A DNA stretch of 62,336 nucleotides, counting the filler, from Diploschistes diacapsis (Eukaryota): assembly GCA_023645945.1 (NCBI GenBank). It is 17 parts of 17 records of this genome, joined end to end, with 100 filler letters (N's around TTAATTAATTAA, not from the genome) between each part and the next. Parts side by side here need not be neighbours in the genome. Positions count along the whole stretch, not along the records: positions 4,734 to 6,996 come from JALAIB010002293.1; 16 more parts are not named here. The stretch is one strand, 5' to 3'. This document shows, one piece after another, positions 1-62,336 of this stretch. Position 1 is the stretch's first letter; the number at the start of each line of letters is the position of its first letter. Under the pieces are notes generated by a model. That model was not told where the DNA came from, made no database searches, and saw nothing but the letters and a program-made list of their open reading frames with translations. Made by a program: the position numbers and the translations under genes.

Positions 1-2267
1 TCGATTATAATAAAAATACGGCTTACGTCGTAGATAACTATTTCGAAGATTTAGTACGATGCCCACCAACATAGATCATGTTTAAATTTAGCGATAGCAG
101 GCCAATTGAGCTTAAAACGAAGATGGAAAATGGAATAACAGTTTACGGAAATAAAAATGTTCTGACACGATTAATAGAAGTAATTAATTCGTATTCAAAC
201 TTATAGATCGATACGGGAAATGTAACAATACCTAAATCACAATATCTCGAGATACTATTATTAAATAATTGGAAGGATAACTACGAAACGGGTTCAATAA
301 AGATATATTTTATAAATAATCGAAACCGGGTTTTAATCGATAAAACCTTCGATAAGTTACACGAGCAGGGAAGACTGGACTAGACAATTAACCATACGCC
401 ATTCAATTTCCCCGTCTTTGTTATGTGGAAGATGACAGATGGCATCAAGAAGGAACGGGCCGTTATAAACATCAAAACGTTAAATAAGATGTTTAAGAAA
501 AATGTTTATTTAATGTTTAATTAGGCAGACATTTTAAACGATATTAGAAAAATAGCTTTCATTACGATCGTGGATGCAGCCAAATTTTTTTATTAGTTCT
601 AAACGAAACTAAAACATCGCTATAGATTGACCGTCGTTACGCATCGTGATTAAAAGTAGGCTGGCCGTCACTGACACTGACACGGCCGTGTCAGTGACAC
701 GGACACTGACAGTGTCAGTGTCCGTGTTTTAGATTTTTTAACTACGATGTCCGTGTCCGTGGATTCACGGAAGTACAGTGTCCGTATCAGTATTAATATT
801 TTAAAATTTTTAATTATAATGTCCGTGTCCGTGCTTTCATTATAATATAATATCCGTGTTAGTATCCGTGTCGAAAAATTTTTTATTACGATATCCGTAT
901 CCGTGCATTTATCGAAACATTTTAAATTATTTTTTTAATTTTAATAATTCTAGAATTATCACGTCTATTTCTCACGCTTTTATTTTTTTAAAAAAATTTC
1001 ACTGTAATGTTTCGATGGATTCACCGCAGTGTTTCGGTGAATTCACGGAAATACAGTGTCCGTGTCAGTATCAGTATTTTAAAATTTTTAATTACAGTGT
1101 CCGTGTCCGTGCTTTTACTGCAGTATAGTGTCCGTGTCAGTGTCCGTGTTTTAAAATTTTAGCTGTCGTGTCCGTGTCAGTGTCCGTGTTTTGAAAATTT
1201 TTGCTGCAGTGTCCGTGTCAGTGACCGTGGCACGAAACGGCCAGCCTAATTAAAAGATATTCCAAATACCGGTCATAAGCTACATCAATATTCCAATCTA
1301 CGTCCAATACTAAATAAATAATTTATTACGCGATTTAAAAACTTTCTATCGAGCATATCAGGACGACATTATAATCTATAATACGACATTAATCGAACAT
1401 CTCAATTACCTCCACCAAATATTCGTCAAACTTGATAGCATTAACATCACGTTTACCCTGAAAAAGAGCTACATTAGCTTCCCTTCCGTTCAACTATTAA
1501 AATAGAAAGTAAATAAACTAAACCTAATCACATCTACGAACAAACTCAGAACCATTACGGAATTTAACTTTCTAAAAAACTTAACCTAGCTAGAATACTA
1601 TATTAAATTAATAGGATACATACGCAAGTATATACTCTATTATGTAACGATAATAGAACCTTTAGAAAAACGTAAAGCGATATTCAATCAGAAGCTTAAG
1701 TCGGCTTCTAAGAAATCTACAAAAGAAACGAATAGACCTAAAAAAAGAAACCACGCTGAAAAAAAATTATTACAAAAATCAACAAAGAAAGAGCTTTTAA
1801 CCTTCACACAGCTTCGTGATATCTTTACCAAAAATACGATACTAGTCCACCCCGACAGACGCCGAAAACTATACGGAGATATCGATACCAGCAAAATTTT
1901 TAAAATTAGTTACATACTTTATCACGTTAAAACAAATACAAAATTTAATTCCTATAAATATCCAACTTACAATTCTATAGAATCAATTCTGTTCCTATCT
2001 CGCAAGCTAAACGACGTAAAAAAAAAATACTGACTAACGGAATTAAAAATAACTAAATTAATTTAGTTTCTTAAGAAAATCCAATACTTAATCGAATTTA
2101 ACGAAGATATATCCATTATCTTTTTTACAAACTATACCGTCACGGTCGAGATAAGCAAACAAGTTTCCTTTAATACGATCAGTATAAAAAAATTTAACTT
2201 ACGTCTAATTCGGACATCTAAATATATTCAAAGGTTTAATATAGTCGTTAAATATATCTTTAAAAAG
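1..2267 (+). mobile_element. RIP-degraded Ty3/gypsy pol fragment (reverse transcriptase to RNase H)
   Basis: Readable motifs on the + strand: TIVDAAKFFY (~564), AYQDDII (YxDD, ~1353), LYGDIDTS (~1869) and Y*LTELK (YWPTELE-like, ~2028). Many TAA/TAG stops, with CpA/TpG depleted and CpG retained, as expected for RIP. Confidence 0.85.
657..1248 (+). mobile_element. hAT-type MITE, 592 bp, inserted in the gypsy RT
   Basis: 12-bp TIRs TAGGCTGGCCGT...ACGGCCAGCCTA, perfect 8-bp TSD ATTAAAAG (649-656 and 1249-1256), and dense internal GTGTCCGTGTCA repeats. Confidence 0.92.
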
Positions 2268-2367
2268 NNNNNNNNNNNNNNNNNNNNNNNNNNNNNNNNN
2301 NNNNNNNNNNNTTAATTAATTAANNNNNNNNNNNNNNNNNNNNNNNNNNNNNNNNNNNNNNNNNNNN
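2268..2367. other. Artificial contig linker (first of 16; the others start at 4634, 6997, 9360, 11722, 14082, 16434, 18782, 21124, 45996, 48337, 50676, 53011, 55345, 57677, 60008)
   Basis: Identical 100-nt N44-TTAATTAATTAA-N44 spacers with stops in all six frames. The short contigs decrease monotonically in length. Confidence 0.98.
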
Positions 2368-2882
2368 GGCGATTGAGGGGTGTATTGAGGTTGCCAGGGG
2401 GGAGGAGTGAGAGGGGAGAGGTTGATGATCGCGAGCTGGAGCACTCGGCGATGGGATCCGCTGGGCCTGATAGCGCCACGAGCAGAGGGGAAGTGTGTTG
2501 CATGGCGACGGCGTCCTGCTTTTGCTTAGGAGACGGGGGGGTGTTCAAACGAGTTTTTGTGTGTCACTGCTATTTGGTATGGGATTGCTGGAGCATGGTC
2601 TTGTTGTTCACTTCTTCTGGGCTGTAACGGTGCGCAGTGTGATTGTCAAGGCTTCAGGCAGCCTGGAAACTTCGAGTCGAGTTTACGATATAACTAATGT
2701 GCAAATTCGCGCTCTCTCTGTGACCTGTCTTGATACATGCCTGTATACTCGTATGGCCCCCAGCGTATCAAAGAGCTTCAGCCACAGTGAGGACCCTTCC
2801 CAGCATTTACGCCACACCTGACAAGTTCGTACTTTCTTTGGGCAACTTCTCAATCAGATATCTGAGAAAGTGCAAAGCTACC

Positions 2883-4633
2883 ATGGGCAAAGGTGCGCCT
2901 TGCGTTCGCTTTCAGTTTCTATTACTAATTCGGCTGCAGGTACCGACAAGTTGTATGTAAGTTGCGCGGCTCGCGTTCTGCACTCGGTTTGAACTGACAA
3001 ATTTCAGATCACCCACTCGGAGTGGGCATCAGAGGATGCGTTCTCTGCAAGCGCTGGATCCGGCCTGCGCTCGCAAGAATCGAACGCCACCTTCAAACGG
3101 CTTCCCTTCAACTACTGCGCTGTTTCGCTCCAGCCGTTCCGGCATCCCGTCTGCACCGCCGATGGAACGACCTTTGACCTCGAGAATATCATCTCATGGC
3201 TGGAGAAGCACAGCACGAACCCGATCAACGGGAATCCGCTCAAGCCCGAGGAGCTGATCAAGCTCAACTTCAGCAAGAACGACGATGGCGACTATGTCGA
3301 TCCCGTCACCTTCAAAGTGTTCACGAACAATACGCACATCGTTGCGCTGAAGAATACTGGCAATGTCTTTGCTTACGATACCATTCAGAGGCTCAACATC
3401 GAGGCCAAGATGTGGAGAGATCTCGTCAGCGACGAGGAGTTCAGCCGCAAGGACGTCGTCGTGTTGCAAGACCCACAGAATGTCGAATCGAGAAATATCT
3501 CGACGTTCAAATACCAACAGGACGGAGTGAGTAATTTGACAGCAGACAAGGAGCAGGAACGCAAAGATCCTTCTCGGAACATCAAGAAGTCGGCCCTGGG
3601 AAGTTCTGCCCGGGTTCTAAAGGCCAAAGAAGCTGTTGCTCTTGCTCGATCGAACCGTGACGCCTCCGATCCAAACCACAATACCACGATATCCTCAAAA
3701 GGTAGCGGTGTTAGAGCAAGCTCTGTTCCCCAAAAATCGCAGACCGCAAAGCCCATACCATACAACGCCGCACGGTACACCACCGGCAAAGCTGCGCAGT
3801 CCTTCACCTCGACAGGCTACACTCCTCACACGTCCGCCGAGCGCGCTCTGCTCACGGAAGAGGAATACATGCTTCAACCCAAACGGGTCAAGGAAAAGGG
3901 GTACGCAAGAATCACCACAACCCACGGCGACCTGAACATCGAGCTGCGCCCCGAGTTCGCGCCACACGCCGTGTGGAACTTCGTCCAGCTGGCCAAGAAG
4001 GGCTACTACAACGGCATCGCCTTCCACCGCAACATCCGGAACTTCATGATCCAGGGCGGCGATCCCACAGGCACGGGCCGCGGCGGGAAAAGCATCTGGG
4101 GCAAGGACTTCAAGGACGAGTTCGACGGCCCGCTGACGCACGACGCGCGCGGCGTCGTCAGCATGGCGAACAAGGGCAAGCACACCAACGGCTCGCAGTT
4201 TTTCATTACCTACCGCCCCGCCAAGCACCTCGACCGGAAGCACACCGTCTTCGGCCAGGTCGTCGGCGGCCTGGACACGCTCGCGCGCCTCGAGAGGGTG
4301 CCGGTCGACGACGGCGACAAGCGGCCGCTCGAGGATATCGAGATGCAGGAGGTCGTCATCTTCCTCGATCCCTTCGAGGAGTTCCAGAAGGCCCGCCGCG
4401 AACGCGACGAGGCCGAGACGGAGAGGGCGGAGACCAAGAGGCGGGGTGGCACCGAGGACGACCGGACGACGTGGACGGGGAAGCGGGTCGGCGCGGACGG
4501 GACGGTGGAGGCGGGCGCGGAAGACGAGGGCGCGGCGGGCGTGGGCAAGTATCTCAAGGCTGCTGCTGCGGCCGCGGCCGCGGCGGCGGAGAGGGGAGAG
4601 AATGATGGAGGTGCGAGGGAGAAGGGGGAGGAG
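2883..4633 (+). CDS. PPIL2: Peptidyl-prolyl cis-trans isomerase-like 2 (U-box plus cyclophilin, Cyp60), 3'-truncated by the contig end
   Basis: Exons 2883-2892, 2940-2956 and 3008->4633 (GT-AG introns 2893-2939 and 2957-3007) give MGKGTDKLYITHSEW...RLPFNYCAVSLQPF. The cyclophilin core FHRNIRNFMIQGGDPTGTGRGGKSIWG...HTVFG follows. Confidence 0.93.
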
Positions 4634-4733
4634 NNNNNNNNNNNNNNNNNNNNNNNNNNNNNNNNNNNNNNNNNNNNTTAATTAATTAANNNNNNNNNNN
4701 NNNNNNNNNNNNNNNNNNNNNNNNNNNNNNNNN

Positions 4734-5692
4734 TCGATATATTAATTATATTACGGCCTAAATTTTCGTTTTTCGTAATTAATGATTCCGTTAGATATTT
4801 TATTTTCGTATTAGCACGGGCTTATGTTTTTTATAAAAGAAGTTTATTCCGTTTAATGCGATAAGTAAATTTAAGAAACCGATTAATATCCTTTTATATA
4901 GATCGTTTTAATATATCTTATGTCCGTTCTAGGCGAGCCTATAACATTTCTACGTAAGGATAATTACGGCGTGTATATTTCGAATATTTCAGGACTTTAG
5001 AACTAAATAATATAACGAAATAGAACTTGTCGTTAAAAGAATAATATTTATAAAAAGAAATAATAAGGATTTTGTAACGAACGATAGAACGGGAAAGTTA
5101 GATTCGTTCAACGGATCGATTGCGAGAAGTTAAAAGAAATATCGTTGTTTCACGATTTAAAATTCTTTTTTATTTAATACTTATATTAGATCTTTCGGCG
5201 AATCATCGGGCCGATAATGTTGAAGGAAAGGGATAATATTACGATCTAAGTATTAGATTTAGTACGTTCTAGCTTTATATATAGATCAGTTACGGGATCA
5301 AAGGTCACGTGATACGTTTATTGTTCGCGCTTATCCTCGTAAACGATAAGCGGGTTTTTATTATCGCTCGATAATCGCGTTTATTTTTATAAGCGGCGAG
5401 TTTTAAAAGCACCGCTCGTTAAATTTATACTAAGCGGCGAGCGAGCTAATTATATATAAACACGACTTTATTTTTATAAAAAAGAGCGTATTTATTTTTA
5501 TAAATATTCTTAACGATTACTCGGGATTAATTTATATTCGTTATTTCTATTATTTAGAGAGTCTTTTTTTTAAAAATAGTTTAAGACTTATAACTGCTCT
5601 ATCTTCTTCTCTTATCACACTCTTCTTCTAACAGAGACCAAACCCACCTTGATCCTACTCGTGTATATCTTGTATAGATAGAGATCATAACA
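4734..5692 (+). mobile_element. Gypsy family A 3' end: post-pol region, PPT and 3' LTR (5237-5692)
   Basis: Polypurine tract GAAGGAAAGGGATAA directly precedes tattacgatc (RIP form of TGTTACGATCC), and the LTR ends ...GATCATAACA. Related LTRs occur at 12704, 52822 (-) and 54374-55344. Confidence 0.85.
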
Positions 5693-6996
5693 TTGCCTTA
5701 GCGATTATATTTATAAAACCTATTGTTGCCGAGATTTTTGCGATACGCGAGCCATTGTTAAACTCGTTCTCGTCGTTGGCCGGGGCTTGGATATCTAGCT
5801 TATTATAAAAAGCTTTAACTACGAGTTAAATAACATGCGTAAGATAAGGTATATTAAATCTATCCGGGTCCCAATCGGCTTTATTTTCTATTATGTATCT
5901 TGTAATAGGCCGGCCGTTTCGTGCCACGGTCACTAACACGGACACTACAGCAAAAATTTTTTAAACACGGACATTAACACGGACACGACAGCTAAAATTT
6001 TAAAACACGAACACTAACACGGACACTATACTATAATAAAAGCACGGACACGGACACTATAATTAAAAATTTTAAAACATTGACATTAATACGGACACTG
6101 CACTTCCGTGAATCCACGAACACGGACACCGCAACTAAAAAATCTAAAACACGGACACTGACACTATCAGTGTCCGTGTCACTGACACGGCCGTGTCAGT
6201 TTCAGTGACGGCCAGCCTATCTTGTAAGAATACTACGCGCGCGGATAAGATTAGTACTATTATTAATTATCATTCTAAATAATCGTGAATGTAGGTTATG
6301 TTTGTATAACACGTCGAAGATCGTTTTTTTTAGTTTTTTTTTTATAGCCTTACTATATATCGAAAGTATATTAAATAAAGTTTCACGGAATTTTTATTGA
6401 CTATTAATTTAATAAATTATAATTATTAAAAAATATAGATAATTAATTAACGTTTAATAATTAATCGTAATGCTGATTTTATTATCCGATTTAAATATAT
6501 TAGTATATCGAGTTTATACGTCGTTAAATAGCTTATTTAGCTTCTGTCTTATTTTAGTTCGTCTTAATAGTTAGATGTTGAACCCGAAACTTCTGAACAG
6601 CTTTTTTGTAACAAGATTCTCCGTTCAACGAAATAAAAGATTTAGATTTAATCCGAATATTAATAGATCACGAGTAATATCACGTTTCTCGCTTTTATTC
6701 GTTGTTCGTATTGTTAAATTACGGGAAAAACCTTTCTATAAGACCTTATATTAATTTATGTTTCGATTAATTTCTTACGATTATTTCTCACGATCTACTT
6801 ACCGAAGAGAAATACTGAGAAATGGTTCGTTAATTCGCGCGACTGGATTTAAAATTAACCTGAGATAGAGCGTTGTGTTAGTTTTCTTTATATCTAGATA
6901 TTTCTTTACTGCTTTGTATAAAAGCTTTAGGATGCTAGAAAACTTGGTAATAAATTATGTATTGGACTTTAGGATTTCTATCATTTAGCGCTGCGA
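5693..6996 (-). mobile_element. RIP-degraded hAT transposase remnant
   Basis: Minus strand reads KISITINY*T (ISIALDCWTS-like, ~6480-6450), LFRMIINNSTN (TTDN-like, ~6280-6250) and PYLTHVI*LVVKAF (CxxHVIQL-like, ~5850-5810). Confidence 0.7.
5906..6219 (-). mobile_element. hAT MITE, 314-bp internally deleted copy
   Basis: Same TIRs as 657-1248 (one mismatch) in reverse orientation, with perfect 8-bp TSD TCTTGTAA (5898-5905 and 6220-6227). Confidence 0.92.
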
Positions 6997-7096
6997 NNNN
7001 NNNNNNNNNNNNNNNNNNNNNNNNNNNNNNNNNNNNNNNNTTAATTAATTAANNNNNNNNNNNNNNNNNNNNNNNNNNNNNNNNNNNNNNNNNNNN

Positions 7097-7244
7097 CTAT
7101 AAATAGTCGTTAATATTAAATTCTATTAAAATCGAATTATTATAATACGAAATTGTCATTATTGAAAAAGATCGAATATAAAATGAAAATAATGATTTAA
7201 GGTAACCGGAATCTAGGGATGGCCGGAATCCCCGTGAAACACGT
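7097..7244. mobile_element. End of a pogo/Fot1-like element
   Basis: Ends ...GTGAAACACGT followed by TA, with the internal direct repeat CCGGAATC. The same ACGTGTTT terminus occurs at 9279, 10668 and 13634/13843. Confidence 0.6.
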
Positions 7245-7888
7245 TATCCAAATAAATATTTATTAAAAACATTTGGTAAAAATATCCGAAATAAAGAACA
7301 TTTTTTATAAAATAATTATAAGAAATATAAAAATCAATTAAGGAATCGAAATCAAAGATAGTATTGTATTTAATTTAAGAAAAATTATAGACATAACGAC
7401 GTAAAATGATTTAAATTGAATAATTTCGAAACAATTATAACGCGTAAAAGATATTGTCGCGTTTTTAAAATCGAAAAGGATAAAAAACATGATGAAATTT
7501 ATTCAGATCGATTAAATTTTGATTGCGACGAATAAATTGCGTTTAAACCCGTGGAATGGTAATAATAGTAATTTAAGATCACCAACTTCTGGGGGTGACC
7601 TACTTTCCAAATTGGCTGTGATGTCAGTTATATATAAAAACTGACTTTTATAGCCATTTTGCTCGACATTCAATAATCGGTGCTTATGTTAAGAATCCCA
7701 AGCCACTTCTATTAACTTTTGCAACGTACTGTATGGATGTCAAACTCGCTAGACATTATTACATCTCGTACTCTATAATGAGTTGGAGATACCTGGATTT
7801 ACCTTCCAATTCCCCGCCCCTGCCAACCTTCGCGCTGAATCCACTCTCCCATCAACTAAAGCCTCTCGCTTTTCACTAAATTGACACG

Positions 7889-8557
7889 ATGGACTCTGCA
7901 CGAGCGCAGTCACGGCCTATTATACTAGAAACATTGGATGCGACTTCCTTCCGGCCTTTTGGTTATGTTCTCGAAGATCCCCATCTAGGTCAAAGTACGT
8001 TGCGGCTAAACGGAACAAGCGCCAACCAGGGGACTGCTCTCAAATTTGCAGATATAATTCCCCTTGAGAACATGTATCATAAAGCACCGGATGTTAGTAC
8101 CGTACGGCCATCCATCAATCTCTTCGTATGCTCCCCTCGGACGCCCATTGAAGACCTAAATGATGTCCCCAATAGGCTACTCCCTCTACCCGTTCTTGAG
8201 CGCCATCGCTTCACAACACAAACCTTCGTTCCCATTGGACTTGACCCAAATAGTGAGGAGGCGAGCTATCTCGTTATCGTGGCCGGCTCTAGAGCTATTC
8301 CAGGTTCGACTGACGACTTACCCAATATTCAGAATGTTCGTGCGTTTGTTGCTCGGGGATCCCAGGCGATCACCTACGGATGCGGGGTATGGCACGCCCC
8401 AATGATTGTACTTGGGGCAAAGCCCATATCATTCGTTGCAATTCAATTTGTGAATGGCATTTCGAAAGACGACTGTGAAGAATGTGAGATTGGCCTGATG
8501 GATTCTGGCATACATATTCAACTTCCGCGTGGAAGGATCCTTCGGAGCAATCTCTGA
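7889..8557 (+). CDS. DAL3: Ureidoglycolate lyase/hydrolase, intronless, 222 aa
   Basis: Motifs FRPFGYV, SANQGTALK, LERHRFTTQTFVP and QAITYGCGVWHAPM. Confidence 0.88.
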   Translation: MDSARAQSRPIILETLDATSFRPFGYVLEDPHLGQSTLRLNGTSANQGTALKFADIIPLENMYHKAPDVSTVRPSINLFVCSPRTPIEDLNDVPNRLLPLPVLERHRFTTQTFVPIGLDPNSEEASYLVIVAGSRAIPGSTDDLPNIQNVRAFVARGSQAITYGCGVWHAPMIVLGAKPISFVAIQFVNGISKDDCEECEIGLMDSGIHIQLPRGRILRSNL

Positions 8558-9278
8558 ATAGAGCACAATCCACGATGTCAATATGTTTCCTGAGTTTACA
8601 CTTACGATGAGATTTTGTGCAGGTTTCCATTAGTAGGGAGAGTGTTCAGCTACTGCATATTTCCAGGTCTAATATGGTATGATTCGTTCTGCCCAAAATA
8701 CCTTGGAACGAAGCAATCCTAGCTTTGTGTAGGGAGTCATTGGCGGCACGAAGGGACTTTTAAGTTTCTCCCCAAAATGGTTCTGCTTGAACATAGGTAA
8801 AGTTGATTGATAGAAAAGGCTCCATTGATGATACCTCGAATCTCCCATTCATGAGCGTCAGAAATCTACTCGAATACACTCACGTGGAGGTTTCCGCCGG
8901 GGAGCAACGCTCGCTCCTTCCGCTGAGAGCCTGGGTTCTGGACAGTCAACGAGACGATTTCAGCTGCAAGGATCAAAAGCAGCCTAGTCGAGGGCTGTGT
9001 TGCAGACGCATTTATGCAATACTACAGAGCTCCATAATTTCGGTTTCATGCTTCGCGTCGCATTATACGCTTAAGCCGCGAGGTTGCCGGGTAGCCTCTG
9101 GTAACCGTCAGCTAAAGTGCTCGAGTTGGTTGAGAACTTCTGTGATTTTGGGTTTTTATGGCAGCGATTATTGTGACCATTAATTTTGATAGATTACAGA
9201 CGCTAAGCTTAGTTATCTCGATAATACAACGTTACTTAAATCTTTTATATATCTTACAGGAATTAAAGCATATATATA

Positions 9279-9359
9279 ACGTGTTTCACGGTCAGCTCGG
9301 CCACCCCCAAAGCTCGGCCACTTTTGCCAAGAAATATTTTAAATCTTTAATAACTCTTC
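9279..9359 (+). mobile_element. Start of a pogo/Fot1-like element
   Basis: TA then ACGTGTTTCACGG, with the internal direct repeat AGCTCGGCCAC x2. Runs into the contig end. Confidence 0.6.
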
Positions 9360-9459
9360 NNNNNNNNNNNNNNNNNNNNNNNNNNNNNNNNNNNNNNNNN
9401 NNNTTAATTAATTAANNNNNNNNNNNNNNNNNNNNNNNNNNNNNNNNNNNNNNNNNNNN

Positions 9460-10000
9460 ATATTATCAAGTATTTTTGCTAAGTTAATAAATTATTCAGA
9501 ATATTCGAATTAATCAGTACTAGTGATATCCAATTTAATGGGGTTTATTAGGTACTATCTATTGTCGCGAAAATATTAAGAATGTCGTATTTTATATTAC
9601 GTAAGCGTGGATATTCCTGGCGTGAGAGCTTTAGCGAGTTTTTAACGCTAGTTATCCGGCGCTAAATTAGCGGAATTTTTGATAATTTTTCTGAATTTTT
9701 TTAATTTATGATTACGTAATAAAATGATTGGCCTCGCTATCTTTGCCGGTTTTGCTAATTTCGCCAGTTTCGCTAGCTTTCGCCGGAAAAAAAAATTTCG
9801 CTTAAAAAACTTTTCTTGATGTAGGTGTGTTATAATTTCACGATATGACTTAATATCTTATTATAGTCAGTTGCTCGAAAGTCCCCGTCCAAAGTATCGT
9901 TTAGGTGCGGTACTGGGTATAGTATCAATGTTGATGTTTTTACAATGTGTGTTACATTTATTAGTGTAATGCGGCCTGGAGCTGCCACTTGTTAACGCAT
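9460..10000 (-). mobile_element. Degraded DNA-transposon debris with an hAT dimerization-like motif
   Basis: Minus strand reads QEYPRLRNIKYDILNIFAT (~9620-9560), resembling YPxLxxMAxDILSIPAT. RIP-type composition. Confidence 0.4.
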
Positions 10001-10005
10001 AAAAA

Positions 10006-10398
10006 TGGTTGAAGTGGTGGATGTTCCTAATATAAATGACAAATGACTAAGATATATTCAGCAGCTAGTCTTAACTAGTAAACAATCACTAGCCTGCCTA
10101 GCCTGGTAGCTGACTATTCTTCAGTGATTGTATTAAAGATGATGAAGGTAATAACTATAAACAATAGAAGGTGAGAGGGCTTTTATAGACACATTTCACC
10201 CTAATATAATTAATATCATTAATCTAGAACGTTCTTTATCCTTCCAAAATATTCCATGCATTAATAAGCCGAATATTCTAGAATATTCGATAATATTCGA
10301 TAATTGTCGGTGGTATCCTATTATGTTTTAGAATATTCGAAACATACTAGAAGCTTAATAAGCAATATGACTAAGCTATATAGATTAGTATTCTGACA
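10006..10398 (-). mobile_element. Solo LTR, family D
   Basis: TGTCAGAATAC...TTCAACCA on the minus strand. Flanks AAAAA/AAGAA are a near-perfect 5-bp TSD. Homologous to 13252-13866. Confidence 0.7.
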
Positions 10399-10725
10399 AA
10401 GAAATAAACGAATTTAATTAAATGTCGTTTTATATTTGATAACCACATTTTCAAATATAATAATGCCCATTAATTGTAATTAAATAATATCGAGCCAACT
10501 TATGATTTATAAAAGATATTGCTTCGTTTTTTAAAAAATAATTATCATCTAAATCAATGAAATTTCAAGTTTTGACACATAAATTGTATTTAAAAACCGT
10601 AGAATGATAACACTAGTAATTTACACTGGCCCACTTCTGAGGTTGGCCCGCTTCCCAGTCAAACACGTTATCTATGAAATTGCGAGATATTACCTCTAGT
10701 GTAATTTAAGTATTGCTTATATGTA

Positions 10726-10935
10726 CAGTGGGGTCCCAAAAGAGGTTGGGTAAGAAAACAACAAAACACGACCTACCAACTTCATCAAGCCATTGCGCGC
10801 TCAATAAAGTTTGAATGAATGCGTAAATTAGATCATTTTGAATCTCTTAAATAGTAGATAATATTAGTATTGAATTTGCCATCTTCACCCGTCTATACAG
10901 GTCTGTATACGCTTTGATATAGAATGGATTAATAA
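10726..10935 (+). mobile_element. Tc1/mariner (impala-like) left end, interrupted by an hAT MITE
   Basis: TA then CAGTGGGGTCCCAAAA, resembling the impala/mimp CAGTGGG terminus. The other end is not visible. Confidence 0.4.
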
Positions 10936-11721
10936 TAGGCTGGCCGTCACTGACACTGACACGGCCGTGTTAGTGACACGGACACTGACACGGACACTGA
11001 CACGGCCGTGTTAGTGACACGGACACTGATAGTGTCAGTATTAGTGTTTTAGATTTTTTAGCTATAGTGTTCGTGTCCGTAGATTCACGGAAGTGCAGTG
11101 TCCGTGTTAATATCAATATTTAAAAATTTTTATTGTAATGTCCGTGTCCGTGTTTTCATTATAATATAATGTCCGTGTTAATGTCCGTACCGAAATCTTT
11201 TTTATAACGGTATCCGTATCCGTGCATTTATCGAAATATTTTAAAATATTTTTTTAATTTTAATAATTTTAGAATTATCACGTCTATTTCTTACGAGTTT
11301 ATTTTTTTAAAAAAATTTCATCGCGGTGTTTCGATAGATTTATCGTAATATTTCGATAAATTTACGGAAGTGTAATATCCGTATCAATATTAATATTTTA
11401 AAAATTTTAATTATAATATCCGTGTCCGTGCTTTTATTATAATATAATGTCCGTGTTAGGCTGGCCGTTTCGTGCCACGGTCACTGACACGGACACTGCA
11501 GCAAAAATTTTCAAAACACGGACACTGACACGGACACGACAATTAGAATCTTAAAACACGGATACTGACACGGACATTATCTTTCCGTAAATTCACGGAC
11601 ACGGACACCGCAATTAAAAAATTTAAAATACGGACATTAATACGGATATTATAATTAAAAAATTTAAAACACGGATACTGATACGGATATTATATTTTCA
11701 TAAATCCATTAACACGGATAC
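10936..11721. mobile_element. Two nested hAT MITE copies: + copy 10936-11456, with a - copy inserted at 11457 that runs to the contig end
   Basis: TAGGCTGGCCGTCAC at 10936 and TAGGCTGGCCGTTTCGTGCC at 11457. The internal sequence matches 657-1248. Confidence 0.88.
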
Positions 11722-11821
11722 NNNNNNNNNNNNNNNNNNNNNNNNNNNNNNNNNNNNNNNNNNNNTTAATTAATTAANNNNNNNNNNNNNNNNNNNNNNN
11801 NNNNNNNNNNNNNNNNNNNNN

Positions 11822-13157
11822 AAATCAGATAACGAGAACGAGTACGAAGTCGAAATAATCGTATATTATAAAAATAATAAATATTTAATTAAATAGAAAG
11901 GATATCTAAAGTTAAAGATAATATAAGAACCTAAAAAAAACCTAAAAAACTATAAGATAAAATTAGCGAAATTCTAAGATATTAACGGACCTACTATTAA
12001 AAATAATTGGAATTAAGGATGGAGAATCTACGGAACATACGTATATTTGATATAAAAATTAATCTAACGAAACGGGATTTTTATCTCTTAAGACCTAATT
12101 TAACCGATCCGGCGATATTATCGTTAATTTAAATAATTCTAGATTAAATTCCGTTGATAAATCTTTTTAGACGTTGATATATGCCTCGAATGATTTTAAG
12201 TCTAATTTTTCCGCTAAATAACGCGCTTATTCGTTAGTACGATTTTCCGTTAGTTTAAAAACCTTTTAATTACGGCGAATACGACGTTTGCGTTAAAGAC
12301 GACGATTTTTAATTTTACGGAATTATTTCTTTAGTTTTTTTTCTTGTTTATTATCCTCGTTAAGAAGCTTTTTATTTTTATCGATCTCTTCTCGTGTCGA
12401 AAGGATAATTCGTTTAATTATCTCTTAGATAATAGAAATACAATCCTTTTATTAAACTTAATACAGCGAGCGTATTTAACGAAAATAAAAGACATTTTGA
12501 TGTAATCGTGAAAGAATAAATAATAATTATAAAATAATATATCTAAATATAATCTTAAAAACGAATAATAGAATTCAGGCGTTTCTTTTATTTCGAAGAT
12601 GAAGAAGATATCGTTCTCTTACGACTTAGGATTTTCTTTTATTTAATATTTATGTTTATTCTTCGGTATTTATCGGGCCGATAAGGCTGAAGGAAGGGGA
12701 TAATATTACGATCCAAGTGACTAAATGGTAGCTACTTAGTATTTTATAGCTGATCGGGCCTAACCTAATCATTCTTTATATATAGTTCAATTATGGTAAT
12801 ACTGGTCACGTGATGAATAGAAAGTTTTGGAAGCTATTTTACCTTTTATAGGTAGAACGGGAGAACGGTAATTCTATTTATTTATTGATTTATTCCGTTA
12901 AGGAGCAGTTGGTTATATAGAAACGTCATTATGGTTCTTATGAATTTTGGTATGTTTATTTTTATAAATATTTCTAATTATTGCTCGAGATTAATTTATA
13001 TTCGTTACCTTTATTAATAGAGTTTTCTTTCTAAAAGACAGTCTAGGACCTATAACTGCTCTAACTTCTTCTCCTGCTTGCATTCCTCTTCTAAACGAGA
13101 CTAAACCTACCTTGATCAATACCTCGTGTCTACATTGTAGAGATAGATATCATAATA
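11822..13157 (+). mobile_element. Gypsy family A (chromovirus) 3' end: chromodomain, ~700-bp post-pol region, PPT and 3' LTR (12704-13157)
   Basis: Chromodomain ENEYEVEIIV...YLIK*KGY...*EPKKNL (11830-11950). PPT GAAGGAAGGGGATAA, then tattacgatccaagt...gatatcataata. Confidence 0.85.
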
Positions 13158-13251
13158 AACGCGTTCTTGTTAAATTATTACGTCGTACGAAATTAAAAAC
13201 CTAATTTTTATTAACGATAAATAAAAGTAAGAACGCGTTTCGGTCGATTAA

Positions 13252-13866
13252 TGTCAGAATACTAACCTAAATAGGTTAGTCAGATTGCTTACTAAGCTTC
13301 TAGCATGTTCGAATATTCTGGAAGGTTCTAGAATATTCTAGAACATAATAGAATATTATCGAAGATTATGGAATATTATCGAATATTCGGCTTACTAATG
13401 CATGGAATGATTTAGAAGGATAAGGAACATTCTAGATTAAATTATTACTAATCAAACTAGCGTGAAATGTGCCTATAAAAGGCCTCTCACCCTCTATCAT
13501 TCTTAGTTACAACCTTCAACCTCTTCAATATATCTTTATTGAACAATAGTCAGCTACCAGGCTAGGCAGGCTAGGAATATTTCCTAGTTAGGACTAGCTG
13601 CAGAATACACTCTTAGTCATCAGTTATCTATTAACGTGTTTCACCACTTAACGGATCACACCACAAAGCGGCTCACCATATTATAATGTAGATGCGCTAG
13701 ATAGTTTTAACCGAGCTTTTGAGCCCCACAACCACACATAAAATTATTTGTACGAAAGGTGAAAATGTTAAGAAATACATTTTACGAAGGTGCAGGGATT
13801 GTGAACCGCTTTGTGGTGTGATCCGTTAAGTGGTGAAACACGTTAGGACTTCCACCACGTTCAACA
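13252..13866 (+). mobile_element. Solo LTR, family D, carrying a MITE
   Basis: TGTCAGAATAC...TTCAACA with flanks ATTAA/ATTAG. Homologous to 10006-10398. Confidence 0.75.
13634..13843. mobile_element. pogo/Fot1-type MITE, 210 bp
   Basis: 38-bp perfect TIR ACGTGTTTCACCACTTAACGGATCACACCACAAAGCGG with a TA TSD (13632-13633 and 13844-13845). The empty site is visible in the LTR copy near 10027. Confidence 0.92.
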
Positions 13867-13892
13867 ATTAGTAATATATTAATTATATCTTT

Positions 13893-14081
13893 TGTTGAGC
13901 AGACAGGCAGAAGGCATGGCTGGGAGTTCGACTGAGTTCTAGTCGGGGGTTTAGTTCAGCTGAACTCCGAGGTTCAGTTCAGCTGAATTTCTTAGAATTC
14001 TGACTGACCGATCGGGAATAGTGTTGATAATAAGATTTAGCGGAACCTATAGGGTATAAAAGTTTGCGTAATAGGATATTT
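13893..14081 (+). mobile_element. Copia family C LTR, partial
   Basis: TGTTGAGCAG...GTTCAGCTGAA...GGTATAAAAG, shared with 19070, 54209 (-), 57777 and 58720. Confidence 0.75.
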
Positions 14082-14181
14082 NNNNNNNNNNNNNNNNNNN
14101 NNNNNNNNNNNNNNNNNNNNNNNNNTTAATTAATTAANNNNNNNNNNNNNNNNNNNNNNNNNNNNNNNNNNNNNNNNNNNN

Positions 14182-14847
14182 ACTAATATCTCGCCGTTAA
14201 TTTCGAAAACGTTTTCGAGATCTTATAAGAATTTTATTAATTAAATTCTAAAAAAATAAAATTCCCGTAATTAATAATACTCGAAAATAAATAATCAACG
14301 TTAATAAAAATTATAAACGGGAACGAATCTTTAAAATAAGATAATATCGATTATTACGACGATTATATTTTTCTATAAAATCTAAAAACTTATTTAATTA
14401 AAAACGACGCTAAAAAAGATTTAAAGAAACGGAAATATCTATTATAAAAAAATACCGGGTATCCTTTTAAATAAATTAAAAAAAAAATAAAGATCGAAAT
14501 AAAGATTAACTAAAAAAAAAGTATCGCTTATAAGAGATATAAGCATCTAAAGAAAGGGGTAGTAAGATAGCCCAATTTAAGGGCCTATCAAGCCACGGCA
14601 GGGTTAATACCTAGGTGCTTGCCAAGACACGGCAGGGTCAGGAAGTGGCTGTATAAATAAGTAATTCCCGAACCTCGGTAGGCCTGATATCCACACTACT
14701 TAACGGTACCTTCCTCCCACCTAGATAGTTTCTTCTTCAGCTTTTCGAATCGAGACCTTTTACCTGCAGATGCCCAGCTACACGTAATCCTTCCGGATCA
14801 GGCCCAGCCCCCGGTGGAGTAGCATCCTTTCCTGCGCTGGCGTTTCA
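14182..14847 (+). mobile_element. Gypsy family B 3' end with PPT and 285-bp LTR (14563-14847)
   Basis: PPT AGAAAGGGG and LTR taagatagccc...CGTTTCA. Closely similar to 48800-49495. Confidence 0.85.
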
Positions 14848-16433
14848 TTATCGGCCCTTTAGGTCAGAACAATAACCATAAACGACCGATTATTTAATCG
14901 AGAACAAGAGCGTCGTTTTAGTCGGAACAAGACTGCTAAACCAAAACTTCGTTACCACACTAATTATATAAAAAATACATAAAATATAAGACACATAAAC
15001 AACGACGTTATAGATTTCGATACTTTAATTAACAAACCCCGGCCCAATCAGAAGAAAGGAACTAAAAGATTTAACGAAAGACCTTCAACTAAAAGAAAGA
15101 AGTACTTTAAATATAACAAGATAGGCCACTTCGCTCAAGATTACAGATCTAAAAACAAAATCGCTAAAAAAAATACCCTAACCGCGACAGATCACCATCT
15201 CAACGCAACTACAATTATCCTTATAAAAAACTATCCGACCGACGAACAACCCTAAAAGAAAATCATAATTAAATCGGACATCATAACCTAGCAAGACGAT
15301 ACCGACGAATCGATTAATAAAGATACCGAAACCACGCCTTTACTAATTACAGCATCAATCACGTAGATTTCGAAAAGTAACGATATTTTAAACAAAAATA
15401 CAACGAAATATAAGAAAACGATAAGACAATTATTCTCATATGCTTAAACATACGATCCAATTCTTAACGTTAAATCAAATATCCGAGGACCTTTACGTAA
15501 CAATCCGAATAAAGATGCATCGTACGAGTTCCGTGTTAGTAACCGTATTATCGATAAAATAAAATACTTTCAAAAGAAAACTATTATTACCAACGACCGA
15601 ACACATCTAGACTACATAATTTTCGACGAATATAAAGATTGCATATACGAACTTACGAAACATAAAACAATAACCTATATTCTTTACGAACAAATCGCTA
15701 CCGACGTAATCTTTCGAACTTATTACGAAAACGTCTTACGCGACACATAATATAAAAATTATCGTTTCCTATACGACTACAATAATCGAAACTGTCATAT
15801 ACATTACTATAGCCTAGAACGACAACAGAATAGAAGAAACCTACCAATACACGATAGAAAGATCGTCACGCTAAAATTTTATTTCGCTTTCAAGACATGC
15901 CGAATTGAGAAACACGATCATCTTAATCACGTAATAATATATCTATTCAACTATTACCGCGACAAGCGTTGTATGATCCCAGCACATCACGATTAAAAAT
16001 TACAAGCCGACATAACCCGAAAACTCAAATTATCGAACGAAAACCCCATACATCCTGAACATACATTATAAAACTATCGATTCTACAAGACGACAAATTA
16101 TAAATACCACAAAAAAAGTTCCTACCCCGCGAACAAATTTATTATAAAAAAAGCTACAGCTTTTTAATTATAAGTCAAATTAAAGAACTATATATTATAA
16201 ACATAAACGCTAACACACGAACTCAAATATAACGAATTTAAATCGACTTCGAGATTAAACCGGATCGACATACCGTACGAATACTAATCGATCTAAAGAT
16301 CATAATAAACGCCAACTCAACCTTATATATACACCGATTAAAGATGAAAAATTACGAACTTATATAGAAATATACACTCGAAACCGTAACAACACGTAAC
16401 GCCTTATAAATTATTAAACGTACGTTACCGCTA
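14848..16433 (+). mobile_element. Gypsy family A gag-to-protease fragment (RIP), interrupted at its 5' side by family B
   Basis: Zinc knuckle KYFKYNKIGHFAQDYRS (~15101-15150, RIP form of CX2CX4HX4C). Collinear with 51740-50776 (-). Confidence 0.8.
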
Positions 16434-16533
16434 NNNNNNNNNNNNNNNNNNNNNNNNNNNNNNNNNNNNNNNNNNNNTTAATTAATTAANNNNNNNNNNN
16501 NNNNNNNNNNNNNNNNNNNNNNNNNNNNNNNNN

Positions 16534-16949
16534 CCTCCTGCACCGCCCCCACCACCAGCTCGGGGTCCTGGCGCTCCTGCAGCACCTCCACCCCCGCCAA
16601 CAGACGGCGTACAGGGTGCGCTCATGGCCTCTATTCGCGGTACAGGTGGCATAGGTGCAGGTGGGCTTCGCAGAGTCAAAAGCAGTGAGAAGCGCGATCG
16701 TAGTGCGGCCATGGTTCCTGGTGCGACGCCGGCTAGTCCAGCTGCCGGTGGTGGCAATGCTTCGGCGCCGGCCCCGGGAGGAGGCGGCGGAGGGTTGGCA
16801 GACGCCCTGGCACAGGCACTCAGTGCGAGGAATAAGAAGGTTAGCGCTAGTGGTGAGTAGTACCTCTTTTGTATGTAGGCTGTGAGTGTACATGGCTGAC
16901 GTGTGCATCAGATGACGAAGATGAAGATGATGACTGGGACGACAAATGA
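16534..16949 (+). CDS. LAS17: WASP/Las17 homologue C-terminus (Pro-rich, WH2, central helix, acidic tail), 5'-truncated
   Basis: PPPPP..ALMASIRGTGG..LRRVKSSEKRDRS..LADALAQALSARNKKVSAS, then intron 16853-16911, then DDEDEDDDWDDK*. Confidence 0.88.
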
Positions 16950-18381
16950 GGGATGGCATCCGGCAAGAGTCTTTGAAACGTTGGGCTTCTTCGAATGGTG
17001 ATTCGGTTACGGTGAGTTGATACGAATGATGGCAGCTCGTTCAGCAAGTGGAGATCGGGCAAAGGCGTTGGCGAGGTAGCAGACTCGGCGCTCTGTGCAG
17101 GCGGTCTATACGGTGTTGTATTGTTTGCTCGCTGCAAAAGCCATAAGGTCGAGGTGGATGATAGATTCAGAGTTTCGAGTTGTTCAACAAGACACGGAGA
17201 GATAACAATTTATAAAGTTCAGATGAGCTACATTCCCAGACTTGCCCAACAACTCTATCGGCTGGGAACCAGCTTTCTTCCACGGCTTCCGGTATGCGCT
17301 CTGTGCTACTTTGCACAGGTGAACTCCGTCCGCCTTTCCTTGCTCAAGTACCTTCCCTACGCAGCACTACCGGCCCAACATCATCATAACTCCCCATAAC
17401 AAAGGTGACCCACCACTCCAATCGCGGGTGACAGTGCCTGAATACAAAGTTCAAAAAATCCCAAATCGGATCAACCGCTTGACCAGCCATCAAGCACAAC
17501 ACACCAGTGCCAGTGCCTAGTGCGGCGTGCCGGAACCACGCTGATCCCCTTTGGAGCAGCTTCAGCTACGCGGCTGACGACGTTGTGCCCGTCCAAAGGC
17601 TCCGTTGCTGGCGGCATAAGTCAAGAGGCAAACAAAAAGCATGAGTAGAAAAAAAGATTCCTAACATCCAAGCGGAGGCTCCGAAGTACAGCGATAGAAC
17701 AACTGCTGTCTCGAGAAAGCCGAGGAGCTTGCAGGGTGATGATGATGATAACATGAAGAATTAATCTGCACCACCAGACGCCTCTCTTCCTACCTCTTTA
17801 TACTTGCCCCGTACAAGATTTTTTGTTATTTGGGGGGGCGGGAGGCAATCAAGTGCAAAAAATCGGGACTGAACTAGACTAGACTAGATAGACTATCTAC
17901 TAACGTTCAAAAGCTCTCTCCTTGGGATCTTTTTTCAAACTTTTGTTTTCGTAATCCCATCTATGAAGCATGGTGGTCTGGGAAATTGGCCTTTGGTGAG
18001 TGTCATTGAGTGAGTGAGAGGGGGGTTTTTTTTTGGGCTGCAATAACGAGCACTTTCTAAATCCTCGTCAATGGCAATCAAATCGTGGTTGAAATGCTTT
18101 GTAGGAGAAAGAAAACTTCATCATCGTAAGGTTCGTGCTCGAGAGTCAAAGAGTTCATGATTGCGAGAAGAGATTATATATATAATAGCTTGCTATGGGT
18201 TCACAAGCTGCGATTACGTAGGTTGAGTGAAAAACTGGAAGGCGGGAAGGAAGAGGCAACAGGACTTATATAAAATGCAAGCGCAATTTACATTCGGACT
18301 GGATGAGGTGAGGGATGCGTGGGTATGTACAGACAGCTAGCTGGGTACAAAATGCACCCGACATCGACACCAACGCTGGTA

Positions 18382-18781
18382 TTAGCTGTAGATGCTTCTT
18401 TCCAACACCCATAGCTCTCGGCCGGGCTCGATATGCACGAGGCCTCCAAGTTCACCCAAAGTTGCCGGAGAGCTCTTGGGGGGGAGACAGTGTGCGATTA
18501 GTGCAAAAAACATAGACGCGTGCACGTTCCAACGCCAGCGCTCGAAGAATCCCAAAGCCAACTTCTTCCATCTTGCCGCGAAAACAAGCATCATCTTCAT
18601 GGCACTCCAGACTCTCACCCCTTTACCACCTTCTTCCCCTCCTTCCTCACCGCCGGCACCCCAATCTCCATCCCCTTTTCCCTCCACGCCGCTTGCTTCG
18701 CCTCCCTCAGCCTCCTCATTCTCTCCGCCCTCCCTTCGCCCGGCAATCCCGCCATACTCACATCTCTGCCCCCCAAGCCAC
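18382..18781 (-). CDS. Possible 3' end of a hypothetical protein gene (5'-truncated)
   Basis: Open minus frame from the contig edge: an acidic Gly-rich linker followed by an ordered-looking segment (WSAMKMMLVFAARWKKLALGFFERWRW...). No family recognised. Confidence 0.3.
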
Positions 18782-18881
18782 NNNNNNNNNNNNNNNNNNN
18801 NNNNNNNNNNNNNNNNNNNNNNNNNTTAATTAATTAANNNNNNNNNNNNNNNNNNNNNNNNNNNNNNNNNNNNNNNNNNNN

Positions 18882-19255
18882 GTACAGGATTTAGTTAGGC
18901 GAAACCGTATTAATATTATTTATATACTTACTAATAAAATGATTATTAACGGATTAATAAAGTTACTAAATTATATTAAGTATAATATGTTTATTAAAGG
19001 ATTTGGATTACTACAAAAAAGATTTAACTAAATTAGATGAATATACCGCTAATTCCGCCCGTAAGGGAATGTTAAGTAAATAAGTAGAAAATATGGCTGG
19101 GAGGTTCAGCTGAATCCACTTGAGTTCCTGTTAATCCGGATTGGGAGTAGCGCAAGCCTATAGGGCTTAGCGGATCCCAGAGGTATAAAAGCTTACATGT
19201 AGGTTATTCCTCTTAGATAAATGTTCAGACTTCAATACATTCGTTGCACAAAAAC
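18882..19255 (+). mobile_element. Copia family C 3' end: RNase H tail, PPT and LTR (from 19070)
   Basis: ILTNKMIINGLIKLL is the RIP form of IPTxEMIADGLTKPL. Purine run AAGGGAA precedes TGTTAAGT, the LTR start. Confidence 0.8.
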
Positions 19256-20191
19256 TATTATAATTATTAAGGATTAATAGACGATATTTGTTTATCGTAT
19301 AAAATTATAAATAATTTTAAAAATGCTTTAATTAATTTAAATTACTTTTATTAATAATTTATCCGTTTTTACTGGGTCGTACACGTTATGTATCGAATAA
19401 ATCGCCGTTTTAATATTAAAAAAGAAAGTAATATTTACCCTTTATAATTACGTACGGAGGTAACGCATAACCGTCCGCGCAGATAATTTAAATAATTAAA
19501 ACCTATTCTCGATTACCGGGTTATTTCGTACGAGGTCTATTTTTGCGATCTAAAGTAATTACGACCTTTATATAGCTAAATATTCCTATAAGAAAGCCGA
19601 CTTCGTCGAAGTTATAAATATCCCAGTCGAAGATATTATATTTAATAATTATATTACGTACGAGATCGAATCAGTTTCGTACGATTCGTAGATCTTTAAT
19701 TAATATTTTCTAATAATCGATTTTACGTTAAAATCGTATTTTTAACGTTTTTTACTTTCGTACGAAATTTTATATCTATCGTGGTCCGATTAGCGGCGTA
19801 TTTCGAACTACGCGTATTAAATTAATTATATCGCGTATATCGCTTTATCGCGGCGGAAAATTATATTCAATTAAATTAATCGTACGATTAAGAATCGTTT
19901 CATCTTTTAACACGATTAAATTTATTAAGTTAACTAAAATATCGTATCTTAAAATATATTATCGCGTCGAGCAATAAGCGTTATACGAGGAATCTTATAT
20001 ATTTAAAATACGCGTTTTATATTAAGATTTAAGTCTTGTTTAATAATTTAAAGTATTATTATAATTTTATTTTTAATTAAAGATGATTCCATGATCATAC
20101 GCGTAGAAAATTGATATAAAAGTTAAAAATTCGTAAAATTAAATGGGTGGTGTCCGCTCGCTATGAATGTCCGCTCGCTATGCATATACGT
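19256..20191 (-). mobile_element. pogo/Fot1 DNA transposon 5' half (RIP), interrupted by copia
   Basis: The terminus on the minus strand is TA+ACGTATATGCATAGCGAGCGGACA with the duplicated CATAGCGAGCGGACA motif. The DDE motif DIYNFDEVGFLIG is at ~19625-19585. Confidence 0.85.
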
Positions 20192-20193
20192 TA

Positions 20194-21123
20194 ATAAAAA
20201 ATAATCTAATTTTAGTCCTCGATTCTATTTATGTTTTATTATTTAACTTATTCTCGGAACTTAATGATTGCTAATTCGGTACTTATCTGGTTTCTTTATT
20301 TTAATATTTTTCCCGAACGATTTATTTATATTATTTATTTAATTCCGAAGGTAAAACGGGCCAGCGAATTCGTGAATCTTTTTTATTCGATAAAATAACG
20401 ATTTGATCTATTAATAAAACTTAATAAATATCCGATTTATTTATTTCGAAATTCGATAATCTTATATTCGATATTTAATTCGCTTACGATCGAAACGTGT
20501 TTATTTTTACAGATCTTCTAGCTCGATTCGGCGTATAAAAAGCGGATTTAAACCGTTATTTAACTCGAGAGAATATTTACGGGATTAATAGACCTACGGA
20601 CGCGTATATAGGTTAAATATTTAAACGATTATAACGTTAATATAACGATTTAGGCACAAAAACGCCCTCGATTATTAATATTTACGCTTATATAAAACCC
20701 GGGTCGCGAACGACGCTTTAACGAATTAAACTATTAATTTAAAAAAAATAATAAATCGATTAAATAATTTCAATCTATTTAACGCTATTTTAGCTTATCG
20801 AGACTCATCCGTCTCGACGTCGGTTTTTATATCTCGTAAATCTATCGTCGATTTACCTACGCCTTCTCGTATTGTTTCTATACGGGGCCTCTTTGAATTA
20901 ACTCGGCTTCGCCTTTTACGTCCGCTCGGACCCCGTTTATAACCCGTACGGAACCCGTTTCTGTCCCGTTAAATACAATTTCGATTAATTTTAAAACGAC
21001 AATCGAAACTTATATCAACGATTTTTTCTCGTTCCTTCTCGGCTTCATTTCGGTTTTTAACCGTATTCTACGTTTTATCGATTTTATATAGAGTTCCGAT
21101 AAATTTATTTTATTAAAAAAATA
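20194..21123. mobile_element. Unclassified RIP-degraded repeat
   Basis: Very AT-rich, CpA/TpG-depleted and CpG-retaining. No motif recognised. Confidence 0.45.
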
Positions 21124-21223
21124 NNNNNNNNNNNNNNNNNNNNNNNNNNNNNNNNNNNNNNNNNNNNTTAATTAATTAANNNNNNNNNNNNNNNNNNNNN
21201 NNNNNNNNNNNNNNNNNNNNNNN

Positions 21224-21862
21224 GGTCTGGAGCGGTGGAGACGAAGGGAGGGGGGCCGGTAGGGATGCGATTGAGGGGTAGTTTACCGGTCGGCTTTGCC
21301 CGCGCTACCGTGCGGCCGTCGTGGGTGCGGGCGATGCAGTCGAAGGCGCCGGTGGCTACGTCCATGAGGGCGTAGCCGTATTTTGCGCCGACGAGGTTCT
21401 TGTTGTTTGTGCCGGCGAGCTTGGCGATCACGATTCGAGGCCATTGCTCCCTCGTCCTTCTACCATGGACGCCGTGAAGGGCCATTGACGGTATCTCCCT
21501 TGCTCCTTTGGAGCCTCTCAAAGCCTCTCACCCCATTGGCGAAAATTTCAAGGAACTACCTGGCATCCTCTCAATATCGAAAAGTTACTAAGTAAACAGA
21601 GCAAGAGAGAGTCTCAACTAACCCAACGCAATCTCCTACATCCACGCTGCGCAGGCTACTCTGGCCCCTTTCGCAATGTCGACCCAGTACACCTTCTCGC
21701 CAAACACATCTATAAAGCGCACATGGTGCGTATCCGGTTCGTAGTACAGGCCCTCGCCGAGGTTGCAGTGGACATCTATCCACAGTTGGCAGCAAGATCA
21801 GTCTTCGGTTTAGAATTGACTGATTTCATTATCTACCTCCTTCACTTTTCAGACCTGCACAT
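21224..21862 (-). pseudogene. SMP-30/regucalcin/gluconolactonase family pseudogene
   Basis: WIDVHCNLGEGLYYEPDTHHVRFIDV..VYWVDIAKG, then a frameshift to SSLRSVDVGDCVG. LVGAKYGYALMD follows downstream, and there is a stop shortly after the putative ATG. Confidence 0.65.
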
Positions 21863-23256
21863 TTCCCCTTTCCTCTTCCCACTCCTGGACTCTAACATCT
21901 TCAACAAGGATTCAAGTTCTGTATTAGTATCAGAGGTAGCTATCTGAGTTGATTCGCCGTCCTGCAACGCCAATTAGTCCCCCCAAAAGCCTCCCTCCTG
22001 TCTCCCTCAGTGGATATTTTCTCGCTTTTCAACTTAGTGAAAAGTTGAGCAAGCTTCTGCCCTAGTGAGAGTCTCCGCTGGAAATACAATATGGGACTTA
22101 TAGCTGGTCAACGTGGGGCGGTAGTAGCTTTACCAGTCACGTTCCAAGAAGTTGATGAGCCCTGGTCCAGTACACACCATAGGCTCCCACCTCACTAATT
22201 AAAGATTTTTAGAAGTCGAGAAATTATAAACAACTTTAAAACTACGATCGACATACTCAAGTTCGATTTAAATTTTCGGGTGCGATATTGAGTAATTTAT
22301 AACACGGTAAATTCGTGAAATGTACTGCTGCTACGAAAAATTGCGGCAGCCGTATGTTCTCGGTTTTCATAACGTAGATAATTTAGTTATAGCTTCAATA
22401 TTTTCGAAAGAGAGAAGACTGAAAAACAATATATATCTCTCTTTATAACCTGCTTTAATTTCTTAAAAGAATTTAAAGGTCTTATTAATGGTATGGTAAC
22501 TTCATGAAGTGGGCGCATTTTAATGTAATTTAGGAAAGGGCTCATTATTTTTGGCCTAATACTGTACGTTATCTTATAGCTGTTTGTGGCTTTACAGCGG
22601 GACGATTCCCGGCTGAAGTCAACAATGCCCATCAAAAAGCGCTCCAATTGCTACGCTCAACGCTACAAGCAATTACCATTTAAGGCAGAAACCCAGTTAG
22701 GGTTTTCGAACGGGTAACGTTGATAGCAGTCACACTTCCAAACTGGTAATCTTGTGAGTTTTCCCAGAGTCATCTAGAAATTTATTAGCTGCAATATGCC
22801 ATCCCTTTTCATAATCTCTGGCACTGAACACAATCTTCCCATTCTATGAGCGCTAATCGAGCCAGCTAACTGCCTTACCTTTCTACTGTTGCAACTTGTC
22901 ACGCCAAGGAGCTCCAATGTCCCGAAGGCGGAAGCTCAAACTTGCGCCTGTTTGGGGGAAGCGCCAGATGTACTACTGCAATAGCAGGTGCATTTTACCT
23001 GCGTCAACTAACATAGCCAACGCGGCTCCGGCCCGCTAGGAAGTCGGGGAGTCCTTGAATAAGCTTAGAGGACATGCTCGGACACGAGCTCATGTATTTG
23101 GGAAACCCTGCAAGCTGTAACGTTTGCAATTAATCTGATTTAAATATTATGCATTATCGCTATCTGAAGGGCTGCTCGCAAAGTCCTAATATCATACACT
23201 CTAAACATCCAAGAGGCGGAACGCTCTAGTGGACAAGACATAAGTAGGATCTAACA

Positions 23257-25344
23257 TCACATTAACAAGAACCCCATTATAAGACTCAAAGCAAGGCTAA
23301 AACTCGTTGGGACAACACCCGTAGCCAGACTTTGCGAGCTGCCGCTGCCAGAGCTTCCACCGGAGCCACCACTACCACTACCATTTCCCGAACTACTTGA
23401 ATTTCCGGGAAGCTTGCCTGCAGACCCGACAACCGGAGTATATGGGGCAGGCGTGGTAGCGTTCAAGGTGCCGTCCCAGCAGAAGGTCTGGAAGCAGGAT
23501 GAACATGCGGCTGGAACAGCAGTCCCCGTTCTGCCGAACGATCGACTCAAGATTGCGCAACCCAGACAGGACTTGAATTCCTTGTTCGCCGTTCCGTTGC
23601 CCATTTTTGCTACTTGATATCCGTTCGCAACCATCGCATCCCGCTGGGTCATGTTGATATCCAGCTGGAACGTGGAAATATTGGAGGAATATGTGTAGGG
23701 CGCATTTGGAATATAGACAATCAATGGTGTTGGACCGGAAGAGTTCGAGGCATTACAGCCAAAGAATGTTGGTCTCTGATTCAAACCAAGGTTGATGAAG
23801 GTGTTCGGATCTGGAATAGATGGGAACGCCGTGTGATTGGCAATGCCAGATGCGTTGAGCGAGCGTTCGTACGTGGCGACCAACGCCGAACCGTTGGGCC
23901 AAATGTAGCTGGTATCAGCAGAGCTATCGACTGCAACAATGACATCGACAGCACGCGCGGGCTGAATAAGTGGCTGGAGAGGCAGGTTTTCAAGGTCTGT
24001 ACCTCCGTCAACGAGGACTAGCGCATCTGAATTCGCATCCAGTGCGTGGCCTGTAGGATTCCAGCCTTTGAAAGGATTGGGCTCGTACAACGAAACCAGT
24101 CCATCTTGGGCACGAGTTTCGTTGACCAGATTTCCCAAAACGGCCAATACTGAGCTAGGAAGCTCGCTCAGAAGGGCAGTCGTCACGAGTGAATTCAAGA
24201 TTGAAGAAGTCGTGCCCAGAGCGAAGCCTGCGTTATCAAAACCGCGAACACATTGCTCGTTGTTGGGAATAGTTCCGTTGCTGAAGTTGGAGCCAAGGAA
24301 TTGCAAATCCACGAATCCATAATTTGTAGGGTCCCATGTCCCAAGCTCGAACGGGTTGAACTCATAAACGGTAGTGTTGGTAGGACTGAAAGACAAGGAG
24401 CCCGCAACCTGACTGTCGGTAGCCAGTAACGGAAACGGAATCTTGCCCTGCAGGAAATTGGAATCATTCCTGATGCTGGAGAAGGTGTATGATGGACCGC
24501 CATCGGGAGCATTGATAAACTGGTAAGCCAATGCCCTGCCCCAGTAATCGCCAAAGGAGATGTTGTACCCAGCGTCTGCTTTACCCTCTACCTCTTTATG
24601 CAGCGTCGTGAAGAAGTCGGCCTCGCCGCCAGCCGAGGTATCAGGCCCGGAAATGACAGGATTTGTGAAGTTCCATAAGTCGGTGGAGGCGCCAGGGCCT
24701 GGATTCAGCAAGCTTGAAATGGTCGAAAAGTTGTTGATCTGCCAGCATCAGAGGTGGAACATGAGGATGGTACGGATCCAAGACGTACGAATAAGCTTCC
24801 GACTAGCCAGCCTCCTCCGCTCAGGCCAGCCACGTAGGTTGCCGAGTCAAGTAAGCCTTCAAGGTTAGTAGGGTCGTTGCCACCCTCTCTTGCATCAAAC
24901 GCCTGAATAGCGCCTGCGCCGGTCAGAGCTGCTCGAAGACCTCCTCCGGAAAAGGCGAGTCCGATATTCGGTGCGTTGGACACGTTACCGAAGTGTGCCT
25001 GAGCGTACTGTTTTGCATCGAAGCCTGAGATATTCAAAGACTCAAGAAAATTGGGCACTGTCTGTAGTGTGAAATTTCTCCGGAGCTTGAGCCATGACGA
25101 CTCGCTTTCCGACAAGCCAGTTCCTGCGCTTCTGATGGAAGGGCGATCTGCCGGGCAGTCGCCAGCCGTGGGCGTGTAGCCATCCGGAGCGGCTGGGAAA
25201 GCTCTATGCGATAGCTGTGAGTCTTTTTACCGTCGTGTTAGCGCTTTAGGTTAAATTGCGACCTTGTTTTCGAGGCAGCTAGGGTCGTGACTTACCAGCT
25301 ACAGCTAATCCCCAGAACGCAATGATCGAGAGAAGACTCAGCAT
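23257..25344 (-). CDS. PLB: Lysophospholipase/phospholipase B, secreted, probably GPI-anchored
   Basis: Signal peptide MLSLLSIIAFWGLAVA and two introns. Motifs SGGGLRA, GLSGGGW, YEFNPFELGTWD and VDGG. Ser/Gly-rich tail plus a hydrophobic C-terminus. Confidence 0.93.
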
Positions 25345-25986
25345 TATCGAAGCTAATACTAGCATCCGCTTTGCTTGGGAATTGACGCTATCATTACCCA
25401 AGACTTATGTTTGAAGAGAGAAGCTGGAAGAAAAACGTCAATCCGATGATACTTGTTAGGAAAACAAACCATTACTGTTATTACAAAAGTACATTGACCA
25501 AAGATGCATTGTTAAGTACCTTCATACATCCAAATGTGTCAATAGGCGACTGACTAGAACATGAGCGGTTAATCTAAAGTGACGTGCTCTTCGAGATCAT
25601 GACTGATAAAGGGTTTTTCCGACCCGAGAGACCTCTAACGCGAAGGTATCTGTGCACGTGTAGATACCACTGGCAACGCGGACTTGCTTCACAGTACGTT
25701 GTTAACTTTGGTCAAGCCCACATATGATTCTTGTGTAGATATTTCCACCAGAAAAGGGCACTGCGAGGTGGTTACATACATAGTACCGGTTGCTTCAAAG
25801 GTTCGCGCACTATCTACTTGATAGTGGTTCTCATCCTTAAGACTACCACTACTAAGAAATATACTGGCTTGTTGTCCGGTATCCTGGAGCCCTAGGAGGT
25901 CTGGGAAAATAAAGGTATCTAGTATACAAAAGGCAAGAAAAGCCCCCTTGCTTGCAATGATAGAAACTCAGATAAGGCAAGGCTCT

Positions 25987-26962
25987 TCACTGTTCCTTCT
26001 TGTTCTGCTGCCAAAGTGTATCGACACCGGTTTTGATGAGCCAAACCTTGTCCTATAGACGCCGTTAGTCACCTGCATTTTTCACAAGGACGACATTGCC
26101 GAAGCTGCTTACCGTCAGCCAAAATGGTAACCATGCCGTGGCGAACTTGACAAACCCGGCAAATGCCCCTGTCCAAAAGATGTGTTTGTTGCCGGAAATG
26201 ATAATCGGGATGACCGAGTCAGCAAACTCCTTGGGCGTCCCTGGTTTCATTTGGTCGATGCCCTGAGAATTCCGTTTGATATTTGCCTCGATGGACTTGT
26301 ACAAGGAGTCTTCAGGAAGCTTGAAGTTGCCAGCATTTGCCACAACCTGGGTATCGCCTACACCGCCTACCACCGCGACCTGGACCTTCACTCCGAAAGG
26401 CGCGAGCTCGAGACGCAGTGTTTGGCTCATGGTGTTGAGAGCTGCTTTCGACGCTGCGTAGGTGCCTATTCAGCACAGACTGTCAAACTTGCATGTACTA
26501 ATCCGGCGTGACCTTCAACTTACCGATCCATGGCACATACATGCACGAGGATATCGAACTGATGTTGACAATGGTGCCTTTCGCGTGGATCAAGAGCGGA
26601 GTGAATGCCTGAGTTACCGCAAGCGTGCCCCAGACGTTCGTATCGAAGACATTCTTTGCGTCTTGGATGTCCTCGTCGACAAGGGGCAGGAAGTGGTAGA
26701 TTCCCGCATTGTTGATCAAATAATCCAGGGTGCCGCCACTCTGAGCTTCCACGGTCTCGACAGCTGCCTTGATCTGTAACGGATTGGTAATGTCCAGGCC
26801 AAGCATCGTGACGTTCGGGAGACCTGCCAGCGCACTCATCTTTGCTATACTGCGAGCTGTAGCAAACACTTGGGAACCACGCTCTTGGAAAGCAACAGCG
26901 AGGGCACTTCCAATACCATGATCGCTGCATCCAGTGATGAGGACGGACTTGAGTAATGCCAT
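25987..26962 (-). CDS. Short-chain dehydrogenase/reductase, Ayr1-like
   Basis: VLITGCSDHGIG, LDYLINNAG and YAASKAA. Two introns; the last exon is DKVWLIKTGVDTLWQQNKKEQ*. Confidence 0.88.
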
Positions 26963-27533
26963 GCCAGCCAAAAAGAAAAATGATCTGGGCCTTTAAGTGA
27001 AAGAGTTGAACTGACGAAGAAAATGGAAGTGGTCAAGGAATCCGCTACTAACGCAGCACGCGAAAAGACATCAAAAGTCCCTTAGTAGCCTTGAGTCTGC
27101 TTTATGATAAGGTACTGGAGACCACGAGCTGTCATCAGATTCACCAAGACAAAATGAGGACCTCATAACATAGGCTCACATGAGGTATCAATGACACATC
27201 GAGATGCAATGCCTGCAGCGGCTTCTCGAACCTGCTTGGTATAATGAAAGGCATCACCTAGAATTGAAATGCTTCTGCTTCCCTCCTGGGTACCCTAAGC
27301 ATGAATTGCCCCCGCTAACTCGTTGTATATTCTCACAGAGCCCAGGTAAACACCGATAATAAGCGCATTGGAACTGTAGCATATACGACCGGAAAGAGGA
27401 TGGGTAGTATGAGTGAGGTCTTGGTAAAAGGATGATATGCAAGCAAAACAAAGCCATACTACAAAGCCAACCCAAGCCCTTCCACTCCTTTCCTCTTCTA
27501 CCACTCTTCACCTGCTAAGTTTCTCAGCCACCT

Positions 27534-27731
27534 CTACTCCCCAACCATCTCCCTTAGCCTCCTCCTCATCTCCTCCCTCCCCAGCCTACACTCTGCACAC
27601 ATGCCCTCCATGGCAACATCCCGCGTGAGCAGGACACCGCAGCAGGCGGAGTAGCGGCAGGGGAAGCGCTCGTCCCACAGCGTCTTGCGGCAGCCGCATT
27701 CGGAGTAGTGGAAGAGGTATTGTGTGCACAT
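27534..27731 (-). CDS. Small Cys-rich hypothetical protein, 65 aa
   Basis: MCTQYLFHYSECGCRK..CRYSACCG..MCAECR. Start context TCAAATG, GC-rich codons and a TATATA about 80 nt upstream. Confidence 0.6.
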   Translation of the reverse strand: MCTQYLFHYSECGCRKTLWDERFPCRYSACCGVLLTRDVAMEGMCAECRLGREEMRRRLREMVGE

Positions 27732-28440
27732 TTGAAACACGGGGTGGACTTGATGCGGCAGTGGAAAACACGAGGGTGTTGGGAGGAGTGCAAAGGGCCA
27801 GAAGGCTATATAAGAAAGATAAAATATATTTGTTGATCTATCCATCGTTATGCTATGCTACCCTGCATAGCCAGCGGAGCATGACCAGAAGCGGGCGATC
27901 AATGAGCTGTTCATGACAAGAGGCATGACGAACTTGTTTGCGGGAAAGTAAAAAAGGTAAACGTGAATGTCCACAACATACAATTGTAAATAAGGAGGCA
28001 AACAGCCCCGAAAACCCTGGCAAAGGAGCTGGCTTGGACAACTGCTTTTGTCAAGCAAACAACAAGGGACGTCTCTGCGTTAAACCTGTAAGCCTACTGT
28101 GCTCCTGTAGGCCTACTGTGCTCCAAATCAACTCGTGGGAATGATGAAAAACAGTGGAGAATGTTGATGAGAGAGCAGTGATAGAAAGACCTCCGCAGAA
28201 TCTGACTAGCTAATATGAACGACGATGGGCGAACCTTCTGTGCCAATGTTGTAGGGTAAACACGCATTCCACGAACAGGTACCGGCAACCTTCGTTGTAG
28301 CGGCAACCTTCGTTCAGATAAATTAGGCGCAACATATCATGTTTTTTGGGGTTTTGCCAAATCTGTACATATTGATTCTACCCTCCTCGTTTATATTACC
28401 TTCCGTATCAGCACCCACCAGGTATTCGCTTCCAAAGCTC

Positions 28441-29849
28441 CTACGTGAGAGTATAGTTGCTTTCCAGCGGCCCCGGGCACGGCGTGCTCGCCAAATCCCT
28501 CCCCACCACCTTACCCCTCATAGCAAACAGATGTTGTCTGATGGTCGCTATATCCGAATTATTCGTCGGCGTATTGAGCGGATTTCCATACTGCAGCGCA
28601 AACCCATCGCTGTGGTTGACGTAGATATTACAGTTCGGCACGTCGTGCATGAACAGGCTCCAGAACAGATCTCCCGTCACCACGGGGTCGGTCATGTTCT
28701 GCCTGGCCTGGATCGCCGCGAGGAACTCCGCCAGCGGCGGGCCGGAGGGCGGGTTGCCGTAGTTGTAGTCGTTCCACGCGTACTCGCCCACGATGTACGG
28801 CTTGCCTGCCGAGCCCGCGAGGGCGATGTCGGCGTCGAGCTTCGTCAGGTTGCGCGGGTAGTAGTGGTCCGAGACGATGTCGATTGTCTGGATTGGGAGG
28901 TGGTTCTTGTTGATGCCGTAGGTGCCGTCGACGACGAGTTTCTTGGGCGCGAGCTGTTTAACGTATGCGGATATCTCGGTGGTCCAGGAGATGGGCACGT
29001 CCATGTCACCGAAGATGGGACCGCCGAGCTCGTTGCCTGTCTCGTAGGCAAAGATTGTGGGATCCTCTGCGTAAGTGAGGTTCGTGTAGGGATTGCGGTG
29101 CGTGAGGAGGGCATGAATGTAGTTCTTGAAGTCGGAGATTATGGTGGCGTTTGTGTAGAACTGCTGGACGAGGGGTGAGACAGGGGATGCTGTTGAAGAA
29201 ATATTTATTCCGCGAAACCTGAGGAAGTCGTACTTTCCGCCATGGTAGTAATCCTATGACCTTGAGCAACTTTAGGTCCCAAGCAGAACCTGTGGGACAT
29301 ACATAGTTGTCGATTAAAGGTGCAAAGATTCTTCATCTTAATTAGTTCCATAGTTGAAGCTCATCGTTGTTGAGGGGGTACCTGAGACCATGCTCCCGAG
29401 CTTGGTACACCGCCCAGTCAATAGATTTGAATGCCTGCTGGTTGACCACCCCGAGGCTGGGCATGACGCTCAAAGGATTGCCAACGCTCACGCCCAAGGT
29501 CTGGCTGCGAATGACATTGGCACCCATTGTGTTGAGCGTGTTCATGATCTCCGTGATCCTTCCAAAGGTAGGATAGCTGGCGTTGAAAGGAGCGTAGAAC
29601 GGCTGGCCCTTTGGTGGGATAACATTCTCGTCGAGACCCTTTGTATAAATTAGAGGCTGCTTTCGTGCATGTCAGGCGAGATGGTCTTACGAGCCAGTAA
29701 ACATTTGCCCCAGACGTTGTGAAATGCTGGCCATCAATTTTGAGTTTCGTACCGTCTCGATACACATAAGAGTCACGATTGATTGCCGAGTTTGCAGTAG
29801 CACTGGCAATCAGTGTAGCTAGGAGTGCATATTTCACAATTGCAGGCAT
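28441..29849 (-). CDS. Secreted glycoside hydrolase family 5 (beta-mannanase-like)
   Basis: Signal peptide, SGANVYWL, YHGGK, YETGNELGG (acid/base NE), SDHYYP and IVGEY (nucleophile). About three introns. Confidence 0.88.
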
Positions 29850-30554
29850 GAGGAAAAGGAGGAATCAAGTCAAGTGAACATTAGAAAATGCTGGAGCACT
29901 GGAAATATAGAAACACACTAACTCTTATACTCAGTACTGCATTGCTCCGCCTCGCCACGTGCTGGATAGTCTACTGGACTTGAGATTGACGATCTCTGTA
30001 GCAAATACAAGCCTGTGCTCGTGTGCACGAGGATTCCCGGGACTTCATCCTAGTCGCCAGAGGTTCATTGTAATGCTTCAACTTGAGCCCGGAAGAAATC
30101 ACTATGACTTCCTCTTTGATGGGAAGGTGGGTTGTTCTCTCTCAGCCAGCAAAAACATAATGAAGCAACTTCCTCCGTGCTCGCTACAGATCAAGCTGGG
30201 TTTGGGTTGCGGGGTTCATACTATCCGTAGTAAGCTCGTTGAGAGATCTACCTACCGCATCTCGTGGGGTGATATATACCCGCCGCTCTCTCTCAAGCAA
30301 ACGGAGGTTGGAAGTCCGCTGCCAAAAAGGGTTGCATACCGAAGTGTGGGAAGCCCGGATGCACACACTGTGGGGAACCTGCAGCCGGTGGCAGCATGGC
30401 GGTGCTAGCTCTGTAGGTACTGAGGTCCAATGCTCTGTCTCGGTCCGCTCGACATCCACAATTCCTCAATTCCTTATTGGAATTGCATGAATAGAAATGT
30501 TATTTAGTAGAGCTATAGACGGCGCTAATGCTGATGATGCATATCAACAGGCAT

Positions 30555-33500
30555 TTACAGGTTTGCCTTGAGCAATCCCTCACCAGCCAGAAACAATTCA
30601 ACATCTTCCCTATCCCTCGTTATCCAACCAAGCTTGGCCCGAATGGAGTCTAGACTTTGCTCCAGCGCCATCTTGTAACCGGTCTTGTCCTTGTCCTTGA
30701 AAAAGTCTTCCACCATCTGCATGTGCTTCTCCGTTGTGAACTCGGCCACGCTGAGCTTCACAAGTGTACCCAACATGGTCAATCCTGGTGGACAAACCCT
30801 CAAAATCTCTTCCCAGTTGCTCGTTAGCCATTGCCATGCTGCTTCAACGCCCTGGGGTTCGGATCTGAGGCCCCATAGCGGTACGTAAATGTCTTGGCTT
30901 CTAACATCTTTGCTCAGTGGAAGAGCGACGGTGCGTTTGATGAGCTTAGGAGACTTCACACGTCCGAGCGCTCGAAGAGCTGTAATTTTCTCGTCAGCAT
31001 TGGTGGTTGTCCTTAGTTCGTTGAGGAGGATGTCAAATTCGTGGTCACCACCGTTGTTTAAAGCAATAGTGTAGACCGATCCCCGTATGTTCGGATGGAT
31101 GGCCTTGCGGTCGCCAGCGGCAAAGCGTTTGAACATATCTTGCGCCGCATTGGTTATTTTTTCGTCACCAGCTAGACCAGCGGAACCGAATAGGAGCGAC
31201 TTGAACTGCGACGAAAGGTGTCCCTCATCTGGAGCAAATTCCCATCCGACGGAATGAGCTTTTGTGGACACCAGATCTCTCTGGTAAGTCCTCAGGGCTT
31301 CGCGAGTCTATGGCGTGTAAGCTAGATCACAGCATTCTTGCCGTGAAGTCTCACCTTGTTGTCTTCAAACTTCCAAGCAGATCTCACACTCGAGATGCTG
31401 TGTATCACTTGTTCCCAGACAACATATTCTGAGTCTTCCCTGAAGCCTTTTGCAAGAGCAAGAGCCCCGGAAGTCTTCTGGTGTCCTGATGCCGCAAGGT
31501 TGCTAGCGTCAGCGATAAGACCTGCGCGATCCGACACCGGTAGCAGGCCCTCCTTAGCTGATTTGCCCAGCTTCTCAAGCCGTTCAGGAGAATATGACGT
31601 GCGATAGATACCCGTTTGGTTGGCGTTAATCTTGAAGAAATCGAGGTCTTTGAGAGGAATTTCTTCCTCTCGTTTTGTGAGCACAGCATTCTTGTCAATA
31701 CCGTCTTTAGTGCGTAGCTCCAGAAAAATAGGATACAGCGTCTCGTCCTCCCCGGGTCTTACGTCATTTGTGCGCAAATAACGATTCTGCTTGAGGTGTA
31801 TTGCCTTCTTGTCCGGAAGCTCTGTGACAGAAACGACGGGGTAGCCCACTTTCTTCGTCCAGATGCTCATTACCTCCTCTACAGGCTTTCCACTAGCGTC
31901 TGCTAGCGAAGCCCACAGATCTTCGGTTCGTGTGTTTCCGTATTGATGTTTTTTGAGGTACCGGCGAATCCCCTCCAAAAAGACATCTTCCCCCAAATAT
32001 ATGGAAATCATACGGATAACAGAAGAGCCCTTAGCGTATGAGATGGCGTCGAATATTTCATTGACCTCATCAGCGCGTTTGACCGGTACCTCGATTGGGT
32101 GGCTGCTGCGAAGTGAGTCAAGGCTTAGCGCCTGAGCCAAGTCATTGGTAACGTAGCTATCCCAGATTTTCCATTCGGGGTAAAACTGATTGCAAGCGTA
32201 CCAGGACATCCAGGTGGCGAACCCTTCATTCAGCCATAGACCGTCCCAAAAATCCATCGTCACTAGGTTGCCGAACCATTGATGCGCCAACTCGTGCACT
32301 ACCACTTCCGCAACTCCCTGTTTGGCGTTCGCACCGCTTTTCTCTTCGTCCAGCATCAAACAGCTGGTCCGATATGTTACCAAGCCCCAGTTTTCCATCG
32401 CACCGGCGGAGAAATCTGGGATGGCAATCATGTCCATTTTTGGCAAAGGGAATTTGCTATCAAATTGAGTTTCATAGAACGAAAGAGTTTTGGCTGCCAA
32501 CTCCAAAGAGAAACGTCCATGCTCGATCTCAGAGCCGGGCGGAGAAAAGACTCTGACAGGGAGCCTGAAGCTATTGGTTTCAATGCAATTCAGCTCCCCT
32601 ATGACGAATGCAATAAGGTAGGTCGACATCAGTGGCGACTTGTTGAAAGTAACGGCTTTCCTCTTGGCCCCAGTCACCTTGGAGTCTACCTCTTTCTCCG
32701 ACGCCACGTCCATGTTGCTGAGACATGTATGGTTCTTGTCCCCAATCAGCGTGACGGTGAAATGAGCTTTCAAGGCTGGCTCATCAAAGCACGGGAAAGC
32801 CCTTCGAGCATCAGTTGGCTCCATTTGCGATGCTGCAAGGTAGTGATCCGTGCCGTCCGGGTGCTTGTACGTTGAACGATAGAATCCAGCAAGCTGATCG
32901 TTGAGAGTACCCACAAACCCAATCTTGAGAGAGGCTTTTGAGCCGGATGAGAGACTCTTCTCGAAGGAGAAAGTGGTAGCCTGTTTGTCTGCATCGTAAC
33001 TGATCTTAAGTGACGAGCTAACTTCTGCTCCATCATGGGAAATTGAGGCAGATTCGATGTCGAGCTCGAAGGTATTCAGCGCGATGGACTTGGACTCATC
33101 AATTACGTCAAGCCTGAATCAGTCAACTTCTGGGTTTGTTGTGAATGGCCAACGCCAGGAACTCTGCAATTTCCAACTCACTCTATCGTAACGGTACCAC
33201 TGTATTTGAAAGTCTCAAAATTCGGCTCCAATGTTAGATCATAGTGGATTGGCTTGACGTTGGTCGGAAGGACCTCACGGGCAGGCAATGGCGCTGAACC
33301 TGATGTTTCCTCAGCTTTGCACATCCTCGGATAAGTTGAGCACGCCCGCAGGCGATTCAAAACAGCTCTGTGTGACGGGTTGCCGGTAGTACGCCTCTGT
33401 TGTCGAAGAATCAAAGAAGGTATAAAGGCTCTGCTGGTCTTGAAACACCGGATTGTAGATAAACTTCTTACAGGGGAGAAAGGAAGGCGAGATGGGAGTG

Positions 33501-33570
33501 GTTTTATTGTGTGGAGCTGTGCGGAGCGCCGAAGAGCAAGTTGGCTTGCCCTGTTGATGGGAGGTATCAT
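30555..33570 (-). CDS. APE2: M1 family aminopeptidase 2
   Basis: REVLPTNVKPIHYDL, GAMENWGL, HELAHQWFGNLVT..WLNEGFA and an ERAP1-C-like tail. Two introns; in-frame ATGs at 33570 and 33324. Confidence 0.93.
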
Positions 33571-34667
33571 TGACCGGTACAATCATAAAAGAGCGAACAG
33601 TCAGAAGAAGAACTACTAGTAATTTATACAGTACCGCTTTTCAACCGCTGGATCAACAAAGGAGGGGCGAAGGGCGGAATGTTGAACTCCAGGTAACAGT
33701 ATTGTCGTCGTAGTAGGAAAGCTCGAGTTATGGCTGGACTGCCTAGTGCATATGGATAAGAAGCCTAAGCTCTTTCGGGTTAGTTTGCATAGAGCTAAGC
33801 CTAATTAGTGCCTATTAGTGGCTCCTGCCCTCGCTGCTGCCTGCGATGCCGCCATGCATCCACCTAATTAACTACTAGCTTTAAAATATCATCTTTTCTT
33901 CCCACTCATAAATTGACAAAAGAATACGATTTAATAGTAATAATAATAACGAGTTGGTCAATCCAAATCCGCTAAAATAACTTTAAATTCCAATAATATT
34001 CACACAAACATGTCCCCAGAGGAAACACTTTTCTTACAAGCTTTTTTTTCTACGTATAATTAGTTAAAAACCCTTAACCTTATATCATTCCTCGTCTTTT
34101 ATCTTTGGGAAACCCCTTCGAGCACCCCATAAGAATATAATATGTCTGTAAAGAATAACGGTGTGATATTAAGCGTGTTTTGGGTGTGACTTTTTTTAAA
34201 CACCGCCTGATTACTTATAGTGAACTTAGCGGCCCCGGTGCTTCAATTCCCTGATAAGTTAGCACCAATTCTGATACTTACTAAGCCAACCGCTACTCAA
34301 AGAAGCTGAAACTACAATTTGGTCTTTTTTTCTGTTATATCAAACATGCAAGTACACTTTCGAGGTTCTGCTATTTACATGTATCTCCTCGTGGTTCATC
34401 ATACACTTGCTATAATACATTCTCCACAGGTTCGAGGCATCTATCCTGTCTGTCGATGCTATTGGGTATCTTGCCATAGGAAAGTTGGAACATCTATCGT
34501 GTTTTGCCTCTTCAGCCTCCTTGCTTCTCCGCTTACAATTCTCATCGCTGTTGAGAGGCTCACGAGATGCCTTTATGTCCACATACTTTATTTGAGTATT
34601 ATCAGGAGTCCAATAAAGGTTATGTTGCCGAAATGCGGAGCTTTGCCTTCTGTTACTTGTTGCCCCG

Positions 34668-35244
34668 TTATTTCGGAAATTTCTTCCATCCACGACCATG
34701 GCCAAGCTGGTGAGGGTCAGCAAAGCACAACTATCACAAACATTAGATTTCCTACCTGCTTCCACTCGTAGATCATCTTCGGCATGTTCACCATCGCCTG
34801 CCTTCGCTTGTCTAGCCTTGCCCTCATTGTTCGTTCATGCCAATGTCCCTTGACTTTCTGTCCCACGCCCGTGCCTTTTACTCGTATACCCTTTTCTATA
34901 CGGTATGCCAACTTTTCCTTTGTCCCTTTGGTTGTAAAAGGTAATAGATCCTCGACTCCGTGCTCTTTTGCAAGCTTGACCAGATCAGCTTGCCGCCGTA
35001 GCGAGTGCATTGGTTCGTGCCATCTGCCTGTGACGGGATGCAAATTCCGTTGGAACGGACTGATTAAACCAGCAGCTGGTGTCGAACTTGTCGATGGGGG
35101 CTTCTCATAGTCTGCGTTTGAGTTCAGATGAGTGGTATTGGGAGCGGCGGCGTTCTTGCCGTAAAGCTGCGGCGGGAACCGTTCAAAAAACCGTATCAAC
35201 TTTGGCGGCAGTGTCTTGAAAAGCTCAGCATGTCTGACAGACAT
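34668..35244 (-). CDS. MRPL25: Mitochondrial ribosomal protein mL59
   Basis: LPPKLIRFFERFPP, HPVTGRWHEP.HSLRRQADLVKLA and KVKGHWHER. One intron, then LGHGRGWKKFPK*. Confidence 0.88.
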
Positions 35245-35955
35245 CCTGATATAAAGAAGAAACAGTTAAAGTAGGGGAGAGAGTTACTATGGAAAAGATG
35301 CTGTTGAGTACTCGATCGTGAGGTTCTTTGACTATTTGCGATTGGTAGGGCGGGATAACAACCTCACCGTGCTCAGAGATACGCATTTGGCACACCAACG
35401 AAGAAACGAGTTGCGAGAAAGACGTCGAAGCTATGAAGCATAAGATCGTTACTAGATAAAGATTTACTACTAACTTGATATCCAGCTCGCGCGTGGTATC
35501 ACTGTACTGTCCTGGGCAAAAATGCTGAAATGATCAATTCTGAACCAGTAAATTGCTTTGCATGATTTCTATGCGAAGCGCAGGACTACATAATGCATTT
35601 AGATAGAGTCTTATTAGGGCGCTGGAAAAACCATAATTAAGAATTGACTCCGACAATTTAACAGTGAAGACTCGATGAAACTGAACCTAAGTCGCATCTG
35701 CTTTCGAACCTACTGCTTTTCGAGCCAATTACTTCCAAACCTGCTGCCTACTGCTTTCAAATCTATTACTTTCATATAAAAATGCAAATATATAACAGTT
35801 TTTTGACCTTTTTGTTGATTTTTACTTCGCTTAGGAACTCGGCAGACACATTGATATTAGAGTTGGTCTCCGCCAAGGCTAGCACGAGCTGACTTTCCTC
35901 TTCTTTGATATATTTGCCCGCACCCTGGCATCACCTTCTCCATTGCAAAAGAATA

Positions 35956-38540
35956 ATGAACGGGCACTTTTCGACCCTAGACGAAACTCCTCCTCCGCCT
36001 CCCCCTTCTGATCAGTTCGCGCCCCCACCTCCAAATGATGATGCACCTCCTCCACCGCCCGGAGATGGCCTACCACCTCCCCCACCCGAAAACCTTCCTC
36101 CGCCGCCGCCGGTACCCAAAGCCGCTTCTTTAGGTTCTACTAATGGAGTCAAAGGAAAGACGAAAAAGGGCTGGGGTAATGCCAATACAAGGCAGCCTCT
36201 GAGTGTCGAGGAGCTGTTGCGGAAGAGGAAGGAGGCTGCAGAAGCTGCAGCTAAAGTACGTGTGCCCAAATGTTTACATTCTACAGACGGTTCACCTTTA
36301 TGTACTTTAGATATCCTGTGATGTGTGCTAATGGGTTTTGTACCGCAGCCCAAATTTTTATCCAAAGCTGAACGAGAACGGATAGCCCTTGAGAAACGAG
36401 CGAAAGAAGTCGAGGAGCAGAAACGCAAAGCTGGAGCAAAGAAAAGCGACTTTAAGTTAAGTACGAATGGGACTACCTATGTTTCTGCGAATGGGCTCCA
36501 GAGCCCCGCTCTACTCGCTCCTCGAAGCTCGGGAGCGCTATCAGTGCCTGTAGGGCCCCGAGCTCTGCGTCAAGGAGAGATCCCGACTGGCCCCGCCGCG
36601 ATGCGTGCGAACGGCCTGATCCGTGGTGACATGGCCCCTCCGCCACCACCAAACGCTCCAGGTGCAAATGGAGCAAAGAGCGAAAAGCGAACCCCCTCGG
36701 AGGGCGCTCAAGCAGCTCTGATCAAGGAAAGATATATGGGTGCGGACCAAAACCAATCCACGTTCTCGGCAAAGAAGAAGAGAAAGCGCACTACAGAGAA
36801 GAAGTTCAACTTTGAATGGAATGCCGAGGAGGACACCAGTCCGGATTACAACCCCCTATACCAAGCGCGGGCGGAAGCGAACTTCTACGGCCGGGGGCGC
36901 TTAGGTGGGTTTGGGGATGACCTCGCCGATGATGTTGCGCGGAAGTACCGGAAGGCGCTAGAAGAGCGTGACCACGAAGCCGGCAGTGCCCGAGCTCAAG
37001 AGCTTCTCGAAATGGAGCGGCGAAGAAGAGAAGAAGGCTCCCGCAGCGCCATAGACAAGCATTGGAGCGAAAAGCGGCTGGACCAAATGCGCGAGCGCGA
37101 TTGGCGTATATTCAAAGAGGACTTCAACATCAGCACCAAGGGCGGCTCAATCCCAAACCCAATGCGTTCGTGGCTCGAGTCTGGCCTCCCTAAGCGCCTC
37201 CTTGATGTCGTCGATAAAGTTGGCTACACGGAACCTTCGGCCGTCCAGCGTGCCGCCATCCCTATCGCCCTCCAATCCCGCGACCTTATCGGTGTCGCTG
37301 TCACTGGGTCAGGAAAGACAGCCGCCTTCGTACTTCCGCTCCTGGTCTACATCTCCGATCTCCCTGCCCTCAACGAAATGACCAAAAACGACGGCCCCTA
37401 TGCCCTTATCCTTGCCCCTACCCGCGAATTGGCGCAACAGATTGAAGTTGAGGCCAGAAAATTCGCCACTCCGCTAGGCTTCACCTGCGTCAGTATAGTA
37501 GGTGGCCACTCTCTCGAAGAGCAAGCCTACAACATGCGCGACGGCGCTGAGATCGTCATAGCCACTCCCGGTAGGCTGGTCGACTGTATCGAGCGTCGCG
37601 TCCTCGTGCTCTCGCAGTGCTGCTACATAATTATGGATGAAGCAGACCGCATGATTGATCTCGGGTTCGAGGAGCCCGTGAACCGAATCCTTGACGCGCT
37701 GCCCGTTCAGAACATGAAGCCCGACTCCGACGAGGCCGAAGACGCGCTCGTCATGAGCCAGCCCCTTGGCGGGAAGGACCGCTACAGGCAGACGATGATG
37801 TACACGGCCACCATGCCCGGCGCCGTCGAGCGCATCGCAAGGAAGTACCTGCGTCGTCCGGCCATCGTGACGATCGGCAACGTGGGCGAGGCGGTGGAGA
37901 CGGTCGAGCAGCGCGTCGAGTTCGTGGCCGGCGAAGACAAACGCAAGAGGCGCATGCTCGATATCCTGAGCAGCAGGGAATTCGCGCCGCCGATTATCGT
38001 GTTCGTCAACATCAAGCGGAACTGCGATGCGGTGGCGAGGGATATTAAGCATGCGGGATATACGAGCGTGACGTTGCACGGGAGCAAGACGCAGGAGCAA
38101 AGGGAGGCGGCGCTGGCGAGCGTGCGGAACAAGAGCACGGACGTGTTGGTGGCTACGGACCTTGCGGGTAGGGGTATCGATGTGCAAGACGTTTCGCTAG
38201 TCATCAACTTCAATATGGCGACGAATATCGAGAGCTACACGCATCGTATTGGAAGGACGGGGCGGGCGGGCAAGAGCGGTGTCGCCATCACTTTCCTCGG
38301 GAACGAGGATACTGACGTCATGTATATTCTCCCAAAACTACTTCCTGGGTGAAGATTGATTTCGCTGACACTACTGCCAGGTACGACCTTAAGCAAATGC
38401 TCTCAAAGTCTTCGATATCGAGGGTGCCGGAGGAGTTGAGGAAGCACGAGGCGGCGCAACAGAAGTCGACGAGGGGTGGGGGGCAAAAGAAGATAGAGGA
38501 TAGTGGCGGGTTTGGTGGCAAGGGGGGTGGTGGCTGGTGA
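35956..38540 (+). CDS. PRP28: Pre-mRNA-splicing DEAD-box helicase Prp28
   Basis: KFNFEWNAEEDTS, HWSEKRLDQMRERDWRIFKEDFNI, AVTGSGKT, DEAD and HRIGRTGRAG. Introns 36257-36348 and ~38322-38380. Confidence 0.95.
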
Positions 38541-38567
38541 CCAAGCTTCCTACTTCTGCAGGGAAAA

Positions 38568-39115
38568 TTATCCCAGACCGGACATGCACGAGAACCGAGT
38601 GCGTATCATTATGTGTATGTGAATCAGGCATATGGCTCTCGGACTTCGTCCACCACGACAATGCTCTATTACGACTCCAACTCCTGTACCTCCGTGCTGG
38701 AAGACAGAGCGGTAAAGAGCATTAAAGATTTGCTCCGCACGGTAGGTTCCAAGCGTGCCTTGGCTGGGCAGCCAAGGGGACCGTCCATGCTGTGGCCAGT
38801 CAACAATGTAAACTGGATGGCCCTGCCGGAGGAACCACGACGCCCACGACGCCCAGTCCTTGCGGTTATCGGTTATTGGAGGTATCAAGCCACTCCTAGG
38901 GATGGCGACTTGGTATAGTAGATTTTAAGGAGCTGTTTGAATGCGTCGGAAAGCTGCTCACAGTGCCTGTTTTGCGCTAGACCGTGCAGGAAGACCACTG
39001 GGTCTTTGCTTGTTGCGTTGCCCAGTAACATCAGCTGCTCTACGACATCTGGTCGGCAGAAATGCATGCCGCAGATTTTGGTTGGGCAATGTTAGCCAAA
39101 TAGATGCCATACATA
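38568..39115 (-). pseudogene. Alpha/beta-hydrolase pseudogene fragment
   Basis: DQM[Y]VEQL (1-nt deletion), PVVFLHGLAQ[TGT] (1-nt insertion) and WASWASWFLRQGHPVYIVDWPQHGRSPW. It runs into the PRP28 3' end with no C-terminal half visible. Confidence 0.65.
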
Positions 39116-40021
39116 CAGGTAATGTCCTCTAACATAGAAGAAAATTTGTGAAGCAAGAGCTGCAGGCGAGCTTGAAGCCGCATATGCTCCATAGCTGAAG
39201 CTTGCAACCAAAAAATGAAAGTAGAAAGAGAGATAGATACTTTGCAGTAACATTCAAATGATAACTTAAAAAAAAATTTTGTAACCTGGATTTTCTGATT
39301 AGCTTGTTATGTATGACGCTTGCACTCGTCAAGGGACTGGGACTAGGACTGGGGGCAATGTTCGAGTGACTAAGACTAGGGACTGGATATATTGTAACTC
39401 TCAATAGATTACATTTCAATGATATTAAGCTTGTTCAGATAATTTATATCTACATTGTACAAGCTGAGGCCTCGATCTAAGATTAAAACATGGAAGAAAA
39501 TCCATTCATCATTACAATGTAACCCGCAGGGATTGAACGCACATGCTTGAAGGTGAAGAACGTACCTGCAGTGGGTCCGCTTTCCATTGAACTAATCCGA
39601 CTTATTGGAACGGAACGACTTAAAGAATATTAAACACCTCAACGTGTCCGACGAGTTTTCCCGCCATATTTAAGCGAGACCAGTAATAACTGTATATTAG
39701 TATGTATATCAGCCATGATTGGTTTGCTTGGACCTAGAGGAAAAAAGTTGTCCGGACACGTAAAGGTACCGGATGTTTAACTAAACTTTCCACGCCCTGC
39801 TGAGCTATTAGCTTGATATTTCGAACACAGAGCAGCAAAGTGTTGGGCGCCAAGCTAATAGGTCCACAGGCAAAACGTATCGAGACCTTATACTACGCTA
39901 ATTCGAAATTAGAGGCGATTGACCTCCGATGTGTACGTTGTATCTTTACACTTCAATTTCGGTCTTAACTGCGTTGTGACCGTCTTGATCTCTGACGCAC
40001 CGTGCTCTCCAATTTATCACC

Positions 40022-42332
40022 ATGGCGGATTACAGCTTTGGTGGCACTGATGAAGAAAATGCGGAATTAAAGAAGCTCAATAACGAAGTGGTAAGGCTCT
40101 CCAGATAGACGTGCGAAGGTGCCTATACTAACACTACCGGTGCCTAGCTTGAAGACTCTGACAACTTTGAAAATTGGGAGAAGCTCGTCCGAACCGCCGA
40201 ATCATTGGAAGGAGGTCTCAACCGCAACTCGAACCCACAAGCCATAGCTGCAACTCGCGACATCTACGACCGCTTTCTTGCCAAGTTCCCACTACTCTTT
40301 GGGTATTGGAAAAAGTATGCCGACTTGGAATTCTCCATAGCAGGAACGGAGGCAGCAGAGCTTGTACAGCCCCGCATCACAAGTATTGGAGAGCGGGACT
40401 AATCGCAAGCAGGTGTACGAGCGAGGTGTCGCTAGCATAACGAATTCTGTTGATTTATGGACCAATTACTGCTCCTTCAAAGTCGAAACCAGCCACGATC
40501 CAGAGGTGATCCGAGAGTAAGTAAAGACAGAAGCACTTTCCTTCCCCTTAACACGAGAAGCTACAGCATCACCTGCATTTCCTGAACGCAACGGCTACAA
40601 AGGGCCTTTTCGAAAACTGCTCGGAGATGGTGAGAGGTCACAAACAGTAGCTTGATTTTCATCTCACATATATCAATCAGGCGTCTTCACATCACCCCTT
40701 GTTGCCCACACGACGACGTTCACGTTCACGTTCAGTTCTTTTCTGCGTACGAGATGCACATGATCGACAATTATGGGATATAAGACCTTCATGACCTTCA
40801 TGTTTGATGCCCTCTCCATCCCAGCCTGCACTCCCTTTCCCCCTTCCTTCCCCCTCCCTAAACCGTTACTTACGAAGAATCCTACAGACTGTTCGAGAGA
40901 GGTGCGACGTCTGTTGGCCTTGACTTTCTAGCTCATCCCTTCTGGGACAAGTATCTTGAATTCGAGGAGCGCCTCGAATCCAGCGACCGCATCTTCAGCA
41001 TCCTCGACCGCGTTGTGCATATTCCTATGCATCAATATGCTCGCTACTTTGAGCGCTACCGTCAGTTGGCGCAGTCAAGACCTCTGCCGGAGCTGCTGCC
41101 CGCCGATACGCTCGAACAGTTCCTCTCGGACGTCAAGCGTGATGGATACACTGGAGAAGGTGATATTGAGCGAGAGATGCGTACGCGGATCGATGCCTTC
41201 CACCTCGAGATCTTCCAGAGAACTCAGACGGAGACAATCAAAAGATGGACATACGAGTCCGAGATTAAGCGCCCATACTTTCACGTTACGGAAATCGATG
41301 AGATGCAACTGACGAACTGGCGAAAGTATCTCGACTTCGAAGAAGTTGAGGGAGATTACAACAGGACGACATTCCTGTACGAAAGGTGTCTGGTCACCTG
41401 CGCTCTCTACGATGAATTTTGGCTCCGTTACGCACGATGGATGCTGGCTCAACCGAACAAGGAAGAGGAAGTACGAAACATCTACCAGCGAGCCAGCATG
41501 ATTTACGTACCCATCTCTCGTCCCAAAATCCGCCTGCAGTACGCCTATTTTGAAGAGTCTTGTGAGCGCGTAGAACTGGCCAAGGATATTCACCAGTCAA
41601 TCCTGACCATAGTGCCTGGCAACATTGAGACTATCGTCTCGTTAGCTAACATGTCCCGTCGTCGCGGAGGGCTTGATGCGGCCATTCAAATCTACAAAGA
41701 ACAAATAGACTCCACGGATTGTGACATTTACGCCAAAGCCTGGCTTGTATCCGAATGGGCGCGGCTGCTGTGGAAGATCAAGGGGTCGTCGGAAGAAGCA
41801 CGCCAAGTTTTTCAGAAGAACCAGCATTGGTATCTCGACAGCCGCTCGTTCTGGACCAACTATCTCCAGTTCGAGCTGGAGCAACCCACAAGTGCTGAGA
41901 CGGAGAGTGTGCAGTACCAGCGCATCAAGCAGGTGCACGACGACATCCGAAAGAAGAGTCACCTGCCACCGGACCTCATCAAGGAGCTATCATGCTACTA
42001 CCTCGTCTACCTGCTGGAGCGAGGCACAAAGGAGGCGGCGAAGGAGTACATGGCCATTGATCGCGAGGTCAACGGGTGAGCTACACGTGCCGTCATCGGT
42101 GATCCTACTGCTTACATCTCTCAGACCTTTCTCTGTCCGTACTACCGTCAAGGAGAAACTGGCGGAAGACGGTAAGATTGCCAGCACGGAGCGGCGCATG
42201 GCGCTCGAGAACGGTCACCCTGGCGTTGAGGTGGATGAGGCAGCTATTAGGCGAGGAGAGAACCCCTACACAAAGTATTACCAGCAGCAAGGGGAAAATC
42301 CAGCGGGAAGCGGTACAGTAAGCATGCTGTGA
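40022..42332 (+). CDS. PRP39: U1 snRNP HAT-repeat protein Prp39
   Basis: YDRFLAKFPLLFGYWKKYADLE, LFERGATSVGLDFLAHPFWDKY and IKRPYFHV. Introns 40091-40147, 40364-40412, 40517-40887 and 42076-42124. Confidence 0.93.
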
Positions 42333-42996
42333 TCTACGCTCGAGGAGCGGATGGCGACTGAGGCTCGGGCGACAGGCGATCCGATACCCAGGATAGGGAA
42401 AGTTGGTGGCATCGGACAGGCGCAACGGCCTCTTACTGAATGGTCTACTGAATGGTCGGCCAGCGGGACGAAAGTCCACCAACATTCTTGCAGATACGTT
42501 ACCAGGTACACTGCAGGTATGGGTGGGACCGAATATCTAGAGACCAGTGGAGTCGGGCAATCCAGCGATGTGCCGTGGCAGTTCTCTGGAGTGAAGGACG
42601 GTTGGTGTGTCTCCTCGTCTCGAAGCGTGGTAGGCTGTCTTCGAGTATGTGTCTTTTGCTATGCTTTAGTTGTAAGTAAGCTTGGTGCAGGTCATTCGAA
42701 TGTATCTTTAACCACAATGCAATGTGCATATGTGTTTAATGTCGATGGTGCTTTCAGAAAAGGATGCGATGAGTGAAGGTTTTCGTCTCAACAATCTTCA
42801 GTTGGCTCGTACGTATATCTCTCCGAGATATGGCGCTTTTGCTGCAAGGGACCTGATCCGATCAGTTGCCAAGCATTATCGTTCCATTAGGCTACCGTGA
42901 TATGGGGGGCACCACTGGGTAGCGACACGTACGGATTGCAGTAAGCAGGCATGGCTGCATATGACTAGGTGTCTGTACGAGAGAAAAAGAGAGCAA

Positions 42997-43024
42997 TACC
43001 GTATACCGTATACCGTATACCGTA
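42997..43024. repeat. (TACCGTA)4 tandem repeat
   Basis: Four perfect 7-bp units in an intergenic region. Confidence 0.85.
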
Positions 43025-44405
43025 TAATGTATATTGAAGTACGAGCACAAGCAAGGTTCTTTTTTGAGGCAAGGGCTGCAGGGTGGCAACTGTGGCAGGG
43101 GGGTTCGGACACGGGATCCGCCGTGGTGGAAAAGAGGGGACTAGTGGGTAGACACAAAGACCCAGCTGCTCCCCCGTGGGGACGATCCAGCACCATAATG
43201 GGCAGATTTCGTGCACGTGTATAACGTAGCCTGAGCTCCCACTTCTTGTAAGAGGCATGTGCAGTATTAGGAGGAGGGGGGCAGGCGATATACTGGGAAT
43301 AATTTGCACACCAGACCTTTCTTCCACCACTTTATGCCCATAAAAGAAGCTTTGGTGATGACTCAGATTATAGAACAGACCTAAGCTGGAGGGGGAAGAA
43401 AGATTCGAGCGCTAGTTTGATCGGACTGTTTCTTGGCGAGGGGTGGGAAAACACAGGACTGAGCTACGATTGGCTGGATGCTCCTTGATTTGGTGACACT
43501 AACGGTACTAGCGGCAGCTAGCGGCAGAGCTAGCGGAAGATTATGTCATGGAGCTAAGCCTGAAGAAGCTAAGACTGGGAAAGCAGGTGTGGCCAGTCAG
43601 GCAGCTTGACGCCCCCACAAAGCACGACGGCAAGAAAATCCACTTTCTCCTTTCTCCTTTCTCCTCCCCTCATTGGGCACGACATCAATAACGGCCAGCT
43701 ACGCCAGCGCTGTACGCGCCCACAGCTTGAGGATGAGGATGGACATATACGGTAGGACAGGACACGTGAGTGCTATTCTCCCTCCATCTTTGTTCCTCCT
43801 CTCCTCTCTCGAGTTCTGTCCCCGAAAAGGGCATTCACGGTTTCTTTGATGTCAATGAAGGGATATACGATGGTATGACTCGGCATTGAACTTTACGATC
43901 TCTTGAACGACCCGTTCTCCTGCAAGGCATTTCAACTGTCTTGTCTTCTTGCCACGAACCGTCCAGATATTGGACCCTGGGCGTCTATTTGTGGCATCCC
44001 AAATCCGCCCTTCGCCCTATCACCTTCGGCCACCCCACCCAGCGTCAAGGTCTCGTCCATTCGCGGGTACCATCTTCGCGCCCAGCTCCTAGATATTGAA
44101 ACACCTTTCCCAGTCCTCCCGACATCCCAAACGCTTCACATCTCTTAACGCCATTACCATTCATATATGCGACTTCCTTGCTTGACGTAGGCGCCCTCAC
44201 ATATACCTCCAACGGCTGGACCTTTTTCTCTGTCCTGCGCAGCGACGTCTTTTCTTTCGTTCCATCACTGCATGTCATTCTTTCCTTTGGTCAAGCCCGT
44301 GTACAAGAGCATCAACGACATTATCGAAGCCACGACCGAGAATCTCATACTACATCTCGAGGAATAAACGACAGACGCACAGGCAAGACTCGCGTCAGCG
44401 CCAGA

Positions 44406-45995
44406 ATGTCAAGGGACGCCGGTCAGGCCTCCCACGGAGCAGACGAGAAGAAGGGGCCAGCTGTCAACGTGCGGTCAAGAACGTCCAGCTCCACGTCGTC
44501 GACGCTCTCCCTCAAGGCGCCGAGGACGGCGAGGTTCGCGGAAGCAACCTCGGTCAACTCGCCCATCGAGCCCACCAAGAAGGCACGAAACCCCTTCGCT
44601 GGCCCTCCCATCCTCACGCAGCACTACACTCCACAGCCCCAGGTCTCCGACATCGGTTTCGGCTACATGTCGTCGGACGAGATCAAGCACACGAGCGTGG
44701 AGATGCCCATGACCCCCAAGACTCCCATGCGGAGTGCGCTCAAGGTTCCCGGCACGCCGGGTCGCTTCCTTGACCCGCGGAGTCCGACCTTCAACGAGGA
44801 GGCCGCTCTGGAGAAGCAAGAGCTCAGCACAGAGAAGCGGAATGCCAAAGACTTGGTAGGCCATTCGCCCACTAACCTACAAAGCTCCTCAACTAACATG
44901 GACTACAGGCTCAAAAGAAGCGCGTCCGCATCGCCAAGTTCTTCCTCCGTGGCGTCAACTTCTCCTGTTCCCTCATCGTCCTCTCCATGCTCAGCACAAC
45001 CATGACCATCTTCAACGCCACCAAAACGCTCCCCTCCCGCTCCAACTTTCCTCCCTGGGCCCTCGGCTCGCAAACCTGGCCCCAGATCGTCCTGCTCGTC
45101 GTCTCCTCCGTCTCCCTAGCCATCTGCCTCTTCATCTTCTACTCGTACTGGCGCGGCGGCCACCGCAAGGCCAAGAAAACGGCCATCTACTACACCACCT
45201 TCTCCATCGGCATGTTCCTCTTCTCCACCGTCATGTGGATCTTCGCCGCCGCCATCCTGCACTCGTCGCGCCAGAACGGAAACGGCCAGGACATCTGGGG
45301 CTGGTCCTGCAACAGCGGCCGGCGCGCCACCCTCTTCCAGGACGAGGTCGACTACACCCTCATCTGCCGCCTGCAGAACTGGTCGCTGATCTGCTGCCTG
45401 ATCGAGGTGGTCGTCGAGGCCATCACCATCACCATCTACGGCGTCGTGCTCTGGCGCTTCATCAGCAAGCGCAAGCTGCATAAGAGCATGGACAACCGCG
45501 ACCGCGCCCGCTCCGACCTCTATCTCGCCCAGCTCCGCACCCAGTCCGCCCCCAACACGCCGGGCTTCGCGGCCCGCACCCCCGGCGCTGCCTCGACGAC
45601 CTTCAAGTCCCCGCTCGGCGCTAATTTCCCGCGCCACCTGCACGACCCGGACTCGGACGACGAGCGGGAGCCGGAAGGGAAGGAGGAGGAGGAGGAGGAG
45701 AGCCACAGGATCTATAGCACCGGCGACGCCGCGGAGCGCGAGTACGAGGAGCGCCATGCGCAGTTCTCCATACAGGTGCCCCCGCCGCCAGCGTTCAAGG
45801 TCACCGGTGCCACGCCCGTGGTCGGACAGAGCGAGTTCGATTTCCGCGGCGAGCGTACGGCGGGGAAGGTACAGGAGCACGTCCCTGCCGCCCCGGGGGA
45901 GCAGGTCTACGACGCGGTTCCAATCCCGGGGCAGCATGCGGCGCCCGTGACGAGTCCTGGCTTCGGCGTTGAGGGGGGGATGGGGTTTCCTGGGG
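44406..45995 (+). CDS. Four-TM MARVEL-like membrane protein, HAM-8 (hyphal anastomosis)-like, 3'-truncated
   Basis: TARFAEATSVNSP, LKVPGTP..SPTF, intron 44856-44908, RVRIAKFFLRGVNFSCSL, four hydrophobic segments, DIWGWSC and ARSDLYLAQLRTQSAPNTPG. The family name is recalled from memory, not searched. Confidence 0.75.
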
Positions 45996-46095
45996 NNNNN
46001 NNNNNNNNNNNNNNNNNNNNNNNNNNNNNNNNNNNNNNNTTAATTAATTAANNNNNNNNNNNNNNNNNNNNNNNNNNNNNNNNNNNNNNNNNNNN

Positions 46096-47906
46096 GTCTC
46101 GAACGGCAGCCCCGCCGTCCCATTGTTCCCCCTCGGCTCGACCCCCAAGCTCTCGCACACGACACGATACACCTCGACGTTCTGAAACACGCGGACCCGG
46201 CTGTTCGGCGCGTGCGGGAACGCCGGGCCGCGCGCCACGAAGATCGCGCGCATGAGCGGGTGCTCGTTGTCGTAGCCGTGCAGGCCGCGCGGGCTGTAGC
46301 TTCGCTGCGGATGCGACGCCCGCGCTGCGGCCACGTCGAACTGCGCCTTCTGCACGATCGCCCAGCCGGGGTCCGGGATCAGCCAGAGCGGCGCGATGCG
46401 GTCAGAGGCCGAGAAGTGGAAGCGTGCGGGCATCTCCGCGCGGAGGTAGGTTTTGAAGTGGCCGTGCGCCGCGGCCGCCGCGCGCAGGTTGGAGTGCATT
46501 TCGACGACGGAGAGGTGTGGTTTCGGGCGCAGGCCGTAGAGCGGCCAGCCGTCGATGTGCTCAATGTCGCGCGGGTCGACGAGATCGTCCAGCTGGATGA
46601 GGCGCGAGGTCGAGGTGCTGGCCATGCCGTGGTCCGAGAGGACGATAATGTTGACGATGGAGGTCAGGTTGCGGGCTTCGAGACCCGCGAAGAGGGAGCC
46701 CAGCATCGAGTCGACGGCGCGGATGGTGGTGCGGATGGTGGTGCTGTTGGGACCGTAGCGGTGGCCGTCGGCGTCAACGTTGGGGACGTAGAGGGCTATG
46801 AGCTGTGGTCTGGCTTCTGCGGGGGACGGTCCGGGTCGGGAGGGCGACGAGGCGTCGAATTCGGAGGGGCGGTCGAGGAAGCTTAGCACGCGCGCGACTT
46901 TGCGGGAGAGGAGCTCGGAGCCGTTGAACTTGTCCACGGTCTGGGGCTCAGGCGTGACGCCAGCTTCGGAGCCGGGCCACATGTGGATGGCCGTCCTCAC
47001 GCCTTGTTTCTCGGCGGTCGACCATATAGGCTCGGCGCCGGTGGAAGCCCACCATTTAGCTTGCATACTGCGAGAGGGGTCCGTGTAGTAGAACTCTTCC
47101 CCTAGGGCAGGGTCCCAGAAGGTGTTGCCTACTACGCCGTGTGATTCCGGGTAGAGGCCCGTCACAATGGTCCAGTGGTTCGGGAAGGTAAGCGAGGGGA
47201 AGGAAGGTTTCATGTATTCGGGCGAGACACCCTGATTGATGAAAGACTTCAGACTTGGAGTGAGACCACGGTCGAGGAAGTCGGCCCTGAAGCCGTCTAG
47301 CGAAATGAGGATTGTGGTTGGGGCGAAGAGGGAGGTGCCGTTTGAGCGGAGCGTCCTAGGAGACTTTGGAGGTATGGAGAGGGTCTTGCGGCCGGAAGCT
47401 CTGTAGGCGCCTGTTGTTAGTAGGGCGAATAGTACGAGCAGTACAAGGGGTATGAGGAGAAAGTGGAAGAGCCTTCTACGGCGGAACTGCCTCAGTCAGT
47501 TAGGTTATCCCATGTATCTGGTGGTCGCGTATACCCATCGCGTGTGCGGTCTTTGCAGGAAATGCTCGGTAGAAGAATTCGATGAGATCGATGAGATATC
47601 GTCGTAGCCTTCACTATCCTCGCCTAACGATTCTATGCCCTCCATCTCGTACATTAGATCTTCATCTCCATCTTCATCTTTCTTCCTTCTCTTGGATCTC
47701 CTCTCCTTCCGTCGCTGTCTCCTAGTCTCTTTCCGCGTTAACGTGCGAGGCGCATTAGGATCTTCACTCTTTGGGAGAAGCTTCTTGACGGAGGATATTC
47801 GGGTTGTCAATAACCGCTCGCGATCCTCCTCTTCCTGAAGGATGTCCTCGTCCGAAGGTTGCAGTGTTCGCTCATCGTCTGATTGAGAACGGCGTGTAGG
47901 AGGCAT
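46096..47906 (-). CDS. NPP1: Type I phosphodiesterase/nucleotide pyrophosphatase, 3'-truncated
   Basis: Acidic N-terminus, one intron and a TM segment. Motifs ISLDGFRADFL, PSFPSLTFPNHWTIVTG, SDHGM and GLHGYDN. Confidence 0.9.
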
Positions 47907-48436
47907 GATGGCTCAGCTTTGAATATAATTCTCCCTACTGTATGTTATCACAATGCATAGTTAAGAACAGTTTTATTCGAAGGAAAGGTGACGTTTCAGG
48001 ATTCTTCATCTCAGGATGCATTCCTTTGAAGGCTGGTTGACCGAGCTAATCAACATGTCGTCACTAATTCAGCGCCTGTGGAAAACCCACAGGCAGGATC
48101 TTGCGCTCCAATTTCCATCCAGTTATATATAACCTTCGTTTTCACCTTTCCTCAATATGCATCTCAACACTTCAGTCTGTCTTTGGTGAATTCCAGACTG
48201 CAGATCGTTGTAGAGTCGTGACCCTAGTACTCGAGCAGACCCTAGTTACCGAGCACGTGATATAATAACAAAACTACAATAGTAAATATTTAAAATGAAA
48301 TATCTTTTAAAGTGATTAATTTGAAGTCCTATAGATNNNNNNNNNNNNNNNNNNNNNNNNNNNNNNNNNNNNNNNNNNNNTTAATTAATTAANNNNNNNN
48401 NNNNNNNNNNNNNNNNNNNNNNNNNNNNNNNNNNNN

Positions 48437-49495
48437 AATCCCGGCGACTCGGTTTAGTTAAATATACGTAATATTAAAATTATTCGGATCTATAAGAAGT
48501 TGGATAATAAATGAAGCGGCCTTTATAACGTTTTATAAAAGATAGGCGATATAGACTTCGAGCTAAATCTATTAACGTTAATAAAGTAATTTAAAACCTT
48601 TTATTCGTCTCTACTTTCAAAAGACCCGCAAGATCTTCTGGAGGGACAGATGCATCCTAAACCACCCCCGGTAAAGACGGAGGACGGAGAAGAATAGGAG
48701 ATCGAAGAAATCCTCGATGCCAAAAGAGGCCCCGGGCGAAGAATGAACGTCCAATACAGGGTACGTTAGGTGAAATAGTTTACTGACGATAACTAATATC
48801 CCGCCGCTAACTTCGAAAATACCCTCGAGATTCTACGGGAATTTCATTAAATAAATCCTGAAAAGGTAAGATTTCCGTACTTAATAATACCCGGGGATAG
48901 ATAGTTTACGTTAATAAGAATTATAAATAGAAACGAATCTTTAAAATAAAACGATATTAATTATTACGACGATTATATTCTTTTATAAAATCTAAAAGCG
49001 TATTTAATTAAAAATAACGTTAAAAAGGATTTAAAGAAACGGAAACATTTATTATAAAAAAATAACAGATATCTTTTTAAATAAATTAAAAAAAGGAATG
49101 AAAATCGAGATAAAGATTAACTAAAAAAAGAATATCGCGTTTATAAGAGATATAAGCATCTAAAAAGAAGGGTAATAAGACAGCCCAGTTTAGGGGCCTA
49201 TCAAGCCAAAGCAGGGTCAATGCCCAGGTACTTGCCAAGCCACGGCAGGATTAATACCTAGGTGCTTACCAAGACACGGTAGGGTCAGGGGGTGGCTGTG
49301 TAGACGGGTAGTCCCCGAACCCTGGTAGGTCCGGCACCCACACTACTTGACGGTGCCCTCCTCCCACCTAGATAGTTTCTTCTTCAGCTTTTCGAATCGA
49401 GACCTGTTACCTGCAGATGCCCAAGCTACACCTAATCCTTCCGGATCAGGCCCAGCCCCCGGTAGAGAAGCATCCTTTCCTGCGCTGGCGTTTCA
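48437..49495 (+). mobile_element. Gypsy family B (chromovirus) integrase tail, chromodomain, PPT and 320-bp 3' LTR (49176-49495)
   Basis: KLDNK*SGLY (GPY/F-like) and PPPVKTEDGEE*EIEEILDAKR..QYRVR*. The LTR matches 14563-14847. Confidence 0.88.
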
Positions 49496-50675
49496 TATCG
49501 CGCCGATATAGATCGCGGGCCTCGTTTTTGCGACGACGAAGGATTTAGAGTTATTGCGGCGTTATAGAAGGCTTATTTTAATAAACGTTATTTATAATAT
49601 TAATTAGTTCAAATAGAGGTTATTTATCTTAATGATACGTAATTAGGTTAATTTTTAAATGCCCGTGAAGTTTATTTTTTTTCTTTCAGAAATTTCGGAA
49701 ATCGTTTTTGTTGATCTCCGTTAAATAAATCTTTCCTTCCCTCGTCGCGTATATTAATTTATATATAATTTTAAGTTTAAACCGGCGTTGATTAATATTA
49801 CCGTTGGATATTAATTAACGATAGTGTATTTGAATAACGCGTCGTCTGTACGGCTTTCTTAGAGGAAAATAAGAAAGTAGAATATTTTTTTTATCGCGTC
49901 TATTTATAAAAGACGATCGATAAAAGGTTTTTTTCGAGAAACGCTAGATTCGGGGATATACGTCGCCATTTAACGGCGATGTTTTATTCGAATCGGACTC
50001 GATAGGAAGTATTAACGTCGATAAATGCCGCGATACGCGCGGTATTTATCGATAGGGATAGGAAATATTTACGAATGGAATAAAGAAACGGATTAAAATA
50101 GCGAATATATTATATTTATTATTTTATCGTTATATTTTTTTAGACGTCGAGTATTAATCTCGTTAAAAATTAATATAAGGTTTTAAAGCATAAGGATAAC
50201 CCTCGTATAATTTATTAATTCTTTTACGGTTTAATTGAGTATATAAAATTTTATATTAAATCGTATAAAACTAGGCTCGATAAAACGGAGCGGGAATAAA
50301 ACTTTTTTTATTTTATTAGAACGAATCGGTGGTTTAAGATGCGCTTCTTTTTCTTATCGGCGCAGAAGCTTTGCGTCGACGAGCTTAAATATGGCTTAAG
50401 ATTCCGGAAGAAAAGGAAACTTTTCTCGTAAGATAGCGGAATTTTCCGCCACGACTATTAATTTTAACGGAAATGGTAATTCTTTTGTCGCTATTTTTGG
50501 TTCGCCGAGCACGTCTATAAAGACGTGTTTAATTAAGATTATTAGGAAGATATTACTGCTATATACGAAAATAGCGGCTTTTTTATATATAAAAATATAA
50601 AAAAGACGTATTTCTTTATATAAACGGATGCGGAGACCGTTGTTCGGCAGAAATGTCGATTATAAATATATTATT
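49496..50675. mobile_element. Unclassified RIP-degraded repeat (target of the family B insertion)
   Basis: RIP composition; no motif recognised. Confidence 0.45.
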
Positions 50676-50775
50676 NNNNNNNNNNNNNNNNNNNNNNNNN
50701 NNNNNNNNNNNNNNNNNNNTTAATTAATTAANNNNNNNNNNNNNNNNNNNNNNNNNNNNNNNNNNNNNNNNNNNN

Positions 50776-52822
50776 CTTTATTACTCCTCTATTATGCATA
50801 CCGATCGGACATTTCTTTATCTTATAGTCGTATAAAAGATAATGGTCTTTATATTTATTATCGTTTAATACTTCCTCGTAGTATCGTTAGAATGTTACGT
50901 TGGTAATTATCCTTCCGTAAAGGACGTATATTAATGTTTCGTGTTTAACGTAATCGTATCCGAAATTTCCGCATTCGTCGAAAAGTATGTAATCTAGATG
51001 TTTTCGATTATTGACGATAAGAGCTTTCCTTCGAAGGTACTTTTACTTATTTATAACTCCTCCTGGAATACGAAACGCGTACGTTGCTTCTTCGCTTAAA
51101 TTAGTTCCTAAAGATCCTCGAGTATTTAATCTAGCGTTAGGGATTGGATCGCACGTTTAAACCGATTCCCCGTATTCCGTTACATTTAAGTTCGGAATAT
51201 CATTGCCCTTCGAAATTTACGTAATTAATATTATAATTAATAAAAACGTGGTTTCGGTATTTTTATCAATTAAATCGTCGGTGTCGCCCTGCCAGACTAT
51301 GGTGTCCGAGTTAACTATAACTTCCTCCCAAGGTTATCCGTCGGTCGGATAGTCTTCTATAAAAATAACTATAATTACGTTAAGATGATGCTGATCTATC
51401 GCTGCTAAGATATCTTTTTTAACGATCTTGTTCTTTGATCTACAATCTCGAGCGAAGTAACCTATCTTACCACATTCGAAGCACTTCTTTCCTTTTACTA
51501 AAGGTCCCCCGTTGGATCTTTTAGCACCTTTCTTCTAATTGGGCCGGGGTTTGCTAATTAAGGCATCGAGATTTATAGCGTCGTTATCTATATATCTTAT
51601 ATTTTATATATTTTTTATATAATTAATACGGTAGCGAAATTCTGGTTTAATAATTTTATTTCGATTAAAACGACGTTCCTATTTTCGATTAAATAATCGG
51701 TCGTTTTTAGTTATTGTTGTGACTGAAAGGGCCGATAAACTCCGAAACTAATTTTAATTATATATAAGTTCGTTTTTGATTAAGTTCTTGAATCCGTTTT
51801 TATATATTTCTATTAAGACTTTTTTATTTTATTTAATTAGTTTGGCGTATTCTTGAAAATTTGCCGTGTATTCTGAAATTGAGCTTCTTTAATTAATTAT
51901 TTTAATAATTCGAATCGTATATTTTCTATCGTTGGTCGTTTTAAAGGTCTGTCGAACCTGTTTTTTAAACCTCGTGAAAATTTTAAACATTCCGTAGCTA
52001 TTTTTTTAGTTTTTTAAATATGCGTCGAGATGAAGTTTTATTCATGTTAATACGCGGTCACGTATGAATCTTACGGCGAAGATAGTTCGTTTTTTTTAAT
52101 CGTTTATAATATGCGAGTTTTAATAAAAGTATATTAAGAATTAAAGTATTTAGTGTTTTAATTTTTTTCGGTTTCCGTGGAACGTTATTAGTTTTATAAT
52201 TTTTATAATAGGTTTTTTATACGGTTTGTTTTCGTTGGGTTTATCGTTACTTCCGGGATGTCTATTATTGAGACATCGGTTTTATTTAGTGGCATTATTG
52301 TTTTAAATATTCGAGATGATGCGGATCTAGTTATTAGCGGTGATCGGCCGGTTATGCTATTTGAGATATTTATTCTTAAGGGTGTTTAAGTTTTATAATC
52401 TTTATCTTTATAAGGTAGATACGAGGTATTGATTAAAGTGAGTTTGGTCTCGTTTAGAAAAAGAGTGTAAGTAAGAAAAGAAAATAGAGTAATTATAGGT
52501 CCTAGACTGTTTCTAAAAAGAAAGTTTTAATAATAAAAGTAACGAATATAAATTGATCCGAATAATAGTTAAGGATGTTTATAAAAGTGAATATATCGGA
52601 TTTAAGAAAATCGCGGCGACGTTCTTATATATAGTTAATATCGCTAGATGCTAGATGTCAGCCGGCTGGCGTCGTTTATTTGGTAACCGCTAGATGCCAG
52701 CTGCTAGACGGCTGTCGGCTGTCGTTTGTCGATCACGTGACCCGCGTCACCATGATTGGCCTATATACAAAGAAGCTGGGACGTGCCAAGTAGACTACCC
52801 AGTAGTTACTTGGATCGTAACA
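50776..52822 (-). mobile_element. Gypsy family A 5' LTR (52822 to ~52392) and gag
   Basis: The LTR starts TGTTACGATCCAAGT on the minus strand. Zinc knuckle KCFECGKIGYFARDCRS at ~51487-51437. Confidence 0.88.
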
Positions 52823-53299
52823 TAGAAATACGGGATTTTATAAACTATCGAGAAACCAGATTATCTTTAAAAATTAATCACGATACACTTTATAGTTAAA
52901 CTGCGTTTTATATAATAGTATTTAAGTTATAATAGACAGATTTAATAATAAATTACATTACATATCTTTCAAGAAAGATTATAATACGAAAACATTACAT
53001 TATATATAGANNNNNNNNNNNNNNNNNNNNNNNNNNNNNNNNNNNNNNNNNNNNTTAATTAATTAANNNNNNNNNNNNNNNNNNNNNNNNNNNNNNNNNN
53101 NNNNNNNNNNAGTTTATACGTAGTGAACTCGAGTCGTAATTATCGGCATTCGTTTTTAATAATCTTTTCATATTTAGCTTTAAGAGATGTTTATTTAGCG
53201 TAAGGAGTATCGAGATTTTCGATACGTTCGTAATCAATGTCGTTTGTATAAAGATATATTTAATAATTAACTTTGGCCTAGTACTTTCGCCATTAATTC

Positions 53300-54209
53300 C
53301 TAATATACAAAGATTTAGGTGTTAAACTGAACTAACTGCTCGATACTAGAGTATCGATGTTATAACTAAGCGGTGCTTCGTACAGCAACACGTCGTCTAT
53401 TCTTTCGCTTTAGAAATAATTCTTAACTAGTACAAATCATTCTTTATGGTTTTTCTTGCTCAGTACTGGAGCTATTCTTTTCTTACTTATGTTATCTTTC
53501 ATGATTATAGTTTTCGTAAATAAAGAAGATTGGTATAATAAATGAATCGTAGTTGATAAATCGTTAATAAATGGAACAAAAAGGTGTGAATTTTCTGCTA
53601 AAGAAGTGAAAATAATCGAGTAAGTTCAGCGAATTTAGTTAAATTTCGATACTTATCCAGAATGGTCGAATAAATGCAGCAATAAAATTCTGCTGAATTT
53701 CGATGATTATCGAGGAAGAGGGTTTTTCGGGTGTTAACTAAATAAATCTGAATTCAGGTTCTGAACTTTAACTTAATTCAACCAATTTAGCTCTCCTAGA
53801 GCAGCGTAGTCGGTACTCGCGTTTTATTGATAAGTAATTTAACTTTTACTTTAGATTTGATTATTCCAAGATGCTATAATTTAGATCTTAGGTTTTTAAG
53901 ATCTCTTTAATTTAACCTATAATAACGTAATTGGATCCCGTAATCATTACGATGATACCTACCCGGAAACACTACTTTCAATATGTAAACGCGACGGAAT
54001 AGTAAACTAACCCGGGCTCATAACCTTTTAAACAACGCATGTATTAAAGTCTAGATATCTAACTAGAAAGAATAATCTACATGCAAGCTCTTATACCAAT
54101 AAGATCCACTAAGCCCTATAGACTTGCACTACTCCCGATTAGGATTAGCAGGAACCCCAGTAGGTTCAGCTGAACTTCCCAGCCATGCATTCTGCCTGCC
54201 TGCTCAACA
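53300..54209 (-). mobile_element. Copia family C 5' LTR (54209-54026), PBS and internal region (left boundary approximate)
   Basis: TGTTGAGCAGGCAGG start and PBS GGTTATGAGCCCGGG (54025-54011), the half-tRNA-iMet type used by Ty5/copia. The internal region is similar to 57865 onward. Confidence 0.8.
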
Positions 54210-54234
54210 TAACCAACTACTCCTTAATAAAATA

Positions 54235-55344
54235 AATTAATAAATAAATAAAACTACCGTTCTCCCGTTCTATTTATAGAAAAATAAAATAGACTCAAAG
54301 ATTTTTTACTCATCACGTGACCAACGTCACCATAATTAAACTATATACAAAGAATGGTTAAGAAGTGCCTGACTGTTACGATCCAAGTAACTAGGTGGTA
54401 GTCCACTTGGCACTTCACAGCTAATCGGGCCTAACCTAACCACTCCTTGTATATAGTTGTTATGATCTCTATCTCTACAAGGTAGACACGAGGTATTAAT
54501 CAAGGTGGGTTTGGTCTCGTTTAGAAAAGGAATGCAAGCAGGAGAAGAAAATAGAGCAATCACAAATCTTAAACTATCTCTAGAAAGAAGGCTCTTTAAT
54601 AAAAGAAATAACGAATATAAATTAATCCTAAATAATAACTAAAGATATTTATAAAAGTAAACACGCCCTAAATTTATAAAGGCCATAACGACGTTCTTAT
54701 ATAATCAACAACTCCCTTAATGGAATAAATAAATAAATAAATAAAATTATCGTTCTTCTTTTCTATTTATAATTGAATAAAATGGTCTTTTAGATTTTTT
54801 ATTCGTTACGTAACCCTTATCATTCTAACTAGACTATATATAAAAAATGATTAAAAAATGTCCGATTAATTATTACGTACTAAATATTACCGTTTAGTAC
54901 CTTAAATCGTAATATTATCCCTTTCCTTTGTTACGATCCAAGTACCAGACTTGGCACGTCCCAGCTTTGTATATAGGTCAGTCACGGGACCAGGAATCAA
55001 GTAACACGTTCACTGCCCGCGCTTATTCTCGTAAACGGCGAGCAAGCTTTTATTACCGCTCGATAATCGCGTTTATTCTTATAAGCGACGAGTCTCGAGA
55101 ATACTATTCGTTAAACTTACGATAAACGGCGAGCGAGTTAATTATATATAAATACGATTCTATTTTCGTAAAAAAGGATATATTTATTTTTATAAATATC
55201 TTTAATTATTATTAGGGATCAATTTATATTCGTTATTTTTATTATTAGAAAACTTTCTTTTTAAAAATAATCTAAGATTTATAATTATTTTATCTTCTTT
55301 TCTTATTATATTCTTTTTTTAATAAAGATTAAACTTATCTTAAT
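54235..55344. mobile_element. Nest of four family A LTR segments in alternating orientation
   Basis: (-) ~54235-54373; (+) 54374-54457; (-) complete LTR 54458-54914 plus PPT 54915-54928; (+) 54929-55344. Confidence 0.85.
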
Positions 55345-55890
55345 NNNNNNNNNNNNNNNNNNNNNNNNNNNNNNNNNNNNNNNNNNNNTTAATTAATTAA
55401 NNNNNNNNNNNNNNNNNNNNNNNNNNNNNNNNNNNNNNNNNNNNTAATAAACCTTTAGGCGGGCCCCGTTTCGCTTTCAATCATATTGAGAACATCCCCC
55501 GGCCGACCATCCCCCCTGTTAGCAGACGAGACGCCGCCACCGGCCGACCGTCATTGGGCTTTATGAAAGCAAAAACACCCATTCAAGAAGCCGTCCGCTC
55601 TTGGCACTGACGAGATCTTTGGTAGCCCTCGCCGCCGGCTCTTCGACGCCGCCGTTGATGCAAAAAACCAAAACCACGCATATTGCTATCAATGTTGGCT
55701 TCAGCCCCCCCCCCGCCCCAAGTCATCATGCTGCTGCGAGTCCTCCGTGAGCCTGCAGCACAGAAAACGCCCACCGTTTGCAGAAGTCCGCCTATTGGGT
55801 AATCGTACAAGCCATTTCAACCGTGCCGAAAACGTGAAAAGCCTAATCCGTAGAAGAAACGTTGCAAAGAAATAATAGAACAAAGCCGTT

Positions 55891-57542
55891 TCAGATACCA
55901 TGTCCATAGTAACCTCCCCTGCCGGATCCCGGGCCTCCCACCGTCGTGGTAGGATGCAGAATCTGTGGCCGGTACACATGATCTCCCGCCGGAAGCCACG
56001 GTGCATCCATGTGCATTGGGAAATAGTTGTGCATCACCTCGCTCGCTTCGCTTTTCGCGGGAGCAACCGAATAATGGGTCGCGGCCGACGTGCTCGGCGC
56101 GTAGCTGTAGGTTACGGGCGGTAAAGAAGAGGCAGATAGCGGCGGTGCATAGCTCGAGGTCGTGATGGCATGGTGAGGACCATCCGCCCTGGACATCTTG
56201 CGCGGTCTTTCCGGAGGCGGTGCCGAACTTCGTTGCGAATACATACCGTTTTCGGGGACGGTCAGCCCCAGCGCAGGAGCGGCGGGTTCGGTTGATTTAC
56301 GCTTGAGCGTCGGCGCCGCGGGCACGCTCATCTCCGGCGAAGGTTGCATATAGGGCGAAACGGGTGCCGTGACGGGATGTGCAGACTGCCATTCGTAGCC
56401 ACCAGGGGAGCTTCTCCTCGGATGGGCAGAGCTTGGGGACATGCTGTACATCGGGTTTGGAGGATGCTCGATCTTGGGCAGCGCAGCCTGATGCATCGAG
56501 TCCAGCGTGGAGCCGCGTCTGATGGCCGGCGACATGGATGTCGCGGACGAGATGCTCTTGCGCATCGAGGCACCGGAGCCGCTGAGCGGTACATCTTTTC
56601 GCTGCTGAAAGTTACGAGGGCTTCGTCCACGGACCACTATGTGACCGGACAGAGCGTCGCAGAGCGAGACCCTGGAACCGTTGGACAGGTTGGCCACGAC
56701 GCTGAGCCTGATGGTAAAATGCTGTTGCAGCTCCCTGCGGCGCCCATTGTTCGCGGTAGCAACCCTGAACTGCAGCCTCTTCCACGCAATTGGAAAGACG
56801 GAGTATTCGGAATCGACGTCTGGATTAGCGGGCTGGTCCAGCGCTATTGCGGTTGGTTCCTTCTCGACCTTCTCCTCCGGAGCCGGAGCCGTCCCAGCGG
56901 CGGGGGTTTTCCACGGAACCGATATGATCTTCACCGGGCTGCCCTCCACCGACTCGGTTGCCGATACGGTCAGCTCCTGAGACACGATTGGTATCCTCTC
57001 CCCTTGCTCATTGACGATGTATGTTAGCATTCTCGGTAAGGTCACCGATCCCGTGATCTGGAAGAGGTTTCTTCGATAGCAGGTAAGCTCTGGCGGAGAG
57101 GAGACCAATTCGCCAGTTCCCGTTCGAGCCGACTCGGCCAGAAAGAACATGCCGTGCAACTGTGCAGCCAACGAGGCCGTTGACTGTCTGAACGGATAGT
57201 CGAAGACTGCATGGTTGCACGTCGAAGGCTGAAAACTGAGCAGCTTGTTGCCCCTCTCTATCGACGGAGCCTCGGGCGAAGACGGCTCCTGCGCAGGCTC
57301 CGGAACCGGTTCCTCGTAGTATGTCCTGTTGCTTTGGGATACTGGTGAGACAAAGGATAGATCTTCAGTTCTTGGTCTGTTGGGGATTAGCCCCAGCTGA
57401 CGGCGACAGGTGGTTAGTTGGCGACTCACTTTGAGTATTGCTGGCCGTGATCTGGATAGGCATATGCACCTTGGGATCTCATGTATTCGGGTCCAGACAT
57501 GCTATTGAATTTCATCGTGGTTTCCATGTACGCCGAAGACAT
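55891..57542 (-). CDS. Ndt80/PhoG-family transcription factor (VIB-1/XprG-like)
   Basis: PPELTCYRRNLFQITG, WKRLQFRVATANNGRRRELQQHF and IVVRGRSPRNF. One 5' intron begins at 57429; the start codon is tentative. Confidence 0.88.
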
Positions 57543-57776
57543 CTTCCCCTTCTCGAAGACGCTGAGTTCCGGGGGAACCTTGGAGATAAAGTGTGATGTT
57601 CAGCGCACGGTGATGCACTCGGAGCGATAGTATGAAAAACAGGCGAGTCGCGACGGGGGGGGGGGGGGGGGGTCTCNNNNNNNNNNNNNNNNNNNNNNNN
57701 NNNNNNNNNNNNNNNNNNNNTTAATTAATTAANNNNNNNNNNNNNNNNNNNNNNNNNNNNNNNNNNNNNNNNNNNN

Positions 57777-58955
57777 ATCCCGTAAGGTATAAAAGTTTGC
57801 GTAATAGGATATTTTTATAATTAAGATTTCTAGACTTTAATATATTTATTATATTATTTTAATAGGTTATGAACCCGGGTTAATATTTATTTTATTTAAT
57901 TATTTCGTATAATTATATATTAGAAGTAAATCTTTTCGGTAATTAATATAATTATAAACGCGGGTACCGATTACGTTAATTTAATAAATTTAAATCGAAA
58001 AGATTCGAAAACTTAAGATCTAAATTATAAATCCTTAAAATAAACCGATTCAAAAATAAAAAATAAATTATTATAAAAGATCGCGGGATTTTATTACGCT
58101 GGCTAAAAATAGGCCTAAATAAGAAATATTTAATTTCCGAATTCATTATCTATTAGATTAACGAAAAGCGATTTCCTTTCTTCCTTCTCGATAAAGATCG
58201 AAGTTTAATTAAACCCAGTACTGAACCCTATCGATCATTTTATCAACCTTCGATAATTAACAATACCGCTATTTTCGTTACTGGATCTAATCGAATCTCT
58301 CGTTAATCTTCGATACCTAGCAAAGCCGCTACCTTTTCTATTAAATCTAATCGAATCTTTTATTAATCCTCGAAACCCAGTAGAATCGTTACCTTCGTTT
58401 TTAGACCCTTTTCGATCCTTCGTTAATCTTCGACATTTAATAGCATCGCTACCTACGCTGCTGAACCTAATCGAAACCTTCGATAACTATCGAGAATTTA
58501 ATTGTATTTACTGCTGAACTTGCTCGATATTTCTTAATAATTATCGAAAGTTCGGCTAAACTAAGCTGAACCCATTCGATCAAAAAAGGGTAATAAGATG
58601 GAAGATAAGTTAATAAACGGGTTGCTTGCTTCGTACGAAACCATTAATCTACTAGAACTAGCCTAGGTTAAAAGATCCAGTTGAATTAGATATGCTGAAC
58701 GGTTCCGTCTGAGAGAGAGTATTGAGCGGACAGGTAGAAGGTATGACAGGCTCGACCCAATTCCGGAGGGTTTAGGTCAGGTGAATCAGGAAGTTTAGTT
58801 CAGCTGAACTTCTTTCTTGAACCTGTTGGGATTCTGGCTAGACCGGTTAGGGTAGTAGGGCTTAGCGTATACCGTGGAGGATAAAAGTTTGTACAGTAGG
58901 ATACTTCCTAGGACAAGACCTCTAGACTTCAATATATCCATTACGTTGCCAAACA
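57777..58955 (+). mobile_element. Short non-autonomous copia family C element: partial 5' LTR, PBS, 855-bp internal region, PPT and 3' LTR (58720-58955)
   Basis: PBS ggttatgaacccggg at 57865, PPT GAGAGAGAG at 58711-58719 and LTR tattgagcgg...ccaaaca. There is no room for pol. Confidence 0.75.
58215..58500. repeat. Degenerate 60-bp tandem repeat, about 4.5-5 units
   Basis: Segments starting at 58261, 58321, 58381 and 58441 align without gaps (cgctacc..ctaatcgaatc..cgttaatcttcga). Confidence 0.8.
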
Positions 58956-60007
58956 AAAATGATTAGAAATAATATTAGTGACTTAGATTTATGAATGTAT
59001 CTTTTCTTAAATATTTTTTAAAGATATTATTTAAAGAATTTCAACTTCATTATTAATGCTTTATAAAAAGATCCAAAGTTTAGAATTTTTCCGTCTATAA
59101 ACTCGATAACATGATCCTAAAGTTTATAATTAAGCAATGCTTTTAAGCCTATTTCTTTTTAAAAGAGGTATAGTTACTAATAATATTCTTTAGAAATTTC
59201 TAAAAGGTAATCATTTTCTTTCTTGTTAGTATTCTTGTTAGTATAAATCTTTATCTCTCGTAACTAAATCTGTTAATTAAGGTTTTCCTTGATTCCGATT
59301 CGGGAAGTCTCGTATAATATTTTCTTCTTATTTATCGTAATCGCCATAACTGCGTATAAACGGGATATATTAATATACGCACATCCGTCTAGCTTAAAAG
59401 TCCGTGTTTTAAAATTGATCGTTAAATTATAAATATTTAGTCACGGATTTCTTAAAATAACATCGTATTCTGTTATCTCGATAATAATAAAGGCAAATTT
59501 TTTAATATATCTGCGGATCCGGATTATTAACGGTATCGTATGTTTAATAATTTATTAAACGTTACGATCCGTCACGGTTCCGAATGTGAATTTTCTTTAT
59601 TTTTAGTCGTTGTATATATTCGATTAAGATAGCGTTTATTTCGGCATCTGAATCGATTAAAGCCCGTATGGCTTGTCGATCTAATCCGACCTCGAAGATG
59701 GCCCAAATTCGTCGTTTTAGAACCCGCGTGCCATTATTTATATTTATGATATATAGTTTTCTAATTTGGTTTATAACTAAAAAGCTTTAGCTTTTTTTAT
59801 AATTTCTTTATTAATTAAAAAGAATCTTTGATCGTAATATTTATAATTTATAATTTTATAAAAGCGATAACTCTATAAAATATATATTAAATATATAAAG
59901 TCTTCGTCGAATAAATTAAATCGTTAAATTATACCGTCTCTAAATCTCCAGTCGTGGTATACTAAAATCATATAATCTTTATCTCGGCAGTTCCTTAGGT
60001 TTATATA
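58956..60007 (-). mobile_element. Gypsy family A protease to RT-start fragment (RIP)
   Basis: AIRALIDSDAE (ALIDSGA aspartic protease motif, ~59672-59640). Collinear with 16130-16433. Confidence 0.75.
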
Positions 60008-60107
60008 NNNNNNNNNNNNNNNNNNNNNNNNNNNNNNNNNNNNNNNNNNNNTTAATTAATTAANNNNNNNNNNNNNNNNNNNNNNNNNNNNNNNNNNNNN
60101 NNNNNNN

Positions 60108-61860
60108 CTACTCCATTCACACGCGCCGCCCAAAAGAACTTCATCGTCCTGATGTCCTGCCTCGGCGGACTCTTCTCGCCCCTCTTCTCCAGCAACATCC
60201 TGCCCCGCCCTGCCCGTCCTCGCCACCACCTACCGCACCAGCATCTCCGTCACCGTCTTCATGCTAATACAGCGCCTGGCGCCCAGCATCATCGGCGACC
60301 TGGCGGACTCCGGGCCGGGCGGTGGCCGGTGTACTTGGTTAGCTTCGTGTTCGTCATGGCGGCGAACGTGGGCTTGGCGGCGCAGGGGAGCTTGGGGGCG
60401 TTTGTGGTTGCTGAGGTGCTTGCAGAGCGTGGGGAGCTCGGGCACGTATAGTTTGAATAGTGGGGGTTGTGGCAGATGTGGCGACGACGGCGGAGAGGGG
60501 GAAGTATATGGGGGCTGCGCAGAGTGGGATCATGGTGACTCGGCTGTTCAAGTGGTGTTTCTTAGGGGAGGCAACGGCGGAGGCTAATGGAGGGGCAGTT
60601 GGGTCCTGCCTTGAGTTATGTTTGCTTGAATTACTGGCATGGTGAAGGGAGGGGTTGACGGCCGATAGGTCCAGTCATCGGTGGTGTTCTGACGGAGTAT
60701 TTTGCATGGCGAGCTATCTTTTGGTGGGCATGAAAGGAGCATCTCCTGGAAAGTCGGGGCGGATTCTGCGAGTAGGTTCCCTTGTGTGATAGTATGCCAT
60801 TCAGGAAGTCTCTTCAATTATTAGAGGTCTAACAAACGCTAGATCGGCGGGGTCTATCTTATCGCGTTCGCAACTTTCATACCAGAAACTGGACGCAAGA
60901 TCGTCGGTAACGGCTCGCTGCCTCCAACAGAATGGTTCAATCGCTCCGTGCTGAGTGAGCTCGCTCGGCGCCGAGAAGCAAAGAACTGGGCCGACGAAGA
61001 AGAAGCTGTGACCAAGCGACAAGAGGTGGAAGAGCTCGCGAGGAAAACGGAAACTAAGATGGCCCAAACCCCTTTAAGACGCTGCGCATAATCGTAGAGA
61101 AGGACTGTGCATCAATCATCTTCATGGCAGGCACCGTATACGCCAGTTGGTACGCCGTCACCACAACACTAGCCACACAGGCCCAGACCATATACGGCCT
61201 GAACACAGTCGACGCCGGTCATTGCTACCTGCATTTGCTCCTTTCCCTTCTCCCCCCTTCCCTTCCTCTTTCCTTTCATCCAAAAACACCCCTAACACAC
61301 AACCAAGCTGAAGTACCGACCAACCAACCAGTCCCTTTGGCGCCGGCGCCGCCCTCGCCGTCTTCCTCAACGGGCGTGTCCTAGACTGGTACCACAAGCG
61401 CACCGCCCAGCGGCACAACCTCCCCCCATCTCCCGCCAAAAGGGCGACGACCTGTCGCACTTCCCCCATCGAGCGCGCGCGCCTGGACCTCGTGTGCGCC
61501 GCAGCTGTACATCGGCTGCGCGGCGCTGCTCTGCTAAGGCTGGACGCTGCGGCCGGAAACGCACCTCGCTGCGCCGCTGGTGCTGGCGTTCCTGATCGGC
61601 TCGCTCATGATCGACGACGTACAACAGCTTGAACCCTCCTGCTGGTGCATCTGTATCCGCCGTCGCCGAGTACCGCGAGCGCGGCGAATAATCTGACGAG
61701 GTGTCTGATGGGGCGGCGGTTGTGGAGCCGATGATTAATCGGATTGGGACTGGGTGGGCGTTTGCGTTGGTGGGCTTGATTGTGGTGCTGGCTAGCCCGA
61801 TGCTGTATGTTGTGAGGAAGTGAGGGCCCGTTTGGAGGGAGGAGAGGAGGGTGAGGATGA
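60108..61860 (+). pseudogene. MFS multidrug transporter (DHA1/Qdr-like) pseudogene
   Basis: KNFIVLMSCLGGLFSPL, GRWPVYL..ANVGLA, LRCLQSVGSSGT, GVVADVATTAERGKYMG, FPHRA (FPIERARL-like) and ASAANNLTRC are spread over different frames, with stops. Confidence 0.8.
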
Positions 61861-62336
61861 AGAGGCGCGAGGGCGAAATGGAGGAGCAGGGTAGTGTAGT
61901 GGATCAGAGGAAACAGGCTAGCGTAGCGAGTCACGAAAAGAAATGAGAAAGTAGCCTTTGGCCCTTCGCAATGAATGCATGATGGACTCTAGACAGGTAG
62001 CACAGATGGAGAAAGTCTTGATGAAGAAGGGATTTCAGGTGGTCTTTGCCATGCAAGAACGTGGATGACATGCGCCGCCGCACGGGATGCATCGGGGAGG
62101 CCCTTCTGCTGAATCTCATCGCTGATGTTAGCAACCATGAAAGTCATATTCGTTCGAGTCTTCATGTACTGGGTATCTAAGCAAGCCATCGACGACGCAC
62201 CTCTATTTCCCCTCTCGCAGACTCCAAGCAATGCCCCCTCTCGACGCCTTGATAGCTGCCGCATCAACACAAATCCCGCCACCGCCGAAGCCACCATCCA
62301 TCCCCTCACCCCAAAACCTTCATCTTCTTTTTCTTC

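Follow-up and report, generated by a model that had tools for sequence, protein, structure and literature searches.

An antisense gene carried by a fungal chromovirus has a precedent in print: the brtn gene of Boty, which is reportedly the subject of a paper by Zhao et al. (Virology 417:248, 2011). As described in the available sections of four sources, brtn lies between pol and the 3' LTR of that element (PMC7264820, PMC8365987, PMC4227169, PMC5987419); the name 'brtn' is absent from the text supplements of PMC8365987. Additional antisense genes near the 3' LTR of gypsy elements occur in plants and, among fungi, in one family, Boty; their roles are unknown, according to the sections of PMC7264820 at hand. 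Our literature search, judged by titles and the openings of abstracts, found no Zn2Cys6 antisense retrotransposon gene.

The Zn(II)2Cys6 module has the spacing C-x2-C-x6-C-x5-12-C-x2-C-x6-8-C. In factors of this type the zinc module is typically followed by a helix that forms a coiled-coil dimer, and in Gal4 the residue Lys18, between the second and third cysteines, contacts CGG bases (PMC6265462, in the part available). A preliminary description of DNA from Diploschistes diacapsis had proposed that an antisense gene with this spacing, its cysteines converted to tyrosines by RIP, lies between pol and the polypurine tract of a chromovirus family. The window analysed here is the whole stretch of 62,336 bases to which that description refers. 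We read the locus as a RIP-dead antisense accessory gene of a chromovirus-type element, next to its polypurine tract and 3' LTR, and give this reading as a whole a probability of about 0.68. The features on which it rests are collected in Table 1.

Table 1. Features of the antisense gene relic, of its second copy and of the associated LTR sequences (positions in the window)
Feature	Position	Strand	Basis or remark
Gene relic, RIP-inactivated	4735..5142	-	phmmer, BLASTP, tblastn, codon-descent test
Long-helix relic (coiled-coil-like)	4735..4941	-	Alignment to P0002; begins at TAG opposite Trp70
Six-Cys module, each Cys now Tyr	4954..5052	-	Alignment to P0002
Former start codon, ATA opposite Met1 of P0002	5140..5142	-	ATG -> ATA, TpG to TpA
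Spacer, 80 bp, gene start to polypurine tract	5143..5222	.	Conserved in copy 2
Polypurine tract GAAGGAAAGGGATAA	5223..5237	+	Alignment of copies 1 and 2 with the minus copy that ends at 54928
LTR, 455 bp, TA (from TG)...CA	5238..5692	+	blastn
Degraded chromodomain, pol end (copy 2)	11837..11975	+	PDB phmmer
Expected gene body (copy 2), too degraded to prove; includes 12440-12531	12000..12590	-	Extension test
Gene start, seven codons (copy 2)	12591..12611	-	ISSSSSK against MSSPTPR of P0002
LTR copy	12705-13157	+	blastn
gag zinc knuckle	51337-51534	-	zf-CCHC E 0.004; downstream of minus LTR 52593-52393
LTR copy	52593-52393	-	blastn
LTR copy	54928-54458	-	blastn
LTR copy	54929-55334	+	blastn

Direct translation of the minus strand of 4954-5052 gives YKYYSFNDKFYFVILFSSKVLKYSKYTRRNYPY and reproduces exactly the reading quoted earlier. 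When the minus frame of 4734-5232, with stops read as X, was used as a phmmer query (HMMER) against 1.84 billion protein representatives, a sole relative was retrieved at E 7e-8, with 35% identity over query residues 35-165. This relative, P0002, is a complete protein of 182 aa, encoded on a contig of 3,637 bases. BLASTP of the relic translation against it gives E 4e-21, in an alignment of 134 residues, and tblastn with P0002 finds 5130-4735 in one frame at E 1e-11 as the sole significant match within the window; in a RIP-aware scan of the whole window the relic scores 111 and the runner-up 29. The 136 visible codons correspond to residues 1-138 of P0002, with six in-frame stops, no frameshifts and one stretch of two codons missing relative to P0002; at its left end the relic enters a run of N at 4734. 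A word-index protein search with P0002 returned no relative besides P0002 itself, a homologous-protein search with the 52-aa stop-to-stop ORF 4942-5097 returned no candidate, and Pfam, applied to six frames of 4734-5233 with X at stops, gave no family at E <= 10. Judged from these alignments, the stretch from 5142 to 4735 on the minus strand is a dead small-protein gene whose ancestor resembled P0002.

The mode of its death can be followed codon by codon. C>T and G>A changes alone suffice to obtain 88 of the 136 relic codons from the corresponding P0002 residue, against a null expectation of 23.0 ± 4.3 with a maximum of 36 over 2000 trials. Both Met1 and Met44 of P0002 face ATA in the window copy, and five of the six stops trace to Gln or Trp codons. 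The ratio (CpA+TpG)/(ApC+GpT) is 0.30-0.47 over 4751-5500, marking this DNA as RIP-like, and the RIP index of the gene relic is as extreme as that within the LTR. On this mutational record, RIP-type changes of C to T and of G to A destroyed the gene.

The six tyrosines previously taken for former cysteines (codons 5050-5052, 5041-5043, 5020-5022, 4984-4986, 4975-4977 and 4954-4956) all stand opposite cysteines in intact P0002, namely C31, C34, C41, C55, C58 and C65, and the two tyrosines that had been left out stand opposite Phe and Arg. A seventh Cys-to-Tyr change, at 4795-4797 (-), corresponds to C118. With Tyr read as former Cys, the spacing of the window copy is C-x2-C-x6-C-x11-C-x2-C-x6-C, and that of P0002 is C-x2-C-x6-C-x13-C-x2-C-x6-C; the loop between the halves, 11 residues in the relic, is in P0002 one residue above the 5-12 given for the family.

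The stop after VEML, which the preliminary description had read as Trp, indeed lies opposite W70 of P0002, and the possible coiled coil of that description agrees with a 74-residue helix (71-144) predicted in P0002 by AlphaFold2, with 10-residue block means of at least 92 over residues 81-140. The models are single-sequence and zinc-free, and the cysteine region differs between them: the full-length model, of low confidence there, has short helices at both C-x2-C pairs, and a 57-residue sub-domain model has a beta-hairpin followed by a helix from the second C-x2-C. The net charge of P0002 is +4 over residues 1-30, -7 over 66-144 and -4 over 145-182. The protein before mutation would have had about 180 residues, arranged as a basic N-terminal helix, the six-cysteine module, a coiled-coil-type helix of about 75 residues and an acidic tail. 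We tentatively suggest that it may bind zinc, dimerise via the long helix and act in the nucleus on nucleic acid in the manner of Gal4-type proteins, and it might control either the element's own transcription or its targeting.

How closely the module follows Gal4 deserves separate consideration. Of the Gal4-type spacing attributed to it, the twofold C-x2-C-x6-C stands, but membership of the Zn2Cys6 family was borne out neither by Pfam, nor by the PDB, nor by fold searches. Checked against Pfam Zn_clus (PF00172), P0002 reaches only E 2.8 and 8.5 bits, where the cut-off is 21 bits, in a partial match covering residues 55-69 only. A phmmer search of P0002 against the PDB gave four rows at E <= 10, with no Zn2Cys6 chain among them; Foldseek with the zinc-free single-sequence model of 57 residues had a best E of 4.2 and placed 1cld fifth (E 8.2), and a VIA wide fold search with the same model gave no match at Z >= 2. 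The interval between the second and third cysteines reads TDHLLP in P0002, with no basic residue, and SFNDKF in the window, with one Lys; the position of Gal4 Lys18 is occupied by Leu in P0002 and by Asp in the window, neither of them a basic contact residue. It is possible, if rather doubtful, that the element carries an accessory gene of this kind whose module is not Gal4-like but another zinc module, for example a zinc ribbon or treble clef formed via the two C-x2-C pairs, in which case the protein would act on RNA or protein, for example in handling element RNA. The missed Zn_clus cut-off, the scarcity of basic residues, the hairpin-then-helix fold of the sub-domain model and the lack of any matching Zn2Cys6 structure in these searches favour such a module, as does the parallel with plant antisense ORFs, which likewise have no known function in the available sections of PMC7264820. 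Against it, the Gal4-type layout is just such an exact duplication of C-x2-C-x6-C with a long helix behind it, as outlined in the part of PMC6265462 available, and the short helices at both C-x2-C pairs in the full-length model point the same way. So does the nearest cluster in the ESM Atlas (score 0.92), whose automatic name is 'Zn(2)-C6 fungal-type domain-containing protein', which is a lead only; when residues 1-80 were compared with named clusters only, the best score was 0.86, and neither a common Pfam family nor Zn_clus emerged.

The most far-reaching version, in which a chromovirus lineage of lichen- and rock-associated ascomycetes encodes a miniature Gal4-like factor acting on its own element, strikes us as distinctly unlikely. 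Such a factor would join its zinc module to a coiled-coil dimer and to an acidic tail for activation, all encoded by a gene lying antisense beside the polypurine tract. It would bind the 3' region or the LTR of the element, a candidate site being the conserved CGGGCCG at 5207-5213, inside the spacer and 65 bases upstream of the gene start, and its binding would activate the element or direct it to its landing sites.

The position of the gene relative to the LTR is clear at copy 1. The gene start at 5142 (-) lies directly upstream of the polypurine tract and LTR, on the opposite strand, and because the gene starts 80 bp from them and reads away from both, it is antisense to the element. The 5' end of the LTR was set by the plus copy that begins TGTTACGATCC at 54929. 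Two landmarks determine how the LTR is oriented: a gag zinc knuckle, which lies downstream of the minus LTR, and in copy 2 the chromodomain relic, which lies upstream. The locus had been described as lying between pol and the polypurine tract; the tract and LTR are indeed just to its right, but what lies upstream is not pol. The plus-strand ORF 2993-4681 is a host gene with a U-box and a cyclophilin domain (Pro_isomerase E 2.8e-51, U-box E 1.5e-5), and AT-rich DNA starts within the N run 4634-4733. Further upstream there is an RT/RNase H fragment (1314-2030); the idea that it and 4734-5692 are parts of a single element interrupted by the host gene was set aside, no integrase signal being present in 2067-2821, and a homologous-protein search for longer proteins with the RNase H fragment 1590-2033 found none.

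The order in copy 2 is chromodomain relic, 636 bases, seven antisense codons, spacer, polypurine tract (12690-12704) and LTR. In a phmmer search of the PDB the chromodomain stretch had CDY1 (E 0.046) and SUV39H1 (E 0.084) as its two best matches, and chromodomain proteins made up 7 of 23 rows; Pfam gave nothing at E <= 10 for this stretch and no families for read-through translations of six frames of 9460-14081. The seven codons of the gene start reach a score of 15 in an anchored RIP-aware alignment, where the null maximum was 8 and 0 of 150 nulls scored that high. To the right of the gene start the spacer is homologous to that of copy 1: the DNA repeat D9 pairs 5126-5194 with 12595-12663 at 74% identity, and blastn aligns 5134-5251 with 12602-12718 at 80.7%.

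The gene body of copy 2 is another matter. Its extension score is 17 against 15.5 ± 1.0, with 6 of 60 nulls as high; a RIP-aware protein-DNA alignment of the copy 2 stretch with P0002 scores 17, a value that 85 of 100 nulls reached, and tblastn with P0002 has no significant match there. The segment 12440-12531 (-), put forward as a diverged second copy of the module, reads YNYYLFFHDYIKMSFIFVKYARCIKFNKRI with one in-frame TGT. Compared with 4954-5052 by blastn it gave no match at E 1e-3; a transition-tolerant local alignment scored 49.5 against 43.6 ± 7.2 for shuffles and a purine/pyrimidine alignment 34 against 28.5 ± 4.3, and the result of an anchored DNA test was borderline, since nulls scored as high in 5/400 to 143/400 depending on length and scoring. 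The letters quoted for this second copy, its first seven codons (12611-12591) and its 5' flank are thus upheld, but the homology of 12440-12531 itself is not.

Of the wider proposal of an extra antisense gene of the family, the antisense orientation to the adjacent polypurine tract and LTR and the high copy number were sustained; copy 1 has no pol beside it. We consider the gene a probable part of the element, more than a neighbour of its polypurine tract and LTR; as an accessory gene, antisense to gag-pol, it would be of the type described as 'antisense ORF between pol and 3' LTR'. Within the window all copies of the gene are dead, and no complete element carrying it is present. A real gene relic of another repeat, or of a multi-copy host gene family, that an LTR adjoins by chance is in our view rather unlikely. 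Chance neighbours are common here because the LTR copies of the window are nested and truncated, as in the head-to-head pair at 54928/54929, and such a reading would accommodate both the missing pol of copy 1 and a gene body that cannot be demonstrated in the chromodomain-bearing copy. It would not explain why gene start, 80-bp spacer, polypurine tract and LTR are conserved as a block in copies 1 and 2, nor why contigs derived from other copies run from the gene into the spacer; the 636 bases that separate chromodomain and gene start in copy 2 suit a gene of about 182 codons, and the purine tract directly before the LTR marks the block as element-internal.

Public data document the abundance of the repeat. 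Contig pieces on 4734-5700 number 6,776 in X1, 24,404 in X2 and 2,125 in X3, with all 30 bins covered, whereas run X4 gave none; the runs in which the repeat occurs bear the labels of lichen and rock metagenomes. The whole of 4734-5130 lies under thousands of contig pieces of 80-99% likeness in these three data sets, which bears out the assignment of the gene to a high-copy repeat family. The 5' part of the gene is bridged into the spacer by X3 record 23 (5030-5218) and X2 record 14 (5030-5168); among the longest pieces listed, none bridges the gene across the polypurine tract into the LTR. RIP-tolerant R/Y patterns of the polypurine tract junction and of 4901-4940, both of which match the window, found 0 loci in metagenome contigs. 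At Tyr 4960-4962 and Tyr 4861-4863 the majority letters of other copies give CGT Arg, as in R63 and R96 of P0002, and at Phe 4867-4869 they give Leu, as in L94. Of the differences between copies, 40 of 445 were listed; these miss the middle bases of the six Cys-derived codons and are uninformative on C there. Among the 20 best supported, a selected subset, 12 fall on third codon positions (binomial p 0.013), and 11 of the 16 codons touched are synonymous in the gene frame.

These data also bear on the origin of the relic as a single-copy host pseudogene, the N-terminal part of a zinc-cluster transcription factor, to which RIP would have spilled over from the adjacent LTR. RIP can spread into flanking unique DNA, and the relic does sit between a host gene and an LTR, so that spread of this kind would fit. 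Yet the thousands of contig pieces just described, a RIP index as extreme as inside the LTR and the completeness of P0002 at 182 aa, which is not the head of a long factor, make a single-copy host pseudogene unlikely, and we would say extremely so.

A chance pattern of tyrosines in AT-rich, TAT-rich mutated DNA where no gene ever existed, a suspicion to which the post hoc choice of six tyrosines out of eight lends colour, is already refuted at the level of sequence by the cysteines of P0002 at exactly those six places in a 134-residue alignment, by codon descent far beyond the null maximum and by the two Arg and one Leu of P0002 that other copies restore. The pattern by itself would not have sufficed. 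The expression [CY]-x2-[CY]-x6-[CY]-x5-12-[CY]-x2-[CY]-x6-8-[CY], stop-free, matches only 4954-5052 (-) in six frames of all 62,336 bases, but dinucleotide-preserving block shuffles yielded at least one match in 10 of 300 cases with 1000-bp blocks and in 18 of 300 with 300-bp blocks. Because shuffled windows also yield matches, the pattern alone proves nothing, and it is the external homologue P0002 that supplies the proof.

The locus illustrates that a gene hidden by RIP, with six stops, its start codon lost and every cysteine turned into tyrosine, can still be recovered. The recipe is to read the frame through with X at stops, to search a very large protein library and then to check each codon for C-to-T and G-to-A descent. 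The copies in the window are all dead, one relative is available and the link to the element comes from truncated copies. The architecture is nonetheless recognisable (six cysteines in Gal4-like spacing, a long helix, an acidic tail), and since P0002 offers one intact relative that can be expressed, zinc binding, dimerisation and binding to the element's own DNA become testable. A transposon with a fungal-type zinc-cluster regulator, if this reading proved true, would be new, and the element could be a vehicle that spreads and multiplies such DNA-binding modules in fungal genomes.

Compared by description only, the RIP-dead gene shares with brtn of Boty its probable setting in a fungal chromodomain gypsy element and the probable place of an extra antisense gene between pol and the 3' LTR. 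It differs in belonging to another fungal lineage, to judge from runs labelled lichen and rock metagenomes, and in that its copies in the window are all RIP-dead. With the plant aORF-3R ORFs, again compared by description only, it shares its orientation and probable position in the element; those ORFs are conserved within families and occur in plant elements, several of them of non-chromovirus lineages. From Gal4-type Zn(II)2Cys6 proteins (PF00172; Gal4, Ppr1, Put3, Hap1, Leu3) it is set apart by a Pfam score below the cut-off, few basic residues between the second and third cysteines and the loop of 13 in P0002, as well as by a length of about 180 aa without a large regulatory region and by its probable encoding in a transposon. 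Both are fungal, however, and both have two C-x2-C-x6-C halves; the second half of P0002, KCTECISRGRPC, resembles the consensus of the Gal4-type family, and directly after the module follows a predicted long helix, placed like the dimerisation element of these factors.

The minus-strand frame of 4734-5232, with stops read as X, was scored against 1.84 billion cluster representatives, and the sole protein found at E <= 0.001 was P0002, an intact 182-aa relative (E 7e-8, 35% identity; residues 5-137 on query positions 35-165). Pairwise BLASTP of the relic with P0002 gives E 4e-21, and tblastn of P0002 on the window yields a single significant match, at 5130-4735 (-) (E 1e-11), which keeps to one frame throughout and contains one gap, of two codons. 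The preliminary description had read six Tyr of this strand as former Cys, and these stand opposite C31, C34, C41, C55, C58 and C65 of P0002; the two Tyr that it left aside, in 'KY' and 'TRRNYP', face Phe and Arg. The stop after VEML, which it guessed to be a former Trp, is opposite Trp70. Four more relic stops lie opposite Gln, the seventh Cys of P0002, C118, is likewise Tyr in the relic, and the former start is ATA at 5142-5140, opposite Met1. The same residue as in P0002 is found in 47/136 aligned codons. For 88 of the 136, C>T and G>A changes suffice to reach the observed codon from one that encodes the P0002 residue; AT-rich stretches drawn at random from the window, in frame, reach 23.0 +/- 4.3 (maximum 36 in 2000 trials). 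When the whole window was scanned with RIP-aware scoring, the relic locus alone stood out (111, with 29 as the next best score). RIP-type transitions have inactivated a gene that encoded a P0002-like protein: the start codon was lost, six stops were gained and all Cys became Tyr, with no frameshift. The relic lies 80 bp from the PPT and reads away from the 3' LTR. The core inference, an antisense gene whose Cys RIP has erased and which lies at an LTR element's 3' end, holds; the observation is real, and the accompanying details on pol, the second copy and Zn2Cys6 membership fail or are unproven.

The earlier translation of 4954-5052 (-), YKYYSFNDKFYFVILFSSKVLKYSKYTRRNYPY, was reproduced exactly. 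When each of the six positions may be Cys or Tyr, no other stop-free stretch in any of the window's six frames fits the Zn2Cys6 spacing. The spacing pattern alone is weak evidence, because dinucleotide-preserving block shuffles of the window also yield such matches, with at least one in 10/300 (1000-bp blocks) or 18/300 (300-bp blocks) shuffled windows; the six Tyr were a post hoc choice from eight. The DNA of 4751-5500 bears a strong RIP signature, with an index (CpA+TpG)/(ApC+GpT) of 0.30-0.47, and of 1.0-1.8 in neighbouring genes.

The relic had been placed between pol and the PPT. The PPT side stands, but upstream of this copy (copy 1) lies a host gene instead of pol: an unmutated ORF at 2993-4681 (+) with U-box (E 1.5e-5) and cyclophilin (Pro_isomerase, E 2.8e-51) domains. 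AT-rich DNA starts within the N run 4634-4733. The window holds 32 N runs of 44 bases, paired, every ~2.35 kb (e.g. 4634-4677 and 4690-4733), which were taken to be withheld sequence; one such pair hides the relic's 3' end as well as the region where the cyclophilin gene stops. Upstream of that gene, within 1314-2030 (+), are RT (RVT_1, E 1.6e-4) and RNase H (RT_RNaseH_2, E 2.5e-5) fragments in the same orientation as the relic/PPT/LTR fragment 4734-5692 downstream, with which they may once have formed a single element. A ureidoglycolate lyase gene at 7880-8557 (+) is also unmutated (Pfam E 7.2e-39); in the first 16 kb, host genes form GC-rich islands of 2-3 kb amid RIP-mutated repeat blocks.

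The repeat to the right of the relic has four further copies within the window. Its left end is set by a plus-strand copy starting TGTTACGATCC (unmutated) at 54929; the same point in copy 1 and in a second copy (copy 2, with its LTR at 12705-13157) reads TATTACGATC, after a purine run GAAGGAA(A/G)GGGATAA. The left end and the purine run together define the PPT and LTR listed in the table. The repeat is a true LTR of a gag-pol element, and two lines of evidence support its orientation. Downstream of the minus-strand LTR copy 52593-52393, at a distance of ~0.9 kb, is a gag zinc knuckle (zf-CCHC, E 0.004). Upstream of copy 2 there is a degraded chromodomain, for which the PDB sequence search ranks CDY1 (E 0.046) and SUV39H1 (E 0.084) first; chromodomain proteins make up 7/23 PDB rows, and Pfam gave no match on this stretch. 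At 54900-54960, LTR copies stand head to head, the minus copy and its PPT ending at 54928 and the plus copy starting at 54929, which points to insertion of one element immediately upstream of the PPT of another. Tandem blocks of short units rich in ACGGACAC and GTGTCCGT (650-1260, 5896-6230, 10927-11721) occur in both orientations, are 84-89% identical between places and flank LTR fragments. They are possibly the termini of a different repeat, and their ORFs gave weak Saw1-like Pfam noise alone.

Coordinates of the element features (window positions) and of the regions of P0002 (residues)
Feature	Coordinates	Net charge	Basis or termini
PPT	5223-5237		alignment of repeat left ends
LTR	5238-5692		termini TG (now TA) ... 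CA
P0002, basic N-terminal arm	1-30	+4	
P0002, six-Cys module C-x2-C-x6-C-x13-C-x2-C-x6-C	31-65	+3	
P0002, long helix	66-144	-7	
P0002, acidic tail	145-182	-4	

A diverged copy of the motif had been proposed at 12440-12531 (-). The quoted letters are present, but homology to copy 1 or P0002 was undetectable by blastn, transition-tolerant and purine/pyrimidine alignments or tblastn; in a RIP-aware alignment with frameshifts, nulls scored as high in 85/100, and an anchored DNA test of the stretch against copy 1 was borderline. DNA homology between the two copies runs from the LTR leftwards via PPT and spacer to 5126/12595, entering the gene by 16 bases. Codons 1-7 of the gene in copy 2 (12611-12591) read ISSSSSK and match MSSPTPR of P0002 (anchored score 15; null maximum 8 in 150 trials). 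Carried on to residue 65, the alignment sets Tyr or Cys against C41, C55, C58 and C65, but it is not significant (score 17 vs null 15.5 +/- 1.0; nulls as high in 6/60). The order in copy 2 is chromodomain relic (to ~11975), 636 bases, antisense gene start (12611), spacer, PPT and LTR; the 636-base interval fits a gene of ~182 codons.

Two scans of metagenome contigs for other copies gave no match. The relic stretch is present in three public runs, including a lichen metagenome and a rock metagenome, where 6,776, 24,404 and 2,125 contig pieces, placed at 80% likeness, cover the whole of 4734-5700; such thousands of pieces indicate that the relic is part of a high-copy repeat rather than unique DNA. 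Differences between the window and the other copies were taken from the best-supported 40 of 445 rows, 20 of them inside the gene. By the other copies' majority letters, Tyr at 4960-4962 and 4861-4863 become CGT Arg, as in R63 and R96 of P0002, and Phe at 4867-4869 becomes Leu (L94). Among the 20 in-gene rows, 11/16 touched codons change synonymously and 12 changes fall at third codon positions (p 0.013), a hint of coding constraint, weakened because the rows are a selected set. At the central base of the six codons that derive from Cys, the best 40 have no row, and consequently say nothing on the other copies' letters there. At 4862-4863, 4961-4962, 5008-5009 and 5475-5476, the window reads TA where CG is the majority reading of the other copies, with T>C and A>G rows in pairs, so mutation struck CpG sites on both strands, beyond CpA/TpG; at two of these sites, an Arg codon (CGT) in the antisense gene became Tyr (TAT).

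AlphaFold2 models residues 71-144 of P0002 as one helix (10-residue block means >= 92 over 81-140) and the six-Cys region with low confidence in the full-length model. Membership in the Zn2Cys6 family, suggested by the spacing, fails in the tests run. Pfam Zn_clus gives 8.5 bits (E 2.8) against a cut-off of 21, on residues 55-69 only, and PDB sequences at E <= 10 include no Zn2Cys6 chain. A 57-residue sub-model (mean pLDDT 75.8) has no fold match (Foldseek best E 4.2; VIA wide, none at Z >= 2); rank 5 in Foldseek is 1cld (E 8.2), a LAC9 zinc cluster. The ESM Atlas cluster closest to P0002 (score 0.92; 77 members, Ascomycota) carries the automatic name 'Zn(2)-C6 fungal-type domain-containing protein', which we treat as a lead only. 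In Gal4-type factors, the DNA-binding part has a zinc module with a coiled-coil dimer helix after it (PMC6265462). The layout of P0002, a six-Cys module and then a long predicted helix, resembles it; unlike Gal4, P0002 has no basic residue between Cys2 and Cys3 and has Leu at the Gal4 Lys18 position.

The relic is probably (about 0.7) a retrotransposon accessory gene with antisense transcription from a putative promoter in the spacer or LTR U3. A weaker proposal is that the protein may bind zinc via its six Cys, dimerize via the long helix and act in the nucleus on nucleic acid, perhaps at the element's own ends. In the spacer, both copies retain CGGGCCG (CGG-N1-CCG; 5207-5213, 12674-12680), 65 bases upstream of the gene start. 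Speculatively, it could be a candidate site for a zinc-cluster-type protein, or have been spared for want of RIP-preferred CpA/TpG.

The literature search found no paper tying a zinc-cluster-like protein to a retrotransposon antisense gene. Zhao et al. 2011 is reportedly the original paper on the antisense gene brtn. Two publications describe additional antisense ORFs, lying between pol and the 3' LTR, in the plant elements Grande1, RIRE2, Retand and PvRetro13 and, among fungi, in Boty of Botrytis cinerea and Sclerotinia sclerotiorum, with brtn in that position; the function of such ORFs is given as unknown (PMC7264820, PMC8365987). Further papers state that Boty-like elements carry a chromodomain (PMC4227169) and that BRTN-like transcripts occur in Monilinia (PMC5987419). 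For these transposon genes, an unexplained class, the relic offers a protein architecture that can be put to the test. Like brtn in position and orientation, it may belong to the brtn family as a new member, or may have been acquired independently.
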